DNA of 64,000 nucleotides. It comes from Clostridiaceae bacterium. GTDB lineage: Bacteria; Bacillota; Clostridia; Saccharofermentanales; DTU023. Location: contig JAAZKK010000080.1 in assembly GCA_012799825.1 (NCBI GenBank), forward strand, positions 1,004-65,003. Direction: 5' to 3'. Every line of letters begins with the position of its first letter. Within the stretch, counting starts at the first letter, position 1. A program made the position numbers and the translations under genes. Under the pieces are notes generated by a model. It did not search any database. It was not told where the DNA came from and was given only the letters and a program-made list of their open reading frames with translations. Shown here in pieces: positions 1-64,000 of the stretch.

Positions 1-835
1 CCATAACGTCGGCGATGAGTTCGAATTGCCGCTGACTTTCCCTGAAGAATACCACACGGAGAATCTCGCGGGTCAGGACGTTATCTTTAATATCATAATT
101 CATGAGGTTAACGTCAAAGAGCTCCCTGAGCTTGACGACGAATTCGTGCGCGATGTCAGCGAAAGCGCAGACACGGTGGAAGAATATCGTGAAGAGATCC
201 GTCAAGAAATCCTCAAACAGGAAAACAGTCAGGCTGATAACGTTTTTGAAGAAAATATCCTTGATGCCATTGTCAAAGACGCCGAAATTTCGTATTCAGA
301 TTTGATGGTGGAAGACGATATTGATCAGATGATTGAGGATCAGGAACGCCGGTTTGCCATGTACGGCATGAAATTCTCCGATTTTCTCCAGTATTCCGGA
401 CAGACGATGTATGACTTCAGGAAGCGACAGGAAATCATGTCACGCAAGCGCATCGAACGCGCCTGTGTTATTCAGGCGATCCGCCGAGCTCATGAAGAAC
501 AATTCAAACTAAGCGATGAGGCTTTTGAAGAAGAGATCGCAAAAGCGGCCGAAGAAGCCGGTGTGTCTACCGATGTGTTTAATAGCGATTATCTGAAAAG
601 CGACGCACAGCGTGAAGATTTTCGTATGAATATCGAAGTGCAAAATCTACTTGAGTGGCTTCGCAGTGTAAGCATTGCTACGGACGTTGATCCGGAAATA
701 GAGGATTATGAAGAGGATAAGGAGCAGGGCGAAGACGAACTTGAAAAATCTGAAGATAAAAAAGTACAGGACGTCGTAGCTGATTCGGATGCGGATCTTG
801 CCGAATCTTATGATCTTGAAGAGGACGAGGAGTAA
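1..835 (+). CDS. tig: Trigger factor, C-terminal part (5' end outside the window), with an unusually acidic tail
   Basis: The reading frame is open to the window start. The translation (..FPEEYHTENLAGQDVIFNI..VKELPELDDEF..) matches the trigger factor C-terminal domain. It sits directly upstream of clpP-clpX, the conserved arrangement. Confidence 0.85.
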   Translation, partial: HNVGDEFELPLTFPEEYHTENLAGQDVIFNIIIHEVNVKELPELDDEFVRDVSESADTVEEYREEIRQEILKQENSQADNVFEENILDAIVKDAEISYSDLMVEDDIDQMIEDQERRFAMYGMKFSDFLQYSGQTMYDFRKRQEIMSRKRIERACVIQAIRRAHEEQFKLSDEAFEEEIAKAAEEAGVSTDVFNSDYLKSDAQREDFRMNIEVQNLLEWLRSVSIATDVDPEIEDYEEDKEQGEDELEKSEDKKVQDVVADSDADLAESYDLEEDEE

Positions 836-978
836 GGCGAGGATAAGCTCAAAGAATCTGCCGAGGAACACAGGATTTTATACCTGACCCTAGGGAGGAT
901 TTTGAGAATCTTATGATCGTGAAGAGGTCGAGTAGTAAAGTGAAGACAAACTCAAAAAATCCGATGATAAAGTAAAGG
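701..978. repeat. Three degenerate tandem copies of a ~105-bp unit across the tig 3' end and downstream spacer
   Basis: Units start near 701, 803 and 904 and share ..tatga..aagagg..gag.a..g.gaaga.a.ct.aaaaatc... Copy 1 is coding, copy 2 holds the stop codon and copy 3 is noncoding. Confidence 0.6.
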
Positions 979-993
979 AAGGGATTGTTAACA

Positions 994-1617
994 ATGAACG
1001 ATAGACTAACAGGAGAACATTTAATTCCGGAACACATGAACCTCGTGCCGATGGTCATTGAACAGACGAATCGCGGTGAACGCTCCTACGATATTTTTTC
1101 CAGACTTCTCAAAGAACGCATTGTCATTTTAAGCGATTCTGTAAACCACGTTACGGCAAATCTTGTCGTGGCGCAGATGTTGTTTCTTGAAGCGGAAGAT
1201 CCGGACAAAGATATTCAGTTTTATATCAATAGCCCGGGCGGAGAGGTCGCCTCGGGACTCATGATTTATGACACGATGCAGTACATCAAGCCGGATGTCC
1301 AGACCATTTGCATGGGTATGGCAGCGAGTATGGGCGCATTTCTTGTCTGTGCCGGTACGAAAGGCAAACGCTACGCTTTGCCCAACGCGGACATGATGAT
1401 TCATCAGCCTTCGGGCGGTGCTGAAGGGCAGGCATCGGACATTACGATCGTTGCGGAGCATATTGTTAAGCTCAAGCATCGTTTGAACAGGCTGATGTCT
1501 CTTCACACGGGACAGCCGCTGGAAGTTATTGAACGCGACACCGATCGCGACCGGTGGCTCACCGCAGAAGAAGCCGTTGAATACGGTCTGATTGATAAGA
1601 TCATGGCAAAGCGCTAA
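994..1617 (+). CDS. clpP: ATP-dependent Clp protease proteolytic subunit
   Basis: Contains [36 protein letters not shown] and the [11 protein letters not shown] serine region. ATG 994 follows the RBS aaggaaggg. ATG 1036 is an alternative start. Confidence 0.95.
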
Positions 1618-1812
1618 ACGATGAACGTTCGCGTCTCATACACCTTCAAAAATGTGGCTCGGAGCCGGTTGAAGACTTAGGACGTAAGATATTCTCTTTG
1701 CAATCATCGGGATATTCGACGTCTGGGATTGAGAGCAAAGAGAAAGGGATATTTCGCATGGCATTCGCGAAAAGGATGCATAAGGAACGCTTTTGAATCG
1801 GAGGTTAAAAGC

Positions 1813-3117
1813 ATGTCCGACAAGAATCGCCGCAATGGCTATACACCCGTTCACTGTTCTTTTTGTGGTAAAACGGAGCAGCAAGTGGAGCGGATGATTT
1901 CGGGGCCTGGTGTTTATATCTGCAATGAGTGTGTCGCGCTCTGCGACGAAATGCTGTCGACCCACATATCCGGATTTGACGAGTGTGCATCCGACGCATT
2001 TTCCGGAAAAATGAATTTGCTCACGCCTCGCGAAATTAAAGCGCGTCTTGATGAGTACGTAATCGGGCAGGATCTTGCCAAAAAAGTGCTTGCCGTCTCC
2101 GTCTACAATCATTACAAACGCGTTTTTTCAGACTATGTGGAAGAAGTGGATGAAGATGTCGAGCTTGCGAAGACGAACATCATGCTCATCGGTCCTACTG
2201 GTTCCGGAAAGACACTCCTCGCGCAAACGCTGGCACGTATTTTGAATGTGCCCTTTGCCATCGCGGACGCGACCGCGTTGACGGAGGCGGGCTACGTCGG
2301 TGAAGATGTAGAAAATATCCTTCTTCGCCTGATTCAAAACGCGGATTTTAATATCAAAGCTGCCGAACGTGGAATCATCTACATTGACGAGATCGATAAA
2401 ATAGCCCGCAAGTCGGACAATCCGTCCATCACGAGAGATGTTTCCGGAGAAGGCGTGCAGCAGGCGTTGCTTAAAATACTTGAAAGCACAGTGGCCAATG
2501 TACCGCCGCAGGGGGGGCGCAAACATCCGCACCAAGAATTTATCCAAATCGATACAACAAATATTCTGTTCATCTTGGGCGGCGCGTTTGATGGCCTTGA
2601 CAAGGTTATTGCCAATCGCATCGGAGAGCAATCGATGGGATTTGGCGCTGATATCGAGGGCACACGGAATCTGAAGAGCGAAGAATTGTTCGAGCATTTG
2701 CTTCCGGAAGATTTGCTCCATTACGGCTTGATTCCCGAATTTGTCGGGCGCGTTCCCGTCGTTGTGGCGCTTACGGAGCTCGATGAAGAAGCGTTGGTGC
2801 GCATCTTGAAAGAACCGCGCAACGCTCTTTTGAAACAGTACCGCAAACTCTTGCGCTACGACGATGTAGAGCTGTTCTTTGACGATGACGCTACCTCTGC
2901 GATCGCGAAAAAAGCGCTTGAGCTGAAAACTGGCGCTCGAGGCCTGCGCACAATCATTGAGGGGCTGATGCTGGACATCATGTATGAGGTGCCCTCAAGT
3001 GAGAATGTAAACGCCATCCGTATCACCGAAGCGAGCGTGCTGGGCAAGGAAAAACCGAAGATTGAGCGCCGTCAAGCGACGGACGCGCTTCCTGAACCGA
3101 AGAGTGCGGAAGCGTAG
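1813..3117 (+). CDS. clpX: ATP-dependent Clp protease ATP-binding subunit ClpX
   Basis: N-terminal zinc finger CSFCGK..CNEC, Walker A GPTGSGKT and Walker [15 protein letters not shown] lies 9 nt upstream of ATG 1813. Confidence 0.95.
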
Positions 3118-3249
3118 TTGACGCATTCTGATTTCTTTATGATAGCATATAGACGATTCGACGCTCTGTTTCGACAATTTGACGGCTAATGGTAGGCAAT
3201 AGTCGCCAAAAGTCTTCGTTCACTGTTTTATTAGCGGTAGACTTTTCTC

Positions 3250-4311
3250 ATGGAAAAGAGATCGCGTTATTTTTTGAAACCGTTGAAAAAGTTTTCGGAT
3301 GTTCGGGTTATATCGCTTCTTTGTCGGACACGTACGCCTTATCTTATTCGCTGTTATGGTGTTGCGATGTCGGAAGAAGATCTGCCGAACGCATCATTCG
3401 AAATAGAAGGCAAAGCGCTTAAAACAACAGATGCTCCACATCGATCAGTACCTGCCGTTCGATTGGATCCGCCTCCTCCTGAGCGCATGGTTGTGTTTGA
3501 ATATCTTGAAGGAGTTTCTTTTTCTGAAATATCCCGCAAAAAGTTGCCTACATTTTCTTGGGAAATGTGGTTTGATCAGATCGCACAGTCGCTCGCGTGG
3601 TTATCCCATATTGCCGGTGCGCCGATCATGCATGGAGATATTGCGCCCGGCAATGTGATGCTTCTTTCATATGACCGACCGGTTCTCGTGGACTTCTCGT
3701 CGGCACGTCTTCTCGATGGCGCATGCCCGACACCGCCGACGATGTTTTCAGGTACCGTATCTTATGCCGCGCCCGAATGCCTAACGGCAGCGCCGTGTCC
3801 GGAAAGTGACCTTTTCAGCTTGGCCATGACGTTTCTTTCCGTTATGTCCGGTGTCCCGGGAAAGCGACTGACGGATAAGAGGATTCGGCGGGAACTTAGA
3901 CGGATTGAATCGCCTTTTCAGGAGAAACTTTTCGGTTGTCTTTCGCCGGATCCTAAAGTGCGCCGAAAATCTGTCGCCGCTTCGTGGACATCGCTCGTCT
4001 ACGGCGCGCCCATCGCGACAAGACAAGATGTTCATATCGCTCCCGTCGCGGCACTAAGTTCAGAACAAAGATCGGAGTCGACAGAGCTTACGTACCGCGA
4101 CACATCGATTGCTGCAACGACAACTGCAGTTGAAGACAATGAAAGGTCACAGGTACCACCTATCCCGTCCGAATGCCGAAAGAATGTGCGAGACGAGACA
4201 CTCACCCAAACGGACGCATTGGAACGCTGTCCCTTTGAAGTGTCAACATGTCCCTTTCTTAAAGCGGCGTCCGCACTTTTATCAGACAAAGAGATATCCG
4301 TGCTACAATGA
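3250..4311 (+). CDS. Ser/Thr-kinase-like protein that lacks the glycine loop and beta3 lysine (possible pseudokinase)
   Basis: Kinase C-lobe motifs are present: HGDIAPGNVM (catalytic loop), VDFS (DFG-like) and GTVSYAAPE (APE). An in-frame stop at 3238-3240 prevents any N-terminal extension. There is no GxGxxG or VAIK. Confidence 0.6.
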   Translation: MEKRSRYFLKPLKKFSDVRVISLLCRTRTPYLIRCYGVAMSEEDLPNASFEIEGKALKTTDAPHRSVPAVRLDPPPPERMVVFEYLEGVSFSEISRKKLPTFSWEMWFDQIAQSLAWLSHIAGAPIMHGDIAPGNVMLLSYDRPVLVDFSSARLLDGACPTPPTMFSGTVSYAAPECLTAAPCPESDLFSLAMTFLSVMSGVPGKRLTDKRIRRELRRIESPFQEKLFGCLSPDPKVRRKSVAASWTSLVYGAPIATRQDVHIAPVAALSSEQRSESTELTYRDTSIAATTTAVEDNERSQVPPIPSECRKNVRDETLTQTDALERCPFEVSTCPFLKAASALLSDKEISVLQ

Positions 4312-4375
4312 AACCGTAAACAGTCGCGGCGATAAGGCGCTGTGGATGTTTTTAAATGATTAGGGATGGTGAACC

Positions 4376-5089
4376 ATGTCAGACCAAACAACATATAAGA
4401 GACAAGTGACGCGTCGTGAAGTGACGCCGAAAGGAGATTCCTCTTCCGCTGATCGCGGCCAAAATCAGCGTTCCGATCAGCGCGCAGATCAGAGCGCCGG
4501 CCAGCGATCTTCGTCGAATCGCAGGAGAAACAGGCGCTCTGGGTCATCCAATCGCAGACAAAAGACGAGCAGTCAACAACGTCCGTCTTCTGATCGATCC
4601 GATCGCAAGGACGATAACAAGAAAGAGGAACAAGATCGTCGTACGACATCGCGGCGGAGACGTTCATCGGGTCGCAAGGGAAGCAGTCAACGACGTCAAA
4701 CACGCCAAACAGACGACAAGAGGGATCAAACACAGCGCAAGAAGACGGATGAGGACAAACGAGAGCGTCCAGTGTCCGACACGCCGCAACAGGAGTTCTC
4801 TAGTGAACAGTTGAAGGATGCGCCGCGTGAATATGACCGTCAGACGTCTCGCGATGTTCCAGCGCGCTTGTCCGATACGATCGGCAAAGATGAATCGTCG
4901 CCGTCGAAAGTGCGTACGCGCTCCTTCGGAGAGAAAAGCGCAAGATCTGGACGCACGACGCCTCAACCGCGCATAAAGCGTTTTTCTGAAGAGGAGACTG
5001 CCGACGATATCGCACGCGATAATGAACGCATCGAGAGAAAAATTGAACTGCAAATCGAGGAAATCGGTCGTATCTCCCTCGATTTATGA
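4376..5089 (+). CDS. Highly charged, R/S/D/Q/K-rich low-complexity protein with a short ordered C-terminal segment
   Basis: A 237-aa ORF with a GGTGA RBS 4 nt upstream. Roughly the first 190 aa are RS/RD/RQ-rich. The C-terminus reads ..ADDIARDNERIERKIELQIEEIGRISLDL. I recognise no family. Confidence 0.5.
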   Translation: MSDQTTYKRQVTRREVTPKGDSSSADRGQNQRSDQRADQSAGQRSSSNRRRNRRSGSSNRRQKTSSQQRPSSDRSDRKDDNKKEEQDRRTTSRRRRSSGRKGSSQRRQTRQTDDKRDQTQRKKTDEDKRERPVSDTPQQEFSSEQLKDAPREYDRQTSRDVPARLSDTIGKDESSPSKVRTRSFGEKSARSGRTTPQPRIKRFSEEETADDIARDNERIERKIELQIEEIGRISLDL

Positions 5090-5137
5090 TCGAATTTTAC
5101 CGAGCGCATCATATGAAGATGACGATGTTGACGCATC

Positions 5138-6538
5138 ATGCGTGACTCTAACGGAAAAATAGAACAAGAGGTAACGCCGCTCTGGGACTCTCTGATCGGT
5201 CAGAGTGAGCGCGTTTCTTTCCATATGCCCGGACACCGTCAAGGGCGCTCATGGCCTTTACATGTGAAAAAGCAGCTCGCCGCGCTCGATACGACGGAGC
5301 TTTCCGGTACGGGCGATCTTGCGATGCCCTCAGGCAGGGTGCTCGACGCTTATGAACGCGCCGCGTCCTGTTTTGGCGCCGGAAAGACGTGGTTTATCAC
5401 AGCAGGCACAACATCGTCCGTCATGATCATGCTGGCGTCCTCGCTTCGCGAAGGCGATGCCCTGCTTTTGCCGCGGGCGGTTCACATTGCCGTTGTGCAC
5501 GCCGTCGCGCTGCTCGGTCTTAAACCGATATTTGTTGAGGCGGAGGATGGACACTCATTTGAAGACGGTCAACCGGACGCGTCTTCCTATGTATTTTCAA
5601 TCAGGCGACATAAGGAGGCAAAAGCCTGCTTCGTGACGTATCCGGACTATTATGGCAGGACAATCGACCTCGATAGCGTTTCACGCGCCGCTCAAAAGGC
5701 AGGGATGCTTCTTCTTGTCGACGAGGCGCACGGAGCACACTTTGCCTTCCTTCCGGATCAAAAACCGGCGACAGCGCTTTCTCTTGGAGCAGACATGGTG
5801 TGTCAGAGTGCGCACAAAACGCTTCCTGCACTGACACCGGCATCACTTCTTCATGTTTCTGAAGCGGCCATTCAACATCGACGCATTGATCTTCAACGGG
5901 TGGCCTCGATGGTCCACGTTTTTCAGACGTCGAGTCCCTCTTTTCTTATTGCGGCAACGATCGATCGCGCACGTGCCGAATTGGAATCTTGCGGTAAAGA
6001 AGGCCTTGAACGTTTGCAAAGGCTTAACGTCTCTTTTTCCGAGAAATTGCCTTCCGGATTTTATCGCGTTCTTCCGGAATGTGCCGATCCTTCTCGCCTG
6101 GTGCTCGATTTCGCGGAGACCGGTTTTTCTCGAGAAATACTTGCACACCATCTCGACAAATCGGGCATCGATGTTGAAATGATCGATATCAGCCGTATAG
6201 TGCTGATTCCCGCGCTTGATCAGCCGGAAGAAGACTACATGCGACTTCTGGAATCCCTTCTTTCTCTTTCTGAGATAGAAGATGAGGGGAATCGTCAGTC
6301 GCTCACACAGGCGCGGCGCGATCTTCTTAACACGCGCGATCGCCTATTGTCGGCGCCCGCGGCATTTCAAGTGACGCCTCGTGAGGCGCTCTTTGGGAGA
6401 GATGCGTGTAGTGTGATCGCCCCTTATCCGCCCGGGTTGACGGTTCTATGGCCGGGCGAACACGTCCTGGAGGAACACCGATCATTTTTTCAGGCGCTTC
6501 ATGACATGGGGATCACCGTTCGCGGCATTCATTATTAA
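5138..6538 (+). CDS. PLP-dependent Orn/Lys/Arg decarboxylase family protein (YaaO/SpeA-like)
   Basis: Contains FHMPGHRQGR and the SAHKTLPALT lysine motif. It sits upstream of tmk, as B. subtilis yaaO does. Confidence 0.85.
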   Translation: MRDSNGKIEQEVTPLWDSLIGQSERVSFHMPGHRQGRSWPLHVKKQLAALDTTELSGTGDLAMPSGRVLDAYERAASCFGAGKTWFITAGTTSSVMIMLASSLREGDALLLPRAVHIAVVHAVALLGLKPIFVEAEDGHSFEDGQPDASSYVFSIRRHKEAKACFVTYPDYYGRTIDLDSVSRAAQKAGMLLLVDEAHGAHFAFLPDQKPATALSLGADMVCQSAHKTLPALTPASLLHVSEAAIQHRRIDLQRVASMVHVFQTSSPSFLIAATIDRARAELESCGKEGLERLQRLNVSFSEKLPSGFYRVLPECADPSRLVLDFAETGFSREILAHHLDKSGIDVEMIDISRIVLIPALDQPEEDYMRLLESLLSLSEIEDEGNRQSLTQARRDLLNTRDRLLSAPAAFQVTPREALFGRDACSVIAPYPPGLTVLWPGEHVLEEHRSFFQALHDMGITVRGIHY

Positions 6539-6586
6539 TCTGTTTTCGCTACTTCGCTTGAGGGAGAGCGAAAAAGAGAGAATTTT

Positions 6587-6733
6587 AACTAATTGGCCAG
6601 TATGGTCAAAAAATAAGAATTATAACTAATTGGTCAGTATGGCCAAAAACAAAGAAAAAATAGGTTTTTTGACCAGTGTGACCACACAAAAACAGAGAAA
6701 AAATCAACTAGGTGGTCGACTAGGGCCAAAAAC
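6587..6733. repeat. Four tandem ~40-bp units, each with a pair of TGGYCA-like hexamers 10 bp apart followed by an A-run
   Basis: The units are aactaattGGCCAgtaTGGTCAaaaaa (6587), aactaattGGTCAgtaTGGCCAaaaac (6625), ttGACCAgtgTGACCAcacaaaaac (6667) and aactaggtGGTCGactaGGGCCAaaaac (6706). Confidence 0.7.
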
Positions 6734-7007
6734 ACATTTTGGATTTGCGTCGCAGCGTCTTGTTACAGACTCGACGTATTAATCGTTACGTATTAATCGC
6801 TCCAGGCGGCATGAGCTCATCTTCATGAGATCATCGAGACAATCGTTTATTGGGTATGCCGTTTTTTGCTAAACGGGTTCTGATTGGTATAATAAATAAA
6901 CAAAAAATGAACTCAACGGTAGCTTTATTTCATGTGTTTTCTAAAAAAATAAATGCATAAGAGAAAGAAATCGTTGTTTGTCGAAGGAAAGATGGGCGGA
7001 GGACTGC

Positions 7008-7640
7008 GTGCAGAAAGGAAAATTGATTACATTTGAAGGGATCGACGGATCCGGGAAATCGACGCAGATCACACTGCTTTCCGACTATCTTCGTTCTAAA
7101 GGATTCCGAGTGGTGCTTCTCCGTGAGCCGGGCGGTACGGAGATTGGGGAGCGCATACGTCAAATTCTTCTCGATATGCGCCACGACAACATGACTGCAG
7201 AGACGGAACTTTTCCTTTTTGAAGCTGCTCGCGCACAACTGACGCGTGAGGTGCTCATTCCCGCGCTTGAGAGCGGCGCATGGGTGATTTCAGATCGTTT
7301 CAGCGATTCAACCGTTGCGTACCAAGGTTATGGACGCGGTCTTTCTTTAGAGATGATTCGCTCCATGAATACGTGGGCGACTGCCGGAATACGACCGGAC
7401 CTGACTATTTTGCTTGAGCTCGGTAACCGCGCACGCGACAGACGTCTTCAAAAACGCCACGTTGAGGGCGAACGCGATCGCTTGGATATAGAATCTGAAC
7501 GTTTTAAACAGCGTGTTTGTGAAGGCTTTAGAATGATCGCCTCAGAGGAACCGACGCGAGTTGTGGTGGTAGAGTCTCAAGGGGAAAAAGAAGATACTGC
7601 GGCGTTAATCCGCGAGGAGGTGAAGAGATTATGGCAATGA
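7008..7640 (+). CDS. tmk: Thymidylate kinase
   Basis: The ITFEGIDGSGKSTQ P-loop and DRF/YQG motifs are present. GTG 7008 is preceded by GGAGG at 6999-7003. The ORF-track start (TTG 6978) is possible but lacks an RBS. Confidence 0.9.
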   Translation: MQKGKLITFEGIDGSGKSTQITLLSDYLRSKGFRVVLLREPGGTEIGERIRQILLDMRHDNMTAETELFLFEAARAQLTREVLIPALESGAWVISDRFSDSTVAYQGYGRGLSLEMIRSMNTWATAGIRPDLTILLELGNRARDRRLQKRHVEGERDRLDIESERFKQRVCEGFRMIASEEPTRVVVVESQGEKEDTAALIREEVKRLWQ

Positions 7641-7966
7641 AATTGATTTTTGCGATCGTCAGCGATGAGGATGCGCCCCGCTTGATGGCGGAGGTTAATC
7701 GCGCCGGATTTCGTGTGACCAAACTGAATTCGACGGGCGGTTTTCTAAGATCGGGCAATACGACGCTGATGACGGTCGTCGATGAAAAATCAACACAAGA
7801 TGTGCTCGACATTATTCACGCAAACTCCAAAAGCCGCAAAACGGCCATCAACGCAAATATGCCTCCGACGACGATTGGCACATCCTATGTGCCTTATCCG
7901 GTCGAGGTGACTATTGGTGGAGCGACGGTTTTTGTTGTACCGGTCGAACATTTTGAGAAATTCTGA
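7631..7966 (+). CDS. darA: PII-like cyclic-di-AMP receptor DarA/YaaQ
   Basis: MKLIFAIVSDEDA..VTKLNSTGGFLRSGNTTLM is typical of the YaaQ family. The gene lies between tmk and holB, as in Bacillus. Confidence 0.8.
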   Translation: MAMKLIFAIVSDEDAPRLMAEVNRAGFRVTKLNSTGGFLRSGNTTLMTVVDEKSTQDVLDIIHANSKSRKTAINANMPPTTIGTSYVPYPVEVTIGGATVFVVPVEHFEKF

Positions 7967-7967
7967 G

Positions 7968-9089
7968 ATGCCGAACACGCCGCGTCGTTCGACGCATGCT
8001 TCAGCGTCACATGGAGAAGACGGGGCGCTAAGCTTTCGTTCTATCCACGCGTCGCCGGAATTGTTGCGCCAGCTAAGACAAAGGTTCAGCGGCGCACCGG
8101 TTCCAATTCTTCTTGTGGGTGAAGAAGGCGCCGGAAAGCACTATATCGCCCGCCGACTGGCGGCGGCATGGTTGTGCGAGCGTCCTGATCCGGAAAAAGG
8201 GGCGTGCGGCACGTGTACATCCTGCCATCTCATGAATGACGGCGCCCACTTCGATCATGTTGTGGTGGAGCCGCCGGAAGGGAAAGGGAGGATTCCGGTT
8301 GCGCTCGTGCGAGAGCGTGTATCGGAAACACTGGATATTTTTCCGCAGATCAGTCGTCGCCGCGTCTATACGGTGAACGCGGAAAAAGCCGACACCTTAA
8401 GCGAGCAAGGGCAGAATGCGCTTCTGAAACCGCTTGAAGAACATCCCGAATTTGTCCGTTTCATTCTCCTCGTCGAGGATGCGGAGCGTCTTTTGCCTAC
8501 CATCGTATCGCGCTGTGCCATCATAAGGATTGGGCGACGAAGTGAACAAGACATCGCGTCGATTCTTCGCGCACATGGCGTCCGAGATGAAGCCGCCATA
8601 AAGGCGGGCGTTCGATTCGGAGAAGGGCTTCCCGGACAGGCACTTCATATCGCCGAGGACGAATCGTTTCAGGCGTTGCGTGAACGGGTATTTGCGCTCT
8701 TTGTCGCGCTTCCTGACGCTTCCGTCGCATGGTGTCTGACCAAGGGACTGGAGGCTTTGAAGAGTGAGAAATCGAGTATACGGCTTGTGTTAAGTCTTCT
8801 TGCGAGCTTCGTCCGCGATCTTCTCATTCTGCGGGACGAGGTGCGGGGTATTGCCATCATCAATCACGATTATCGCGATCAGTTGGCCGCTATGTTGGCG
8901 TTGCCGGAGAAGCGAAGATCTGATCCGGGAGAAGCGCTCCGTCTCATCAATCAGACGGCACAGGCGCTAAATTTTAATGTAAACTTTGATCACGCGACGG
9001 CACGCCTTTTACTGTGTCTTCGCGCAAGACTCGGAGGGCACGTTGTGTCGCCTGACGCCTTTCTTGCGGATCCTCTCGTTTCGAAGTGA
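7968..9089 (+). CDS. holB: DNA polymerase III subunit delta'
   Basis: Contains the AAA+-like ILLVGEEGAGK, the zinc module CGTCTSCHLM and the SRC motif (IVSRC). ATG 7968 directly follows the darA stop. Confidence 0.8.
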   Translation: MPNTPRRSTHASASHGEDGALSFRSIHASPELLRQLRQRFSGAPVPILLVGEEGAGKHYIARRLAAAWLCERPDPEKGACGTCTSCHLMNDGAHFDHVVVEPPEGKGRIPVALVRERVSETLDIFPQISRRRVYTVNAEKADTLSEQGQNALLKPLEEHPEFVRFILLVEDAERLLPTIVSRCAIIRIGRRSEQDIASILRAHGVRDEAAIKAGVRFGEGLPGQALHIAEDESFQALRERVFALFVALPDASVAWCLTKGLEALKSEKSSIRLVLSLLASFVRDLLILRDEVRGIAIINHDYRDQLAAMLALPEKRRSDPGEALRLINQTAQALNFNVNFDHATARLLLCLRARLGGHVVSPDAFLADPLVSK

Positions 9090-9238
9090 ACCGTTCTGTT
9101 CAGTAAAGATCCTGCGACAGGCGATGGCACATCAGTTTGCAGGGCGATCATTATACTGATAACAATGCAAAGAAAATTGAGAAATAACATAATTTGAAAA
9201 ATAACAAACGATAGAGAAATAGAAATAGAGATAACCAC

Positions 9239-10192
9239 ATGAATGATTCAGAAAAATGGACCGATGACAAAGAGGAGCTGCTTTCGTTCAGCCTCATGCC
9301 GCTCTCAACAGAGAAAGACGGCGCCGATGAACTTCGCCTCGTTTCGGTGAGGTTACATGGAACAGGGCGGCCTGTGCACGCGCTTTCTGAGGGTATTACG
9401 ATTCTTCGAGGCGATCATCTGATTATTGATACCGGTCAAGGCGAAGAGATTGGCGTGGCGTCCGACTGGTCGAAACGCGTCAAGCGCCAGGATATAGAGG
9501 ATCGAAACTACAGTTGGGTGGTGCGCCTCGCGTCAAATGACGATCTGCGCCATTTCGAAGAGAATAAAGTTCTCGAGAAACGCGCCGAAGCCATTGCGCG
9601 AGAGAAGATTGAGCAGCACGGCCTTGAGATGTCTTTAGTGAGCGTGCAATACGGTTTTGACAACCGTAAAATTACGTTCTTTTTTACGTCGGAAGGACGT
9701 GTCGACTTTCGTGAGTTAGTGCGCGATCTGGCATCTGTATTTCACACGCGCATTGAGCTTCGACAGATCGGAGTGCGCGATGAAACGGCTATGATCGGAG
9801 GCCTTGGCACCTGTGGACGCGAACTTTGCTGCTGCAGTTTTCTTACAGATTTCAAACCGGTTTCTATTCGCATGGCTAAAGATCAGAATCTCGCGATGAA
9901 TCCGGGCAAAATATCCGGTATGTGCGGCAGACTTCTTTGTTGCCTAGCGTACGAACACGATGCGTACCTCGACGCGAAAAAACGTTTGCCGCGCAAAAAC
10001 GCGAACGTCATGACACCTGACGGTTCTGGCGTCGTCAAAGAGGTACATCTTCTTCAGGAAAAATTGACCGTCGCTCTCGATGGTACCGATGATTCAACGG
10101 AGGTCGGCGTGTACGATGCCGGCGACGTTCATGTCGAACAGAAACGCGGAGAATCTGATAAAGGATTTTCGAAAAAAAGGCAATCAAGATAA
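9239..10192 (+). CDS. ricT: PSP1-domain protein RicT/YaaT
   Basis: PSP1 C-terminal domain signature: FFFTSEGRVDFRELVRDLASVFHTRIELRQIGVRDE..GTCGRELCCCSFL. It follows holB in the conserved order. Confidence 0.85.
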   Translation: MNDSEKWTDDKEELLSFSLMPLSTEKDGADELRLVSVRLHGTGRPVHALSEGITILRGDHLIIDTGQGEEIGVASDWSKRVKRQDIEDRNYSWVVRLASNDDLRHFEENKVLEKRAEAIAREKIEQHGLEMSLVSVQYGFDNRKITFFFTSEGRVDFRELVRDLASVFHTRIELRQIGVRDETAMIGGLGTCGRELCCCSFLTDFKPVSIRMAKDQNLAMNPGKISGMCGRLLCCLAYEHDAYLDAKKRLPRKNANVMTPDGSGVVKEVHLLQEKLTVALDGTDDSTEVGVYDAGDVHVEQKRGESDKGFSKKRQSR

Positions 10193-10262
10193 TATTGTGA
10201 TAGTATAAATAATCATAAATAAATGTGCCGACCGATGGCCGGCACATCCATCAACGTTTTGA

Positions 10263-10445
<183 letters not shown>

Positions 10446-10465
10446 AGGAAGTCAGAAAGATTAAC

Positions 10466-10493
10466 GGACGGATCAAGGTTCTTTGATCCGTCC
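10466..10493 (+). terminator. Hairpin downstream of the ferredoxin gene
   Basis: An 11-bp perfect stem, GGACGGATCAA/TTGATCCGTCC, with a 6-nt loop. No clear U-tract follows. Confidence 0.4.
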
Positions 10494-10872
10494 CGCGACA
10501 ATAGACGTCAGCGACTCTGTCTCTAAAGCGGTCAAGAACGTTGCAAAGTGTTATGCATCCGGTGTCGATCGTCGAGAAAACGAACGAACTGAGATTGTGT
10601 TCAACAAAAATGTATGTGGGCAACATGTGTTCGTTTGCATGTAATGTCGCCCTTTTACCCTGATATGGAGTCACATCGCGCGCCAAGGGTGTGTGAGGCG
10701 GCACATCCGTTCCTTACGTGCGGTATTTCGTTTCTAAGATATGGCGGGAAAGACGAAGAAAAGGAATAATCAAAGATGTTTCTTGTGTATTTTCCTGATA
10801 TTTAATAATATTTTAATAAGTGGATTATCCCGCATTTGAAAGCGCGGGAGCCAATACGAAGGAGGAAAGTAA

Positions 10873-11934
10873 ATGAAAAAGTGTTTAGCCGTTTTGTTGG
10901 CAGTACTCTTGGTGTTTGGCGCGGTTGCCATTGCCGGTTGCGCACCCAAGGATCAGCCTGACGCCAGCAAACCCAAAGAAACGAAAGCCGGTGAAGTCGA
11001 TGGAGGCGAGAAGAAAGATCCCTCAAAAATGAAAGTGGTCGCTCTGCTTTCCGGAGTCATCACCGACAACGGTTGGAATCAGATCTGCTACGAATCCGTC
11101 AAGAACCTTGCGGATAAGTACGGCATCGCGGCAGAGTACAACGAGAACATCGCCGTATCTGACATGGCCGAATACATCAGAACTTATGCTGAAGAAAAAT
11201 ACGACATGATTATCGTCCATGGGTCGCAGTTTAAAGCGTCTGCAGAGGAAATGGCGCGCAAGTATCCCGATTCGCATTTCTGCCTGTCATACGGATTCCG
11301 CGTCGATGAGAGCACGGCTGACCAAGTCGAGGATATTCCGAATCTCGCGTATGTCGGCCCCGTCAACATGGGTGTGTTAATCGGCGCGATCATGGGTATT
11401 TTGACCGATAACAATAAAGTTGTCTTCCTTGGCGGCCAGGATATTCCTGCCATCACGGATATTGTTTCCGGAATTAAGGAAGGCGTTAGCCTGACGAACA
11501 AGGATGCCGCCGTCATGACGGACTATTTGGGCACGCTGACCGACGCCGACCTTGCCAAAGAGCGCGCGCTTGCGTTTATCGATGACGGCTATGATGTCAT
11601 TTCCGCGAGTGCGAACACTGCACAACTCGGTTGCCTGCACGCGGCGGAAGAGAGAGGTGTTTATGCGCTCGGATTTAACGGCGATCAGTACGGAGTCGCT
11701 CCGAATGCCGTTGTGCTCTCCGTTATGCGCAACTACCCTGCGATCTACGAAGATGTTTTCTTGTCCATTGCCGAAGGAACTTGGAAGAGCGGCATGGTGG
11801 TATATACGCTCAAAGATAACGGCACGAGTGTATCGGATTGGCACGGCTGGGACAAAAAGCTCCCGAAAGAAAAAGTCGATGCCATCAACGACGTGATCCA
11901 GAAACTTTATAAGGGTGAACTCGGCGATTATTAA
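10873..11934 (+). CDS. BMP-family (PnrA-like) ABC transporter substrate-binding lipoprotein
   Basis: Signal peptide with lipobox (AIAGC). The BMP-family body is followed by two permeases and a double-NBD ATPase. AGGAGG RBS. Confidence 0.9.
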   Translation: MKKCLAVLLAVLLVFGAVAIAGCAPKDQPDASKPKETKAGEVDGGEKKDPSKMKVVALLSGVITDNGWNQICYESVKNLADKYGIAAEYNENIAVSDMAEYIRTYAEEKYDMIIVHGSQFKASAEEMARKYPDSHFCLSYGFRVDESTADQVEDIPNLAYVGPVNMGVLIGAIMGILTDNNKVVFLGGQDIPAITDIVSGIKEGVSLTNKDAAVMTDYLGTLTDADLAKERALAFIDDGYDVISASANTAQLGCLHAAEERGVYALGFNGDQYGVAPNAVVLSVMRNYPAIYEDVFLSIAEGTWKSGMVVYTLKDNGTSVSDWHGWDKKLPKEKVDAINDVIQKLYKGELGDY

Positions 11935-12158
11935 TATCGCTCTCACGGTCGGGGCGGAGAGCTGCCGCCTGTCGCCCCGGCCTTTATGGCATACGTCATG
12001 GAGCCGTAAAATAACGCCGTTTAGCGTGATCGGTTTCTCAACTTTTGTCCTTGAACGCGGCAGATGAATGCACGAACTCCGCCGAATCCGCAACCGCGAA
12101 AAGCGGAGTTTTTTACAAAGTACGCAACATAGAAACTGTAAAAAATGGGGATGTTCAA

Positions 12159-13256
12159 GTGAAAGCATTATTCACAACTAAAATGAAGACACAGGGAAAA
12201 GCAGGCGCGAAGCAGGTCCTCGTTTCGTTCGGCGCGACGGTGTTCGCTCTGGCGCTGGGCATGCTTCTTATTTATGCGATCGGCTTTGACCCTTTTTCGG
12301 CCGTTGTCGCGATGGTCGACGGCGCCTTCGGAAGCAAGAATGCCTTTGGTGAAACGCTGGTGAAGATGACTCCCTTAATCTTTACCGGGATGAGTTACGC
12401 GCTCGCGAGCCGATGCGGACTGACGAACCTCGGTATGGAAGGGCAACTCTACATGGGCGCGCTTGCCGGAACGGCGACAGGAGTTTATGTTTCGGGACTT
12501 CCCGCCGCGCTGCATCTTCCGCTGACCATTCTGGCCGGCTTTCTGGGCGGCGCACTTTGGGGGTTGATCGCCGGCGCGCTTAAGGTGCGGTTCGGGGCAA
12601 GCGAGATCATCACGACCGTCATGTTGAACACGATCGCTATCAGCTTCATCGACTACATGGTTAACGGCCCGATGATTGAGCCGCCCGGCATCAATTGTCA
12701 GACGCAGCCGGTACAGAGTACTGCGCAGCTGCCTAATCTCATTTCAGGCACGAGGGCACATTGGGGCTTTGTCATTGCTATCGTCTTTGTAGTGCTTTTC
12801 TGGCTATTCCTTTGGCGAAGCAAACGCGGTTATGAAGTGCGCGTTGCCGGACTGAATCTGTCCGCGGCGCGGTATTCAGGAATACACACAGATAAAAATA
12901 TCCTGCTTGTCATGTTTCTCGCGGGCGGTCTTGCCGGTCTTGCCGGATGTAATGAGATTTTAGGCATTCAGATCCGCATGATTCCTGAAATTTCGCCGGG
13001 TTACGGGTTTGACGGTATTGCGGTGTCTTTGATCGGCAACAACACACCGTTCGGTATTGTGATCGGCGCGTTGCTTTTCGGCGCATTTCGCGCAGGGGGC
13101 AATCGAATGCAGATCAGAGCCAAAGTGCCGAATGCCATCGTCTCGGTTGTACAAGCGCTCGTTATTTTTGCCGTAGTCGCCAGCCAGATGTTGCTCGACA
13201 AGTGGAATGAACATCAGATGAAAAAGATGAATCGTCAGGAAAGTGAGGTGGCGTAG
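12159..13256 (+). CDS. ABC transporter permease (nucleoside/simple-sugar type)
   Basis: A polytopic membrane protein of the BMP-associated permease family. GTG 12159 has a GGGGA RBS. The track's 12045 start adds an implausible soluble leader. Confidence 0.85.
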   Translation: MKALFTTKMKTQGKAGAKQVLVSFGATVFALALGMLLIYAIGFDPFSAVVAMVDGAFGSKNAFGETLVKMTPLIFTGMSYALASRCGLTNLGMEGQLYMGALAGTATGVYVSGLPAALHLPLTILAGFLGGALWGLIAGALKVRFGASEIITTVMLNTIAISFIDYMVNGPMIEPPGINCQTQPVQSTAQLPNLISGTRAHWGFVIAIVFVVLFWLFLWRSKRGYEVRVAGLNLSAARYSGIHTDKNILLVMFLAGGLAGLAGCNEILGIQIRMIPEISPGYGFDGIAVSLIGNNTPFGIVIGALLFGAFRAGGNRMQIRAKVPNAIVSVVQALVIFAVVASQMLLDKWNEHQMKKMNRQESEVA

Positions 13257-13257
13257 T

Positions 13258-14184
13258 ATGGACTTACTTCAAACCATCGGCGGCTATCTGTTTACGGACA
13301 TTCGTATGGCAGCTCCCGTCCTTTTGGCAGGGCTTGGCCTCTTGCTCATGAACTGGAGCGGCCTTTTGAATATCGGCGCTGAGGGCACGATGTTAATAGC
13401 CGCATTAGCCGCGGTTGCCGGATCCCACTATTTTGGAAGTGTTTGGATGGGGCTTTTGCTGGCCATGCTGGCAGGAGCTGTGTTCGGTCTGCTTTTTGCC
13501 GTGCTTACAGTGACGCTTCGCGCCAATCAGACGGTTGTCGGTGCCGCTATCAACATTCTCGGACTGAGCCTTTCGACCACTCTGAATCGCGTTCTCTTTG
13601 GGGTTGAGACGACTGTCACCAAAGTCGATTCTTTTAAGGTATTGGAAATTCCTCTCTTGTCGAAAATACCTGTCATCGGGCAAGCGTTTTTTGCCCAGAT
13701 GCCTATTGTCTACATCGCCTTCCTGCTCGTTCCCGTGATGCATTACTTTCTTTTCAAGACGAAACCGGGTCTTAATCTTCGATCGGTGGGAGAGAATCCG
13801 CGAGTGGCGGACACGCTCGGCATCAATGTATATCGTACGCAGTATTTGGCGACGATCATCGGCAGTATGATCATCGCTGCAGGCGGCGCTTTTCTATCGA
13901 CCGGACTGCTGAATTTCTTCACAGAAGATATGGTTGCCGGACGCGGCTACATAGCGTTGGCTGCCGTCATCTTCGGCAAATATAAACCTGCCGGCATCAT
14001 GATCGCCGCGATGATCTTTATGGCGGGCAACGTGGTCAGCAACGTGCTGCAAGTGGCCGGTGTTGGCATTCCGTATACGTTCTTGACGATGATTCCTTAT
14101 ATTCTGACGATCGTTGCGTTGACCATTTTCGCAAGCCGTGCTGTGGCACCCGCCTCACTCGGCAAACCGTACAAACGCGGCTAA
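13258..14184 (+). CDS. ABC transporter permease (second subunit)
   Basis: A polytopic membrane protein. ATG 13258 follows the GAGGTGG RBS. Confidence 0.85.
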   Translation: MDLLQTIGGYLFTDIRMAAPVLLAGLGLLLMNWSGLLNIGAEGTMLIAALAAVAGSHYFGSVWMGLLLAMLAGAVFGLLFAVLTVTLRANQTVVGAAINILGLSLSTTLNRVLFGVETTVTKVDSFKVLEIPLLSKIPVIGQAFFAQMPIVYIAFLLVPVMHYFLFKTKPGLNLRSVGENPRVADTLGINVYRTQYLATIIGSMIIAAGGAFLSTGLLNFFTEDMVAGRGYIALAAVIFGKYKPAGIMIAAMIFMAGNVVSNVLQVAGVGIPYTFLTMIPYILTIVALTIFASRAVAPASLGKPYKRG

Positions 14185-14194
14185 GGAGCAAATC

Positions 14195-15763
14195 ATGGGT
14201 GTCATTCTTGAAATGGAAAATATCTGCAAGCAGTTTCCCGGCGTGTTGGCCAATGATTGTATCTGCTTTTCAGTGAATGAGGGTGAAGTGCACGCGCTTT
14301 TAGGTGAAAATGGCGCGGGCAAGAGCACGTTGATGAACATTCTGTGCGGTCTTTATAAGCCGACGTCCGGAGAAATCCGGCTAGAGGGCGAGACGGTCCG
14401 GTTCAATTCCGCTCGTGACGCGATGGAGCGCGGCATCGGCATGGTGCACCAACATTTCATGCTGATTCCGACAATGACGGTGACCGAGAACTGCCTGATC
14501 GGCGACAAGGAGGGAAGCTCAGTCAAACTCGATCGCAAAGAAGCCGGAAGGCGGTTGAGAGAGCTCGCCGAGCGCTACGGAATGGAGATTGATCCTGATG
14601 CTGTCGTCGGCACACTTTCCGTCGGCGAGATGCAGCGCGTAGAAATTGTTAAAGCACTGTTTCGCGGCGCGAAAATTCTGATTCTCGATGAGCCGACCGC
14701 AGTGCTGACACCGCAGGAGGCGCGCGCTCTCTTTAAGATGATTCGCGCGCTGACGGATCATCAATTCACGGTCATTTTTATCAGTCACAAATTAGATGAA
14801 GTTAAGGAGATTTCGGATCGTGTCACTGTACTTCGTCAAGGTACGGTTGTAGGTACTCACGATATCGATGACTGCTCGATCGAAGATCTGGCGCGTCTGA
14901 TGGTCGGACGCGACATCTATTTCGATGCTGTCACGCGCCAACAGCCGATAGGCGATACGCTGCTTGATGTCAATAACCTGTCCCTGCATCGCGAAAAGTC
15001 GAATGATGGCAAGTTATTAGACGATCTTACTTTTGAGGTGCACGAGGGGGAGATCCTCGGGATTGCAGGTGTCGACGGCAACGGGCAGGCTGAACTTGTC
15101 GAATGCTTGACAGGTATTCGGAAAGCGTCGAGCGGCGAGGCTCTATACAGGGGAAAAAATCTGCTTGATCTTTCGACGCGCGAGATCATGTCCCATGACG
15201 TCTCGCACATTCCGCAAGATCGACAAAAAACAGGCCTTGTCATGCCCATGACGCTTGTCGAGAATTTCGCGCTGCAAGACTATTACAAGAAAAGCTTCGG
15301 CAAAAGCGTTTTTCTTGACTGGTCGGGGGTCGAAGAACGCAGCACGAAGCTGATCCAGGACTTTTCCATTAAAACGCCGAGTCCCTATGAGTTGGCGCAG
15401 AACCTTTCCGGCGGCAATCAGCAGAAAGTCGTGGTGGCGCGTGAAATCAGCCGTCAGCCCCAATTGCTGATCGCTATGCACCCGACGCGCGGTCTTGACG
15501 TCGGCGCGGTGGAATACATTCACAACCAACTGATCGATCAGCGCGACAAGGGTGTCGGCGTTGTTCTTGTCTCGACTGAGATGGAAGAAATCATGCGCCT
15601 TAGCGACCGCATCATCGTCCTCTATGAAGGACGCGCCATGGGGTGCGTCCGGCCGTCTGAAACGACCGTCGAGGAGATGGGTCTCATGATGGGCGGCCGT
15701 ACTTTGGACGATATCCGCAAAGGGCGCGTTAACGGCACGCCCGCCGAAGAAAAGATGATGTGA
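14195..15763 (+). CDS. ABC transporter ATP-binding protein with two fused NBDs
   Basis: NBD1 has GENGAGKST, LSVGEMQRV and ILILDEP. NBD2 has LSGGNQQKV. ATG 14195 follows an AAGGAG RBS. Confidence 0.9.
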   Translation: MGVILEMENICKQFPGVLANDCICFSVNEGEVHALLGENGAGKSTLMNILCGLYKPTSGEIRLEGETVRFNSARDAMERGIGMVHQHFMLIPTMTVTENCLIGDKEGSSVKLDRKEAGRRLRELAERYGMEIDPDAVVGTLSVGEMQRVEIVKALFRGAKILILDEPTAVLTPQEARALFKMIRALTDHQFTVIFISHKLDEVKEISDRVTVLRQGTVVGTHDIDDCSIEDLARLMVGRDIYFDAVTRQQPIGDTLLDVNNLSLHREKSNDGKLLDDLTFEVHEGEILGIAGVDGNGQAELVECLTGIRKASSGEALYRGKNLLDLSTREIMSHDVSHIPQDRQKTGLVMPMTLVENFALQDYYKKSFGKSVFLDWSGVEERSTKLIQDFSIKTPSPYELAQNLSGGNQQKVVVAREISRQPQLLIAMHPTRGLDVGAVEYIHNQLIDQRDKGVGVVLVSTEMEEIMRLSDRIIVLYEGRAMGCVRPSETTVEEMGLMMGGRTLDDIRKGRVNGTPAEEKMM

Positions 15764-15767
15764 TCCG

Positions 15768-16658
15768 ATGGTGGATGAATTTATTGACATAGAAGAGCTT
15801 GCTGTTCGGGACGGAACGTTGTATCTTGTGGCGACGCCGCTTGGCAATCGAGAGGATTTGAGTCTCCGTGCGAAGGCAACGCTCGAAGGCGTCGACTACA
15901 TCGCCGCCGAAGATACGCGCCGCGCTGCGCGTTTGATGTCGTCCCTTGGAATTGGGAACAGGATCATCAGCTACTACGAGCATAACAAGCACATACGTCA
16001 TGCCCAATTGTTGGAGGATCTTAGGCAAGGCAAGTCGATCGCGTTGATTTCAGACGCGGGGATGCCCTGTATCTCGGATCCGGGTGAAGCCTTGGTCAGG
16101 CTTGCTGTAGAGCAGGGGATTCCGGTTTCCGTCATTCCGGGGCCTTCCGCACTTCTTTCTGCCATTGCCGCCTCGGGTTTAGATACGACGCGCTTTGTCT
16201 TTGAAGGTTTTATTCCTATCAAGGGAAAGGCGCGTCGAGAATATCTTTCTGATATTGCAAAGGAAGCACGCACCATCGTCTTCTATGAAGCGCCGCATCG
16301 GATTCGCAAGACGCTTTCCGATTTAGAGGCGAACGATCTTGCGTTGCGTCGCGTCGTCGTGGCACGTGAATTGACAAAAAAATACGAGGAATTCCTGTAT
16401 TTTACGATCAAGGAGGCCGTTGCCTACTACGAGAACACGACGCCAAAAGGCGAGTTTACGCTTGTCTTAGAAGGTCGTTCTGAATTCTTGCGCAGAACCG
16501 GTGCGCCACATGATGACATAGACGACGCTGACTTGGAAAAGCGTCTTCGCGATTGTCTAGCCGAAGGACTTTCCGTGAAAGATGCGACGGACGCCGTCTC
16601 AGAAGCGACTGGTGTTGCGCGAAACAGACTGTATGACTTGGCGCTCAAGGTGATGTGA
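15768..16658 (+). CDS. rsmI: 16S rRNA (cytidine1402-2'-O)-methyltransferase
   Basis: LYLVATPLGNREDLSLRA..IAAEDTR..ISDAGMPCISDPG is the RsmI signature. Confidence 0.9.
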   Translation: MVDEFIDIEELAVRDGTLYLVATPLGNREDLSLRAKATLEGVDYIAAEDTRRAARLMSSLGIGNRIISYYEHNKHIRHAQLLEDLRQGKSIALISDAGMPCISDPGEALVRLAVEQGIPVSVIPGPSALLSAIAASGLDTTRFVFEGFIPIKGKARREYLSDIAKEARTIVFYEAPHRIRKTLSDLEANDLALRRVVVARELTKKYEEFLYFTIKEAVAYYENTTPKGEFTLVLEGRSEFLRRTGAPHDDIDDADLEKRLRDCLAEGLSVKDATDAVSEATGVARNRLYDLALKVM

Positions 16659-16690
16659 TACCGGTTTCATCTTTTCTGAGATTATGAGAA

Positions 16691-16848
16691 GATAGGAAGC
16701 GTAGTGATACTTTTGAGACGCCTTCTTTCAAAAAGCGTTTTCACGCCACGACACGTCGGTTGTTTTAAAAGAGAGTAACGCAAGTGATTTTGAGACGCCA
16801 TCTTGCGAAAACATTTTCGCGATACGATATGTCGGTTTTTTTGGCAAG
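16691..16848. repeat. Tandem duplication (2 x ~80 bp) in the rsmI-metG spacer
   Basis: Copy 1 is at 16691-16766 and copy 2 at 16771-16848. Both read ga.ag.aa.c..agtgat..ttttgagacgcc.tctt.c.aaaa...ttttc.c...cga.a.gtcggtt.tttt. Confidence 0.6.
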
Positions 16849-16960
16849 AGCGTCGATGGAAGACGATGACAAGTGACAAAGCATGAATAGCAGAGTACAA
16901 CGGTGCCCGGTAACGGATACGGGTTCGCTGTTAGTTTATATATGAGGAGTGGAGAATTAC

Positions 16961-18529
16961 ATGACAAGAGAAACGTTTTACATCACAACCCCGATTTATT
17001 ATCCGAGCGGCCAGTTGCATATCGGAAACTCGTACACAACGGTTGCGGCAGATGCCGCGGCGCGCTACCACCGCTTGCGGGGCAAAGATGTTTTTTTTCT
17101 GACGGGGATGGATGAACACGGACAAAAAATCCAGCAGACAGCAGAATCTGAAGGCATGACGCCACAGGCGTACGTTGATAAGATGGCAGTCGGCGTGAAG
17201 GCTTTGTGGAAAATTCTCGATATCTCATATGATGGTTTTATTCGCACGACGGACGCCCATCACGTAGCATCCGTACAGGCGATCGTGCAGAAACTTTATG
17301 ATCAGGGCGATATATACAAAGGAGTTTACGAAGGTCTCTACTGCACGCCGTGCGAATCTTTCTGGACGCCGGCACAGGCGCCGGATCATCTGTGCCCGGA
17401 CTGTGGGCGCGATCTTCACAAGACAGATGAAGATTGTTATTTTTTCCGTCTGTCGCACTACCAGAAGCCGTTGGAAGAACTCTTCAGCAGCGGCACATTT
17501 GTTCTTCCTTCATCCAGCGCCAATGAAATGATCCGAAATTTTCTTGAACCGGGACTTGATGATTTGGCTATCACGCGTACGGCATTTGATTGGGGCATTC
17601 CTGCACCGTTTGATCCCGGGCACGTTGTGTATGTTTGGGTTGACGCGCTCTGCAATTACATCACAGCGCTGGGTTATCCTGATGATCCGGATCTGTTCAA
17701 CCGTTACTGGCCGGCCGATGTCCATCTTGTCGGCAAGGACATCATCCGCTTTCACTCGCTGATCTGGCCGGCGCTCTTGATGGCTCTTGGCGTTCATGTC
17801 CCGAAACGTATTTTCTCCCACGGCTGGTTACTCTTCGGCGGCGGCAAAATGTCAAAATCAAAAGGCAATGTTGTTGATCCGATCGTATTGGCGGATCGTT
17901 ACGGCGTCGATGCCATCCGCTATTTTTTGCTGCGCGAAGTACCCTTCGGTTCAGACGGAAATTTTTCTAATCAAGCGCTGATCGAACGTATCAACAGCGA
18001 TCTTGCAAATGACCTCGGTAATCTTGTAAGCCGGACGGCCGCCATGATCGTCAAGACATTCCCGAACGGTATCCCCGACGAGCGTCTCGAAGAGAAGATC
18101 GACGTTGAGTTAGACGATCTTGCCGACAAAACCCTGACGTCCGTTGAGTCACACCTCGAAAAGCTGGAGTTCAGCCTTGCGTTGGAAGCGATCTGGGCCT
18201 TGATCGGTCAGTGCAATAAGTACATTGATCTAACAACGCCATGGATCCTTGCAAGAGATGAGACCGATCATCCTCGACTTGCTGCCGTCCTCTATACACT
18301 TTCTGACAACTTGAGGCGGATCGCCGTGATGATATCACCGTTTATGACGCGCACGTCTGCTCTCATCCGCGATCGGCTCGGCATTCCCGAGACAGATGAT
18401 GTGACATGGGAGTCTGCTGCCAAACGCGATCTTTACGTCGCAAATCCGAACGTCTACAAAGGCGGCGCCATTTTTCCGCGCATTGATATGGAAAAAGAAT
18501 TGGAAGCATTGGAAGAGTACACGCCTTAG
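16961..18529 (+). CDS. metG: Methionine--tRNA ligase (short form, no C-terminal tRNA-binding domain)
   Basis: Contains HIGN, the zinc knuckle CTPCE..CPDCG and KMSKS. ATG 16961 follows a GAGGAGTGGAG RBS. Confidence 0.95.
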   Translation: MTRETFYITTPIYYPSGQLHIGNSYTTVAADAAARYHRLRGKDVFFLTGMDEHGQKIQQTAESEGMTPQAYVDKMAVGVKALWKILDISYDGFIRTTDAHHVASVQAIVQKLYDQGDIYKGVYEGLYCTPCESFWTPAQAPDHLCPDCGRDLHKTDEDCYFFRLSHYQKPLEELFSSGTFVLPSSSANEMIRNFLEPGLDDLAITRTAFDWGIPAPFDPGHVVYVWVDALCNYITALGYPDDPDLFNRYWPADVHLVGKDIIRFHSLIWPALLMALGVHVPKRIFSHGWLLFGGGKMSKSKGNVVDPIVLADRYGVDAIRYFLLREVPFGSDGNFSNQALIERINSDLANDLGNLVSRTAAMIVKTFPNGIPDERLEEKIDVELDDLADKTLTSVESHLEKLEFSLALEAIWALIGQCNKYIDLTTPWILARDETDHPRLAAVLYTLSDNLRRIAVMISPFMTRTSALIRDRLGIPETDDVTWESAAKRDLYVANPNVYKGGAIFPRIDMEKELEALEEYTP

Positions 18530-18772
18530 TCTTTCACGGAATCGACGAGCGATGCTTTTCTGAAAAGATGGTGATCGAAAGTCTTCTAAAAATCGCATGT
18601 GTGCGGTAATAGCATGTTTTTAAATGCGGTTGGCTGCTGCCGGTCATCATTGCCGAAATCTAAGGATCGAATGCGCGCGGTGACTGCAATCAGCATGTTT
18701 TGTCAACATGATAAGCCGCCTTGCTGTTCATCATGACAGAGTGCGTCTGCTTTTAGGTCGAAGGTATGTAAA

Positions 18773-19597
18773 ATGAAGTGGTTTGATTCTCATGCGCATC
18801 TTCAAGACGGGGTGTTTGACGACGATCGTACGGCGGTTCTTCAGCGCGCCCGAGAAGCCGGTGTAACGCGTATACTTCTCCCGGCATCCGATTTGGAAGA
18901 CGCGCGCAAAGCATGTGAACTCGCTGTCGATGAACCGATGTTTTATGTGGCGATCGGTGTGCATCCTCATGAAGCCGTCTCCTGGACACAGGAAACGGGA
19001 AGACAGCTTCGCGACCTCCTAAAGGACACTAATCGGCGCGCAATAGAGAACGGGCGCGATGCGCCGGTCGTGGCAATCGGTGAAATAGGGCTCGATTTTC
19101 ACTACGATTTCTCACCGCACGATATACAGCATCAGGTTCTTAAAACGCAACTCCGACTGGCACGTGAACTTGATCTTCCGGTCATCATTCATCTTCGAGA
19201 CGCGACGGAAGATATGATCGATGTGTTGACACGTGCGCACACCGCAGGACTTTTTTCCGATGACCATCCTGCAGGAGTATTACATTGCTATTCGGAATCA
19301 AAAGACAAATTAAAGATTTTTCTCGATATGGGATTTATGATCGGATTTGACGGTCCCATCACATATAACAATGCCAAGAAGGCGCGCGAAGCTATCGCAG
19401 CAGTTCCGGATGATCGTCTCGTCCTCGAAACGGACGCGCCATGGCTCTCTCCCCGTCAAAAGCGTGGCCGCCGAAACGAGTCGTCCTATCTTCCATGGAT
19501 CGGTGAAGAAGCTGCCGAGCTCCGTGGCGTGTCTACGGGAACCCTCGCATCACAGACTTTCAACAACGCAAATCGCCTTTTTCGTTTATTCTGCTGA
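18773..19597 (+). CDS. tatD: TatD-family metal-dependent hydrolase (YabD-like)
   Basis: Contains FDSHAHL, IGEIGLDFHY and LETDAP. It follows metG, as in B. subtilis metS-yabD. Confidence 0.9.
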   Translation: MKWFDSHAHLQDGVFDDDRTAVLQRAREAGVTRILLPASDLEDARKACELAVDEPMFYVAIGVHPHEAVSWTQETGRQLRDLLKDTNRRAIENGRDAPVVAIGEIGLDFHYDFSPHDIQHQVLKTQLRLARELDLPVIIHLRDATEDMIDVLTRAHTAGLFSDDHPAGVLHCYSESKDKLKIFLDMGFMIGFDGPITYNNAKKAREAIAAVPDDRLVLETDAPWLSPRQKRGRRNESSYLPWIGEEAAELRGVSTGTLASQTFNNANRLFRLFC

Positions 19598-19800
19598 TGA
19601 TGTGTCGTTGTGATACAAGTCAATCTGACATCGATATCGCTGAAGAACATTCGTTTTCTACAAAGGCGAAATCTAACCATCCTGTCAAGTCGACAACGGT
19701 TCGATCATTTCTTGATTAACATCACATAATTTCATCAGAACGTCATGACAACGTGATCATTTTGGTTGTACTACGTGTTGAATGGTTACAAACCTGCTCT

Positions 19801-20280
19801 TTATGTTGTTATGGCAAACCAAGCTGATATTAGGCCGATGGAGGCAGCGTAGATCAGAAGGCCTGCGACGACGACTCCGCCCATGACAGCAATAACACTT
19901 TTCTTGAAATCCATATCTAAAAGACTTGCGGCGAATGTTCCTGTCCATGCGCCCGTTCCCGGAAGCGGGATCGCTACGAAGACAAAAAGGGCGACATAGA
20001 GACCGTAGCCGGCCTTTTCTGTTAGCTTCCGTCCTGCTGCGGCACCGCGTTCTAAGAAAAAGACGCAGATCTTGGAAATGTAACGCTTCTCTTTGCCCCA
20101 TGTAAGGAACTTGCGAGCAAGGTAGAAGATGAAAGGAACCGGAAGCATGTTTCCCAGTATGCCGTTCAGCATGCCCCAAAGAAGCGGCACATTGTTTGCA
20201 GATGCATAAACCATCGCACCGCGTATTTCCACGATCGGCAACATCGAGATAAAGAAAATCCAAAGCAGTTTTTTAGTCAC
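19801..20280 (-). CDS. Small multi-drug export family membrane protein (COG2426-like)
   Basis: A 159-aa protein with about 4 TM segments. The N-terminal ISMLPIVEIRGA motif is characteristic of this family. Confidence 0.7.
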   Translation of the reverse strand: MTKKLLWIFFISMLPIVEIRGAMVYASANNVPLLWGMLNGILGNMLPVPFIFYLARKFLTWGKEKRYISKICVFFLERGAAAGRKLTEKAGYGLYVALFVFVAIPLPGTGAWTGTFAASLLDMDFKKSVIAVMGGVVVAGLLIYAASIGLISAWFAITT

Positions 20281-20492
20281 AGCCTATGTTCCCTTCAATT
20301 AAGTGAATTTCTCAAACGGTTGCATTTTACCACAACGAAGCGTCAGCTGAATAACAGGTTAAATGGTGTGGTCTTTGTAAGCTGCCCTGACAGCTGAATG
20401 CCAAAGTAAGCTGTACAGTCAGAGGCGCGGGTCGTCCATTTAAACTGGCACATTGCCTGTCCTGTCAGAGACCAATTTTTATAGCTGTAGTT

Positions 20493-21356
20493 TCAGGAAA
20501 CGGCCAATTGTTCTGTGATTTGTTTGAAGAAATGAGCATTCCATACGTGTAAAGAATCAGTGTTGCGAATAAAAGGAATCACATCTTCCTTTGCCTGCTT
20601 GTAATCAATGGCTTCAAAACGATTACTTAGGTGCCGTTTTAGGTCGGTCAGCGAAAAATCATCTCCGAGTTTCAGGTAGCCGTTTTGCTGAAGTCGCGCC
20701 TGTAAATGAGCTAAGTTTACGGGCATGTTTCTCGACAAGAAAGAGATATAATCATAAAGGTCACGTCCCTTAACTCTGTTTTTCCAGCCTCTGCAAAGTA
20801 CGGCATGAATTTTACCTGCGAACAGTGAAGAGGCATCATACAATGCAACTTCATAAGGGGACGGAAGCAATCTGTACCGGTGCTCAAAACCTGCGTATTC
20901 AGGCGGGCTGGTGTCCACCTCAAACTTAATACGAATTCTTTCCCCCGGATGAATACCTGGAAGTGCTTCGTTACCGTAAAAAAGCAACAGGTGTTTCCTC
21001 GTGTTGCCCTTTAGGAAAGCGGACTGAATCGGGGAATCAACGCTCTTTACTTTTTCTTCGATGTCCAACTGCAAGCCGAAAGCAGCAATTTCTTTTTTCA
21101 ATAATGGGAAATAGGTTGTTAAATCAAAGTCTTCGTCCTTAGCCTTCAAGGAGAAATCCAAATCCTCAGAGAATCTATCTAAACCGTAAAAAATACGCAA
21201 CGCTGTACCGCCATAAAAAGCCGCTTTTTTAAAAAATCCGGCTCTAGAGAGGCCGCAAAGTACCATCTCCTGCATAATCTCTTTCACCACATTTTTTTTA
21301 TCCATCGACGGTTGATCATCATAGGTTTTTAGCATCTGTTCAATGATAGTATTCAC
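20493..21356 (-). CDS. abiEii: AbiEii/AbiGii nucleotidyltransferase toxin (type IV TA / abortive infection)
   Basis: Contains AFYGGTALRIFYGLDRFSEDLDFS, the DUF1814/AbiEii NTase motif. It overlaps the upstream antitoxin-like gene by 4 bp. Confidence 0.85.
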   Translation of the reverse strand: MNTIIEQMLKTYDDQPSMDKKNVVKEIMQEMVLCGLSRAGFFKKAAFYGGTALRIFYGLDRFSEDLDFSLKAKDEDFDLTTYFPLLKKEIAAFGLQLDIEEKVKSVDSPIQSAFLKGNTRKHLLLFYGNEALPGIHPGERIRIKFEVDTSPPEYAGFEHRYRLLPSPYEVALYDASSLFAGKIHAVLCRGWKNRVKGRDLYDYISFLSRNMPVNLAHLQARLQQNGYLKLGDDFSLTDLKRHLSNRFEAIDYKQAKEDVIPFIRNTDSLHVWNAHFFKQITEQLAVS

Positions 21357-21937
21357 GCTGTCCTCCTTAAATATTGAATTAATCGCTTGTGATTGCCGGT
21401 TTGGTAGAGCGTTGCATACTGCGTTATTTTTTCTTTATCAAGCCCCCGAAACGTATCGCGGTCAATCCTGAGGTCATCCCATAACAGATTTTCAAAAGCT
21501 CTCAAATTTGCCACAGGCGATAGAGTGTAGAGCTTATCGCACAAGGCTTTCTCAGGCAGTGCGATGAGAAAGGAATAGTTTCCTTCTGATACTATCTGAA
21601 TTCCTACCGGATACGCAGTTTTGGGCACATCACGATAGGTGAACAATCCAAAATCTGTCTTGAATTGCTTCCGTTTCTTTTTGTCATAGGTGGCGGAAGT
21701 ATAGGTATATACCGCTTCCGGTATTAGGTGCCAATACGACAGTGCGTAATCAAAAGACAGGTACGAAGGACCATAGATGCTGGCGGCAAGCAAGTATCCG
21801 GGCGTAGTGTTGTCCGTTGTATACAATCCCCGAACCACCGGGAAAATTTCTCCTTGTGCTACCATACGTGCTAACTTGTTAGCGGGGCAGCGATATTCCT
21901 GCAATTCGTCTAGGAGCATAGCGGTCGTTTTAATCAT
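21353..21937 (-). CDS. abiEi: AbiEi-family antitoxin/transcriptional regulator
   Basis: The N-terminal winged-helix-like segment (..LARMVAQGEIFPVVRGLYT..) and a size of ~195 aa are typical of AbiEi_4. It is translationally coupled to AbiEii. Confidence 0.8.
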   Translation of the reverse strand: MIKTTAMLLDELQEYRCPANKLARMVAQGEIFPVVRGLYTTDNTTPGYLLAASIYGPSYLSFDYALSYWHLIPEAVYTYTSATYDKKKRKQFKTDFGLFTYRDVPKTAYPVGIQIVSEGNYSFLIALPEKALCDKLYTLSPVANLRAFENLLWDDLRIDRDTFRGLDKEKITQYATLYQTGNHKRLIQYLRRTA

Positions 21938-22152
21938 ATTATCACCTCTTAATGGAATATTACTCCATCAACTGGTGAAAATCAAGCTTTCTGAATTCAA
22001 TAGTCACGAGATTATTAAGCGTAAGTATGGTCATTTTGAATAAAACCGCGTCAGCTCCTATTGGTAATGAAGGAGTGCGCATTCTTTTCTTTTATCGTGT
22101 ATTATTGAAAACAGCGCTTGTCTTTACAGGACAACGGTTGGAGGCATGTTAA

Positions 22153-24585
22153 ATGGATCAATATCGTTTTTCCGAAATTGAAAAAAAATGGCAGGAGCGC
22201 TGGGAAGCGTCCGGTGTTTTTCACGCCGAACAGCCGTGCGACGGCAAGGTGCCTGAAAAACCGAAATTTTATTGTCTTATTGAATTTCCCTATCCTTCGG
22301 GACAAGGTCTTCATGTCGGGCATCCGAGAAGCTATACGGCGTTAGACCTCGTCGCGAGAAAAAAAAGGCTCGAAGGCTATAATGTGCTGTATCCGATGGG
22401 ATGGGACGCGTTCGGCCTTCCTACGGAGAATTACGCCATTCAGCATCGTATACATCCGGCGACCGTGACGCGCGAAAATATTAGCCATTTCAGACGACAG
22501 TTGAAATCGTTAGGTTTCAGCTTTGATTGGTCACGTGAGGTTAACACGACAGATCCGAACTACTATCGGTTTACTCAGTGGATTTTCCTGCAGTTTTATA
22601 AAGCCGGTCTCGCGTATAAAAAGGAGATGTCCGTCAACTGGTGTCCCTCGTGCAAGGTGGTACTTGCCAACGAGGAAGTCGTGGAAGGATGTTGTGAACG
22701 TTGCGGCACGGAAACGACGCAGCGGGTCAAGAGCCAGTGGATGCTTCGAATCACGGACTATGCGCAAAAACTGCTGGACGGTCTGGATGACGTCGATTTT
22801 ATTTCACGTGTCAAAACTCAGCAGCGCAACTGGATCGGTCGTAGCACCGGCGCGGAAGTATACTTTGCGACGACGGCAGGTGATGCTTTAAACGTCTATA
22901 CAACGCGCCCGGATACGCTTTTTGGCGCGATGTATATGGTCGTGTCGCCCGAGCATGAGTTGGTTGAGAAGTGGCTTGATGAAGGCATCATTCAAAATGC
23001 GGCTGACGTCCGCGCCTATCAAGATGAAGCGAAGCGCAAGTCCGATTTTGAGCGCACGGAGATCAATAAAGATAAAACCGGTGTCCGGCTTGAGGGAGTG
23101 GATGGCATCAATCCCGTCAACGATGAAGTCATCCCGATCTTTATTTCAGACTATGTCCTCACTTCTTATGGAACGGGAGCGATCATGGCGGTGCCTGGGC
23201 ACGATGACCGCGACTACGAGTTTGCGAAAGTGTTTGACCTGCCGATTCGCTGTGTCGTCGAAGGAGGCGACATCACTGAGTTTGCTTTTATCGATATCGA
23301 TACCGGTATCATGATGAATTCCGGTTTTCTTAACGGGCTGCATGTCAAAGACGCGATCGTCAAAATGACCGACTGGCTTGAGGAGAATAATCTCGGCCAT
23401 CGGCGCGTCAACTACAGGCTTCGCGACTGGGTTTTTTCACGTCAGCGTTATTGGGGTGAGCCGATTCCGATGGTGTATTGCGAGACATGCGGCTGGCAGC
23501 CATTGCCGGAGGATCAGCTGCCTCTGTTGCTGCCTGAAGTGAAATCGTATGAACCTACCGATACGGGTGAATCACCACTGGCTTCTTTGACTGAATGGGT
23601 CAACACCACGTGTCCTCGTTGCGGCGGCCCCGCAAAACGCGAGACCGACACGATGCCGCAATGGGCCGGTTCATCGTGGTATTTCATACGGTATACGGAT
23701 CCACAATGCGAAACAGCCATCGCTTCAAGGGAAGCGATGGAATATTGGCTTCCTGTTGACTGGTACAACGGGGGAATGGAACATACGACGTTGCATCTTC
23801 TTTACTCGCGGTTCTGGAATCAATTTCTCTATGATCAAGGCATCGTACCGGTTAAAGAGCCCTATAAACGGCGCACGAGTCACGGCATGATCCTCGGCGA
23901 AAACGGCGAGAAAATGTCGAAATCGCGCGGCAATGTCGTCAATCCGGATGACGTCATTCACGAATACGGCGCCGATACATTGCGTCTTTATGAAATGTTT
24001 ATCGGCGATTTTGAGAAGCCGGCGCCCTGGAACACGTCCTCGATACGCGGATGTTCACGCTTCCTTGAGCGTGTCTTCGATCTTCAGAATAAGCTGATCG
24101 ACGGCGACTCGTACAGAAGCGATCTTGAAACGCTGATGCATCAAACAATTAAAAAAGTATCGTACGACATTGATCATCTAAAAGGGAATACGGCCATCGC
24201 TCAGCTGATGACACTAATCAATCGTTTCTATGATGCAGGGAGCGTCAATCAGGCGGAGTATAAAACATTTCTTCTGCTGCTCAATCCCTTCGCCCCGCAC
24301 ATCACGGAGGAAATCTGGGAGCGGCAGGCATTCGGCGGCAGAGTCACCGACCAGTCATGGCCTGTATACGATGAAGAAAAGACGAAGGAAGACGAAGTCG
24401 AAATCGTTATTCAAGTCAACGGAAGAATTCGCGCTCGCGTGATGATCTTGCGCGATATGCCGGAAGAAGATGTCCTGAAAATTGCTCGCGAAAATGAAAA
24501 TGTTGCGCCTCAGCTTGCCGGGAAACAAGAGCTAAAAGCCATCTACGTACCCGGACGACTTGTCAACATTGTGGTGAAAGCGTGA
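22153..24585 (+). CDS. leuS: Leucine--tRNA ligase
   Basis: Contains HVGH, the CP1 editing domain, KMSKSRGN and the zinc motifs CPSC..CERCG. Confidence 0.97.
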
Positions 24586-24597
24586 GCGTCATGGGAC

Positions 24598-24618
24598 AAG
24601 AGGCAAAAAAAGCCTCTT
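24598..24618 (+). terminator. Hairpin after leuS
   Basis: AAGAGGC-aaaaaaa-GCCTCTT, 12 nt after the stop codon. The U-tract is weak (tatctc). Confidence 0.45.
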
Positions 24619-24805
24619 ATCTCACGACAACGTGACTGTTTTGAATGTCAAGATAGGCACGCCGCGTCATGCGGCGTCATATGGCGACAACTGTCGGCAA
24701 CGCGATGTCAATGACGTGATGAACGTATGTGAACCATAGCGATTGATGGTGAAGGCGATCAGTGTCCTTAAAAACAAGCGTGTGCTAATTGGCGAAAATG
24801 CCGAA

Positions 24806-24834
24806 TTGACGAATCGCGAAAAAAAGGCGACAAT
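24806..24834 (+). promoter_or_regulatory. Candidate sigma-A promoter for the T-box leader
   Basis: TTGACG, a 17-nt spacer, then GACAAT. It ends about 17 nt before the base of Stem I. Confidence 0.35.
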
Positions 24835-24850
24835 AGCTAAAATAGAATTA

Positions 24851-25183
24851 AAGGCAGTGAAGGGAAGAGTAAACTCGACGGTGATCGACAGAGAACCCGG
24901 TAAGGTGGAAGCGGGACGAGCCGAGAAGTTGAACATGGCCCCTGAGCCGCGGCGCTGAGCTTGTGCCAGACTGTTTCATAACAGGATAATGAGACTAGTT
25001 GAATATTCAAAATGTTCAACGTCCGGAACAGCGAATCAAGTTAGGTGTCGACGGGTGCGCCCGTTATCGCGCCGGAGTATGATAGTACTCTTTGAGGTCT
25101 GTCTCGTGAGGGATAGGCGAATCTGGGTGGTACCACGGATCATGTCCGTCCCGGAACCGAAAGGTTTCGGGACGGATTTTTTT
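24851..25183 (+). promoter_or_regulatory. T-box riboswitch leader with an AUG (Met) specifier, controlling metNIQ
   Basis: K-turn GUGA (24857) and CUGA (24942), AG bay CAGAGAA (24889), distal loop GGUGGAA (24904). The specifier-loop AUG is at 24935-24937, followed by a purine. The T-box sequence AAUCUGGGUGGUACCACGG is at 25120-25138. A 14-bp terminator stem spans 25145-25176, followed by U7. Confidence 0.85.
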
Positions 25184-25379
25184 ATTTGGCAAGACGTTTA
25201 TGGAGAGTACATCTCTATCTACAGGCGGGCGATACTGCTGACGAAATGTTAAATGAAAGAAGAACCTCGGACGGGACTACTTAGATATAAAATTGACCGA
25301 CCATACGGGCTGGCCGTTCAGGGTCGGAGTAGGCAAGTCGGTTTTGCGGAAACGAAAAGTGGAGGTTTGGAGGTAAGCG

Positions 25380-26411
<1,032 letters not shown>

Positions 26412-26617
26412 GCATTTGAACGACAAAATGCCTAAACAGGCAGACAATTACAGGCGGTTAATACAAGCTTATGTAAGGGCGACAGTTCGTATAGGAATCG
26501 ATAAAACCTTGATAAACGATCGGCGCACTTATGACCAATTTACCAATGGACACGAATCAAAATGCGATCTTAAAGATGTGGAGGACGCATTAAGGATGAA
26601 TGAATAATGGAGGATCC

Positions 26618-27283
26618 ATGATGACACAAGAATTGATAAGAGCAACGATCGAGACACTGGAAATGGTGACCGTCAGCAGTTTGTTTTCAGTTCTGCTGGG
26701 GCTTCCTCTCGGCGTTCTGCTCGTCTTATCGCGCCCCCAAGGCCTTCGCCCTCGTCCGGCGCTTTACCGTGCGCTCGATGCGATCATCAATGTCTTTCGA
26801 TCACTACCCTTTCTGGTGCTGATGATCATGGTTTTTCCGTTATCACGCCTTATCACCGGGCGTGCGACGGGCACGACCGCGACCATCGTACCGCTGGCTG
26901 TCGCTGCGATCCCTTTTGTCGCAAGGATAATGGAGCAGAGTCTATTGGAGGTTGACGGCGGTGTTCTGGAAGCGGGACTCGCTTCAGGTGCGAAGATCAG
27001 CCAACTGGTTTGGACCGTTCTAATTCCTGAAGCGCTGCCGGCGCTCGTAAACGGAGTCACCATTACCGTCATCAATATCATCGGCAACTCGGCGATGGCC
27101 GGTGCGATCGGCGGCGGCGGTCTGGGAGACCTTGCGGTGCGCTACGGGCTTTACAGGCGCGAACCGGTCATGCTCTACACTTCCGTTGCCGTCATTATTG
27201 TGCTGGTTCAGCTGGTGCAGTGGCTAGGCGGTTATCTCGAGCGACGTCTGCGGCGCGATGGCAAAGTGACAGCCAGCGCCTGA
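26618..27283 (+). CDS. metI: Methionine ABC transporter permease
   Basis: A MetI-family polytopic permease. GGAGGA at 26609-26614 precedes the ATGATG at 26618/26621. Track start 26600 is also possible. Confidence 0.9.
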   Translation: MMTQELIRATIETLEMVTVSSLFSVLLGLPLGVLLVLSRPQGLRPRPALYRALDAIINVFRSLPFLVLMIMVFPLSRLITGRATGTTATIVPLAVAAIPFVARIMEQSLLEVDGGVLEAGLASGAKISQLVWTVLIPEALPALVNGVTITVINIIGNSAMAGAIGGGGLGDLAVRYGLYRREPVMLYTSVAVIIVLVQLVQWLGGYLERRLRRDGKVTASA

Positions 27284-27598
27284 AACTCGAACCTAGCATA
27301 GCGCGTACGTATGTGAGGAGACTACTTATTTGAGGGTTATTGTCAGTTTTTCGACATACCTATCACCGTGCGTACAGCATGTAAGTAGACACAAGCGGAG
27401 GTGTTGAGGAGGGAAGATGAAGGAACGGACACTTATCGCACACAAGGAGAAACAAGGCCGAGTTCCGGGAATATACAAAGTTTTTATAACACGGAATCGG
27501 AGATGATTAGGAACTCGATACGCAGTATCAGAGCGGTATGTAATGCACCGTTTTTGAATAAAAAAGAAATCTATTGGAAGAATAGAAAGGATGAAAAC

Positions 27599-28450
27599 AT
27601 GAAAAAGAACAGAATAAAATGGGGAATCATTTTGGTGCTTATCATCGCTTCCCTACTGTTGACGGTCGCTTGCGCGCCTAAGAAGGATAACAGTAAGCTG
27701 GTGATCGGCGTCAGCCCCGCGCCTCATGCGGAAATCGTGAAGCTTATCCAAGATGATCTTGCAAAACAAGGCGTGACGCTCGAAATAAGAGAGTTTAACG
27801 ACTATAAGACACCTAACATCGCGCTTTCCGACGGCGACATCGACGCCAATTATTTCCAGCATATTCCTTATTTTGCGGACGAGAACCGGGTTGGGAAATA
27901 CAATCTTGAAATTCTCTGCGGTGTTCACATTGAGCCTATGGGATTCTACTCGAAAACGCTGACATCATTGGATGACATTCCCGACGGTGCGGAAATTATG
28001 ATTCCGAACGATACGACGAACGAAGGCCGAGCACTGCTTCTTTTGCAGGATAAGGGACTCATCACGTTAAAAGAAGGTGTGGTTGGCGGAACCGCAACAC
28101 CGCATGACATCGCGGAAAATCCGAAAAACCTCGTGTTCACTGAGCTCGAAGCGGCGACGATCCCGCAAGCCTATGCTGACGCCGACGGAGCGGTCATCAA
28201 CGGAAACTATGCGATTGAACATGGACTTAACCCGATAAAGGATGCGCTCGCTGTTGAAGGAACGTCCAGTCCCTACGTCAACATCGTGGCCGTTCGAAAG
28301 GGTGATGCTGCAAAAGAGGCGTTCAAGAAATTGGCCGAAGTGCTGCAGAGCGATAAAGTGAAAGAGTATATCGAATCGAAATATGAAGGCGCCGTCATTC
28401 CCGCATTCCAGAGCAAAGAAGAAGCTGACAAACTCGCTTCTCAATACTGA
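27599..28450 (+). CDS. metQ: MetQ/NlpA-family methionine-binding lipoprotein
   Basis: Signal peptide with lipobox (LLLTVAC) followed by a NlpA-family body (..IREFNDYKTPNIALSDGDIDANYFQH..). AAAGGA RBS. The track's 27401 start adds an implausible leader. Confidence 0.9.
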   Translation: MKKNRIKWGIILVLIIASLLLTVACAPKKDNSKLVIGVSPAPHAEIVKLIQDDLAKQGVTLEIREFNDYKTPNIALSDGDIDANYFQHIPYFADENRVGKYNLEILCGVHIEPMGFYSKTLTSLDDIPDGAEIMIPNDTTNEGRALLLLQDKGLITLKEGVVGGTATPHDIAENPKNLVFTELEAATIPQAYADADGAVINGNYAIEHGLNPIKDALAVEGTSSPYVNIVAVRKGDAAKEAFKKLAEVLQSDKVKEYIESKYEGAVIPAFQSKEEADKLASQY

Positions 28451-28479
28451 GAATGATATAACGTGCGATTGAAAACTGA

Positions 28480-28995
28480 TCAATATCCGCGGGCACCCGT
28501 GAGTGATTCATCGTTTGTGACCCAGTCTTCGACTAGGATCACGCGGTAGTCATCGCGAGTGTCCCGGATGATCACCTGCTCAATGCCCGCATTGATGATC
28601 AAACGTTTGCAGAGCGCGCAAGGCATCGCCTGTTCGACGTATTTACCCGTTCGCGCGTCGCGTCCGACAAGGTAGAGGGTGCTGCCGATAAGATCGCGAC
28701 GAGCGGCGCTGATGATGGCGTTCATTTCGGCGTGAACGCTGCGGCAAAGCTCATAACGCTCTCCGCGAGGAATTTGAAGTTTTTCGCGTGTGCAGTAGCC
28801 GAGTTCGTTGCAGTTGGATCGCCCTCTCGGCGATCCGACGTAGCCTGTGGAAATGACCTCGTCATCCTTGACAATGACGGCTCCAAAATGCCTGCGAATG
28901 CAGGTGGCCCGCTCGCTTACCACTTCGGCAAGATCAAGATAGTAATTGGTCTTGTCACGACGCTTTACGGATTGATTGATTGTCTCATTCTGCAT
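28480..28995 (-). CDS. comEB: dCMP deaminase (ComEB family)
   Basis: Contains the zinc-binding motifs HAEMNAI and PCALCKRLI. Size is 171 aa. Confidence 0.85.
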   Translation of the reverse strand: MQNETINQSVKRRDKTNYYLDLAEVVSERATCIRRHFGAVIVKDDEVISTGYVGSPRGRSNCNELGYCTREKLQIPRGERYELCRSVHAEMNAIISAARRDLIGSTLYLVGRDARTGKYVEQAMPCALCKRLIINAGIEQVIIRDTRDDYRVILVEDWVTNDESLTGARGY

Positions 28996-29176
28996 GACGG
29001 TCGCGCTCCTTTTTCTAATTTAAGCATACCACGATCGCGATCATGTGCAAATGCGGCGCGTCACATAAAAGTTCCCTCTGATGTTGTAAGCATCGAAAGC
29101 AAATGCAGAGCGCAGGGCACGATATATCGCTGTTTTATTCGCAAAAATCGTTGAACAAGTGTCAAATGCCATGCAA

Positions 29177-29206
29177 ACGCCCGGCAGATTTTCATCTGTC
29201 GGGCGT
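29177..29206 (-). terminator. Hairpin terminator downstream of hsp20
   Basis: GCCCGGCAGAT-tttc-ATCTGTCGGGC, an 11-bp stem with one G.U pair, extended by AAC/GTT. GTTTGCAT follows on the minus strand. Confidence 0.6.
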
Positions 29207-29239
29207 TGGTCGGTCTTTATCAACTTAAACTTGCGTAAG

Positions 29240-29386
29240 ATCTATGTGCACGGGTAGGAATGTCCCGGCTGACGATATTTGGGCCATTGGTTCAGGTATG
29301 ATCTACGTATACGGGAGGAAGGCCTCCCCGCAACGGTTGCACGTGCTATAACGCCGGTATGATCTACGTATACGGGAGGAAGGCCT
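29240..29386. repeat. 31-bp direct repeat (2 identical copies plus 1 degenerate copy, 61-bp period) abutting the hsp20 stop codon
   Basis: ggtatgatctacgtatacgggaggaaggcct occurs at 29295-29325 and 29356-29386. A degenerate copy (gatctatgtgcacgggtagga) starts at 29240. Confidence 0.7.
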
Positions 29387-29832
29387 TATTCTTCGTCATC
29401 ACCGAAGTCGATTTCGATCGTCTGCTTTCCTTTTTTCTCTTTGCTTTCTTTTGGAAGCGTGAGTTCCAGTACTCCGTTGCGGAATTTTCCGGTGATATCG
29501 TCCATGTCGACACCTGTCAGATCAAAGCTACGGCTGCATGTGCCATATGAGCGCTCTTTGTAAACGTAGTTTTCTGTTTCTTCAGACTTCTCGACGTTTT
29601 GCTCTGCTTTGATCGTCATAAATTTGCCGTCGAGTTCAATCTTAATATCTTCTTTTTTAATGCCGGGGAGGTCTGCCTTTAAAAGGTAGTGATCATCTTT
29701 ATCGATGATATCGACATTAAAGCTTCGTGTTCCGGTAACCGTGCCGAAAAAAGGCCGGTCCAAGAATCGAGCCATCTCATCAAATAAACTTAAATTGCGG
29801 TTGCGTCTTCCGTATGGAATCAAATCAAACAT
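29386..29832 (-). CDS. Hsp20/alpha-crystallin small heat-shock protein
   Basis: Alpha-crystallin domain (..DIIDKDDHYLLKADLPGIKKEDIKIELDGKFMTIKAE..GVLELTLPK). The ATG at 29832 follows a GAGG RBS. Confidence 0.9.
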   Translation of the reverse strand: MFDLIPYGRRNRNLSLFDEMARFLDRPFFGTVTGTRSFNVDIIDKDDHYLLKADLPGIKKEDIKIELDGKFMTIKAEQNVEKSEETENYVYKERSYGTCSRSFDLTGVDMDDITGKFRNGVLELTLPKESKEKKGKQTIEIDFGDDEE

Positions 29833-30099
29833 CGTTTTACCTCTTTCTCTTTGTAAGTGTAGTCTCAAGAACGCTGAGCGTGAGACACAGTGTATTTTTT
29901 GTTGTTTCGGCCGGTTTTATAAGCAGCCAATCTGATTTTTGTCTTTTGTTCGCTCACGGGGAAAGGCTCATGGGATGCTCTTCTGTCCGGCATCCGGATC
30001 CTGATCTCCATGAAAGTTATCATCAGACCTTTTCACTGATTCTATTGTAAACGGTGGATGCGACAAGAATGTCATACGATTGTGACGACGTTTGAAAAA

Positions 30100-30126
30100 T
30101 TAGCACTCTCATGTGAAGAGTGCTAA
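30100..30126. promoter_or_regulatory. CIRCE operator (HrcA binding site), perfect consensus
   Basis: TTAGCACTC-tcatgtgaa-GAGTGCTAA matches TTAGCACTC-N9-GAGTGCTAA exactly. It lies in the divergent spacer between hsp20 (-) and a HAD phosphatase (+). Confidence 0.9.
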
Positions 30127-30575
30127 TTTGCTCCGAAAATTTGTTTGATTTCTCTCGGTGAGCGCTTACTGATTATGCTATATCGAGCAGAATAGCACTC
30201 TGAATCAAAAGAAAATGTCTCAGAAAAATGTTCTTAAATATACTTTAAAAAGACCGTGAGAGGGTTTCATAATTCATGTGATGCAGCGAGCATGTAAACG
30301 GAACTTATGGTCGGTGTACCCGTATATCGGTATAATGAACGTGGCATGAGCGTCGGCGAGGCGTACCCTAAGATCGCCTGACGAACTGTTTCGAGTCGTT
30401 GTCATCGCACTTGTGAGGACATGCCGGCAAGATGCCGCAACGATATAAAAACCATTGATGTTTGCGACGTTATAAGCGCGCGTCACATGCCCGGATGACA
30501 ATCCGGGCGCGTCGGGTCTCGTCAGCGATGGTTGTTGAAGCGTGCGACACATGTATGGATAAACAAAGGAAAGAT

Positions 30576-31406
30576 ATGAAACCCATTAAAATAATAGCCG
30601 TTGACCTCGACGGCACACTGCTAAACAGCGAGAAAAAAGTATCCCCGCAAGATCAACAGATGATTGAAAAAGCCGCCAAATCCGGAGTTCATATTGTTCC
30701 GGCAACGGGTCGCCTTTATAACGCTGTTCCCGAAGAGGTTAAGACTCTTCAAGGCGTTCGCTATTTAATTCTCGCCAACGGTGCTGTCATCTACGATATG
30801 GAGGACGATAGCGTCGTCATGCGCGCAGAAATTCCACGCGAACAGGCGGTCGCGATTTTTGACTTTTTGGACGTTTACCCCTGTATTTATGGATGTTATA
30901 AGAACGATCAATCGTGGATGACGATAGAAGCGAGGAGCCTGATCGATCGTTACATTCCGGAGGTCACGTTTCGCCAATTAATCAGCGCGTTTAATGAAAC
31001 GACGGACAATCTCCGCGATTTAGTTATCTCGCATGGCTTCGATGTTCAGAAAATCCAACTGTTTACGGACGATGCGGCTTTGATAGATCGGCTTCTCGTT
31101 CAAATTCCTCAAGAATTTTCGGGTGTTGTCACGACATCTTCAATTCGCCATAACGTCGAGATCAACGCTATGGCGGCGCAAAAAGGCATTGCGCTTCTTA
31201 GGCTCGCAGAGTTGCTCGGTATCGATCAGAAAAAGACGATGGCCATTGGCGATGCCATTAACGATCTTGACATGATTAAATCTGCCGGTGTAGGTGTCGC
31301 CATGGCCAACGCGTTTTCTCGGGAAGTCAAGGAAGCTGCAGATTACGTTACATCGGACTGTGATCACGGCGGCGTCGCCGAAGCTATCGCAAAATTCTTT
31401 TTTTAG
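30576..31406 (+). CDS. Cof-type HAD-IIB family phosphatase
   Basis: Contains IAVDLDGTLL (motif I), PATGR and GDAINDLDMIKSAGVGVAMANA (motif IV). AAAGGA RBS before ATG 30576. Confidence 0.85.
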   Translation: MKPIKIIAVDLDGTLLNSEKKVSPQDQQMIEKAAKSGVHIVPATGRLYNAVPEEVKTLQGVRYLILANGAVIYDMEDDSVVMRAEIPREQAVAIFDFLDVYPCIYGCYKNDQSWMTIEARSLIDRYIPEVTFRQLISAFNETTDNLRDLVISHGFDVQKIQLFTDDAALIDRLLVQIPQEFSGVVTTSSIRHNVEINAMAAQKGIALLRLAELLGIDQKKTMAIGDAINDLDMIKSAGVGVAMANAFSREVKEAADYVTSDCDHGGVAEAIAKFFF

Positions 31407-31418
31407 AGGACTAAGTCC

Positions 31419-32387
31419 ATGACCATGAGCGATTACAAAGTGTACGTATCCCAAGATGTGGAACAAATAGAATCAAATTCCCGAAACGATCAAGCGTGTG
31501 CCGTAGCGATCGGTTTTTTCGATGGTGTGCATCGCGGCCACAAAGCGGTGATACGCCGACTCATCGATGTCGCGCGAGATTATTCGTTGCCACCAGCCGT
31601 CGTATGCTTGATTCCCCCGGGCCATTTTTACAAGAGACTTTGTACGCTAGAGGATTGTTTTAATATGATTCTTGATCTCGGAGTCGAAATCATTTTACCG
31701 ATGCCGTGGAGTGGATCTTCGCCTTTCAGTCTTTCCGTGTCGACACCGGTGTCAACAAAAGAGACGACAGTTTCTCAGTCCGATTCTTGTGATCAAGATG
31801 CAATCGATGACATCCATGCGCTACTTGAGCAGATCGGCGCCCAAGTTTTCGTCACAGGAAATTCCGGAAAGCAAACACCGGAAGGCCTTAAGACGGTCAC
31901 CGTTGAGACGGTTACGCATGACGGTTTGCCCGTCACAACGGATCGAATCTTGAAAGCGTTGCAATCAGGGAAAATGGAGGATGTTCAAGCGCTTCTTGGT
32001 CGAACACATTATTATTACGGCCGAGTGATTCCTGGGGCGCGGCGCGGAAGAACAGTGGACATGCCAACCGCCAACATAACCGTGGCTCCCAGGCTGCAAC
32101 TTCCCGCATTCGGTGTCTACGCAACAAAGATCAAAGTACGAAATCGCTGGTATGAAAGTCTGACGAATATTGGCAACCGTCCAACGGTCGACACTTCAGA
32201 AAAAGTGACGATTGAAACCCATATCTTAGATTTTAACGATGCCATTTACGGAGAGGAGGTCAAATTGGAGATTTACTCCTACATTCGACCTACCTTCAAA
32301 TTTGACAGTATCGTCGACGTTCGTGATCAAGTCAAACGTGACATTGTGGTTGCCGACACTAAGCGTTCCCGCGAGCAGAGTGATTAG
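31419..32387 (+). CDS. ribF: Bifunctional riboflavin kinase / FAD synthetase
   Basis: The N-terminus has GFFDGVHRGH. The C-terminal kinase domain has GRTVDMPTANI..GVYA..NIGNRPT..ETHILDF..IYG. Confidence 0.8.
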   Translation: MTMSDYKVYVSQDVEQIESNSRNDQACAVAIGFFDGVHRGHKAVIRRLIDVARDYSLPPAVVCLIPPGHFYKRLCTLEDCFNMILDLGVEIILPMPWSGSSPFSLSVSTPVSTKETTVSQSDSCDQDAIDDIHALLEQIGAQVFVTGNSGKQTPEGLKTVTVETVTHDGLPVTTDRILKALQSGKMEDVQALLGRTHYYYGRVIPGARRGRTVDMPTANITVAPRLQLPAFGVYATKIKVRNRWYESLTNIGNRPTVDTSEKVTIETHILDFNDAIYGEEVKLEIYSYIRPTFKFDSIVDVRDQVKRDIVVADTKRSREQSD

Positions 32388-32548
32388 GGCAGATCGGTGT
32401 AGGCGCCGGAGCTTTTTAGCACGCGCGAAAGCGGATTGAATAAAGCAGGAGGCAGTTTAGCCGGTGCCGAAGCTCTTGAGCATATTCGCGATCTGATTTA
32501 TTAGAGTTTTTGTAAAGAACTATTCACCGGGCGATTATTCGCCGGACG

Positions 32549-32603
32549 AACACATTTAAACACAGCTTAAACACATCTCGAACACAGCTGTACAGGGTGT
32601 TCG
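32549..32603. repeat. Four helically phased AACACA direct repeats ending in a 7-bp inverted repeat
   Basis: AACACA occurs at 32549, 32559, 32570 and 32581, with spacings of 10, 11 and 11 bp. CGAACAC-N11-GTGTTCG spans 32579-32603. Confidence 0.5.
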
Positions 32604-32740
32604 ATAATTTTGCACAAATGTGATACCATAATTCATGTAAAAATGACTAACATCATGAAAGCATGACGTCCTGATGTCTGATTAAATCGATGAGGTTGGT
32701 GTGAAAGCGTGATACGCAATCCATGTAGAGGGGGAAGACC

Positions 32741-33940
32741 ATGAATATTTCAAAACGCAGTGTTGCTTTGCAGGCCTCACCCATTCGAAAGCTTTTTCCT
32801 TATGCCAATGAGGCAAAGAAACGCGGTGTGCACGTGTACCATCTCAACATCGGTCAGCCCGATGTTGAGACACCGCAAGTTTTTATAGAGGCCGTCAAAA
32901 AAAGCGATTTTTCCGTTTTAGCTTACGCCGATTCGCACGGTTGGGAACCGCTTCGTGAGAGTATCGCGGCTTACTATCACCGTATAGGCCTGACGTATGA
33001 GACGGAAGACATCATAATTACGAACGGCGGAAGCGAAGCATTACAGTGGGCTTTCATGATCTGTTGCGATCCCGGCGAAGAGATCCTCGTGCCTGAGCCT
33101 TTTTATACGAATTATCGCGGCTTCGCGTTGCCGTATACTGTGGAACTCAAACCGATCCCGACGAGGCTGGAAAATGCCTTTGCTCTTCCCGATGACGCGA
33201 CGTTGGAGGCTCAGATCACCGATAAGACGCGCGGCATTGCGCTTTCCAATCCGGGCAATCCGGCAGGCGTCGTCTATTCGAAAGATGAAGTGTGCCGTAT
33301 TGCCTACATCGCGATGCGCCACAATCTATTCATCATTGCCGACGAAGTGTACCGTGAGTTTTGTTACGACGGCCAAGAGGCGACAAGTTTCGGGTCAATG
33401 ACGGACGCGCTTGATCGCATCATTCTTTGCGACAGCGTCTCGAAGCGTTTCTCCGCTTGCGGCGCGCGTATTGGCTCGATTGCGAGTCATAACCGCGATG
33501 TCATCAATGCCGCGCTCAAACTAGGGCAGGCGAGAGTGTGCTGTCCGACGTTGGAGATGATCGGAGCTAAGGCGCTGTATGATTTGGAACCTGATTACTT
33601 CATTCCCATTCGTGAACGCTATGAAAGGCGTCGCAACATCATGATCGACGCGCTGCAGAAGATGCAAGGAGTCCTTTGTGAAAAGCCGGGAGGCGCTTTT
33701 TACGCGATTGCGAAGCTTCCGGTCGACAACGCCGAAAAGTTCGCGCTCTGGCTTCTGAATGATTTTCGCGAAGATGGAAAGACGGTTATGCTTGCTCCGG
33801 CGGAGCATTTCTATCAGACTCCGAATCAGGGGGTGGACGAAGTGCGCCTTGCGTATGTCCTGAATACGGATGACTTATCCGATGCGATGCGTGTTCTTGA
33901 CAGCGCGCTAAAACAATATCCCGGAAGATTTCTGCGCTGA
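32741..33940 (+). CDS. Class I/II PLP-dependent aminotransferase (aspartate/aromatic type)
   Basis: Contains NPGNPAG, the PLP lysine motif SVSKRFSACGARIG and a C-terminal RLAY motif. GGGGGAAG RBS. Confidence 0.9.
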   Translation: MNISKRSVALQASPIRKLFPYANEAKKRGVHVYHLNIGQPDVETPQVFIEAVKKSDFSVLAYADSHGWEPLRESIAAYYHRIGLTYETEDIIITNGGSEALQWAFMICCDPGEEILVPEPFYTNYRGFALPYTVELKPIPTRLENAFALPDDATLEAQITDKTRGIALSNPGNPAGVVYSKDEVCRIAYIAMRHNLFIIADEVYREFCYDGQEATSFGSMTDALDRIILCDSVSKRFSACGARIGSIASHNRDVINAALKLGQARVCCPTLEMIGAKALYDLEPDYFIPIRERYERRRNIMIDALQKMQGVLCEKPGGAFYAIAKLPVDNAEKFALWLLNDFREDGKTVMLAPAEHFYQTPNQGVDEVRLAYVLNTDDLSDAMRVLDSALKQYPGRFLR

Positions 33941-34302
33941 CGGTGCGTGCAATTCTATAAATCATGCGCAAAAATCAGAAGAATAATCGCGCAGAATACC
34001 TTTTCTGCTGCCCAACTTCTTTTGGCATTCTGCTAAAAGAATGGTCGCAATGACGTATGACCCAATGCGGAGCATAAAGCGTATAAGGCGCATTTGTAAG
34101 ATATAATTTCTGTCACATTTATCCGAGAAAGTGTCCTGCGGATTTTTCACTTGAAGAAGAGTTGACGTGGGGGCATGATGACATTATGTTGTTTTCTCGG
34201 TATCGAGCGCCATTCGGCGCAGGAACCTAGGTGCGGATCGGCTGATTATTTTTGTCGAGACTGTCATATCGTGCCGCAGGATCATGGAGCAGAGTTTTGC
34301 GT

Positions 34303-35307
34303 ATGCACAAGTCAGATCATCAACGGTTCTCTTATGCCGCGACTGATCATGATGCAGTGAGCCGTTTTCTACACAACATCTCTCTTTGCAAAGACTGGAT
34401 ATTAGGCGAATGCGTTGTAAAGGAACAAGAAAGTCCGTTAGCTATTTATCAGGCGACAAATCGCGACGGATATCCTTTTTTGCTTTACGTCTCGCCTATT
34501 CGTACTTGGGGCAGAGAAGAGCGTATTCATCAGCACGTTATTCGTGTGAATCGCGCACTGGCACAAGGCTCATTTCGGTACAATGCCTGCGAACCAATGA
34601 TTCAGCAACCAACGTGGATTCGATCAGGTGATTTTTTCTTTGGCATTACACCTGATCGAGGATTGCAGTCTATATTCAAGATGGCGCCATTTCATAATCG
34701 TTCGAGCTTCATTTTGAACACAATACATATTACTGCACTGTTCCGCTTTTTAGAATGTGATATCTGGCCTTTCACACGCGAAGCAGAGAGCAGTGAAGAT
34801 TTGCTCGTTAAAGCAACAGCGTTGTATGACAAGGTTGCTCCGAGACTGCATAACGCTTCGGAAATACCGAGGCGCTGGGGGCATTTTTATCGCCACAATG
34901 CGGAGACGGCTGCCAGAACACACGATTTTACACCGGTTTATACGGTTGGTGATTTTCTATCAGAATGTCTGGTGTACTGTCCGGAACGTGAAACACTCTA
35001 TCTTGAAGGAGCGTTTTCCTTTTCTCCGGGTACGCGCGGCGACGATCTCTGCGATCTTCTATATTTGCTTAGGAAGCAGTCTGCAGAGGACAAGCAGTAC
35101 TTTATTGATTTCTATTTCCATTTGAATGTGCCGAATCATTTTTTTACGTATCTTTCCTATAAGCATATGTCACACTTGTTGGAACAGATCGCCAACAGTG
35201 CCATCGGGTCAAGAGAGGATCAGATCGGTCGAGATGAATTGCGACGATTTTCTGAGTCTCGGGAAGGCTTTCGAACACCGGTGCCAGTTTGGTACAAATC
35301 ATCTTAA
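34303..35307 (+). CDS. Hypothetical protein; weak resemblance to APH/CotS-type phosphotransferases, with the catalytic residues substituted
   Basis: The size (~335 aa) and segment order resemble CotS/APH kinases. ..VGDFLSECLVY.. stands where HGDxxxxN is expected, and ..LEGAFSFSPGTRGDDLCDLLY.. where DxE..G....DLA is expected. The start is uncertain (ATG 34303 or TTG 34252). Confidence 0.4.
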   Translation: MHKSDHQRFSYAATDHDAVSRFLHNISLCKDWILGECVVKEQESPLAIYQATNRDGYPFLLYVSPIRTWGREERIHQHVIRVNRALAQGSFRYNACEPMIQQPTWIRSGDFFFGITPDRGLQSIFKMAPFHNRSSFILNTIHITALFRFLECDIWPFTREAESSEDLLVKATALYDKVAPRLHNASEIPRRWGHFYRHNAETAARTHDFTPVYTVGDFLSECLVYCPERETLYLEGAFSFSPGTRGDDLCDLLYLLRKQSAEDKQYFIDFYFHLNVPNHFFTYLSYKHMSHLLEQIANSAIGSREDQIGRDELRRFSESREGFRTPVPVWYKSS

Positions 35308-35958
35308 CCGTCATCGGAGATCTCTATTTTCTAAAAGGATCAAAGGCAGTATAATGGTCGGCATGAATAACATGAATTATCTTAGCGAGGACGGATATTA
35401 GCAGAACTTATAGATATTTGCTTAGTCAAGTGATTTTTTCCGCACATGATAAATAAGAAAGTATGAACGTTATGATGTAAAATGATATTCTATACGAATG
35501 GATAGCAGATGCATATTTTTTGAGTAAAAATCGATTTCGTAGTGTCTCATAATATTATGGTCTCAAAGATTATCGTTATATTATATAAGGACGTCTCGAA
35601 GAGCCTTGGCGTATGTCTCACAGGAAGGCGAACATTTCATAGCATGCCCAGCTGATTTATTAATCTGAACAATGTGTAAACTGTCTGTAAAATGAACAAT
35701 TATTAATTTTCTGTTCATTTAATGGTATAGTATGAATGGTTTTTTACAATAATTTGTTTACTTTTTTCAATTGCGCTGATATAATTCATTGGTCTATAAT
35801 TCTTGTGTTCGTACTATATAAAGAAAATTGCTTCAGAGAGGATCATGACATTGTATTGATTTATAGCATATTAAGAATGAGATGTTATTTTACTACAAAC
35901 ATAAAGATAATGGATCGATTCCTCGAGCTAATAAAAGATAAAAAGGAGCACGAAAAGG

Positions 35959-36438
35959 ATGAACGGCATTAAGTACTTCAGAAAAAAGAACAGAATGACT
36001 CAGAGCAATCTCGCAAAAATGTTAGGCGTAACGCAGACATCTGTCAGTCAATGGGAGAGCGGGCGGAATTATCCGGACATTAAAACGGCGAAGCGTTTGG
36101 CAGAACTTTTCTCGGCCTCACTCGACCAAATTCTTGGAACGGTTGATATGGCGGAAGAGGATCTGTTGATGGCGCCGAGCAAGAAGCGAATCATACTGGA
36201 AGCAAGAGATGACCTCGATGAGAAGGAAGTCGTTTTGCTAGAACAGAAAATGCGTTTGATTGAATTGATGGACAAGCTTTCTCCGCTTGCGCGTCAACGC
36301 GTGATTGATCGGGCTGAAATCTATTACGAGGTTCAGAATTGTGATGCTGCCAATGCGGCCATAGCGCAAAAAGTTTCATCCTCTTCCGATTCGGCAAGCG
36401 AAGAATTGGTGGCCGAAGAGGCTGCAGCTGAAGCCTAA
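35959..36438 (+). CDS. XRE-family helix-turn-helix transcriptional regulator with an acidic C-terminal extension
   Basis: Contains MTQSNLAKMLGVTQTSVSQWESGRNYPDIKTAKRLAELF, a Cro/C1 HTH. AAAGGA RBS. Confidence 0.85.
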   Translation: MNGIKYFRKKNRMTQSNLAKMLGVTQTSVSQWESGRNYPDIKTAKRLAELFSASLDQILGTVDMAEEDLLMAPSKKRIILEARDDLDEKEVVLLEQKMRLIELMDKLSPLARQRVIDRAEIYYEVQNCDAANAAIAQKVSSSSDSASEELVAEEAAAEA

Positions 36439-36511
36439 GGCCGTTTAATTTAATTTAATGAATGGAAAGAGACGCTCATTCTCATTGCAGTTGCACGATG
36501 AAGTGTGTTGT

Positions 36512-36540
36512 TTGACAGGGTTAGCTTGTGATGGTAGTAT
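36512..36540 (+). promoter_or_regulatory. Strong sigma-A-like promoter with no annotated gene behind it
   Basis: TTGACA (36512-36517), a 17-nt spacer containing the TG extended -10 at 36532-36533, then TAGTAT (36535-36540). Confidence 0.45.
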
Positions 36541-36841
36541 AAAAACTACCTCTAAGATGCCACTAGGCGGAATGGTCACCGAATTTGCGTGACAGGCGTC
36601 GATATGGCGTGTGAGGATGAAAGCCTCGAAGACCGCATTCGGGCAGATAAGATCTCCGCAGCGATGGGTCGCTAACCCTGTTTCTCTTTACTTTTGGCGG
36701 AGGATCTTACGAAAAAGCCTATATGCCACAGCAGGATTTCAGACCGGGCACATCCAAGAAGACATCGGACTTCAAGCCGGTCAGCGGTCGACACATGGAG
36801 GCAAGGAAGGAGGCCGTACTTTGAAAGTACACCTCGAAGAG

Positions 36842-36895
36842 ACGGGCAGGTAGCTCCTGAGTGTTTCATGGCACCGGAGCCTGCCCGTTTCATTT
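36842..36895 (+). terminator. Intrinsic-terminator-like hairpin ~300 nt downstream of the orphan promoter
   Basis: ACGGGCAGG (36842-36850) pairs with CCTGCCCGT (36880-36888), and there is an inner CTCC/GGAG stem. TTTCATTT follows. Confidence 0.45.
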
Positions 36896-36996
36896 GGCGG
36901 TACAGTCTTTCCAAGAATACTTGTTTGCAAGTGCGACACGCCGCGTATCAAATACTCTTGGAAGCGATGCGGTCACCCTACACCTAATTACGAACG

Positions 36997-38223
36997 ATGT
37001 TGAAAGATTCGATAAAAGGAAAACAAAAAGTATTGCTCGCCTTATCCGGAGGTGTGGACAGTGTGGCGTCGGCGATCCTGCTCAAGCGTATGCATGACGT
37101 AGAAACGGTGACGTTTCTTTTGAAAGGTGACACGGAACAGCAAAAGGAGCAAACAGCGATAGCGTCGGAAATCGCCAAAAAATTGGGGCTTTCGCATCAT
37201 GTTCTGGATTTGACACAACGTTTTCGTGAGTATGTTCTGCAACCTTTTCTTGAAGCTTGGCGCTCCGGCAAGACGCCCAATCCCTGTGTTATGTGCAATC
37301 CTCACGTCAAGTTTAAGGCGCTGATGGCGCTTGCCTCGAAATTGAATTGTCAGGGTATAGCAACAGGGCATTACGCGCGCGTAGGCGAGGGGAGCGACAA
37401 TGGCGGCGTTGCGCTCGATGATAAACTTGTACGGAACGACATCAAGGTGTACGCGGACTGCGCTCGACGCGGTTATCGTAATTCTTCCTGCAAGACATGC
37501 CGCGATGACGACGCGACAAGAGCGGTCGACAGGGCGAGAGGTGAACGCCCCGTTTTTCTTTATCGTGCCGCTGATCCCGTGCGAGATCAGAGCTATTTTA
37601 TGTATCGATTAACTCCTGACGTCTTGCGATGTGTCCTTTTTCCTGTAGGCGGCCTCAGCAAGGATGAGGTGCGCTCAATTGTCACTGAGGAAGGACTTTC
37701 TGTCGCGACTGAGAAAGACAGTCAGGATCTTTGTTTTCTTGACGGGCAATCGCTTAGAACTTATCTCAGAGAACGGATCGGCCGGGAAGAGCCGGGGCCA
37801 TTCTTAGATCTAGAAGGACACGTCATCGGAGAACATGACGGCATCTGGCAATTTACAGTTGGACAACGGCGTCACCTCGGAGCGTCATTTGGACGGCGCA
37901 TGACAGTGTTGGCGCTAGAACCTGAGCGCAATGCCGTCATACTGGGCGATGAGCCTGACGCCCTGATGGAGGCTCTCATACTGAAAGATTGTTTTTTTCC
38001 TTACGATATGCCGCAGCATTTTGATGCTACGGTGAAGCTCCGTTCGCAGGGCATTCCGCTCGCTGCCCATGTTGAGAAGAAATGTGACACCGAAGTCTTG
38101 GTGCGATTTAATGCGCCGGTTCGTCTGTCGTCGCCGGGACAGTCTGCCGTATTCTATGAGAATGACCGAGTACTAGGCGGAGGCGTTGTTTCTCGCCTTT
38201 TGCGGTTGAAAAGCAAGCCATGA
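36997..38223 (+). CDS. mnmA: tRNA 2-thiouridine(34) synthase MnmA, with an internal insertion
   Basis: PP-loop LALSGGVDS, catalytic NPCVMCN, GHYAR and RDQSYF. About 45 extra residues lie between GHYAR and DQSYF. Confidence 0.92.
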   Translation: MLKDSIKGKQKVLLALSGGVDSVASAILLKRMHDVETVTFLLKGDTEQQKEQTAIASEIAKKLGLSHHVLDLTQRFREYVLQPFLEAWRSGKTPNPCVMCNPHVKFKALMALASKLNCQGIATGHYARVGEGSDNGGVALDDKLVRNDIKVYADCARRGYRNSSCKTCRDDDATRAVDRARGERPVFLYRAADPVRDQSYFMYRLTPDVLRCVLFPVGGLSKDEVRSIVTEEGLSVATEKDSQDLCFLDGQSLRTYLRERIGREEPGPFLDLEGHVIGEHDGIWQFTVGQRRHLGASFGRRMTVLALEPERNAVILGDEPDALMEALILKDCFFPYDMPQHFDATVKLRSQGIPLAAHVEKKCDTEVLVRFNAPVRLSSPGQSAVFYENDRVLGGGVVSRLLRLKSKP

Positions 38224-38292
38224 TGTGGTAAAATAGTGTCAAATGGCGAAGTGTGCGCCTTTTTAAAAAAGTACAAGATCGAGGTGGTTTAA

Positions 38293-38568
38293 TTGATCGA
38301 AAAATCAGACTTGGCTTATTGCCGTGAACAGCTTGAATCAAAGCTTGGACAACGTATCATTTTAAAATCAAACGGCGGTCGTCGCCGAACAGTTATTCAT
38401 GAGGGATATCTCGAGAATTGTTCTTCTAACGTATTCACGGTATGTTGTCCCGTAAGTCCTGTTTACAATGAACATGTCTGTTTCAGTTATATCGATCTCC
38501 TGACAAAAGTTGTAGAGGTCGCTTTCAATGACGAGGAGCTCGAAGAGCTCATGAAAGATGATGCTTAA
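38293..38568 (+). CDS. veg: Veg (biofilm formation stimulator) family protein
   Basis: ..LESKLGQRIILKSNGGRRRTVIHEGYLE..VF.. aligns with B. subtilis Veg. The TTG start follows a GAGGTGG RBS. It is adjacent to ispE, as in Bacillus. Confidence 0.85.
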   Translation: MIEKSDLAYCREQLESKLGQRIILKSNGGRRRTVIHEGYLENCSSNVFTVCCPVSPVYNEHVCFSYIDLLTKVVEVAFNDEELEELMKDDA

Positions 38569-39676
38569 TGCAGAGTCTGAAATACCGTTTTTGTATTCTG
38601 CGAAAAACGTTCTTCCTGCACGGGCAAAACTGAATTTATCGTTGTCCATTCTCGGGCAACGCGCTGACGGCTACCATGACCTGCAATCGGTCATGGTGAC
38701 GATTGCGTTTGCCGATCGTTTGCATATCGCGATGACGCGATCGAGCCGTTCAACGCAGTGTATTGATGTAGGGGATGACAATGATACGTGCTCGTGCTTG
38801 GCGTCCGCCGCGGTATCCGGGAGCGATACCGGCACGTCGTTTGATGAGGTGACCGCGCTTGAATGGCGCGTCGGCACGGATCTCGCGTCGATCCCCGATG
38901 ATCAGGACAATATTGCTTGGAAAGCGGCGCTTGCGTTTTGCTGTGCGGCCGATATCGCGCCGGCGTCAATGATTTTTTCTGCTGATATAGAAAAAAATAT
39001 TCCTGAAGAAGCCGGATTGGGCGGCGGGAGCACCGACGCGGCGGCAGTGCTGCGTTTTCTTCACTGCGCATGGCGACAGGGCGGAGCTGACGCTTTCGGG
39101 AAAGATCCTCGCTTTTTTACGTCTACTTTACTTGAGAAGGCAGCGTGCAGAACCGGTGCCGATGTCCCGTTTTGTCTTCGCGGCGGCATAGCCTTTTGTG
39201 AAGGCATCGGGGAGCGCATGACACCTCTTGCGATGAGATTGCCTTATCCCGTCTTGCTTGCTATTCCGCCATCGGGTATCAAGACAGGGGAAGCGTACGC
39301 CCGTCTCCGTCGTTTGCGACAAGAAACACAATCACACCATCGTTCACATAAGGCAAGTGATTTAACCCGGGAGGCGCTCATCAAAGCATGGCAAAACGCT
39401 CTCAACGAAGGTGATCTGAAGGCTATAGCGCCTTTGGTTCACAACGATTTCATAGAAGTAATCGTATATCAAGATCCTTCTATGATCCGCCTGTTTGAGG
39501 CACTTCAAGGCACGGGGGCGCCGCTCGTATCGCTTTCCGGCAGCGGTCCCGTTTGTTTCGCGCTATTTGAAGAAGAGAAAGACGGTCATGCGGCACAATA
39601 TCAGATGCAGAAACTCTTTCCAAATGTGCGTTTCATGATGACAAGACTCTCGCCGGAAGAGGACATTCTTATTTAG
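38558..39676 (+). CDS. ispE: 4-diphosphocytidyl-2-C-methyl-D-erythritol kinase, with an internal insertion
   Basis: Contains AKLNLSLSILGQRADGYHDLQSV and the GHMP motif IPEEAGLGGGSTDAAAVL. Confidence 0.88.
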   Translation: MMLNAESEIPFLYSAKNVLPARAKLNLSLSILGQRADGYHDLQSVMVTIAFADRLHIAMTRSSRSTQCIDVGDDNDTCSCLASAAVSGSDTGTSFDEVTALEWRVGTDLASIPDDQDNIAWKAALAFCCAADIAPASMIFSADIEKNIPEEAGLGGGSTDAAAVLRFLHCAWRQGGADAFGKDPRFFTSTLLEKAACRTGADVPFCLRGGIAFCEGIGERMTPLAMRLPYPVLLAIPPSGIKTGEAYARLRRLRQETQSHHRSHKASDLTREALIKAWQNALNEGDLKAIAPLVHNDFIEVIVYQDPSMIRLFEALQGTGAPLVSLSGSGPVCFALFEEEKDGHAAQYQMQKLFPNVRFMMTRLSPEEDILI

Positions 39677-39730
39677 AAATTTGATCGCAAAAACGAAGTC
39701 GTCTCGCCATCGTTAACGTTTTGTTAGCAC

Positions 39731-39772
39731 AAAAAAAGAACGGATGACGGTTGAGTGTTGCGGTCACCCGTT
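39731..39772 (-). terminator. Intrinsic terminator of dtd (may also act on ispE)
   Basis: A 12-position stem with 2 mismatches spans 39739-39772. TTCTTTTTTT follows on the minus strand. Confidence 0.65.
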
Positions 39773-39823
39773 TGGCAGTTTCCTGTGTTGCATAGAAGAT
39801 CGAGATATGGAATTTATTAGCGC

Positions 39824-40270
39824 TTAGAAATCGTCGGTGTCAAGCCAGATGGTAAAGGGGCCGCTGTTTGTCAGCGTGACGTCCATAGAAGCGCCGAATT
39901 CTCCCGTTTGAACATCGTCGATATCTTTTTTCGCGAGACTTATAAAAAGTTCGTAGAGGCGGTTACCTGTTTCGGGGTCTGCCGCTTCGATGAAACTTGG
40001 ACGGTTGCCTTTACGGCAGTTTGCGAAGAGTGTGAATTGCGAGACGATAAGCACGCTTCCTCCGACAGCGGCGAGGTCAAGATTCGTCTTGCCGTCTGCA
40101 TCCGGAAAAATGCGCAATTTTCTTACTTTATTCCAGAGTTTGGCACATGTTGTCTCGTCGTCGTTTGAACCTGCCCCGAGAAGAATCATGAGACCTGTTC
40201 CGATCCGGGATATTTTCTGACCGTCTATAGCGACGGAAGCTGAACTGACACGTTGGATAAGAGCACGCAT
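39824..40270 (-). CDS. dtd: D-aminoacyl-tRNA deacylase
   Basis: Contains MRALIQRV..ASV, SQFTL and NGPFT. Confidence 0.92.
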   Translation of the reverse strand: MRALIQRVSSASVAIDGQKISRIGTGLMILLGAGSNDDETTCAKLWNKVRKLRIFPDADGKTNLDLAAVGGSVLIVSQFTLFANCRKGNRPSFIEAADPETGNRLYELFISLAKKDIDDVQTGEFGASMDVTLTNSGPFTIWLDTDDF

Positions 40271-40429
40271 GAAATAGAATAACCTCCCTCATTTTTTATA
40301 TGTTATCACCTTATCATAAATGAAATAGTGGATAGAAGTGTGTTACTATAAACATAACAAAAAGAAGCAAAATTTGTTCGGTTCTTCCTACGGTTTCCGG
40401 ACATAAAAAACAGAATAGGAGCTAACAGG

Positions 40430-41491
40430 ATGAAAAAATGCTTATACTGTCAAACCGAAATAGGCGATGACGCTCAATTTTGCGGATCGTGCGGCCGCAA
40501 ACAAGAACCGGCAGAGACTCCGGCAGTCGAAGAACCGTTTGTAGAGGCTGTTCTGCCACAAGATACACCCGGCGCAAGAGTGGCGCCTGAAGCAAGTCAG
40601 GTAGGCGTTTCATACGAGCACGGACCGTTCGTTCCTCCAGCTCCAGTGTCTACGTCTCCTTCTTCACCGTCTACCAAACCGATGACGATGCCTTCGTATC
40701 AGCAAAGCGCAGGAGCGCCGCAAACGATGCCGAACGCTCCGTACACGCCTCCAAGCTATACGCAAAGCCCCGCGACGGGTTATTCGCAGGCACCGCCTGC
40801 AGGAATGCCCGGCGCGCCCTACCAGCCACCGCAATCGCATGGCGCTCCGCCGATACCCGGCGGGCAGATGCCGCCACCGCCGCATGGTGCCTACCCGCCG
40901 CCGAATCCGCCATCAGCATTGGCGTTGGACAGCAATCGTTACTTCACTTGGTTGAAGAATGGTATCTTCGGAACGCTAGAACCGATGCATCTTCTGCTTG
41001 CGTCCATCGCGCCTTTCCTTGTGGCATTATTCTTTACACTTGGAAGAGCGGGTTGGATGTTCTGGCATGCCGGCGGATTTTTCCTGACGTGGTTCTTTAA
41101 TATGATTATGATTGCCGGTCTTCCGGTTATCGCGTGGCTCTTAAAAAATCATTTGTTGAAGCAGACTGCCGATTTGAAGGCGGTGTGCTCCGAGTATGCG
41201 TCTTACCATACGATTCCCGCGATGATTATGCTCGTTGTCATGTTGCTCGGGCTCGCTGCAGGCGGGACCACGTTGGTGTCGAGCCTGTTCTCCTATGTGC
41301 GTCTGCTGTCTCTTGGTGCCGCGCTGATGTGCCTTTTTGCTCCGCGCGATCAGGACACAATTAAGCGGATGTGGAAGATCATGATGATTATACTCGCGGT
41401 GTTCATTGTCCTCGTATATCTGGCAGATCTGTTCCTGACCCTTGGTGTTAGCTGGTCCTCCTATAAGAGGTTCTTTGATAATCTGTGGTAA
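40430..41491 (+). CDS. Zinc-ribbon protein with a proline-rich linker and a multi-pass membrane domain
   Basis: The N-terminus has CLYCQ..CGSCG. A ~130-aa P/Q/A-rich segment follows, then about 5 predicted TM helices. Confidence 0.7.
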   Translation: MKKCLYCQTEIGDDAQFCGSCGRKQEPAETPAVEEPFVEAVLPQDTPGARVAPEASQVGVSYEHGPFVPPAPVSTSPSSPSTKPMTMPSYQQSAGAPQTMPNAPYTPPSYTQSPATGYSQAPPAGMPGAPYQPPQSHGAPPIPGGQMPPPPHGAYPPPNPPSALALDSNRYFTWLKNGIFGTLEPMHLLLASIAPFLVALFFTLGRAGWMFWHAGGFFLTWFFNMIMIAGLPVIAWLLKNHLLKQTADLKAVCSEYASYHTIPAMIMLVVMLLGLAAGGTTLVSSLFSYVRLLSLGAALMCLFAPRDQDTIKRMWKIMMIILAVFIVLVYLADLFLTLGVSWSSYKRFFDNLW

Positions 41492-41563
41492 AATGCTTTT
41501 CCGGCAGGCCGTTTTATAAAAAGATTTCGGCGATGTCGCTGGCATGAATTGCATGGTAAACTA

Positions 41564-41599
41564 GCAGTGCCGTATTCTTTTTGAAGAATACGGCACTGC
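41564..41599 (+). terminator. Perfect 16-bp hairpin downstream of the zinc-ribbon gene
   Basis: GCAGTGCCGTATTCTT-tttg-AAGAATACGGCACTGC. No U-tract follows on the + strand. Confidence 0.5.
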
Positions 41600-41827
41600 C
41601 GCTTCATCACCGCCGAGATAACGGCGGATTTAGCGCGTAAAAAGGTCGAGTTGCATTTGACAAATGCTGTGAAGGATAATGTTGAGATATCAGGAAGCGA
41701 CATCGATCGGAAGACATCGATTTTTAGGATATTGAAGTGACAGCAAAGAGGATTTTGGAAGGATAGTAAGCAACATCAACCACAAGACGTGCTCTTAACA
41801 GTTTGATAAGAGAGGGATAGATCGATC

Positions 41828-43033
41828 ATGAATACATCGAGAAGAGAAAAGGAGCAAGCGCCAAGGCGTACCCCGTCGCAACGCGCGAATCACTCTCGCA
41901 AGCGTCCACTCGGTGCTAAGAATACAAAGCACCACGTGCCGAGCGTTTTATGGGCGGTTTTAGGTATTATTCTCGGTCTTTTACTATCTGCCGTTTCAGG
42001 CGTTTATATTATATACGCAGATATGATGTCGCGTGTAACACAGTTTGATCCCATCGATGACGCGATGCTATCGGCGCCCAATTTATTGCTTACGCAATTT
42101 CCTGAAGTATTGATGGCGGATAATATTCCCGGAGACATCAACATCATCGATGACCCTATCGATGACCCTGAAGCGACTATTGATCCGAGCATCTTAGAAA
42201 CGGATGCAGAACCGACTTTGCCTGAACAAGATCCGGTACCGAGTGAATGGCAGAATATTCCCACAGGTCAAGGTGAAGTGAAAGTTCGACCGATGAACAA
42301 TGTGGAGAATATCCTGTTGTTCGGCGTTGACACGCGTGGACAAGGTTATCGCGGACGTTCTGATACGATCATCATCGCGTCAATCAACCATAATACGCGC
42401 ACCATCACTTTTGTCTCGCTCTTCCGCGGTATTGAAGTAAAAATCCCCGGTTATTCCGAACCGACACTCCTCAACGCCGCGTATGCTTACGGCGGCCCGC
42501 GACTCGCCATGCAGACCGTTGAAGCAAATTTCGGTATTCCCATTAAGGGATTTTTGACATTTAACTTTTCTTCGCTGCAAAATCTGGTCAACGCAGTCAA
42601 TGGCGTGAAAATTACGATGACTGCCGCTGAGGCACGTGCTCTCGGTGCATCGCCGGGCCTCAACTTGGTTACAGGCTGGGGCGCTTTGCAGTACGCTAGA
42701 CTTCGTAAAATCGACACGGACTTTCACCGAAATCAACGTCAGCGCACTGTGATTGACGCGATCTTGAACCGAGTGGCCGAAGGGGGCGCAACGACACTTT
42801 ATAATGCGGCGACAGTCGTGCTATCCAATTCTCTGACTAATCTTAACCTTAATTCATACGTGATGAACGCGCAGACGCTCCTCAGTTATTCACGAAGGCA
42901 AACGCAAGTGCCGATTTGGTACGGCGCCGGCAAGGAGACCTTCAGAAAATACAATCGGTACGGTCAGGAGGTCTGGCCTCTAAATGATAAACAGAAAACA
43001 GCCGATCGGATCTACAATTATCTGATGAATTGA
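41828..43033 (+). CDS. LytR-CpsA-Psr (LCP) family cell-wall glycopolymer transferase
   Basis: An N-terminal TM anchor precedes the LCP core ..NILLFGVDTRG..RSDTIIIASIN... Confidence 0.88.
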   Translation: MNTSRREKEQAPRRTPSQRANHSRKRPLGAKNTKHHVPSVLWAVLGIILGLLLSAVSGVYIIYADMMSRVTQFDPIDDAMLSAPNLLLTQFPEVLMADNIPGDINIIDDPIDDPEATIDPSILETDAEPTLPEQDPVPSEWQNIPTGQGEVKVRPMNNVENILLFGVDTRGQGYRGRSDTIIIASINHNTRTITFVSLFRGIEVKIPGYSEPTLLNAAYAYGGPRLAMQTVEANFGIPIKGFLTFNFSSLQNLVNAVNGVKITMTAAEARALGASPGLNLVTGWGALQYARLRKIDTDFHRNQRQRTVIDAILNRVAEGGATTLYNAATVVLSNSLTNLNLNSYVMNAQTLLSYSRRQTQVPIWYGAGKETFRKYNRYGQEVWPLNDKQKTADRIYNYLMN

Positions 43034-43087
43034 AGTAAGACTGCGGTTTGCGGGTGAGGCGGTGCTTAGGGAGGGGAATCGGCGACG

Positions 43088-43960
43088 ATGAAGAGCGCAA
43101 GCCTAGATAGATGTTGGCAGGTAATACGGAGCTTTTTTTATGATGCGTTCGGCTCGTTCATGTTTGCCATCGGTGTGTACAATTTCGCGGCACAAGCCGA
43201 TTTTGCGCCGGGAGGCGTGACCGGTATCGCGATCATCTTGAATAAATACACCGAACTCCCTATCGGTTTGTTATCATTTGCCATCAATATTCCGCTCATT
43301 TTGATCGCGCTCAGGTTTCTGGGAAAGCGCTATCTATTCCGTACCTTTGTGACGGTGCTTATTAATACGCTTTTTCTTGACATCATAAGCCCGATGTTTC
43401 CCGTTTATCAGGGCAACCCGCTGCTTGCATCGCTTTTTGCGGGCATCTTGTCCGGTTTCGGCCTAGTGCTCATCTATCAGAACAAGAGCTGCACAGGCGG
43501 CTCGGATCTTGTTGTCATGACGATGCGCAAGATTAAGCCGCATATGTCGGTTGGCCAGATCACGATGGTGGTAGACGGTATCATTGTAATCGCTGGCGGC
43601 TTCGTTTTCCACGAGATCGACGCCGTTCTGTATGGCATTATTTACAGCATTGCCCAGGTTCTCGTCATCGATAAAGTCATGTTCGGGTTCGTCTCCGGGA
43701 AAATCGCCCTGATTGTAACGGAAAAGAATGAGGAAGTCATTAAGGCCATCGGTACGGAACTCGGGCGAGGGTCGACCCTGCTTATGGGAAAGGGCGGCTA
43801 TTCAAAAGAGCCGCGTCCTGTGATACTCTGTGCGTGCAGTCGTTCTCAAATTCCCGTCATGCGCCGTATCGTGCGTCGCATCGATCCCGATACGCTCATG
43901 ATGGTGCTATCATACGATGAAGTTTATGGCGAGGGATTCCTCCCTATTGAAGGGGGTTGA
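43088..43960 (+). CDS. YitT-family membrane protein (with a DUF2179 C-terminal domain)
   Basis: ..FAIGVYNFAAQADFAPGGVTGIAII.. plus the soluble C-terminal domain ..VTEKNEEVIKAI..GRGSTLL.G.G.Y... Confidence 0.85.
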   Translation: MKSASLDRCWQVIRSFFYDAFGSFMFAIGVYNFAAQADFAPGGVTGIAIILNKYTELPIGLLSFAINIPLILIALRFLGKRYLFRTFVTVLINTLFLDIISPMFPVYQGNPLLASLFAGILSGFGLVLIYQNKSCTGGSDLVVMTMRKIKPHMSVGQITMVVDGIIVIAGGFVFHEIDAVLYGIIYSIAQVLVIDKVMFGFVSGKIALIVTEKNEEVIKAIGTELGRGSTLLMGKGGYSKEPRPVILCACSRSQIPVMRRIVRRIDPDTLMMVLSYDEVYGEGFLPIEGG

Positions 43961-43966
43961 TGTTAT

Positions 43967-44695
43967 ATGACGGGACGCTTTTACGAAAGGTACATGTTTG
44001 TGTGTGGCAGCATCACAACAACTGAAAATTCGGCGAAGCTGGATGCAAAACAGACCGGTCTAGGGCGCCTGCGGTGCCGTAGCAAGCTTTTGGCCGTGTG
44101 CCTTTCCGTCACGCTTGTGTTCGCTCTTGTTGCCTGTCGTCCTAATAGAGATCCAAAGGTCACAGTTGACCCGGCGCCTGATGTCAAAGAGACGCGAGGA
44201 GATGAGATATATGCGCCGGATTTCACTTTGCAGGATCAGAATGGTGTGCAGCATACTCTTTCAGGGTATAGGGGAAAACTCGTTTTTCTGACGTTCTGGG
44301 CGACGTGGTGTTCGCCGTGCTTAGAGGAATTTCCGGACATCAACCAACTTTACTTAGATCACGAAGAAAATACAGCCGATATCGCCGTGTTGAGTGTGAT
44401 CTATCCGGCTAAAGCGGGCGATACGGCACCTGCTGGACAAGAGGAAAAGACGATCGAAGAGATTCGCGCGTTTCTCTCGGAGAACGGCTATCGTCTTCCT
44501 ACGCTGATGGATACTAACGGAAGGGTGTTTGTCGCTTACAAGATCGACAGTCTTCCGACGACCTATCTTATTGATCAGACCGGGGAAGTTATAGGCTATG
44601 TGCCCGCAGCACTCTCGCGAGAACTGATGGACGCGTTAATTGAGCGCGCACTGAATCCTGAATCCGCTGTGCAGGAAACGGATACGTCTTCCTGA
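43967..44695 (+). CDS. TlpA/ResA-like thiol-disulfide oxidoreductase lipoprotein
   Basis: Lipobox (ALVAC) and the thioredoxin motif FWATWCSPC. Confidence 0.8.
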   Translation: MTGRFYERYMFVCGSITTTENSAKLDAKQTGLGRLRCRSKLLAVCLSVTLVFALVACRPNRDPKVTVDPAPDVKETRGDEIYAPDFTLQDQNGVQHTLSGYRGKLVFLTFWATWCSPCLEEFPDINQLYLDHEENTADIAVLSVIYPAKAGDTAPAGQEEKTIEEIRAFLSENGYRLPTLMDTNGRVFVAYKIDSLPTTYLIDQTGEVIGYVPAALSRELMDALIERALNPESAVQETDTSS

Positions 44696-44722
44696 CAATA
44701 TAACTTAGAAAGAGGAGAGATC

Positions 44723-46015
44723 ATGCTTGATCTAGTTTACATTCGAAACAATCCTGAAGAAGTGAGCGCCAAACTTGCGCGTCGAGGCTTTGATATTGAC
44801 TTTACATCTTTTCTTGAGGAAGATGCCAAACGGCGAGCCTTGCTCCATGAGACGGAAGAAATGAGGGCGGAGCGCAATCGCAAATCGGCCGACATTCCGG
44901 TTATAAGAAAGAATAAAGGCGACGTCCAAACGGCGCTCGCTGAACTGAAAGAGCTGAGCGATCAGATCAAAAACAACGATATCGAGATCAATCGCATGGA
45001 CGCTGAACAGCAGGACTTTCTCGCTGCCATCCCGAACATACCTGATGACGATATTCCTTCGGGAGGAAAAGAGAACAATGAAGTCGTTTCTGTCTGGGGT
45101 GAACCGCAGATGCTCCGCGCCGGCATGAAAGATCATGTCGAGATCTTAGAGTCGTGCGGCATGATCGATTACGCGCGTGGCGTCAAGCTTTCAGGAAGCG
45201 GTTTCTGGCTCTATACGTATGAAGGCGCGATGCTTGAATGGGCGCTTCTTAATTTCTTCATCCAAGAGCATTTGCGCGACGGATATCAAATGATTCTCCC
45301 GCCGCATATTCTGAATTATTATTGTGGCTACAACAGCGGCCAATTTCCGAAGTTTGAGGACGATGTCTTTCAATTGCGCGGCGATTCCGATGCGTTCCAG
45401 TTCCTGTTGCCGACGTCGGAGACGGCACTTGTCAGCGTGCACGCAGATGAAATTCTAAGTGAAGCGGAACTTCCGAAAAAGTATTTCGCGTATACGCCCT
45501 GTTACCGAAAAGAAGCAGGATCCTATCGTGCCGAAGAACGCGGCATGATCCGCGGTCACCAGTTTAATAAAGTCGAGATGTTTCAGTTCACGCGCGCAGA
45601 GGACGCGTCGGCCGCTTTTGAAGAGATGGTCGGCAAGGCGGCGAAACTCGTTCAGAAGCTCGGTCTGTCATACAGAGTATCGCGCCTTGCAGCCGGTGAC
45701 TGTTCGGCATCGATGCAGAAAACATACGATGTCGAAGTATGGATTCCCAGCATGCAGATTTATAAGGAAGTTAGCTCTGTCTCTACCGCGAGCGATTACC
45801 AAGCGCGCCGCGGCAATGTTCGTTTCCGCCGCGAATCGACGGGAAAGACAGAATTCCTGCATACGCTGAACGGATCAGGACTGGCAACATCGCGTATCAT
45901 GCCCGCTATCGCGGAACAGTGTCAGCAAGATGACGGTTCGATCCGAGTGCCTGAGGTTTTGGCACCGTGGATGAACGGCATTGAGATGATTTACCCAAAA
46001 ACAGGAGATCGCTAA
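44723..46015 (+). CDS. serS: Serine--tRNA ligase
   Basis: An N-terminal coiled-coil arm precedes class II motifs (..FRKEAGS..GMIRGHQFNKVE.. and GSGLATSR). Confidence 0.95.
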   Translation: MLDLVYIRNNPEEVSAKLARRGFDIDFTSFLEEDAKRRALLHETEEMRAERNRKSADIPVIRKNKGDVQTALAELKELSDQIKNNDIEINRMDAEQQDFLAAIPNIPDDDIPSGGKENNEVVSVWGEPQMLRAGMKDHVEILESCGMIDYARGVKLSGSGFWLYTYEGAMLEWALLNFFIQEHLRDGYQMILPPHILNYYCGYNSGQFPKFEDDVFQLRGDSDAFQFLLPTSETALVSVHADEILSEAELPKKYFAYTPCYRKEAGSYRAEERGMIRGHQFNKVEMFQFTRAEDASAAFEEMVGKAAKLVQKLGLSYRVSRLAAGDCSASMQKTYDVEVWIPSMQIYKEVSSVSTASDYQARRGNVRFRRESTGKTEFLHTLNGSGLATSRIMPAIAEQCQQDDGSIRVPEVLAPWMNGIEMIYPKTGDR

Positions 46016-46675
46016 ATGCCGGATGACCGGTTGACGACCGTTCGCGAAACCGGCATTTGGGAGCAGACACTCAGGCGGTCGCGCTTCATCGGAATCTGCC
46101 GGCCGATTGTGTCTGAAGACGACGCAAGGTGCATGCTGGAGGATGTAAAAAACGATTATCCCGGCGCCAGACACTACGTGTACGCTTGGCGAACGAATTA
46201 TCCGGTCAAACTGCAGCGCCACTCAGATGACGGCGAGCCTACCGGTACGGGGGGCTTGCCGGTTTTGAGCGCTTTACTTTCTGAAAAAATAGACCGCGGC
46301 GGCGTTGTGGTCGTTCGCTATTTCGGAGGCATTCTGCTCGGAGCGAGCGGCCTTACTCGCGCTTACGGATCGACGGCGCTTGAGGCCGTGCGCGCTGCTC
46401 AACCGGTGCAATATGTCTTATGTCCGATGTTCCGCGTAGAAGCGGACTACGCGACTTATAACCGGCTTACAGGTCAGCTTGAACGCCTCGGATATGAGCA
46501 GCGCGATCCCGATTTCGGCGCGACGGTCAGCTGGCTTGTCGGCGCATCGGATCGCGATGTCGACCAGCTTCATCAGCGCATTATGGATTTATCGTCCGGT
46601 GCCGCGACCATGTCGCCTGCAGGAAGCATCTGGCTGGAGGACAAGATTATTGCGGGCAATTCCGAACCTGTTTAG
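46016..46675 (+). CDS. yigZ: YigZ/IMPACT-family protein
   Basis: Contains ..SRFIG..ARHYVYAWR..DDGEPTGTGGLPVL... The start abuts the serS stop. Confidence 0.85.
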   Translation: MPDDRLTTVRETGIWEQTLRRSRFIGICRPIVSEDDARCMLEDVKNDYPGARHYVYAWRTNYPVKLQRHSDDGEPTGTGGLPVLSALLSEKIDRGGVVVVRYFGGILLGASGLTRAYGSTALEAVRAAQPVQYVLCPMFRVEADYATYNRLTGQLERLGYEQRDPDFGATVSWLVGASDRDVDQLHQRIMDLSSGAATMSPAGSIWLEDKIIAGNSEPV

Positions 46676-47069
46676 GCGCAAGAAGTGATTGCGATCTTGT
46701 CAGTATGACAACTCGTTAGAAAATCAATGTTATGATCTTGATGATATGCAGATGACAGTGACCGGAGAGATCCTGTCATTTTGGAATATTTTCGTCATAG
46801 GATCGGCGATTGGCTTTATTACAGTACAGTTTACTTTTTCTACCGGTTAATCACTATCATTTAAGAAAACATACTGAAGATCGTTATATAATAAACAAAA
46901 GAATATCTGAAATCGTTATGCGCGCGGCGAACTGTTGTTGTGGCGGCTGAAAACATCTAGTCCGGACGCGAAACCGCCATGCGCGTAGCGAACAGTTTTT
47001 GTTTAATCAAAAATATGTCAAAATTTATAAAGATCGCCGTGTAGCAGGTGAGAAGCTAGGGGGCAAAGT

Positions 47070-47807
47070 ATGGCAGGACATTCGAAGTGGAGCAATATTA
47101 AACGCAGAAAAGGCGCGGCCGATGACAAGCGTGGGAAGATTTTCTCGAAACTTGGTCGCGAACTGCAAATGGCAGTAAAAGCGGGCGGTCCTGACCCCAA
47201 CAACAACTCGACGTTGCGCGACGCGATTGAGCGCGCAAAATCGTTTAATATGCCAAATGACAGCATCAACCGATCTATTGAGCGCGCGGCGGGCACCGGC
47301 AATGATGAGCATTTTGAGGAAGTGTACTACGAGGGGTACGGTCCGGGCGGTGTTGCTGTGATGGTGCGCGCTTTGACCGATAACCGACACCGCACTGCCG
47401 GAGACGTACGTCATCTTTTCGACCGATATGGAGGAAACCTCGGAACAGACGGTTGCGTTGCCTTTCAATTTGACTTGAAAGGACTCCTCATTCTGGAGCG
47501 TGACGAGGATACCGATGACGATCGAGTCTTCATGGACGCTGTCGATGCCGGCGCGGAAGATGTCGTCGTGATTGACGGCGAGGCGATCGAAATCACCACG
47601 TCGCCTGAATCGTATCACGATGTCTTCAATGCGCTTAAAAAGAATCAATATGTCTTTGCGGAGCATGGGATTGAACGCGTACCGATTTCATGGATCAGTT
47701 TGGTAGAGGAGAGCGATCAGACCAACATGACCAAGCTCATCGATGCCCTTGAAGAGAATGACGACGTACAGGACGTTTACCATAATTGGGAACAGGATGG
47801 CGCGTAG
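47070..47807 (+). CDS. yebC: YebC/PmpR-family DNA-binding regulator
   Basis: Starts MAGHSKWSNIKRRKGAADDKRGKIFSKL.., the canonical YebC N-terminus. Confidence 0.92.
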   Translation: MAGHSKWSNIKRRKGAADDKRGKIFSKLGRELQMAVKAGGPDPNNNSTLRDAIERAKSFNMPNDSINRSIERAAGTGNDEHFEEVYYEGYGPGGVAVMVRALTDNRHRTAGDVRHLFDRYGGNLGTDGCVAFQFDLKGLLILERDEDTDDDRVFMDAVDAGAEDVVVIDGEAIEITTSPESYHDVFNALKKNQYVFAEHGIERVPISWISLVEESDQTNMTKLIDALEENDDVQDVYHNWEQDGA

Positions 47808-47874
47808 AATTAATGCCGTCAGCACACGATGAGCTCAGGACGTCATATCATCATCGCTAAAGGAGAGATGAGCC

Positions 47875-48936
47875 GTGACAGGATGGTTGAAGCGACTTTT
47901 TAACGCACTTCGTAAAAAGCCGGCGTCTTCCGTTCCGCGTGAGGAAAAAGCTCCTTCTCCTCATGAATCTCCGGAACCATTTTTCAATCCGTTTGGGCGA
48001 TTTGCTGACGCGGTCATCACACAGATGAATGAGCGCGCGACGGCCTACGAGGAGAAAACTCAAAATGAAATCCGGGAGCTGTTGTCGCGCATTGCCGTTA
48101 TTTCTTTTGTTGGAGTGAGTGGTAGCGGAAAATCGACGCGAGCGATTCAAGTTGCGCGAGCGTACCGCATCGAATACATCATTGACGACGGCTTGCTCAT
48201 CCGAGGAAGTTCCATTATTGCCGGAACGTCGGCGAAGCGTGCCGAAACGAAGATGGACTCTGTGCGCCAAGCGATGTTTTTAGATCCGGTGCGCGCCGAG
48301 AATATGCGCCGTGCGCTGGTGGAACATCTGCCGAGCGCTTTAATGATTCTCGGCACGTCGGATGCCATGTTGCTTCGGATCTGTCAGAATCTTTGGCTTA
48401 CGCCGCCTTCAATTAAAATTCGCATCGAAGATGTGACCACAGAAGAGGAACGCAACCTTGCTCGCAATACTCGCATGAGCGAAGGCATGCACACGATTCC
48501 TGTGCCCAGCATGGAGATAAAACATGAGTTCTCAGGCTATCTGGCCGAACCGCTTGCTAAGTGGTGGCAAAGACTCGGTTTCGGGAACGTGTTCGGTCCT
48601 ACCTCCGGTCAGACGCCCTACGGAGACGAGCATACGGTCGTGCGTCCGACGTTTTCGACGTTGGGTCACTACGCAATGACAGATCAGGCGATGAAAGATC
48701 TCATCCGACTTTTGGCGCTTCAAGTCGCAGGCATCAGCGATGTCGTAGAAGCAAAAATCAAGAAAGAACCCTACGGAGTCATTCTCGATATCGATCTTGC
48801 CGTTTATTATGGTGCCAGCGCGCGCACAGTCCTTGCGGAAACGCAGGCTGCCGTAAGTGAAGGCGTCGAACGTTTCACCTCGATCAATGTCTTGGTCGCG
48901 AATGTCCGTGCTGTCCGAGTTGCCATAGCCAATTAA
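47875..48936 (+). CDS. Hypothetical fusion protein: N-terminal P-loop region plus a C-terminal Asp23/Gls24-like domain
   Basis: Walker A GVSGSGKST sits at about aa 81-89. The C-terminal ~110 aa (..YAMTDQAMKDLIRLLALQVAGISDV..VILDIDLAVYYGASARTVLAETQAAVSEGVERFTS..) resemble alkaline-shock protein 23. The GTG start follows an AAGGAGAG RBS. Confidence 0.6.
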   Translation: MTGWLKRLFNALRKKPASSVPREEKAPSPHESPEPFFNPFGRFADAVITQMNERATAYEEKTQNEIRELLSRIAVISFVGVSGSGKSTRAIQVARAYRIEYIIDDGLLIRGSSIIAGTSAKRAETKMDSVRQAMFLDPVRAENMRRALVEHLPSALMILGTSDAMLLRICQNLWLTPPSIKIRIEDVTTEEERNLARNTRMSEGMHTIPVPSMEIKHEFSGYLAEPLAKWWQRLGFGNVFGPTSGQTPYGDEHTVVRPTFSTLGHYAMTDQAMKDLIRLLALQVAGISDVVEAKIKKEPYGVILDIDLAVYYGASARTVLAETQAAVSEGVERFTSINVLVANVRAVRVAIAN

Positions 48937-49016
48937 GCCGCTATTTGACGTTGCAAGTGAGAGCCATCTATGGCGATTTATATTTTTCGGGCGATGAAAA
49001 TCGAATCTTTATGATT

Positions 49017-49739
49017 TCACCATTTATCTCGTGTCGCGCGGCCGTCGCCACTGATCGGGCGAACAGGGCTCGTGTGCGTCGAAGGTGCGTTGGTATTTGT
49101 TTCGTAAAAAGCTTTCACCCGAGCACCCATTTCACGTAAGACATGTAAAAGCGTTCGAGCTGAGTAACGTTTGACGGTCGCGTAGCCTTCACACTCAAGC
49201 CCAAGTTTGCCTGCGATGTAAAGTGCACGTTGCAGGTGGTACTGTTGTGTCGTGACAACTGCCGTTTTGATTTGAAAAACATCGCGAGCGCGCAACATTG
49301 TGTCGTAGGTGTCAAGTCCGTAATGATCCATGAAAATCGCTTCGTCAGGAATACCGTTTTCGATGAGATACGCGCACATGACAGCCGGCTCGTTGTAATT
49401 ATCTACGCGATGATCGCCCGAAACCAAAATCCGATCAGATATACCCGCTTCATACAACGCGATGGCACAGTCCAAGCGGTCGCGCAGCAAAAGTGAGGGA
49501 CGCACGTTATCGATGACTTGTGCGCCGGGTACGATGATGCAATCCACCTGCCGAGAAAGTTTTTGGATCGGCAAAATAGAGCGATTGCTCCGAATCGAAA
49601 TGATGGCGTAGAGCAAAATCAGGCAGAAAGGAAATGCTAAAATCACGCCAAATAAGAAAAAGACGGCGCGTTTTAGTATATCCTTCCAGTTGCTCGATGA
49701 GCGATTTTTCAGATCTGTTTTTTCCTGCATACTGGTCAT
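49017..49739 (-). CDS. sanA: SanA/YdcF (DUF218) family membrane-anchored protein
   Basis: An N-terminal TM segment precedes the DUF218 core ..IIVPGAQV..PSLLLRDRLDCAIALYEAG..ILVSGD... Confidence 0.8.
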   Translation of the reverse strand: MTSMQEKTDLKNRSSSNWKDILKRAVFFLFGVILAFPFCLILLYAIISIRSNRSILPIQKLSRQVDCIIVPGAQVIDNVRPSLLLRDRLDCAIALYEAGISDRILVSGDHRVDNYNEPAVMCAYLIENGIPDEAIFMDHYGLDTYDTMLRARDVFQIKTAVVTTQQYHLQRALYIAGKLGLECEGYATVKRYSARTLLHVLREMGARVKAFYETNTNAPSTHTSPVRPISGDGRATRDKW

Positions 49740-49779
49740 GATAAAATAAAGCGAAATGAATGTCCATCAGGAGATAGTC

Positions 49780-51600
49780 ATGCGCCGCGAATCATTCTTT
49801 TTAAAAATTAAACCTGCGTTTAGACACGTGTTTTTTATCATACTTTGTGTTTCATTGATGTTTTTAGCGGCATGTCATCCCGGTACAAATAATGGCTTTA
49901 TACCAACTGATTCGGAGCCGTCTAATGAATCCGTCCCACCGAAAGAGACGGATCAAGAAACGACTAATACCGATGCGCTTAAGACTTCGCCGGAAATCCA
50001 TCGAGGGTATCCGGCATCGCGTGAGGAGTGCTATGTCATGGCATATACGGGAAACGAGTCATTGAATCTGAACCCGTTTGCAGAAGGAGGGACTCAGTTT
50101 CCGGTCGATCCGACAGGCTTTTATCAGCCCGTGTACGAAACGCTTTTCCGTTTTAATCCCATGAAAGCAGATTACCAGGGCGTTCTTGCAGAAAGTTATA
50201 CTGTAAAAGCGGGGAGTGTCTCCGTCACCTTAAAGCCGGACGTCTTTTGGCATGATGGCTATGCTTTATCATGTCAGGACGTCATATATACTATTGAACT
50301 CCACCTCCAGCTTCAGACATCCCAAGGCCAAGAGCTTTCGCAATATATTAGAGATATTCGTATTCCTGATTCGCTCAACATGGACATCGTTCTTTTTTCC
50401 GATATCCCCGATGGAGCACACCGCCTTATGGAGGCGCTGACCCATCTTCTGATTTTGCCTCGTCACACATGGCAACCTGTTGTAGGCGAACACCTGACAC
50501 TGGACGCGGTGCGTGCGCTTGCGGTCGTTCCTGTCAACGGAACGGGTGTGTGGTCTTATGTGGGAAGCGATGTGTACGCGATGACATTTTCCTTGTTCAG
50601 AGAGAACGATGTGCCGGAGGGTACTCCCTCTTACCTTATCCTGTCAAAATACGCGCAAAAAGAATTGTCTGCGCGTGCGCTGGCATGCGGTAACATCGAT
50701 TTTGCTCTTCAAGGAGAGGCCTTGGAAGAGCTGTGTGAAGAATTGCCGCTAGCGATTCAAAAGGATGAGGTCTTGCTATCGCCTGTATATGCCGGTGAGC
50801 GAATCGCCGGTATTGCCATTAACACGAAAAGCAAGCCGTGGTATGGAGATCGGGCATTTCGGCAGTTGTTGTCGTTATTGGGAAGAGTTGAAGTAGAGCA
50901 TACTGTCTATCACACAGACGAGCGGCAATATTCGCCAGCCTGCGTTTTCGCGCTTCCGAGCACGGTCGACCAATTAGATCGGCATGCGCTTGAAAATGTG
51001 CTCGCTCCTTTTTCGGAAGAGGCGGTACAACAGCTCATGGAAGAAGCTAAGCTCTCCCTCGATCAAGATAGCGGCAAGCTGCTTTTTAATGGTGAAGCGA
51101 TGACATCGCTTTCACTCACGTATCCTTCAGATGATTTGACGGCGCTTACCCTTTGCAAAGATTATGCTTCCACCTGCTCGTCCTATGGAATTGTCATCGC
51201 TTTCAATCCGGTCTCGCGCAATGTCTGGCAAGAGAGATGTATTAACGGGGACTACGAGTTGATCTTCATGCCGTCTGACGTGGATGAAACACCGCTCGGC
51301 GCACTGGAGCGTCTGCGCTCGATTCCCTCTTTACGAGAAGACAATTCCATCGGTCAAGTCGAACTTGATACTTCGCTCTTTTTGGAAAAAGAACAGGCAT
51401 TTGTTTCCACCTTTAATCAAGACATTCTTCCGTATATGGAGGACATGACGCACTGGCTTATAGAAGAAGCTCTCTACATTCCGTTAGACGCAGGTATGGT
51501 TGAGTACGGTGTAAAAAATGGCGTCATACATCCTGATTTTCCGATCAATACTCTCTTTTCAAGAGATGTTATCGTTGGTGAAACGGTCCTCTATCCGTAG
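49780..51600 (+). CDS. Family-5 (peptide/nickel/opine type) ABC substrate-binding lipoprotein
   Basis: Lipobox (FLAAC) with a ~600-aa SBP_bac_5-like body. AGGAGA RBS before ATG 49780. Track start 49756 would leave only 16 bp to the divergent sanA. Confidence 0.8.
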   Translation: MRRESFFLKIKPAFRHVFFIILCVSLMFLAACHPGTNNGFIPTDSEPSNESVPPKETDQETTNTDALKTSPEIHRGYPASREECYVMAYTGNESLNLNPFAEGGTQFPVDPTGFYQPVYETLFRFNPMKADYQGVLAESYTVKAGSVSVTLKPDVFWHDGYALSCQDVIYTIELHLQLQTSQGQELSQYIRDIRIPDSLNMDIVLFSDIPDGAHRLMEALTHLLILPRHTWQPVVGEHLTLDAVRALAVVPVNGTGVWSYVGSDVYAMTFSLFRENDVPEGTPSYLILSKYAQKELSARALACGNIDFALQGEALEELCEELPLAIQKDEVLLSPVYAGERIAGIAINTKSKPWYGDRAFRQLLSLLGRVEVEHTVYHTDERQYSPACVFALPSTVDQLDRHALENVLAPFSEEAVQQLMEEAKLSLDQDSGKLLFNGEAMTSLSLTYPSDDLTALTLCKDYASTCSSYGIVIAFNPVSRNVWQERCINGDYELIFMPSDVDETPLGALERLRSIPSLREDNSIGQVELDTSLFLEKEQAFVSTFNQDILPYMEDMTHWLIEEALYIPLDAGMVEYGVKNGVIHPDFPINTLFSRDVIVGETVLYP

Positions 51601-51906
51601 CGTTCCGTTTGCTTCATCCTGTGCTTGATTCTAGTAAATTCTCATGTGATGCATGCGGCTTAAAGAATGCTTAAGGCGTCGAAATCCCGCACACGATCGT
51701 TTTATTTGCCAAACGAAATATATTTTGTTAATCTACAAGTTAGATTTGCCTAACTTGCGAGAATTTGTATCCTTAGACGGCTTTCAATGGATTTATTGAG
51801 CAACCGGATTACGCGATTCAATCATTATGGCTCTGTTGAATAGCTGATACGACCTTCTTACTCCGCAGGTTTGCTTTTTAACGACAGAAAAAGGATTAAG
51901 ACAGAC

Positions 51907-53634
51907 ATGCTCGATAAATTGCTTTTTCGGTACATAGGCCATGCCAAAAAATACATTGTCATAAGCGTTATTCTTATGATGCTCAAGGTTGTCGGCAGTT
52001 TTTTTATTGCCTTTTCGATCGGCGGGATCATTCAAGGGATGTTCTCTTCTGCCGCAGGTTATTTAGGCGCGAATATTCCGCTGTTCCTCCTAGGAGCGGT
52101 CTTGAGATCAGGCTGTCTTTATTTAGTCACACGCTATCAAACGAAAATAACAGGTGAAGTCAAGACAAATCTCAGAATGGAAATGATAGCCAAAGTCATG
52201 CGTGTGGGGCCGGCGTATCTGAATTACACCTCGACATCGAACATGATGAATATGGGATCGGATACGATTGAGCAACTGGAGAATTATTACGGACGCTTTT
52301 TGCCTCAGTTTTTCGGAAGCTTCGGCATGAGTGCCGTCACATTCGCTGTTTTGATCTCCGTAAATCGACAGACCGGTCTTTTGTTCCTTGTTCTTGCCCC
52401 CGTCGTACCTCTGATATTGAAAGCCATTTTGGAGAGAGTTAGCCGTAAACAAAAGGAATACTGGCGAAGTTATCAGGACGTAGGCCAATTGTTTCTAGAC
52501 AGCTTACAGGGTATGACGACGCTAAAGATTTTTTCTGCAGATGAAAAGAGGGCAGAAGAAATACATGAAAAATCTGAGATTTTTCGCACTGAAACGATGA
52601 AGATTCTTAAGATGCAGCTCAATTCGATCACCGTTATAGAATGGATCGCCTATGGCGGCAGTGTCGCGCTTATAGCCCTTGGCCTTTCGCATACTCCTTT
52701 TACCGTCCAAAGCCTCCGATCGATCATTGTTTTGGCGTTTATTGCGATGGAGGCTTTTAGCCCGATGGTGACGCTAATATCGAGTTTCCATGTCGCTATG
52801 ACGGGTGTCGCGGCAGGAAAGCAATTAATTGATTTCTTTGACCTGCCTGAACAAGATGACGCTCATAAAAAGGAGGTTGAGAGTATTTCAGGCGGTATTA
52901 CCGTAAGAGAGCTTGACTTTTCCTATCCTGGAAGCGATCGCAAGGTGTTAGATCGCGTGAACGCTGAATTCACATCGAACGGTTATACATCGGTCGTCGG
53001 CGCCTCAGGTTCCGGCAAGACAACGCTCGTGCGACTCTTGACTGGGCAGCTTAACGGTGGCGAAGAGGCTATTTTCTGGGGCGGGCACGCGTACTGCGTG
53101 TATAAGAAACAATCGATTACGGAAAACATGATCCGCATCGCGCACGATGCCCATATTTTCGAGAAAACGATTCGAGACAATTTGCTCATGGGAAAAAGCA
53201 CGGCGACGGATCAAGATTTAATTGAAGCCTTGAAGACGGTTCAACTGTATGACGAAGTTGAACCGAGGGGCGGACTTGATCTTTTCATAAAATCGGGCGG
53301 CAGCAATCTTTCCGGCGGACAAAAACAGCGCCTCGTTCTCGCAAGAGCCATATTGCACGATGCCAAGGTTTATGTATTGGACGAGGCCAGTTCTAACATC
53401 GATGCTGAAAGTGAAGCCGTCATTTTACAGGTGATCGAGGAGATGGCCAAGAAGAAAATCGTCATACTCGTGTCTCACCGACTGTACGCCGGCAAGAATG
53501 CTAAGAACATTTACGTCTTAGATGAAGGAAGGTTGGTGGAGGAGGGTCGCTTTACGGAGCTTGTCAAAGGCGAAGGAATTTACCAGAGGATGTGGCAGGC
53601 GCAGGATCGGCTTGAACGGGGGCTTGGCCTATGA
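51907..53634 (+). CDS. ABC transporter permease/ATP-binding protein, exporter fold (CydD/MptA-like)
   Basis: A 6-TM domain precedes an NBD with GASGSGKTT, LSGGQKQRL and VYVLDEAS. Confidence 0.85.
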   Translation: MLDKLLFRYIGHAKKYIVISVILMMLKVVGSFFIAFSIGGIIQGMFSSAAGYLGANIPLFLLGAVLRSGCLYLVTRYQTKITGEVKTNLRMEMIAKVMRVGPAYLNYTSTSNMMNMGSDTIEQLENYYGRFLPQFFGSFGMSAVTFAVLISVNRQTGLLFLVLAPVVPLILKAILERVSRKQKEYWRSYQDVGQLFLDSLQGMTTLKIFSADEKRAEEIHEKSEIFRTETMKILKMQLNSITVIEWIAYGGSVALIALGLSHTPFTVQSLRSIIVLAFIAMEAFSPMVTLISSFHVAMTGVAAGKQLIDFFDLPEQDDAHKKEVESISGGITVRELDFSYPGSDRKVLDRVNAEFTSNGYTSVVGASGSGKTTLVRLLTGQLNGGEEAIFWGGHAYCVYKKQSITENMIRIAHDAHIFEKTIRDNLLMGKSTATDQDLIEALKTVQLYDEVEPRGGLDLFIKSGGSNLSGGQKQRLVLARAILHDAKVYVLDEASSNIDAESEAVILQVIEEMAKKKIVILVSHRLYAGKNAKNIYVLDEGRLVEEGRFTELVKGEGIYQRMWQAQDRLERGLGL

Positions 53635-55280
53635 AGAAAAGAAGGTCTCTTGCCATCATGAAGGATTTGCTGATCTTGGGTAAGGAGCAGATCCCCGACC
53701 TCCTCCTTGCCATTGTAACGGGGGTTCTTTCATTCTTTTCCAGTGTGGGAATCGCCGTGCTGGCCGCTTTGCTCATTGTCAACGCAAGCGGTGTTGGCGG
53801 CGGTCTTCTGTCCTCTAAAAACACAGTCATTCTGATGGCAATATTCGCCATAGTGCGAGGTTTGATGCGCTATTTAGAGCAATACATGAACCACTTGGTA
53901 GCTTTTAAGATTCTATGTATGCTCCGCGACAAGGTCTTTGCCGCCGTAAGGCGACTGGCTCCTGCCAAGTTGCAGGGAAGCAACAAGGGATCACTCATTT
54001 CGATCATCACGGCCGACATTGAATTGGTTGAAGTATTTTACGCGCATACGATCTCTCCTATTATCATCGCTCTTATCTGCGGTATCACTTACCTTATCCT
54101 AATCGCTTCATTTTCTCCTCTCATCGCCGTCGTGACGCTCGTTTCTTACGTCGTGATGAGTGTTATTTTGCCTGTCATTTTCTCTAAGTGGGCAAAACAA
54201 CACGGGCGAGCCATTCGCAAGGAAATCGGTCACTTGAATAACGTATTTTTGGATCTATTGCGCGGTATGACGGAAATTATGCAATTTGCATACCGCGATA
54301 AGGCCATTCGTACGGTGCAAGCCTCTAATAAAACTCTAGTCGACAAACAGAGCCGTCTCATCGAGCAATTGGCACTGCTTCTTGCCCTAGAGGACGTGGT
54401 GGTCGTTCTGACGAGCGGGGTCGCTGTACTTGTCGGCGTCCTGACAGGTCTTTCTTGGACGATTCTTCTGCCTCTTGTTTTCGGAATTTTCTTTAGCTTT
54501 CCTCCGATGATCAACGTGGCCTCTTTGGGCAATGGCTTGTCGCAATCACTTGCCAGCGGTGAACGAATTCTGAATTTGTTAGAGGAAGAGCCGATCGCAG
54601 AAGAAGTAAAAGACGGCATCGACTTAAATCTCGAAGATAGGGTGGCAGACCCCCTTGTTAGGATCAGCGATCTTTCATTCTCCTACGGCGATCAATCTGT
54701 CCTCGAGGACTTCAACTTGGATATTTCAGAAGGCGAGATCGTGGGAATTCGGGGCGAGAGCGGTTGCGGCAAGTCGACGCTCGTCAATTTAATGATGTAT
54801 TTCAGGCCGGCGGACAAGGGAGATATTTTAATTGCCGGGCACCCGATCCAAAGTATCAACACGCAATCGTTATGGAAAAACATCAGCTACATGACGCAAA
54901 GCGCTGAATTTTTCGAGGGCACCATCCGTGACAATTTGCTGATCGCAAAGCTGAATGCCACAGATGAGGAACTGAGGCAAGCTTTGCGCCAGGCTTCGAT
55001 TCTGGACTTTGTCGAGAAACTGGAGCATGGGTTGGATACGACGTTAACGGAACTGGGCGACAATTTCTCAGCCGGAGAAAGGCAGCGATTCGGGCTTGCC
55101 CGCTGTTTCTTGGAAAATACAAAAATCTTACTTTTAGATGAACCTACGAGCAATCTCGATGTTTTAAATGAAAACATTATTTTAGATGCTCTAAAGCGCA
55201 ATAAAAAGGATAAAACGATCCTTTTAATAAGTCACCGCGAAAGCAGCCTGAAAATTTGCGATCGCATCATTCAGATGTAG
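53631..55280 (+). CDS. ABC transporter permease/ATP-binding protein, exporter fold (CydC/MptB-like), signature motif degenerate
   Basis: A 6-TM domain precedes an NBD with GESGCGKST and ILLLDEPT. The signature reads FSAGE (55065-55079) instead of LSGGQ. It overlaps the upstream gene by 4 bp. Confidence 0.85.
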   Translation: MKKRRSLAIMKDLLILGKEQIPDLLLAIVTGVLSFFSSVGIAVLAALLIVNASGVGGGLLSSKNTVILMAIFAIVRGLMRYLEQYMNHLVAFKILCMLRDKVFAAVRRLAPAKLQGSNKGSLISIITADIELVEVFYAHTISPIIIALICGITYLILIASFSPLIAVVTLVSYVVMSVILPVIFSKWAKQHGRAIRKEIGHLNNVFLDLLRGMTEIMQFAYRDKAIRTVQASNKTLVDKQSRLIEQLALLLALEDVVVVLTSGVAVLVGVLTGLSWTILLPLVFGIFFSFPPMINVASLGNGLSQSLASGERILNLLEEEPIAEEVKDGIDLNLEDRVADPLVRISDLSFSYGDQSVLEDFNLDISEGEIVGIRGESGCGKSTLVNLMMYFRPADKGDILIAGHPIQSINTQSLWKNISYMTQSAEFFEGTIRDNLLIAKLNATDEELRQALRQASILDFVEKLEHGLDTTLTELGDNFSAGERQRFGLARCFLENTKILLLDEPTSNLDVLNENIILDALKRNKKDKTILLISHRESSLKICDRIIQM

Positions 55281-55339
55281 AAAAACGTAGTGAGAAGACC
55301 TGCGCATAGATAAAGAGGAATCGGAGTTGAGGTGGATAA

Positions 55340-55891
55340 ATGACAAAAGTGACATTTAAAGCTTTTACGATAAGGGACATTGTTTTCCTCGCAGTAATCA
55401 CGGCGGTTACTTTACTTTTCAGCGGACCTTTTGCGCCGCTTGTCATGACAGCGACAAAACTGGGTGTTCAAGCTATCGCGATGGCATTGCCTTTTTCGCT
55501 AATGACTTCCGTTGGACTTCGCAAAGTGAAAAAACCGGGTTCTTTGACACTCATAGGCCTCTTTTCCGGTCTCGTCCTCTTACTGATGGCACCCGTTATG
55601 TTCTTCAATCAGCTCATAGGCGCTCTCCTTTCCGAAGGCACGGCTTTACTTCTTTTCAAGACGTATGACAACAAAAAAACTATTCTATTTAGTTCAGGGT
55701 TGTTTTCTTTCTTTACAATACCGCTGACAGCCATCGTGAACATTCTAGCCAAAGGGCGATCCATTGAAGAGCAAATAGGAAATCCGCTCACATTTGTCTT
55801 AATTGTTGCAGGAACAATAATTTTGGGCTTTGCAGGTGCATTCATCGGCAATAAAATAGCGGATGAACTGGAAAAAGCCGGCAAGCTGTAG
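55340..55891 (+). CDS. Putative ECF-transporter S component (MptD/YkoE, Trep_Strep-like)
   Basis: A 183-aa hydrophobic protein with about 6 TM segments and a basic/acidic C-terminal tail. It lies directly upstream of the EcfT and duplicated EcfA genes. Confidence 0.6.
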   Translation: MTKVTFKAFTIRDIVFLAVITAVTLLFSGPFAPLVMTATKLGVQAIAMALPFSLMTSVGLRKVKKPGSLTLIGLFSGLVLLLMAPVMFFNQLIGALLSEGTALLLFKTYDNKKTILFSSGLFSFFTIPLTAIVNILAKGRSIEEQIGNPLTFVLIVAGTIILGFAGAFIGNKIADELEKAGKL

Positions 55892-55898
55892 GTCCGAT

Positions 55899-56579
55899 AT
55901 GTATCAGGATTCCAAGGCAATTCATCCGATTATGTCACTCATCTTTAGTCTGCTGCTTTTTGTGACAGGATTGCTCTTTGTAAAAGAAGGCTGGTTCCAT
56001 TTTTACGTTCTGACGTTCATCGTTCTTCTTCTTCTTTTCAGGTTTGAAAAGACAATGTTAAGACTCATTCCGTTCATCATTATCTTCGGCAGTGTCATGG
56101 GCGGCCTGACGATGGTCAATGGCAGTCGGCAAGATGCTTTATACGCCTTTTACCGCGTGTTGGCGCTGGGGTTGGCAGGCACACTAAGCATCAGTATAAG
56201 ACCCATCCGCCTCGTTCGATCCATGAATCAGTTGCGCATCCCGCGCTGGATCAGCTTAGCCGTCTTAATTGTCATCCGGTTTATCGAGATTTTCCGCGAA
56301 GAAATAAGATGTATTAGGCAGGCGATTCGCCTGCGAAATATTCGCCTTACAGAATCGCCTGTTTTATGGGGCAGAGCTTTTTTTATTCCGCTTGTTATCC
56401 GCGTCTTAAGCATTTCCGAAGGATTGGCCATTTCACTGGAGACGAGAGGTTTTTCTACCAATAACGAAGGCACGTCCTATGAAGTGATCCGTTTCAGAAA
56501 AAGAGATTTGGCTTTTTCTTGCCTTTTTACCGGGGGCCTTGCCGTCTTTATCTGTTTATTCTTTGGAGGTTTTCGGTGA
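55899..56579 (+). CDS. Energy-coupling factor transporter transmembrane (T) component
   Basis: A CbiQ/EcfT-like membrane protein with the coupling-helix region ..IRQAIRLRN.. and ..ISLETRGF... Confidence 0.8.
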   Translation: MYQDSKAIHPIMSLIFSLLLFVTGLLFVKEGWFHFYVLTFIVLLLLFRFEKTMLRLIPFIIIFGSVMGGLTMVNGSRQDALYAFYRVLALGLAGTLSISIRPIRLVRSMNQLRIPRWISLAVLIVIRFIEIFREEIRCIRQAIRLRNIRLTESPVLWGRAFFIPLVIRVLSISEGLAISLETRGFSTNNEGTSYEVIRFRKRDLAFSCLFTGGLAVFICLFFGGFR

Positions 56580-58036
56580 GCTTTGCCTTGGAAGCAAAAA
56601 ACTTAAGCCTTTCCTATGACTTTTCAAAAGAAAAGGCAGATGAAGAGAGACATTGGATCTTTAAAGATCTTAGTTTCCGGATGAAATCGGGAGAGTTGAT
56701 ACTGATGACAGGTCCTTCTGGTTGCGGAAAATCGTCCTTGATGAACATGATCAACGGCGTGATTCCGTATCTTAAGCATGCATGCGTTCGCGGCGATGTC
56801 TATATCGAAGGACAGAAGATTACCGACAGCACCGTTCGTGAACGGACAAAATTTGTCGGCAGCGTGTTTCAAAATCCGAGGGAGCAAATTATTTTCGACG
56901 ATGTATCGGCTGAGATCGTTTTTCCGATGGAGAATATAGGGGAAACGTCCCAAAGAATGAAAGAGAAGCTGATAACCTTGCTGGACTTGACCGGTCTTAT
57001 CGCCGATGCTAAGACGGCGACCTTGTCGGGCGGTGAGAAACAGAAGCTCATGACGGCCTGCACTTTGGCGATGGGACAGGAGATCCTGCTCTTGGATGAA
57101 CCATTGGCCAACATGGACGTAAAATCGGCGATCGAATTGTTAAGTCTTCTGAGAAGATTAGCAAAAGAAGAAGGGTACGCCATCTTATTGATTGAGCACC
57201 GTCAGGAAATGGTCTTACCTTACGTCGATCGTGTCTTTTTACTAAAACCAAGTGATCTCCCAAACGTCGAAATGACATTAGAATATTGGGAAGAGAAAGA
57301 AGCGTATCAAAAGTATATTTGCCAAGAATCGCATAGCGTTGATCGTCGGAGAAACTGGAAAGCTAACGACGAAACACATGATGACGGAGAAGTAGATCAT
57401 GTTGGAGATACAATAGCCGAGAGAGAGAATTCTCGAGAAGTGCTGTTTTTTGTCAACAATGTAGACTATTTTACGGGCAAGCGACCCCTGTTAAAAAACT
57501 TTTCATGGCAAGTAAAGAGGGGAGAGTCATGGGTCGTCTTAGGAGAGAACGGATGCGGCAAAACGACACTGCTCAACTTGTTAATCGGCTTTGAAAAGCC
57601 GGCAAGGGGCGAAATTACGTGGTCATATAGCAAAAAAGATCAGAGAAAGAAGATCGGCTACGTTTTACAGAATCCGGATTATCAGCTCTTTATGCCAAAA
57701 GTCAGAGATGAGCTTTATTTGAATGCAAAATCGTCGGACTTTGTAGAAGAATTAATTCAGCTTTTCGATCTTAACGGGATGCTCGACCGTCATCCGCTCA
57801 GCTTAAGCGAGGGGCAAAAAAGAAAGCTCGGCTTTGCCTGCATGATCGCCCAAGAACCGGAGGTCCTGTTTTTAGACGAGCCGACGGTAGGACTCGACAC
57901 GGCCAGCATGGACCAGCTGCTTTATGCTCTCGCGTTACTGAAAGAAAGATCGGGCATTGATTTGACGACGATAAGCGTCAGCCACGACAAACGAGCCATC
58001 CCTTATCTAGGAAATGAGTTTTTGTCGCTGTCTTAG
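56576..58036 (+). CDS. ECF/ABC ATPase with two fused NBDs (YkoD/MptE-like)
   Basis: NBD1 has GPSGCGKSS, LSGGEKQKL and LLLDEP. NBD2 has GENGCGKTT, LSEGQKRKL and LFLDEP. The GTG start follows a GGAGG RBS and overlaps the T-component stop. Confidence 0.88.
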   Translation: MSFALEAKNLSLSYDFSKEKADEERHWIFKDLSFRMKSGELILMTGPSGCGKSSLMNMINGVIPYLKHACVRGDVYIEGQKITDSTVRERTKFVGSVFQNPREQIIFDDVSAEIVFPMENIGETSQRMKEKLITLLDLTGLIADAKTATLSGGEKQKLMTACTLAMGQEILLLDEPLANMDVKSAIELLSLLRRLAKEEGYAILLIEHRQEMVLPYVDRVFLLKPSDLPNVEMTLEYWEEKEAYQKYICQESHSVDRRRNWKANDETHDDGEVDHVGDTIAERENSREVLFFVNNVDYFTGKRPLLKNFSWQVKRGESWVVLGENGCGKTTLLNLLIGFEKPARGEITWSYSKKDQRKKIGYVLQNPDYQLFMPKVRDELYLNAKSSDFVEELIQLFDLNGMLDRHPLSLSEGQKRKLGFACMIAQEPEVLFLDEPTVGLDTASMDQLLYALALLKERSGIDLTTISVSHDKRAIPYLGNEFLSLS

Positions 58037-58312
58037 CTCTTGTTTTCGTTCTATAATCAGTTTATTTAACCGTATCTGAGAAATAATTTTTTGTCGCTGT
58101 CTTAGTTTTATAAATCGATTATTGTCCGCTATTTGACAAGGCATTTCAGTTTAGAAATTGTCCGAGAATGTAAAATATTCGCAAAAAACGTCAAAACGAA
58201 TTGACATGCTGAAGAAGAGTATGATAATTATTGTATACTTTCTTTAACATGATGTATGAAAAAGCTAACATCATGAAAAGAGAAAGAGTCCTATGAGATT
58301 CTTGGAGGCAAC

Positions 58313-58753
58313 ATGCATAACCGTACAAAAGTAGCTATTTTATCGGCAACATCCAACGTCATCTGGTTTATTTTGACTTTTATTTGGAATTGCTTCAGGG
58401 TAACACACCTTGAAGGCGAAGAGCTTGCTCGCTCGTGGGGCATATATTTCTTGATACTGGTCGCCGGTTTTCTTGTGCTGATCGCACTCAGTGCGATACT
58501 CGTCATGACAAAGGAAAAACGCTCCGGCGGGCAGGGTTTTGAGGAAATAATTGATGAACGCGACCGTCATATTGAAGTCTTTGTCATGAAAGTATTCGGT
58601 TTGGTCTTTTTTCTCTCCTTCATTGTTGTCGTTAGCCTACTGGCACTGGGTTTTGGATTACAGATTTTCTTCGGAGGCGTGGCCTTCATGGTGTTGTTGT
58701 CCGATCTTGCCATCTGGATAACATACATCATCGCTTATGAGAGAGGTCTGTAA
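58313..58753 (+). CDS. Small 4-TM membrane protein (DUF2178/DUF3796-like) paired with an HTH regulator
   Basis: Two TM pairs are separated by a charged loop containing ..IIDERDRHIE... It ends 2 nt before the HTH gene. Confidence 0.55.
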   Translation: MHNRTKVAILSATSNVIWFILTFIWNCFRVTHLEGEELARSWGIYFLILVAGFLVLIALSAILVMTKEKRSGGQGFEEIIDERDRHIEVFVMKVFGLVFFLSFIVVVSLLALGFGLQIFFGGVAFMVLLSDLAIWITYIIAYERGL

Positions 58754-58755
58754 TC

Positions 58756-58974
58756 ATGGCAAAGAAAACACGCATCACGAACAACATCCGCACGCTTCGC
58801 TTCATGGCCGGCGAAATGACACAGCAACAGCTGGCAGATGAAGTGGGCGTTACTCGCCAGACCATCTTGGCCGTGGAGAACGGCAAATACTCGCCTACCT
58901 TGGAATTAGCGTTTGCCATCGCTAAAGTGTTCGGCAGACCGCTGGAAGAGGTTTTTTCTTACGAGGACGAGTAA
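58756..58974 (+). CDS. Small XRE-family HTH transcriptional regulator (YozG-like)
   Basis: Contains ..NIRTLRFMAGEMTQQQLADEVGVTRQTILAVENGKYSPTLELAFAIAKVF... Size is 72 aa. Confidence 0.85.
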   Translation: MAKKTRITNNIRTLRFMAGEMTQQQLADEVGVTRQTILAVENGKYSPTLELAFAIAKVFGRPLEEVFSYEDE

Positions 58975-58993
58975 AAAATGCGGAGGTACGATA

Positions 58994-59563
58994 ATGGATA
59001 TTCTCAACAAAGGCCTGCCGGAACTGATGCGAGCTGCCGTAGTGACACGCTACGGCGATCCGGATGTCATCGAAATTATGGAAGTTCCTCTGCCCGCATT
59101 AAAATCGAACACGATCATGGTGCGCGTAGCGGCCAGCGCAGTCAACTCCGCAGATGCTCGGACGAGGGGAGGCGGAGCAATGATTCATAATATTACTCCC
59201 ATGGATCCGGAGCGCATCCAGCTGTCAGTTTGTTGGGTGGCGTTGGTACTCATCTATCTTTTAGGGGATGTGTTGCGACTATATGAAAAAGGTCGAGAGG
59301 CCGCTATGATCGACGGGAAACCGATGACCCAAACCCATCTTTTAATGGCTGCTTTTCTGATGTTAATTCCCATCTTGCTGGCAATTGGTATGGTATTCCT
59401 GCCGAAGGGTATCGCAAAATGGTCCGGTATTATTGGCTCCGTTATCCTTTTTCTTATCAATGTCGTCGGCGTCACAGGCTATACAGGACTGTTTGATCGC
59501 GTGCTGATTCTGTTGAGCCTAGCGATGAATGTATTCACAGTTGTCTGGACTTGGCTTTGGTAA
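58994..59563 (+). CDS. Chimeric ORF: N-terminal fragment of a zinc-type dehydrogenase/quinone oxidoreductase fused in frame to a 4-TM (DUF6326-like) membrane protein
   Basis: Residues MRAAVVTRYGDPDVIEIMEVPLPALKSNTIMVRVAASAVNSAD look like the GroES-like N-terminus of MDR enzymes, but the Rossmann domain is missing. From M at 59180 (its own GGAGG/GGAG RBS) the sequence is hydrophobic. Confidence 0.55.
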   Translation: MDILNKGLPELMRAAVVTRYGDPDVIEIMEVPLPALKSNTIMVRVAASAVNSADARTRGGGAMIHNITPMDPERIQLSVCWVALVLIYLLGDVLRLYEKGREAAMIDGKPMTQTHLLMAAFLMLIPILLAIGMVFLPKGIAKWSGIIGSVILFLINVVGVTGYTGLFDRVLILLSLAMNVFTVVWTWLW

Positions 59564-59584
59564 GAGCATACGTCATACATTGCA

Positions 59585-59810
59585 TTTTCCCTTTCGCTAG
59601 CATTGAAGCTAGCAGATGATTTTTCGGGTACAGGATACTAAGACACGTCTTATCTGTGAGAGCATAGAGCTAGGTGAAGCGCCGTTGGAAAAGTAAGCCA
59701 GTGTCCGGAGCCTTATCCGCGAGTGTATTGAGCCTAGACGAACGTGATGTTAATCTGACTGCAAACGGTGAATCTTTTAGACGTAAGCATTGAGCCGGAC
59801 GTGATAATAC
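59585..59810. repeat. Four degenerate tandem units (~63-bp period) with the core GCATTGAGC
   Basis: The cores are GCATTGAAGCTAG (59599), GCATAGAGCTAG (59662), GTATTGAGCCTAG (59725) and GCATTGAGCCGG (59787). Each is preceded by a cttatc/cttttag-like segment. Confidence 0.55.
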
Positions 59811-59823
59811 GAAGACAAAACAA

Positions 59824-59868
59824 CAGTTGATGTCCCGTTTAGTGAAGGAACATCAACTGCTGTTTTTT
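59824..59868. terminator. Bidirectional terminator between the convergent units
   Basis: CAGTTGATGT-N16-ACATCAACTG. CTGTTTTTT follows on the + strand and TTGTTTTGTCTT on the - strand. Confidence 0.65.
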
Positions 59869-59919
59869 ACCGTAGCTACAATTCAATGATTGACGTTGAA
59901 GCCAATGGATTTGACTGAA

Positions 59920-62900
59920 TTATGCTTCAGTGTTTTTCCGAGATTCTTCTTTCAATACACTCGATCTCTTCTTGCGCAGTACCAAGAGCACACAGGCTAG
60001 AGACAGTAGCGCAAAACTCATCCACGGTTGGATTCCGACACGTTCGCCCGTTTTCGGGAGAATGTTCATGCTCTTGACTTGACTGTTGATCACAACGAAA
60101 CCGTTCTCAACATCGCCTGTAATGATGCAATCGTAATCCTCGATAAGAATTTCATCAATTGTATAGACGATCTCTTTTCCATCCTTGTACTGATCCAGTT
60201 CGATGAAAGTGTCGGTCCATTCATTGTCATTTGTCAAGACTAAGATCTTGCCTGTGTCTTCACCGTCAGCGATCAATTTGATCGTCACTGAATCAGGATG
60301 TTCACCGGATGGGTCATTCAAAACAGCCCAAACCTTGGTCACCGGGATGGAAATCTTCACGGTTGCGTGACGGTTTGTCACGTTGTGGCCTGAAACTTCG
60401 GAGGTGTACCCGGCAACCGCGTCTTCCGAGATGCTGTAGACGATCTCTTCACCGCCCTCATACTTCGGAAGATCAGCAAAAGTCCAAGTCCAGTCGCCGT
60501 TAGCGTCGGCAGTTACCTCGACCCAGTCGATCTCTGTAGCACCATTCCAGATGCGGATGATGATGCTCTCAGGTCTTTTGCCGTCTTGGTCGTCGTTGTC
60601 GTCCCAGGTCTTAGTACCTTCGATCGTGATCTTCTCGGGCGTGTGACAGTTTGTCACGAAGTAGCCTGTTTCGGCATCGCCCGAGATTTCAGCCGTGTAA
60701 CCGTCAACGTCCGCTTCTTCTACGGTGTAGACAACCCTCTGGCCAACTTCACCGGGCTTGAAGATGTCAAGCTCCGTAAACGTATCAGTCCAGTTGTTGT
60801 CCGCCGACAAGGTGACTCTCTTCTCGGTGTCAACACCGTCGGCGAGGAGCTTGATCGTAACGAACTCAGGTCTCATACCGTCTTGGTTGTTCTCGTCAAC
60901 CCAAGCTTTGGTCACCTGCACCGTGGTCTTTCCGGGCGTATGCGTGTTCGTTACGTTATAGCCTGAGATTTCTGAGCTGTAGTTTTCGATTGAATCTTCT
61001 GTAATCGTGTAGGTGATGAGCACACCATTTTCGTACTTCGGAAGATTTTCGAAGATCCAAGCCCAACCGTCATCTTCTGTTACCACCACCGAGTCGATCT
61101 CAGTGTCACCATTCCAGATACGAATCGTGATGCTCTCTGGCCTATTGCCGTCTTGGTTCTCGGCGTCATCCCATGTTTTCGTACCTTCGATCGTGATCGT
61201 TTCAGGTGTTTTTTTGTTGGTCACGGTGTAACCGGTGGTCATGTCGCCCGTTATCGTTGCTTCGTAGCCGAAGCCTATTTCTGACTCTTTAAAGAAGTAG
61301 TTAATTTCATTTTTGTCGCTATCGTACTTCGGCAAACCGGTGAAGCTCCAAGCCCAGATTCCTTTTTCATCGGGTGCGACCGTCGTGTCATCGACAAACT
61401 CATCTGCTTCTCCGACTTTCTTATAAAGATTGATCGTGATCGACGCAGGGCGCTTGCCGTCTTGGTCGTCATTGTCCTCCCAGATTTTGTTGCCTGAAAC
61501 ATCAACACGCGGAATGTCGTTGGTAACTTTTAAGTCTTGCGGACCTGTGTTTTCCTCTGTTTCAGGCTCGATGGTGAAGTAAATTTTCTCTTCAAATTTG
61601 GCATACCCTTCCGGAGCAGCCTTCTCGATGAGGTAGTATTCTTTTCCTACGAGCAGGTTGGGGAAGTAGGCGATACCGTCGATATTCGTTTTGACATCAT
61701 CTAAGACGATTAGATCAGATCCGTCACCGGCGCCCCCCACCTCATAGACCGTAAAAACGGCGTTGTGGAGTTTGCGATTAGGATCATTGACATCGCTTTT
61801 TTCCAAGCGCACGTCGCGCTTGGGGTAGGTCACTTGTACTTCTACCTTTAACGCTTCGACAAAGGATAGACCGTCATTCATTGAAAGAGCAAAGGAGTTG
61901 TAAGCCTTTTCACCGTCGAGGATCGTGTTGTCATCTTCGATGAAATTATGGGTGTGGATATGTACTTCTTCATTAACATCAATCTTTTGATTGTCTTTCA
62001 AAACGGCCTTTATCATCGTTACCCGTGACATATCATCGACTGTTGTTACCCAGTTCGCACTATAGTTTTCTTGTGTCGTCGGTTTTACCGGGTCGGTCGT
62101 GTAATAAAAGTCGAACTTTTCATGCGGATCGATCGAGACTAGAGGCGTCCTAAATGCAGATCCTCTCGGTTTATACTCGCCGCTCTGACATGGGACGATT
62201 GCGATATCGCCATCGTAGGGAAGAATATCAAGAATGATCAAACGGTCAATTTCTCTACCGCTATTGTTTTTGAGCATCCAGCGGTAGTCAATCGCATCGC
62301 CGATGGTCGCTTTTCTCCCGAGCGATGAAGCATATCGCGTGTCAGGATCCGAGCTCAATTTGACATACTTAATTGACGAAAGCACCTTAGGCGGGTAGAT
62401 CTTAAAGGACGTCGATCCCATGTTGGTATACTTGGTATTGTCGTCCGGACGGTTCGCCGCATCTTTCAGGATGTTGGACCAGACACCGGACGGTGTATCA
62501 AATTGAAGAATACCGTACTGTTTTCCGTCTTTGACAGCGATTTTATTGTTGTCAATGCTGAGGCAAGAATAGATCGTGTACGTGCCGACTTGTAGGCGTT
62601 CCGTCGCCGTAAAGCTCAGTTCGTAGCGGTTCTGTGTTGATCTATAAATTGAACCGTCCAGGCTGGGGATGTCGGTTGTCTCTGGCTGAGCGATGACCAG
62701 ATTGTAGTCCGGTCTATAACCGCGCAGAACTTCGACGCTCTTAAATTTTGTTGGATCTTCGACAGGTTCCAGTCCGTCCGGTACGAGATAGTAGATGTTG
62801 GCGTTTTCCGGAATGTTTGCCTCACAGAAATTTCCGTAACGACGGTGATAGTAGCCGAGCCTTGTATCGATGATATCGCCGGCGAAAAATTGCGATCCAT

Positions 62901-64000
62901 TTGTCACATGGACGTTGTTACACAATGTGATCGTCTCGTACTGCATGCGGAAGTAATCGTTCGTGTAGTCAGATTTGGAGCTATTTGTACTAATGACATC
63001 TCCCGCATAATATCGTTTGTACTTTGAGGTAATCGCAGTCGTAGCGTAGTCGTAGGTCGTGTAGACCTCCGGTGTTTTGTTCGAATCCAAAAGGTTCTTT
63101 AGAGTGTTATAGGTTGACAACTTAATATCTGCTATGACTTCCGTCCATAGAACAGATTTGAATTTATTGATTTCAGTTTGACCTTTAAGGGCAACGCCTC
63201 CGTTTGGATATTCGAATAAAATGTAGCGGTAATTTTCACCGCCGGTAAATGCCTGCCAGCCTTGATTATCGAAGGAACTGCTGTAGCTTGCGTAACTTAC
63301 AATCGGCACGTTATCGGATAGCAAAGTTATCGTACCGTCAGACGCAACACCGTAAGCTTTTGTACCTTGCAGTTTTTCCTGCATATAAGTCAGATCGTCA
63401 CCGCTTAATCCCAAAAGCATGATACGAATCTCACTGGGTTGCGTATACCGGCTTGGAGTGATTCTAGAAGTTTTGATGATGAGTTCACGGCTATCCGTGT
63501 CGTCTTTTCCATAACTTATGTACCAGCTTGATACATTCCGATGCGTATAACGAATACGTTGATTGTTTAGATCTTCAGGGTTATAAGATATGCAAGTTGT
63601 ATTGCTCCACTGCGTGGATGTGCCGGCTAAAGATTCATAGGCTTGGTTGATTGGCTTGTTATACTTAGAAGTACCCCAAGACACAGAGGCGCTCTGCTCG
63701 GACGATGGCGGCGTCGGAGGTTCTTGTTCGAGGATGTAATAACTTCTCGAACAGTAGCCTGTGTATGGTCCGAGATCTGCCTGCGGTACTCCGTCAACGA
63801 CAGGTTGGATGCTGAAATTGACCCTTAAGGATTTATAGTTGTATTTGCTGTTGAAACTGGATAAGTCAATACCTCCAAGATCCAACGTAATTGAAACCCG
63901 ATAGGGCCAAGAGTCAGAGAACCTGCGGGTGATATCCTTATAATACTTGCCGCTTTCAGAGTCAAAGGTCCATCCTGTTCCTTCCTTAACGGTTGTGCCC
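59920..64000 (-). CDS. Large LPXTG-anchored surface protein with about 7 Cna-B-type repeats (5' end outside the window)
   Basis: The C-terminus has LPKTG, a hydrophobic stretch and RKKRS. There are repeated ..KTWDD..DQDGKRPESI.I.. / ..KVW.D....G.RP..VTIKL.ADG.. modules and a prealbumin-like ..VFTVYEV..DGIAYFPNLLVGKEYYLIEKAAPEGY.. domain. My own translation of 63886-64000 shows the frame stays open past the track's TTG start. Confidence 0.9.
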   Translation of the reverse strand, partial: GTTVKEGTGWTFDSESGKYYKDITRRFSDSWPYRVSITLDLGGIDLSSFNSKYNYKSLRVNFSIQPVVDGVPQADLGPYTGYCSRSYYILEQEPPTPPSSEQSASVSWGTSKYNKPINQAYESLAGTSTQWSNTTCISYNPEDLNNQRIRYTHRNVSSWYISYGKDDTDSRELIIKTSRITPSRYTQPSEIRIMLLGLSGDDLTYMQEKLQGTKAYGVASDGTITLLSDNVPIVSYASYSSSFDNQGWQAFTGGENYRYILFEYPNGGVALKGQTEINKFKSVLWTEVIADIKLSTYNTLKNLLDSNKTPEVYTTYDYATTAITSKYKRYYAGDVISTNSSKSDYTNDYFRMQYETITLCNNVHVTNGSQFFAGDIIDTRLGYYHRRYGNFCEANIPENANIYYLVPDGLEPVEDPTKFKSVEVLRGYRPDYNLVIAQPETTDIPSLDGSIYRSTQNRYELSFTATERLQVGTYTIYSCLSIDNNKIAVKDGKQYGILQFDTPSGVWSNILKDAANRPDDNTKYTNMGSTSFKIYPPKVLSSIKYVKLSSDPDTRYASSLGRKATIGDAIDYRWMLKNNSGREIDRLIILDILPYDGDIAIVPCQSGEYKPRGSAFRTPLVSIDPHEKFDFYYTTDPVKPTTQENYSANWVTTVDDMSRVTMIKAVLKDNQKIDVNEEVHIHTHNFIEDDNTILDGEKAYNSFALSMNDGLSFVEALKVEVQVTYPKRDVRLEKSDVNDPNRKLHNAVFTVYEVGGAGDGSDLIVLDDVKTNIDGIAYFPNLLVGKEYYLIEKAAPEGYAKFEEKIYFTIEPETEENTGPQDLKVTNDIPRVDVSGNKIWEDNDDQDGKRPASITINLYKKVGEADEFVDDTTVAPDEKGIWAWSFTGLPKYDSDKNEINYFFKESEIGFGYEATITGDMTTGYTVTNKKTPETITIEGTKTWDDAENQDGNRPESITIRIWNGDTEIDSVVVTEDDGWAWIFENLPKYENGVLITYTITEDSIENYSSEISGYNVTNTHTPGKTTVQVTKAWVDENNQDGMRPEFVTIKLLADGVDTEKRVTLSADNNWTDTFTELDIFKPGEVGQRVVYTVEEADVDGYTAEISGDAETGYFVTNCHTPEKITIEGTKTWDDNDDQDGKRPESIIIRIWNGATEIDWVEVTADANGDWTWTFADLPKYEGGEEIVYSISEDAVAGYTSEVSGHNVTNRHATVKISIPVTKVWAVLNDPSGEHPDSVTIKLIADGEDTGKILVLTNDNEWTDTFIELDQYKDGKEIVYTIDEILIEDYDCIITGDVENGFVVINSQVKSMNILPKTGERVGIQPWMSFALLSLACVLLVLRKKRSSVLKEESRKNTEA

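Follow-up and report, generated by a model that had tools for sequence, protein, structure and literature searches.

What occupies the segment between a near-consensus promoter and a GC-rich, terminator-like hairpin just ahead of mnmA, the gene for the tRNA 2-thiouridine synthase? The initial annotation of the window (the whole 64,000-nt stretch of DNA that was analysed) had read this segment as an unclassified RNA, either an sRNA or a leader, running from the promoter to the hairpin. That reading was supported by 18 conserved loci, by strand-specific covariation and by the lack of a matching Rfam family. Judged from these comparisons, positions 36547-36896 of the + strand are a member of an undescribed family of structured RNAs whose members are 325-360 nt long. 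The features discussed below are collected in Table 1.

The family members represent 18 distinct loci in uncultured anaerobic-digester Clostridia and fall into four subgroups (A-D). At 18/18 of these loci mnmA lies directly downstream on the same strand, and the RNA was never found apart from mnmA among them. The linkage persists in groups C and D despite different upstream genes, and in L034 it persists although the genes beyond mnmA differ too. Relatives with just 44-99 nt ahead of mnmA lack the RNA. It is single-copy, with one occurrence in the window and one at each locus, and syntenic in position. Neither of two models, R1 and R2, detected second copies or a regulon in the 233 kb of sequence searched, and an invariant 22-mer gave 0 matches to viral contigs. 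The core and 3′ part of the window's RNA are 97% identical to those of L002 and 89% to those of L001, and the corresponding values are 81% and 70% in mnmA and 32-38% in the spacer that follows the terminator-like hairpin; by these alignments the RNA is better conserved than its neighbours. Group C was placed in the family by its promoter, 5′ end and 3′ module, and its core gave only a weak match to the core model in L031 (E=0.06, filters off) and none in L017.

Table 1. Positions of the features of the RNA unit and its surroundings in the window
Feature	Position	Strand	Basis or detail
Conserved element TCATTGCAGTTGCACGAT, upstream of the -35	36482..36499	+	conserved in group A
Promoter P1: TTGACA, 17-nt spacer, TAGTAT	36512..36540	+	-35 at 36512-36517, TG at 36532-33, -10 at 36535-36540; score 10/12
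5′ domain	36547..36618	+	helices in MFE fold
5′-domain helix CCUC/GAGG	36549-52 with 36613-16	+	MFE fold
5′-domain helix AUGCCA/UGGCGU	36557-62 with 36605-10	+	MFE fold
5′-domain helix GUCAC/GUGAC	36575-79 with 36589-93	+	MFE fold
Core domain, multi-branch fold	36619..36807	+	covariance model R1, covariation, MFE fold of the window
Core helix Pa	36623-27 with 36798-802	+	
Core helix Pb	36631-36 with 36784-89	+	
Core helix Pc	36642-48 with 36721-27	+	
Core helix Pd	36649-59 with 36697-708	+	
Core helix Pe	36666-69 with 36675-78	+	
Core helix Pf	36742-47 with 36777-82	+	
Core helix Pg	36758-63 with 36768-73	+	
SD-sequestering hairpin	36809..36835	+	stems invariant in 18/18 members, loop variable
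Predicted mini-ORF UUG AAA GUA CAC CUC GAA GAG ACG GGC AGG UAG (MKVHLEETGR)	36821..36853	+	
Terminator-like hairpin	36839..36896	+	lower stem GAGACGGGCAGG/CCUGCCCGUUUC, inner stem GCUCC 36853-57 / GGAGC 36876-80, tail UUUCAUUUG
Poorly conserved spacer before mnmA	36897..36996	+	holds inverted repeat 36909-23/36949-63
mnmA (tRNA 2-thiouridine synthase)	36997..38223	+	ORF and Pfam tRNA_Me_trans families

The promoter at the head of the unit (P1), with its TG-extended -10, is present as first described. Promoter-like sites numbered 9 in 3 kb against 4.1 expected, and the consensus match of P1 taken alone is not significant. It is nevertheless more than chance, because the -35, the TG and the -10 recur in 17/17 relatives whose 5′ end is intact, around a spacer of variable sequence. 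The pattern common to these members is TTGAC[A/G], a 17/18-nt spacer and the -10. Upstream of the -35, group A conserves the element TCATTGCAGTTGCACGAT; group B carries ATAATCATTCA...GGATAAAT at the equivalent position, and the element was not seen in groups C and D, both of which are without the XRE gene. This element may be an operator or a UP-like element, and its membership in the unit is uncertain. Counting 7 nt from the -10, transcription would start at about 36547. A motif (A)ACCU[C/U] follows the -10 by 6-7 nt in 17/17 members with an intact 5′ end, and reads CCUC in 15 of the 17 and CCUU in L025 and L029. A hairpin GGTAGT/ACTACC (36533-50) that had been proposed in this region did not hold up: it shares bases with both the -10 and the transcription start, and its pairing is lost in L001 and L002.

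To characterize the fold, covariance model R1 was built from a seed of group B sequences only. R1 matched the window core over its full length (E=0.008), and its core helices recurred in the window's own MFE fold. Changes on both sides were found for 29/43 core pairs, and G-U pairs are frequent in the covariation. In the core alignment, 90% of the cells were paired, compared with 34-44% when the partners were slid as a control, and the observed covariation values were reached by 0/500 shuffles. In the 5′ domain, the changes seen in group A fit G-U pairing, for example from GUCAC/GUGAC to GUCGC/GUGAU. The single-sequence folding energy was not distinctive (z = -1.7 for the + strand and -1.95 for the - strand), and the structure claim therefore rests on covariation. 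Recovery of the core fold required the group-B seed and the covariance model; an all-group MAFFT alignment analysed by RNAalifold recovered the 3′ hairpins and nothing more. The initial annotation had tied its reading to conservation or covariation in relatives, and both were found. Two of the small hairpins that it listed, GUCAC/GUGAC and GUAC/GUAC, are present, but a local GAGG/CCUC hairpin (36613-27) gave way to a different pairing, as covariation instead supports CCUC 36624-27 with GAGG 36798-801. A pseudoknot between the Pg loop (GUCU) and a 5′ AUAGAC was rejected because inspection by eye showed no consistent covariation.

The family did not correspond to any RNA class searched. Rfam 15 (4227 models, gathering and E-value thresholds, applied to the window and 7 relatives) gave nothing in the RNA apart from chance miRNA-like matches on the hairpin. 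ARAGORN found no tRNA or tmRNA in the window. The earlier failure to match the interval by eye to tmRNA, RNase P, SRP, 6S, T-box or riboswitches was thus borne out.

A further reading is that there is no functional RNA here at all, and that the interval is a protein gene, decayed or unannotated, on one of the two strands, or else a MITE-like remnant or a set of chance signals. ORFs of 80-97 aa are present in the window, and many relatives have long antisense frames free of stops, some of which gene callers annotate. However, the ORFs had no Pfam match, the variable columns lacked 3-periodicity and the gaps were mostly of 1-2 nt. Homology to a decayed gene, which the initial annotation had also considered, was not found for the ORFs on the RNA. 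The antisense frames differed between members and were not homologous to each other, and the covariation was strand-specific with its many G-U pairs. The earlier statement that the interval lacks a credible ORF is correct for the ORFs of 80-97 aa but not for the last 11 codons of ORF 36611-36853, which are a conserved mini-ORF behind a strong Shine-Dalgarno (SD) sequence. The perfect inverted repeat that had suggested a MITE is present, although it is 11 nt long (36515-25/36671-81) rather than 10, and an 11-nt repeat was reached in 25/300 shuffles (8%). Its first arm is untranscribed promoter spacer that is not conserved outside the window's subgroup, and its arms do not bound the conserved block. 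As the unit is also single-copy and syntenic, the MITE, decayed-gene and chance readings were rejected, and we consider the probability that any of them is correct to be negligible.

The most rigid part of the family is its 3′ end. In the SD-sequestering hairpin, which occurs once in the window, GGAGG 36809-13 (GAGG 36810-13) pairs with CCUC 36832-35 and, inside this, GUAC 36816-19 pairs with GUAC 36827-30, leaving a loop UUUGAAA that contains a UUG start. A near-perfect SD, GGAGG, lies 5-8 nt upstream of this UUG in 18/18 members. Unlike the other helices, which covary freely, the SD hairpin is invariant on both strands, and this fits a sequence fixed by ribosome binding. The predicted mini-ORF has exactly 10 sense codons, no indel and a fixed stop position in 18/18 members. 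Groups A and C close the frame with UAG, group B with UGA and L034 with UAA; these three stop codons occur in differing structural contexts, but always within the 5′ arm of the GC-rich hairpin. The start was never AUG or GUG in any member, and codons 3-5 showed no synonymous change; RNA pairing alone could have fixed both the UUG and these codons.

The GC-rich hairpin and its tail were found as described before, with ACGGGCAGG (36842-50) pairing with CCUGCCCGU (36880-88). The 11-bp lower stem is kept in all members; group C shows double changes from G-C to A-U, and the base of the stem has purine/U pairing. The inner stem differs by subgroup (GCUCC, GAUUCCC, AUCCC) and is always paired. Together the two stems form a GC-rich stem-loop of the kind expected of an intrinsic terminator, which a motif scan had not listed because its loop exceeds 8 nt. 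The 3′ module folded at -35 to -45 kcal/mol in every member, and model R2 scored 77 bits on the + strand versus 17 on the - strand. The tail reads UUUCAUUUG in the window; several relatives have UUUCGUAUG or UUUCGCGUC there. Only a short U-tract is present: UUUC is followed by AUUUG in the window and by GUAUG or GCGUC in several group-B members, and the UUUC is also able to pair with purines upstream of the stem. For comparison, seven U's are found in the terminator of a genuine T-box elsewhere in the window, whose gene is equipped with a strong SD.

The reading that we favour, with a probability of about 45%, is that the unit is a cis-acting regulatory RNA for mnmA in which translation of the mini-ORF sets the level of read-through. 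It builds on four observations: P1 is conserved, the structure covaries, SD, start, stop and hairpin keep a fixed geometry, and the linkage to mnmA is strict. P1, a strong promoter, would produce a structured RNA of ~260 nt made up of the 5′ domain and the multi-helix core, followed by the fixed 3′ module, in which the hairpin would hide the SD and expose the UUG in its loop. When the mini-ORF is translated, the ribosome would run into the 5′ arm of the terminator-like hairpin and cover it, the hairpin would not form and RNA polymerase would continue to mnmA. When the SD is kept paired, the hairpin would form and transcription would stop at about 36890-36896. The opening frequency of the SD hairpin would be governed by the core, through binding of a candidate ligand, protein or tRNA. 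Transcription itself, its 5′ and 3′ ends, mini-ORF translation, termination at the hairpin and the effect on mnmA, including its direction, are all steps that we infer.

Because the mini-ORF ends inside the 5′ arm of the hairpin, occlusion by a ribosome is geometrically possible. A classical antiterminator was looked for with truncated folds and RNAduplex using both hairpin arms, but the partners differed by subgroup and none was conserved. In the absence of a conserved RNA antiterminator, a ribosome or a protein is the natural opponent of the hairpin. A link from the core to the SD hairpin, for example by alternative pairing, could not be demonstrated, which argues against attenuation, as does the possibility that the UUG and codons 3-5 are explained by pairing.

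How mnmA itself is started bears on this directly. In the window's 100-nt spacer we found no promoter-like site and no Shine-Dalgarno before ATG 36997. The lack of a promoter-like site between hairpin and mnmA speaks for attenuation; read-through could supply mnmA mRNA, which seems necessary in the window's subgroup. In six group-B members, by contrast, a T[C/A]GACA-17/18-TAnnnT site places its -10 exactly 6 nt before the mnmA start codon, and L029 and group C have a -10 or extended -10 at 6 nt from the start. This distance points to a separate leaderless mnmA promoter. Such a candidate second promoter follows the hairpin in most relatives but not clearly in the window's subgroup, and in L034 a separate promoter-like site is accompanied by an SD for mnmA. 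In relatives with the leaderless promoter, read-through could instead occlude that promoter. Because mnmA has no Shine-Dalgarno in most members, the window included, read-through transcripts would be poor mRNAs. The leaderless promoters, the missing SD and the short U-tract thus suggest that the unit may not be an attenuator.

Because most relatives have this second promoter, a serious rival is that the unit is a free-standing structured ncRNA gene with its own promoter and terminator, acting in trans or in an RNP, with mnmA expressed separately and the adjacency reflecting inheritance or partnership, possibly with MnmA. The unit is complete from a near-consensus promoter to the hairpin, the leaderless promoters are found in most members of groups B and C, L034 has a promoter-like site and an SD of its own, and mnmA otherwise mostly lacks one. 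The large complex fold is closer to those of RNPs and structured ncRNAs than to a simple leader, and the 5′-terminal CCUC, invariant apart from the two CCUU members, could act as a seed against Shine-Dalgarno regions. However, this rival gives no reason for a perfect SD in front of a UUG, for a frame fixed at 10 codons or for a stop placed within the hairpin arm. A stand-alone terminator that must shield a downstream promoter would be expected to have a stronger U-tract, the window's own subgroup has no clear second promoter, and at 18 distinct loci the RNA never occurs apart from mnmA. We regard a free-standing ncRNA as possible but less likely than the cis-acting attenuator.

The codon content of the mini-ORF suggested a variant of the attenuator, in which the unit senses tRNA thiolation. 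MnmA makes s2U34 on tRNA-Lys, tRNA-Glu and tRNA-Gln, and leader-peptide attenuators are known to respond to tRNA hypomodification, as the his operon does in hisT mutants. The speed of Lys/Glu decoding in the mini-ORF would then decide whether the ribosome arrives early enough at the hairpin arm, and hence read-through and mnmA expression. Codon 2 is AAA, AAG or GAA (Lys/Glu) in 17/18 members, and codons 6-7 include Lys/Glu codons in 12/18. Where a leaderless promoter is present, the logic would be homeostatic, with faster decoding leading to read-through, occlusion and less MnmA. On the other hand, L036 has ACA as codon 2 and zero Lys, Glu or Gln codons, and L010, L013, L015, L020 and L029 have one such codon each. 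The variable positions of the mini-ORF are purine-rich (GRAGRR), which alone would yield its codons for Lys, Glu, Gly and Arg. Pausing at codon 2 would also leave the hairpin arm, which begins ~20 nt downstream, uncovered by the ribosome, and the 260-nt structured core would be left without a role. Thiolation sensing by the mini-ORF is accordingly improbable. Slightly broader is the proposal of a modification feedback device, in which the structured RNA and the mini-ORF together would read decoding capacity, through s2U34-dependent reading of Lys/Glu codons or contact with hypomodified tRNA, and the resulting read-through would supply mnmA or occlude its promoter. This proposal, too, seems to us rather doubtful.

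A leader that binds a macromolecule related to MnmA was also considered, either a T-box-like tRNA sensor or a substrate mimic bound by MnmA itself in an autoregulatory loop of the kind known from the thrS operator or the L20 leader. In size and multi-arm fold the RNA is comparable to T-box leaders, and it is specific to the gene of a tRNA-modifying enzyme. By comparison with tRNA sequences, the loop UUUGAAA contains UGAAAG, which is complementary to the tRNA-Glu anticodon loop, and CUUUGA resembles the tRNA-Gln anticodon loop. However, the T-box model RF00230 matched neither the interval 36350-37100 (E<=10) nor the RNA of 7 other members, while a real T-box at 24848-25156 of the same window, which served as a positive control, scored 80.2 bits (E=1e-17). 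The T-box sequence AGGGUGGNACCGCG, which forms the antiterminator with its UGGN bulge, was absent from 36547-36896 with <=3 mismatches allowed, and truncated folds and duplex searches gave no conserved upstream partner for a T-box-type antiterminator sharing the terminator 5′ arm. The loop was rejected as a specifier codon or anticodon mimic because no single codon and no 7-nt mimic of an anticodon loop is preserved among its variants (UUUGGAA, GUUGGAA, GCUUGGAA, UUUGACA). We consider a leader of this type highly improbable.

Ribosome-mediated attenuators include pyrBI of E. coli and the short-uORF cases vmlR, lmo0919 and bmrCD of Firmicutes. Like these leader-peptide attenuators, the mnmA unit has a short ORF with its own SD, placed so that a translating ribosome would block a terminator hairpin. 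Unlike them, it has ~260 nt of conserved covarying structure ahead of the ORF, and it lacks both an alternative antiterminator hairpin and a clear run of regulatory codons. Its downstream gene is a tRNA-modification enzyme without an SD that, in relatives, mostly has a candidate leaderless promoter. With T-box leaders the unit shares a multi-arm Firmicute promoter-to-terminator layout, 250-350 nt long, ahead of a tRNA-linked gene, but it has no match to the model, no T-box sequence and no antiterminator, and mnmA belongs neither to the aminoacyl-tRNA synthetase genes nor to the amino-acid genes. As in transcription-terminating riboswitches, a covarying structured domain precedes a terminator-like hairpin upstream of one gene class. 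In contrast to riboswitches, there was no match among the 4227 Rfam models, the gene context suggests no ligand candidate, and the expression platform would be an SD and a mini-ORF, without alternative pairing linked to an aptamer.

The thrS operator and the infC-rpmI-rplT L20 leader of B. subtilis are autoregulatory leaders that bind a protein by mimicking its RNA substrate. They resemble the mnmA unit in placing a large structured leader before the gene of an RNA-binding product, and the L20 leader also uses a terminator; however, no recognisable tRNA anticodon-arm mimic is kept across the mnmA-RNA members. Two orphan structured ncRNAs of Firmicutes that have a linked gene, raiA motif RNA and OLE RNA, likewise have a complex conserved fold, a narrow taxonomic range and a constant gene neighbourhood. 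Both families are in Rfam and gave no sequence or structure match, and here an SD/mini-ORF/hairpin module lies directly upstream of the linked gene. A literature search found no regulatory RNA for mnmA or for tRNA 2-thiolation.

On comparative grounds, with 18 members, strong covariation and a fixed SD/mini-ORF/hairpin module, the family is a well-supported new candidate. Either way, it corrects the annotation of these loci, where gene callers put spurious ORFs on the RNA and extend mnmA into it, and the tandem arrangement of an RNA unit and a candidate leaderless mnmA promoter is an unusual architecture. If the RNA is free-standing, it would be a new class of structured ncRNA linked to a tRNA-modification enzyme. 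A cis-regulatory role would instead show how some Clostridia tune a wobble-base modification that affects the decoding of Lys, Glu and Gln codons, and the RNA would then offer an orphan sensor domain for a ligand search. Modification feedback, if true, would make it the first RNA sensor dedicated to the homeostasis of a tRNA anticodon modification without a free metabolite precursor.

Three signals named by the initial annotation, which had proposed an orphan promoter-to-terminator unit possibly serving as an sRNA or leader, were present: a promoter (P1; 10/12 consensus match, 17-nt spacer with TG), a GC-rich hairpin (inner stem present; tail UUUCAUUUG), and a perfect inverted repeat. Promoter, fold energy and inverted repeat are each weak signals when taken alone. 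The number of promoter-like sites was only about double that in shuffles, the folding energy of the RNA was ordinary (z = -1.7 on the + strand, -1.95 on the - strand), and an 11-nt inverted repeat was reached in 25 of 300 shuffles.

Coordinates of the RNA, neighboring features and features at related loci (L numbers)
Feature	Locus	Position (strand)	Description
T-box leader	window	24848-25156 (+)	80.2 bits, E about 1e-16
MetN-type ABC ATPase	window	25380-26411	ABC_tran + NIL; strong SD; preceded by the T-box
351-aa ORF	window	34252-35307 (+)	no Pfam match; syntenic between aminotransferase and XRE gene, groups A and B
XRE-family gene	window	35959-36438
Upstream element	window	36482-36499	TCATTGCAGTTGCACGAT; just upstream of -35
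P1 -35	window	36512-36517	TTGACA
P1 -10	window	36535-36540	TAGTAT
11-nt inverted repeat	window	36515-36525, 36671-36681
Core match	window	36619-36807	full-length
Hairpin arms	window	36842-36850, 36880-36888	ACGGGCAGG pairs with CCUGCCCGU
Spacer inverted repeat	window	36909-36923, 36949-36963	15 nt, 87%; between hairpin and mnmA
mnmA start	window	36997 (gene 36997-38223)	no SD
Promoter-like site	window	38206-38234 (+)	TTGAAA-17-TAAAAT with TG; overlaps mnmA end
veg	window	38293-38568	just downstream of promoter-like site
Insert between RNA and mnmA	L010 only	3213-4000	~790 nt; called 78-aa ORF on - strand
mnmA neighborhood	L034	2718-4119	ArsR-type HTH gene after mnmA, not veg and ispE; large fusion protein (Pyr_redox, rhodanese, TusA, DsrE; sulfur trafficking)
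Antisense ORF across RNA	L024/L025	2028-2441 (-)	137 aa; mis-annotation
mnmA ORF of P0033	L029	2501	called too far upstream, into hairpin

Searching genomes with the mnmA protein turned up two syntenic loci. In these, the stretch that begins shortly before the -35 and runs through the hairpin was nearly invariant, and the sequence 3′ of the hairpin could not be aligned. Identity in the core and 3′ part of the RNA was 97% to L002 and 89% to L001, above that of mnmA (81% and 70%); the spacer was 32-38% identical. An invariant 22-mer from the element matched 12 metagenome contigs and no viral contig, and further members were gained by protein-guided look-ups. After removal of duplicates, 18 distinct members were obtained, all of them in anaerobic-digester assemblies with the label Clostridiaceae or Saccharofermentanales. 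They divide into group A (window, L001, L002, L008), group B (11 members), group C (L017, L031) and group D (L034, the most divergent). Between groups the element is ~45% identical, and the same arrangement with a recognisably homologous element is kept at mnmA homologues with ~45% amino-acid identity. As far as sampled, the family appears restricted to a single lineage of uncultured digester Clostridia.

RNAalifold on ten full-length group-B sequences predicted a core in which Pa and Pb stack to form the closing helices and from which two arms extend, a long one (Pc, Pd, Pe) and a short one (Pf, Pg). A covariance model of the core built from group B alone matched the window (E=0.008), the other group-A members (E=0.002-0.03), L034 (E=0.04) and L036, which lay outside the seed (E=1e-23); no second copy was found anywhere in the sequence searched. 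In the model alignment 90% of cells held standard pairs, compared with 34-44% when the partners were slid, and changes on both sides occurred in 29 of 43 pairs, values reached by none of 500 shuffles. In Pa, for example, group A has GCCUC/GAGGC where group B has GUCCC/GGGAC, and Pb occurs as GACCGC/GCGGUC, GAUCGC/GCGAUC or GACUGC/GCAGUC. The unconstrained MFE fold of the window holds the same core helices. Group C matches the core model only weakly and shares with the family the promoter, 5′ end and 3′ module.

Known identities were not recovered. Rfam 15 gave no match in the RNA of the window and seven other members, whether scored against the gathering threshold or with hits allowed up to E=10. 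A permissive Rfam search, negative at the element, recovered a real T-box leader elsewhere in the window, so a T-box at the element would have been detected; no T-box sequence was found within it. That leader, missed by the default scan because it scores below the Rfam gathering cut-off of 93, is preceded by a promoter-like site with TTGACG and ends in a strong terminator. ARAGORN found no tRNA or tmRNA in the window, and Pfam no match for the 80-97-aa ORFs of the element. Long stop-free antisense frames occur in many relatives; a conserved antisense gene was rejected, as the frame differs between members, variable columns lack 3-periodicity and gaps are mostly 1-2 nt. The + strand of the RNA is purine-rich (54-59% A+G), leaving the antisense strand poor in stop codons. 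The suggestion of a MITE-like remnant did not survive comparison: the element is single-copy and syntenic, and the 11-nt inverted repeat, present only in group A, joins an untranscribed promoter spacer to helix Pe.

P1 was found in 17/17 members with an intact 5′ end, as TTGAC[A/G], a 17-nt spacer (18 nt in L020) of group-specific sequence and a TAnnnT-type -10, mostly with the extended TG. Transcription would start 6-7 nt past the -10, at (A)ACCU[C/U], which reads CCUC in 15 members; in L025 and L029 it is CCUU. The element upstream of the -35 is conserved within group A, is replaced in group B by ATAATCATTCA...GGATAAAT, and is missing wherever the adjacent XRE-family gene is missing, and may therefore be an operator of that regulator.

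At the other end, the 3′ module is nearly invariant in 18/18 members and occurs once per locus; a model of it gives + strand scores of 71-105 bits, against 14-27 bits for the - strand. The GAGG of GGAAAGGAGG (GGAAGGAGG in group A) pairs with CCUC, and GUAC pairs with GUAC around a loop of 7-8 nt, in which UUG is always found. Between this and the terminator-like hairpin lie 5-6 nt of purine-rich linker. The lower stem of the hairpin (GRRACGGGCAG with CUGCCCGUUUC) keeps its sequence apart from double changes, G-C to A-U, in group C; its inner stem varies by group with pairing kept. Read as a gene start, with the SD 5-8 nt before UUG, the module opens a mini-ORF of always 10 sense codons, M-[K/E/T]-V-H-L-x-[E/G]-[T/A]-G-[R/S]. 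Its start codon is invariant and synonymous variation is absent. The stop lies at a single fixed position within the hairpin 5′ arm, as UAG (groups A and C), UGA (group B) or UAA (L034), and local structures differ.

Riboswitches and T-boxes set an antiterminator against a terminator, whereas the RNA here has no conserved antiterminator: no conserved RNA partner competes for either hairpin arm, so the usual logic is missing. What is kept instead is an initiation region, and the ORF that it opens extends into the hairpin arm. We consider a cis-acting attenuator the leading reading, at a probability of roughly 45%. In its best-supported form, a ribosome translating the mini-ORF would block hairpin formation and permit read-through, and the SD-sequestering hairpin would set how often this happens. 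This model would explain why both SD-hairpin strands are invariant while other helices covary, and why the stop does not move although all three stop codons are used. Against it stands the shortness of the U-tract, where the T-box terminator in this genome has seven U's; the lack of start-codon or synonymous variation in the mini-ORF also speaks against it. Sensing of Lys/Glu decoding by thiolated tRNAs appears very unlikely: Lys or Glu stands at codon 2 in 17/18 members, but L036 lacks any such codon and the region is just generally rich in purines. For direct binding by tRNA or MnmA the probability seems slightly lower still.

Every locus has the RNA immediately before mnmA, on the same strand, even where XRE and other upstream genes (group C) or genes on both sides (L034) are replaced, and relatives with just 44-99 nt before mnmA lack it. 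This linkage fits a functional link; adjacency alone could also persist by inheritance. The absence of an SD before mnmA extends to most relatives. In six group-B members, T[C/A]GACA, 17-18 nt and TAnnnT precede the sole possible mnmA start codon by exactly 6 nt, and the same distance is seen for TACAAT in L029 and TGnTAAAGT in group C (loci noted for start signals: L011, L012, L013, L023, L025, L029 and L035 in group B, L017 and L031 in group C). A -10 hexamer 6 nt before the start codon is a leaderless signature and points to a predicted leaderless mnmA mRNA from its own promoter in these relatives. L034 has promoter-like TGACATAAT and a strong SD instead. The missing SD and predicted leaderless promoter complicate a simple leader reading, and a free-standing structured ncRNA is a less likely but serious alternative, ahead of both the thiolation-sensing and the direct-binding ideas. 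Under the attenuator reading, read-through could be a source of mnmA mRNA in group A and L034, and in groups B and C it could instead disturb the predicted leaderless promoter. As no convincing second promoter precedes mnmA in the window's subgroup, P1 read-through is there the only visible candidate source of mnmA transcripts.

Where the window has its spacer inverted repeat, group C carries a covarying hairpin (GTAAT/ATTAC, GTGAT/ATCAC). Group-A MnmA (408 aa) is ~50 residues longer than relatives (347-375 aa), with an insertion around 130-190. Given the promoter-like site before veg, that gene seems to have its own predicted promoter, and mnmA would be monocistronic.

In the literature searched, no leader, riboswitch or attenuator of mnmA came up. 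The kind is already known, a structured untranslated unit with a regulated hairpin at its end; the family is new. Its combination of features is unusual: a large covarying core, an expression platform that includes a mini-ORF with SD hairpin, and, downstream, a gene without SD that is often predicted to be leaderless. Apparent confinement to a single lineage limits the reach of the family, which is still a clean, testable candidate.

Follow-up and report, generated by a model that had tools for sequence, protein, structure and literature searches.

A conserved five-gene transport module with a CydDC-like ABC pair, most likely handling heme, lies beside an unrelated binding-protein gene in a clostridial genome

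In group A Streptococcus the sia genes run in the order siaD-siaE-siaF(S)-siaG(T)-siaH(A), beside the gene for the NEAT protein Shr (PMC6593403, Table 1), and regulation by MtsR is tied to iron and manganese (PMC6593403). Heme import has been reported for SiaFGH (Chatterjee 2020, as cited in PMC12671055 and PMC7299338). LhaSTA of S. lugdunensis is an iron-regulated heme ECF importer encoded beside NEAT (Isd) genes, and among heme ECF systems the S components show strikingly low sequence similarity to one another (PMC7299338). In S. equi equibactin-dependent uptake of 55Fe requires the importer EqbHIJ, and the efflux phenotype of EqbKL is weak; the EqbA operator tested by EMSA is TTGTTAGATGTATCTAACAA (PMC3672683). 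The mptABCDEF genes of Mycobacterium avium subsp. paratuberculosis (MAP) form a predicted operon encoding two putative ABC transporters within a metal-related island, the structure of which is debated, the data suggesting that mptE and mptF may be separate (PMC4132290). In the E. coli CydDC transporter heme is ligated by H85 of CydC and H312 of CydD (PMC10374445).

The locus analyzed here lies within 64 000 nucleotides of clostridial DNA, the whole of which we term the window. Six open reading frames, all co-directional on the + strand, occupy 49780-58036. The first (SBP, 49780-51600) encodes an orphan family-5 solute-binding lipoprotein with the lipobox FLAAC. After a gap of 306 nt come the genes of two TMD-NBD half-transporters, the CydD-like ABC1 (51907-53634) and the CydC-like ABC2 (53631-55280), each with ABC_membrane and ABC_tran domains; their reading frames overlap by 4 bp. 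A spacing of 59 nt leads to the S gene (55340-55891), encoding an MptD/Trep_Strep-type ECF component predicted to be the substrate-binding membrane subunit. This is followed after 7 nt by the gene of EcfT (55899-56579), a CbiQ-family transmembrane coupling subunit, which overlaps by 4 bp that of a fused double EcfA ATPase with two ABC_tran domains (56576-58036). An earlier note on this DNA had given the same genes, coordinates, junctions and domain assignments, and these are confirmed, the domains by Pfam and NCBIfam profile searches, together with its reading of the ABC2 signature as FSAGE, compared with LSGGQ in ABC1. It had treated all six genes as one composite cluster. We conclude, with a probability of about 0.65, that there are two independent things here: an SBP gene of the chromosomal backbone, and a probably iron-controlled five-gene module that would handle heme, composed of a CydDC-like pair and an MptD-type ECF unit.

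The five-gene block is a conserved and widespread transport unit. A further 80 genomes have it, in different genomic surroundings. In 30 of the 36 loci that can be fully assessed the ABC pair is adjacent. Three gene orders occur, namely ABC1-ABC2-S-T-AA, S-T-AA-ABC1-ABC2 and the interleaved S-T-ABC1-ABC2-AA. T comes after S wherever the related loci extend far enough, and AA is conserved after T. The layout, which does resemble mptABCDEF as had been suggested, is that of a conserved unit. The S protein matches Pfam Trep_Strep (PF09605) at 40.1 bits, above the gathering cutoff of 28.7, while its score of 38 bits against NCBIfam TIGR02185 ‘MptD family’ is below the cutoff of 76.45; NCBI places the identical protein in the MptD family. 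The AF2 model of S (pLDDT 91.1, pTM 0.85) has the ECF S component 5edl as its top PDB fold match (TM 0.66/0.62, probability 1.0), with TmRibU second. The modeled fold supports the proposed MptD/YkoE-type ECF S-component fold. EcfT scores 57 bits against Pfam CbiQ, and the best NCBIfam matches of EcfA are ECF_ATPase_1 and ECF_ATPase_2. S has its own EcfT and EcfA genes directly downstream, which is the group I arrangement, and S-T-AA is predicted to be a dedicated (group I) ECF importer. A profile search revealed at least 1582 family members; no named streptococcal protein is found among the 120 listed.

The 306-nt gap contains a perfect palindrome, CAAGTTAG-N6-CTAACTTG, at 51736-51757, which occurs once only in the window. 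Its core, GTTAG-N6-CTAAC (51739-51754), is identical to that of the EqbA operator, and we regard it as a predicted EqbA-like (DtxR-family) operator. In L006, the locus most closely related to the window, the arms are identical and the spacer is different; the motif also precedes the block in L012 and L016-L019. Exact sites number 67 in 1.17 Mb of related loci. There are 22 within 460 bp of the block on its upstream side where 1.4 would be expected, a 15.7-fold enrichment (Poisson P ~4e-19), and most of the remainder precede NEAT, ygbA-like, DtxR-like, feoB or flavodoxin genes, or a second MptD-ECF paralogue. Small DtxR-family genes adjoin the block in six loci, and the DtxR-like proteins beside related loci are 126-138 aa in length and lack an SH3 domain. 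No DtxR-like repressor gene was found within the 64-kb window, and no Rfam family was found across it, including the 306-nt gap. Given the operator motif and its regulon, the block is probably iron-repressed. When iron is sufficient an EqbA-like, SH3-less repressor of the DtxR family would bind the palindrome, and limitation of iron would lead to derepression of the operon.

The transmembrane domains of the ABC pair most resemble those of CydDC. In PDB searches using the TMD alone the best match of ABC1 is CydD (7zd5_D, 7.6e-20) and that of ABC2 is CydC (1.9e-15). TM287/288, MsbA and others are listed after these, and no other solved ABC structure matches the two TMDs nearly as well as CydD and CydC. 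The ATP site of ABC1 is degenerate, with the Q-loop glutamine missing, while the NBD of ABC2 has a consensus site, an asymmetry that agrees with CydD. On alignment ABC1 His295 is the equivalent of CydD H312 and is invariant in 56/56 homologues, and ABC2 His88 is the equivalent of CydC H85. The latter is invariant in all 62 homologues, as is ABC2 H139, and the positions of CydC R81 and R136 are instead invariant Gln and His in the ABC2 family. Since the heme ligands of CydDC are conserved, it is likely that the pair binds heme. ABC1 and ABC2 would pair as a heterodimer of the CydDC type, in which one ATP site is degenerate and the other consensus, and heme bound between ABC2 His88 and ABC1 His295 would be moved across or within the membrane.

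The surroundings of related loci also point to heme. Genes for NEAT-domain heme-binding proteins adjoin the block in seven of them, including members of the clade nearest to that of the window in a neighbour-joining tree. Against heme, the matches listed for the window include no NEAT, heme-degrading or cytochrome gene. On the basis of the NEAT neighbours and the SiaFGH precedent, S, EcfT and the fused EcfAA most likely import heme, an iron chelate other than heme being a less likely substrate, and judged from sequence heme is the most likely ligand of the whole five-gene module. By analogy with CydDC the ABC pair would transport outward, in which case it could be a relief valve, or could hand heme on to acceptors outside the cytoplasm, with import proceeding through the ECF unit. 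The suggestion in the earlier note of an import/export pair for a single ligand, here an iron-bearing one, fits this evidence. It is not obvious why a cell would express a heme exporter together with a heme importer.

In related loci the operon often includes a gene of the YgbA_NO family (Pfam PF11756, ‘Nitrous oxide-stimulated promoter’), which encodes a Cys-rich protein with a conserved Cys-Pro motif. In E. coli ygbA is NO-induced. A bolder reading, which we offer tentatively, is that the block is an obligate two-transporter heme relay, combining ECF import with CydDC-type flipping or hand-off that is possibly inward. Such a relay would be found widely among anaerobic Clostridia, Mollicutes-like organisms and spirochaetes; the EqbA-type iron regulon would cross phyla, and YgbA_NO would be a dedicated heme or iron partner. 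If this is true then the CydDC family has a role in heme acquisition, beyond the maturation of cytochrome bd.

Could the ligand be something other than heme? The EqbA-type operator and the architecture serve the siderophore equibactin in S. equi, and the ligand here could therefore be an iron chelate. In a siderophore or metallophore system of that kind the ECF unit would import the iron chelate, like EqbHIJ, and the ABC pair would export the apo-chelator, a role that has been suggested for EqbKL. The shared operator core, the phenotypes of EqbHIJ and EqbKL and the metal-metabolism setting of mptABCDEF are all consistent with this, as is the occurrence of feoB, FecCD and flavodoxin genes in the neighbourhoods of related loci. 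We nevertheless consider it rather unlikely. The ~130 immediate neighbours scanned show no recurrent NRPS or siderophore-synthesis family and the matches listed for the window include none, the NEAT partners are heme-specific, and neither of the two CydDC heme histidines varies in the ABC pair. Nor do the TMDs match those of the siderophore importers YbtPQ and IrtAB, with which the earlier note had compared them; the match is specifically to CydD and CydC, and at E ≤ 1e-3 the TMD-only PDB searches list no chain of YbtPQ or IrtAB. Pfam finds no extra N-terminal domain in the pair comparable with the SIP domain of IrtA. These searches give no support to a siderophore importer of the YbtPQ/IrtAB type.

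It might also be proposed that this is a genuine CydDC, acting in cytochrome bd maturation or in thiol export and defence against nitrosative stress, which merely lies beside an unrelated ECF importer of a vitamin or metal. ABC2 scores 334.4 bits against the NCBIfam CydC model TIGR02868, over the equivalog cutoff of 329.05 by 5 bits, and both the conserved heme ligands and the frequent presence of YgbA_NO genes in the operon would be in keeping with such a function. However, ABC1 scores 329 bits against the CydD model TIGR02857, under its cutoff of 435, so that only ABC2 passes its model, and the cytochrome bd (cydAB) family is absent among the matches listed for the window ORFs and the neighbours of related loci. 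Moreover the ABC pair and the S/T/AA unit stay linked through all three gene orders, even the interleaved one, and the operator that they share is one of an iron regulon. This explanation is improbable.

The SBP gene is independent of the five-gene module. The protein matches SBP_bac_5 (45.2 bits in Pfam, cutoff 32.4), and only seven clusters of homologues were found. In 6/6 lineages the gene is syntenic with serS, Impact_N, YebC, a gene encoding 353 aa and a divergent DUF218 gene, with identities to the window SBP of 29-82%, while the genes on its 3′ side differ between lineages. It is followed by the ABC/ECF block in the window and L006 alone. It is present without the block in L001, L002, L004, L005 and L008-L011, and in four of the five assessable lineages beyond that of the window; in a sixth, L003, the contig stops at the SBP gene, placing it outside these five. 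The window SBP is 82% identical to that of L005, which lacks the block, and 80% to that of L006, which has it. By tblastn and a family HMM, none of the 80 loci containing S-component homologues includes this SBP.

The boundaries of the insertion can be seen by comparison with these two loci. In blastn of the window against the sister locus L005 homology ends at 51605 and restarts at 58806, and ~45 bp take the place of the segment 51606-58805, which holds the regulatory gap together with all five transporter genes and one small ORF. L006 shares 48983-58052 with the window and lacks 58053-58947. The small ORF (58313-58753, + strand), encoding a 146-aa membrane protein with zero Pfam or NCBIfam matches, is absent from both and lies outside the conserved module; it has a strong promoter-like site at 58201-58228 (11/12 in a promoter scan). 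The 306-nt gap falls within the inserted segment rather than on the SBP side, and bears the block's own operator. The region 51606-58052 is best read as an accessory operon of five genes under a control region of its own.

Because the SBP is not co-conserved with the ABC/ECF genes it stands outside the transport system; it is a neighbour in the chromosomal backbone, without a demonstrable link to the five genes downstream. This largely refutes its membership of the cluster, and an SBP-dependent importer built on an exporter fold, both of which the earlier note had entertained; a lack of co-conservation in related genomes is what that note had named as refuting its reading. The composite six-gene cluster was rejected, the sister L005 having the SBP without the block. 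The least credible explanation is that of a single six-gene system in which the SBP hands substrate to the ABC pair or the ECF unit: the genes are adjacent on one strand, L006 has the same arrangement, and a search 3′ of the SBP gene and in the 306-nt gap gave no convincing terminator, so that there may be read-through transcription into the block, but each partner is kept without the other (the block in 80/80 other loci), the gap came with the insertion, and the nearest solved relatives of the SBP bind oligosaccharides or peptides (the best being Thermotoga SBPs of this type; 4pfu, 2e-9).

The five-gene block is of the SiaDEFGH, EqbHIJKL and MptABCDEF kind, which is already known, and is likened to these by layout, operator and published descriptions. 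Its gene order is identical to that of S. pyogenes sia, with a pair of TMD-NBD ABC genes first and then those of ECF S, T and A, and metal-dependent repressor control, as of sia, is predicted for the block from its operator. MtsR is a DtxR-family protein. NEAT proteins are associated with sia, and in the present case only with relatives of the block; unlike sia, the block has neither shr/shp NEAT genes nor an SBP-dependent heme importer of the siaABC type close by in the window. It comes from an anaerobic Saccharofermentanales/Clostridia MAG rather than from S. pyogenes and its operator is of the EqbA type rather than an MtsR box, the comparison with sia being one of gene order. The eqb locus similarly encodes an importer, EqbHIJ, and two fused permease-ATPase proteins, EqbK and EqbL, and EqbA lacks an SH3 domain like the DtxR-like proteins beside related loci. 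In contrast to the window, which has no biosynthetic cluster, the eqb genes lie within an NRPS siderophore cluster on an ICE with the importer first, and EqbKL were likened to YbtPQ whereas the pair here is CydDC-like. The MAP mptABCDEF locus, which gives its name to the MptD S-component family and is compared by description only, belongs to an actinobacterium. LhaSTA is, like the block, an iron-regulated ECF importer for heme (predicted for the window); it is Fur-regulated, and the cited text names no partner ABC pair. The CydDC proteins of E. coli and Mycobacterium provide the best TMD match, in the matching sense of ABC1 with CydD and ABC2 with CydC, and both axial heme histidines and the degenerate NBD in the CydD-like subunit are retained. 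Yet the window pair differs in having no link to cydAB among the matches listed, in the score of ABC1 under the CydD cutoff and in the changes at R81 and R136 of CydC, and an obligate linkage joins it to an ECF importer and a predicted iron operator.

All six same-strand genes described in the earlier note are present on the + strand, with the coordinates and domain content it gave. They encode a lipoprotein SBP (49780-51600; lipobox FLAAC, Pfam SBP_bac_5 at 45 bits), the TMD-NBD half-transporters ABC1 (51907-53634) and ABC2 (53631-55280; signature FSAGE), both with ABC_membrane and ABC_tran domains, an S component of the Trep_Strep/MptD type (55340-55891), EcfT (55899-56579; CbiQ) and a fused double EcfA, here AA (56576-58036). 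Gaps of 306, 59 and 7 nt separate the SBP from ABC1, ABC2 from S, and S from EcfT, while the ABC1/ABC2 and EcfT/AA pairs each overlap by 4 bp. Elsewhere the window is ordinary chromosome, carrying genes for trigger factor, ClpP and tRNA synthetases as well as a PnrA-type ABC system. Genes for NEAT proteins, heme utilisation or a repressor are absent from the 64 kb, as are DtxR-like and ygbA-like genes. Recent horizontal transfer was considered on composition, but the values are not diagnostic (block GC 0.458 versus 0.504 upstream, GC3 similar).

How widespread are the five genes from ABC1 to AA? Scanning an S-component alignment over one genome per species gave 80 loci, at 31-78% identity, whose hosts are Clostridia, Christensenellales, Oscillospiraceae, Mollicutes-like bacteria and Treponema. 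S-T-AA is present wherever there is enough sequence, and the CydDC-like ABC pair is adjacent and co-directional in 30/36 loci with enough flank. Three gene orders occur: ABC1-ABC2-S-T-AA (n = 44), S-T-AA-ABC1-ABC2 (n = 3) and S-T-ABC1-ABC2-AA (n = 2). The linkage of the pair to the ECF genes thus outlasts rearrangement, interleaving included, and this speaks for a common function; the five genes form a conserved unit. In Parvimonas micra the block is listed among strain-variable accessory genes (PMC11076991). The two loci of the third order (L029 and L033) place the pair between EcfT and EcfAA, an unusually intimate interleaving.

A small Cys-rich YgbA_NO protein (PF11756) is a frequent operon member among the related loci. 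It lies upstream of ABC1 in L041, L042, L044, L045, L055, L062, L065, L067, L068, L071, L074, L075 and L091, and when so placed its ORF abuts or overlaps the ABC1 start. It is also found in L072 and L079, and between ABC2 and S in L012 (9503-10000) and L014 (5496-6011). Its conserved Cys-Pro motif, followed by more cysteines, resembles a heme-regulatory motif. The protein is absent from the window, where the spacing of ABC2 and S is just 59 nt.

The SBP is an orphan family-5 lipoprotein outside the transport system. Its homologues form only 7 clusters in a collection of 5.8 billion proteins, and the neighbourhoods of every one were examined, covering six lineages at 29-82% identity. Upstream of the SBP, serS, Impact_N, YebC, a 353-aa gene and a divergent DUF218/SanA-like gene are found in 6/6 lineages. 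Downstream lies the ABC/ECF block in the window and its nearest relative L006 (SBP 80% identity), a LytTR two-component system in L001/L002 (71%), small gene remnants and then the same LytTR system in the sister locus L005 (82%), a convergent CN_hydrolase in L008-L011 (30%) and HTH genes in L004 (29%). DNA comparison with L005 reveals a clean presence/absence junction, where homology continues past the stop codon of the SBP as far as 51605 and restarts at 58806 (~45 bp between); the DNA shared with L006 extends over 48983-58052. Since the homology with L005 ends at 51605, the 306-nt gap is part of the accessory segment. No convincing terminator was found between the SBP gene and ABC1, so the operon boundary is drawn from comparative evidence only; there may be transcriptional read-through from the SBP gene into the block.

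This SBP was not detected within 10 kb at any of the S-component loci (0/80; tblastn, and the family HMM at E <= 0.01). The six-gene composite of the earlier note is therefore not upheld, the SBP being kept with its upstream core genes and not with the block. Nor is there support for an SBP-dependent importer built on an exporter fold: the SBP and ABC/ECF genes are not co-conserved, the very finding the note had named as refuting its proposal. A false lead is thereby removed from the window. A heme- or nickel-binding SBP of the HbpA/NikA type was also rejected: the match to 4oet (putative peptide-binding protein, E 0.005) is weak, the best matches are to oligosaccharide/peptide binders, and no operator lies upstream. 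The SBP diverges fast (~30% identity between syntenic copies), and in the window (49017-51600) and in L001-L011 it is always divergently paired with the DUF218/SanA-like gene at the end of the serS-to-YebC block.

The DNA immediately downstream of the SBP is a hot spot of insertions and rearrangements. Beyond the block, the stretch 58201-58753 holds a near-consensus promoter, TTGACA-16-GATAAT, and after it a 146-aa multi-pass membrane ORF that matches no family; this ORF occurs only in the window and is absent from L006 and L005. Within 58806-59595, an ORF (58913-59563) looks chimeric or decayed, an N-terminal fragment of PIG3 quinone oxidoreductase being joined to a weak DUF6326 match. It is homologous to the small remnants of genes (fragments of HTH_3 and ADH_zinc_N) downstream of the SBP in L005. 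On the - strand a 1321-aa ORF (59920-63885) stands where sister genomes have the LytTR two-component system and lysA-dapAB genes. A Cna_B match (E 1.9e-109) to one scanned ORF of the window probably belongs to it, in which case it would be a surface adhesin.

PDB searches with the TMDs only give CydD as the best match of ABC1 (7.6e-20; next family 5e-9) and CydC as that of ABC2 (1.9e-15; next 7.5e-10). They gave no YbtPQ or IrtAB match at E <= 1e-3, and kinship with those importers is rejected. In E. coli CydDC, heme is bound by CydC H85 and CydD H312, and it is the NBD of CydD that is degenerate (PMC10374445). The two histidines align with ABC2 H88 and ABC1 H295, so that both heme-ligating histidines are kept in the window's pair. 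H88 is invariant in 62/62 homologues (motif EQxxNH), and H295 in 56/56 (motif FHVAMxG). The Q-loop glutamine is missing from ABC1, and the signature of ABC2 is deviant, being xSAGE/LSGGE across the family. Both changes fall in one composite site, and the asymmetry is thus a CydD-type degenerate site. The FSAGE signature seen in the earlier note is confirmed. The retention of heme histidines in the partner ABC pair may be useful beyond the window.

Annotations in Clostridiaceae MAGs include an identical S protein, and a Saccharofermentanales MAG has a close homologue (78% identity). The S component scores above the Pfam cutoff and below that of NCBIfam MptD, and its AF2 model (pLDDT 91) has the ECF S-component fold, with 5edl the best PDB match (TM 0.66) and RibU next. 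Sequence search found no solved MptD-family structure, and a profile search for a link to SiaF found no named streptococcal protein among the matches listed (120 of at least 1582 S-family members). Residues M87, Y109, K62, K65 and E99 are invariant (45-80 family members), including Met, Tyr and two Lys and no His. They are candidates for axial ligation of heme and for propionate binding, which would set the S component apart from LhaS with its reported His coordination. One S homologue (L069, 3968-4507) has an in-frame stop codon, and may be a pseudogene or an assembly error.

The 306-nt gap contains a perfect palindrome, CAAGTTAG-N6-CTAACTTG (51736-51757), with the core GTTAG-N6-CTAAC at 51739-51754. 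A riboswitch or other RNA element there was rejected, as the entire window, gap included, has no Rfam match. The palindrome of L006 has identical arms and a different spacer, and one or two copies of the core lie upstream of ABC1 in L012 and L016-L019. The 80 loci, 1.17 Mb in all, hold 67 exact sites; 22 of these are found in the 460 bp preceding the block, where 1.4 would be expected (P ~4e-19). The others are mostly in promoters of linked genes, namely NEAT (L020, L023 and L026), ygbA-like and small DtxR-like genes, the last suggesting possible autoregulation. Sites also occur in the promoters of feoB and a DUF3793-flavodoxin pair in L014, and of a second, divergent MptD-ECF/ABC paralogue in L012 (positions L012 16809 and 16904; L014 9888, 12602 and 12623). 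Sites are often doubled, 34-50 bp apart. In six loci a DtxR-family repressor gene (126-138 aa) is ~1.5 kb or less from the block.

The same core is present in the operator AACTATTATTGTTAGATGTATCTAACAATAATAGTT of EqbA, a DtxR-like repressor without an SH3 domain that belongs to the equibactin locus of S. equi. In EMSA, EqbA required the palindrome and Fe2+, Zn2+ or Mn2+ for binding (PMC3672683). From this shared core we infer, by analogy, that the window's operon is iron-repressed via the predicted operator. GTTAG-N6-CTAAC appears to mark a cross-phylum iron regulon. An EqbA-type operator common to the block, feoB, flavodoxin and NEAT genes in distant phyla may be useful beyond the window, as a simple sequence marker of the iron regulon in uncultured anaerobes.

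NEAT-domain surface proteins are heme binders, and seven loci (L020, L022, L023, L026, L028, L041 and L045) have NEAT genes beside the block. In a neighbour-joining tree of S components these loci occupy two distant branches, one being the clade nearest the window's. Given these neighbours, the CydD/CydC matches of the TMDs, the invariant heme histidines and the CydD-type degenerate site, the ligand of the block is most likely heme. The idea of an import/export pair for a metallophore-like ligand is supported, and sharpened to heme. That the block handles a siderophore, as in Eqb, is unlikely yet retains some weight because equibactin is served by the same operator and architecture; against it, biosynthetic genes do not recur among the roughly 130 immediate neighbours scanned at the related loci.

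Iron limitation would cause an EqbA-like repressor to leave 51739-51754, and once the operon was derepressed the dedicated ECF transporter (S, T and AA) would import heme. The CydDC-like heterodimer would bind heme between its two conserved histidines and translocate it. By analogy with CydDC this transport may be outward, either as a safety valve or to pass heme on to acceptors outside the cytoplasm.

The block probably belongs with SiaDEFGH, EqbHIJKL and MptABCDEF, where it is placed by architecture, family names and context. Its gene order is that of the S. pyogenes sia operon, in which siaD and siaE (putative ABC transporters) are followed by siaF (S), siaG (T) and siaH (A); that operon comes after the gene of the NEAT protein Shr and is controlled by MtsR (PMC6593403). 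PMC12671055 and PMC7299338 cite siaFGH as a reported importer of heme. Of main interest are the conserved heme ligands of CydDC and the cross-phylum EqbA-type operator, from which a testable account of the unexplained genes siaDE, eqbKL and mptABC can be drawn.
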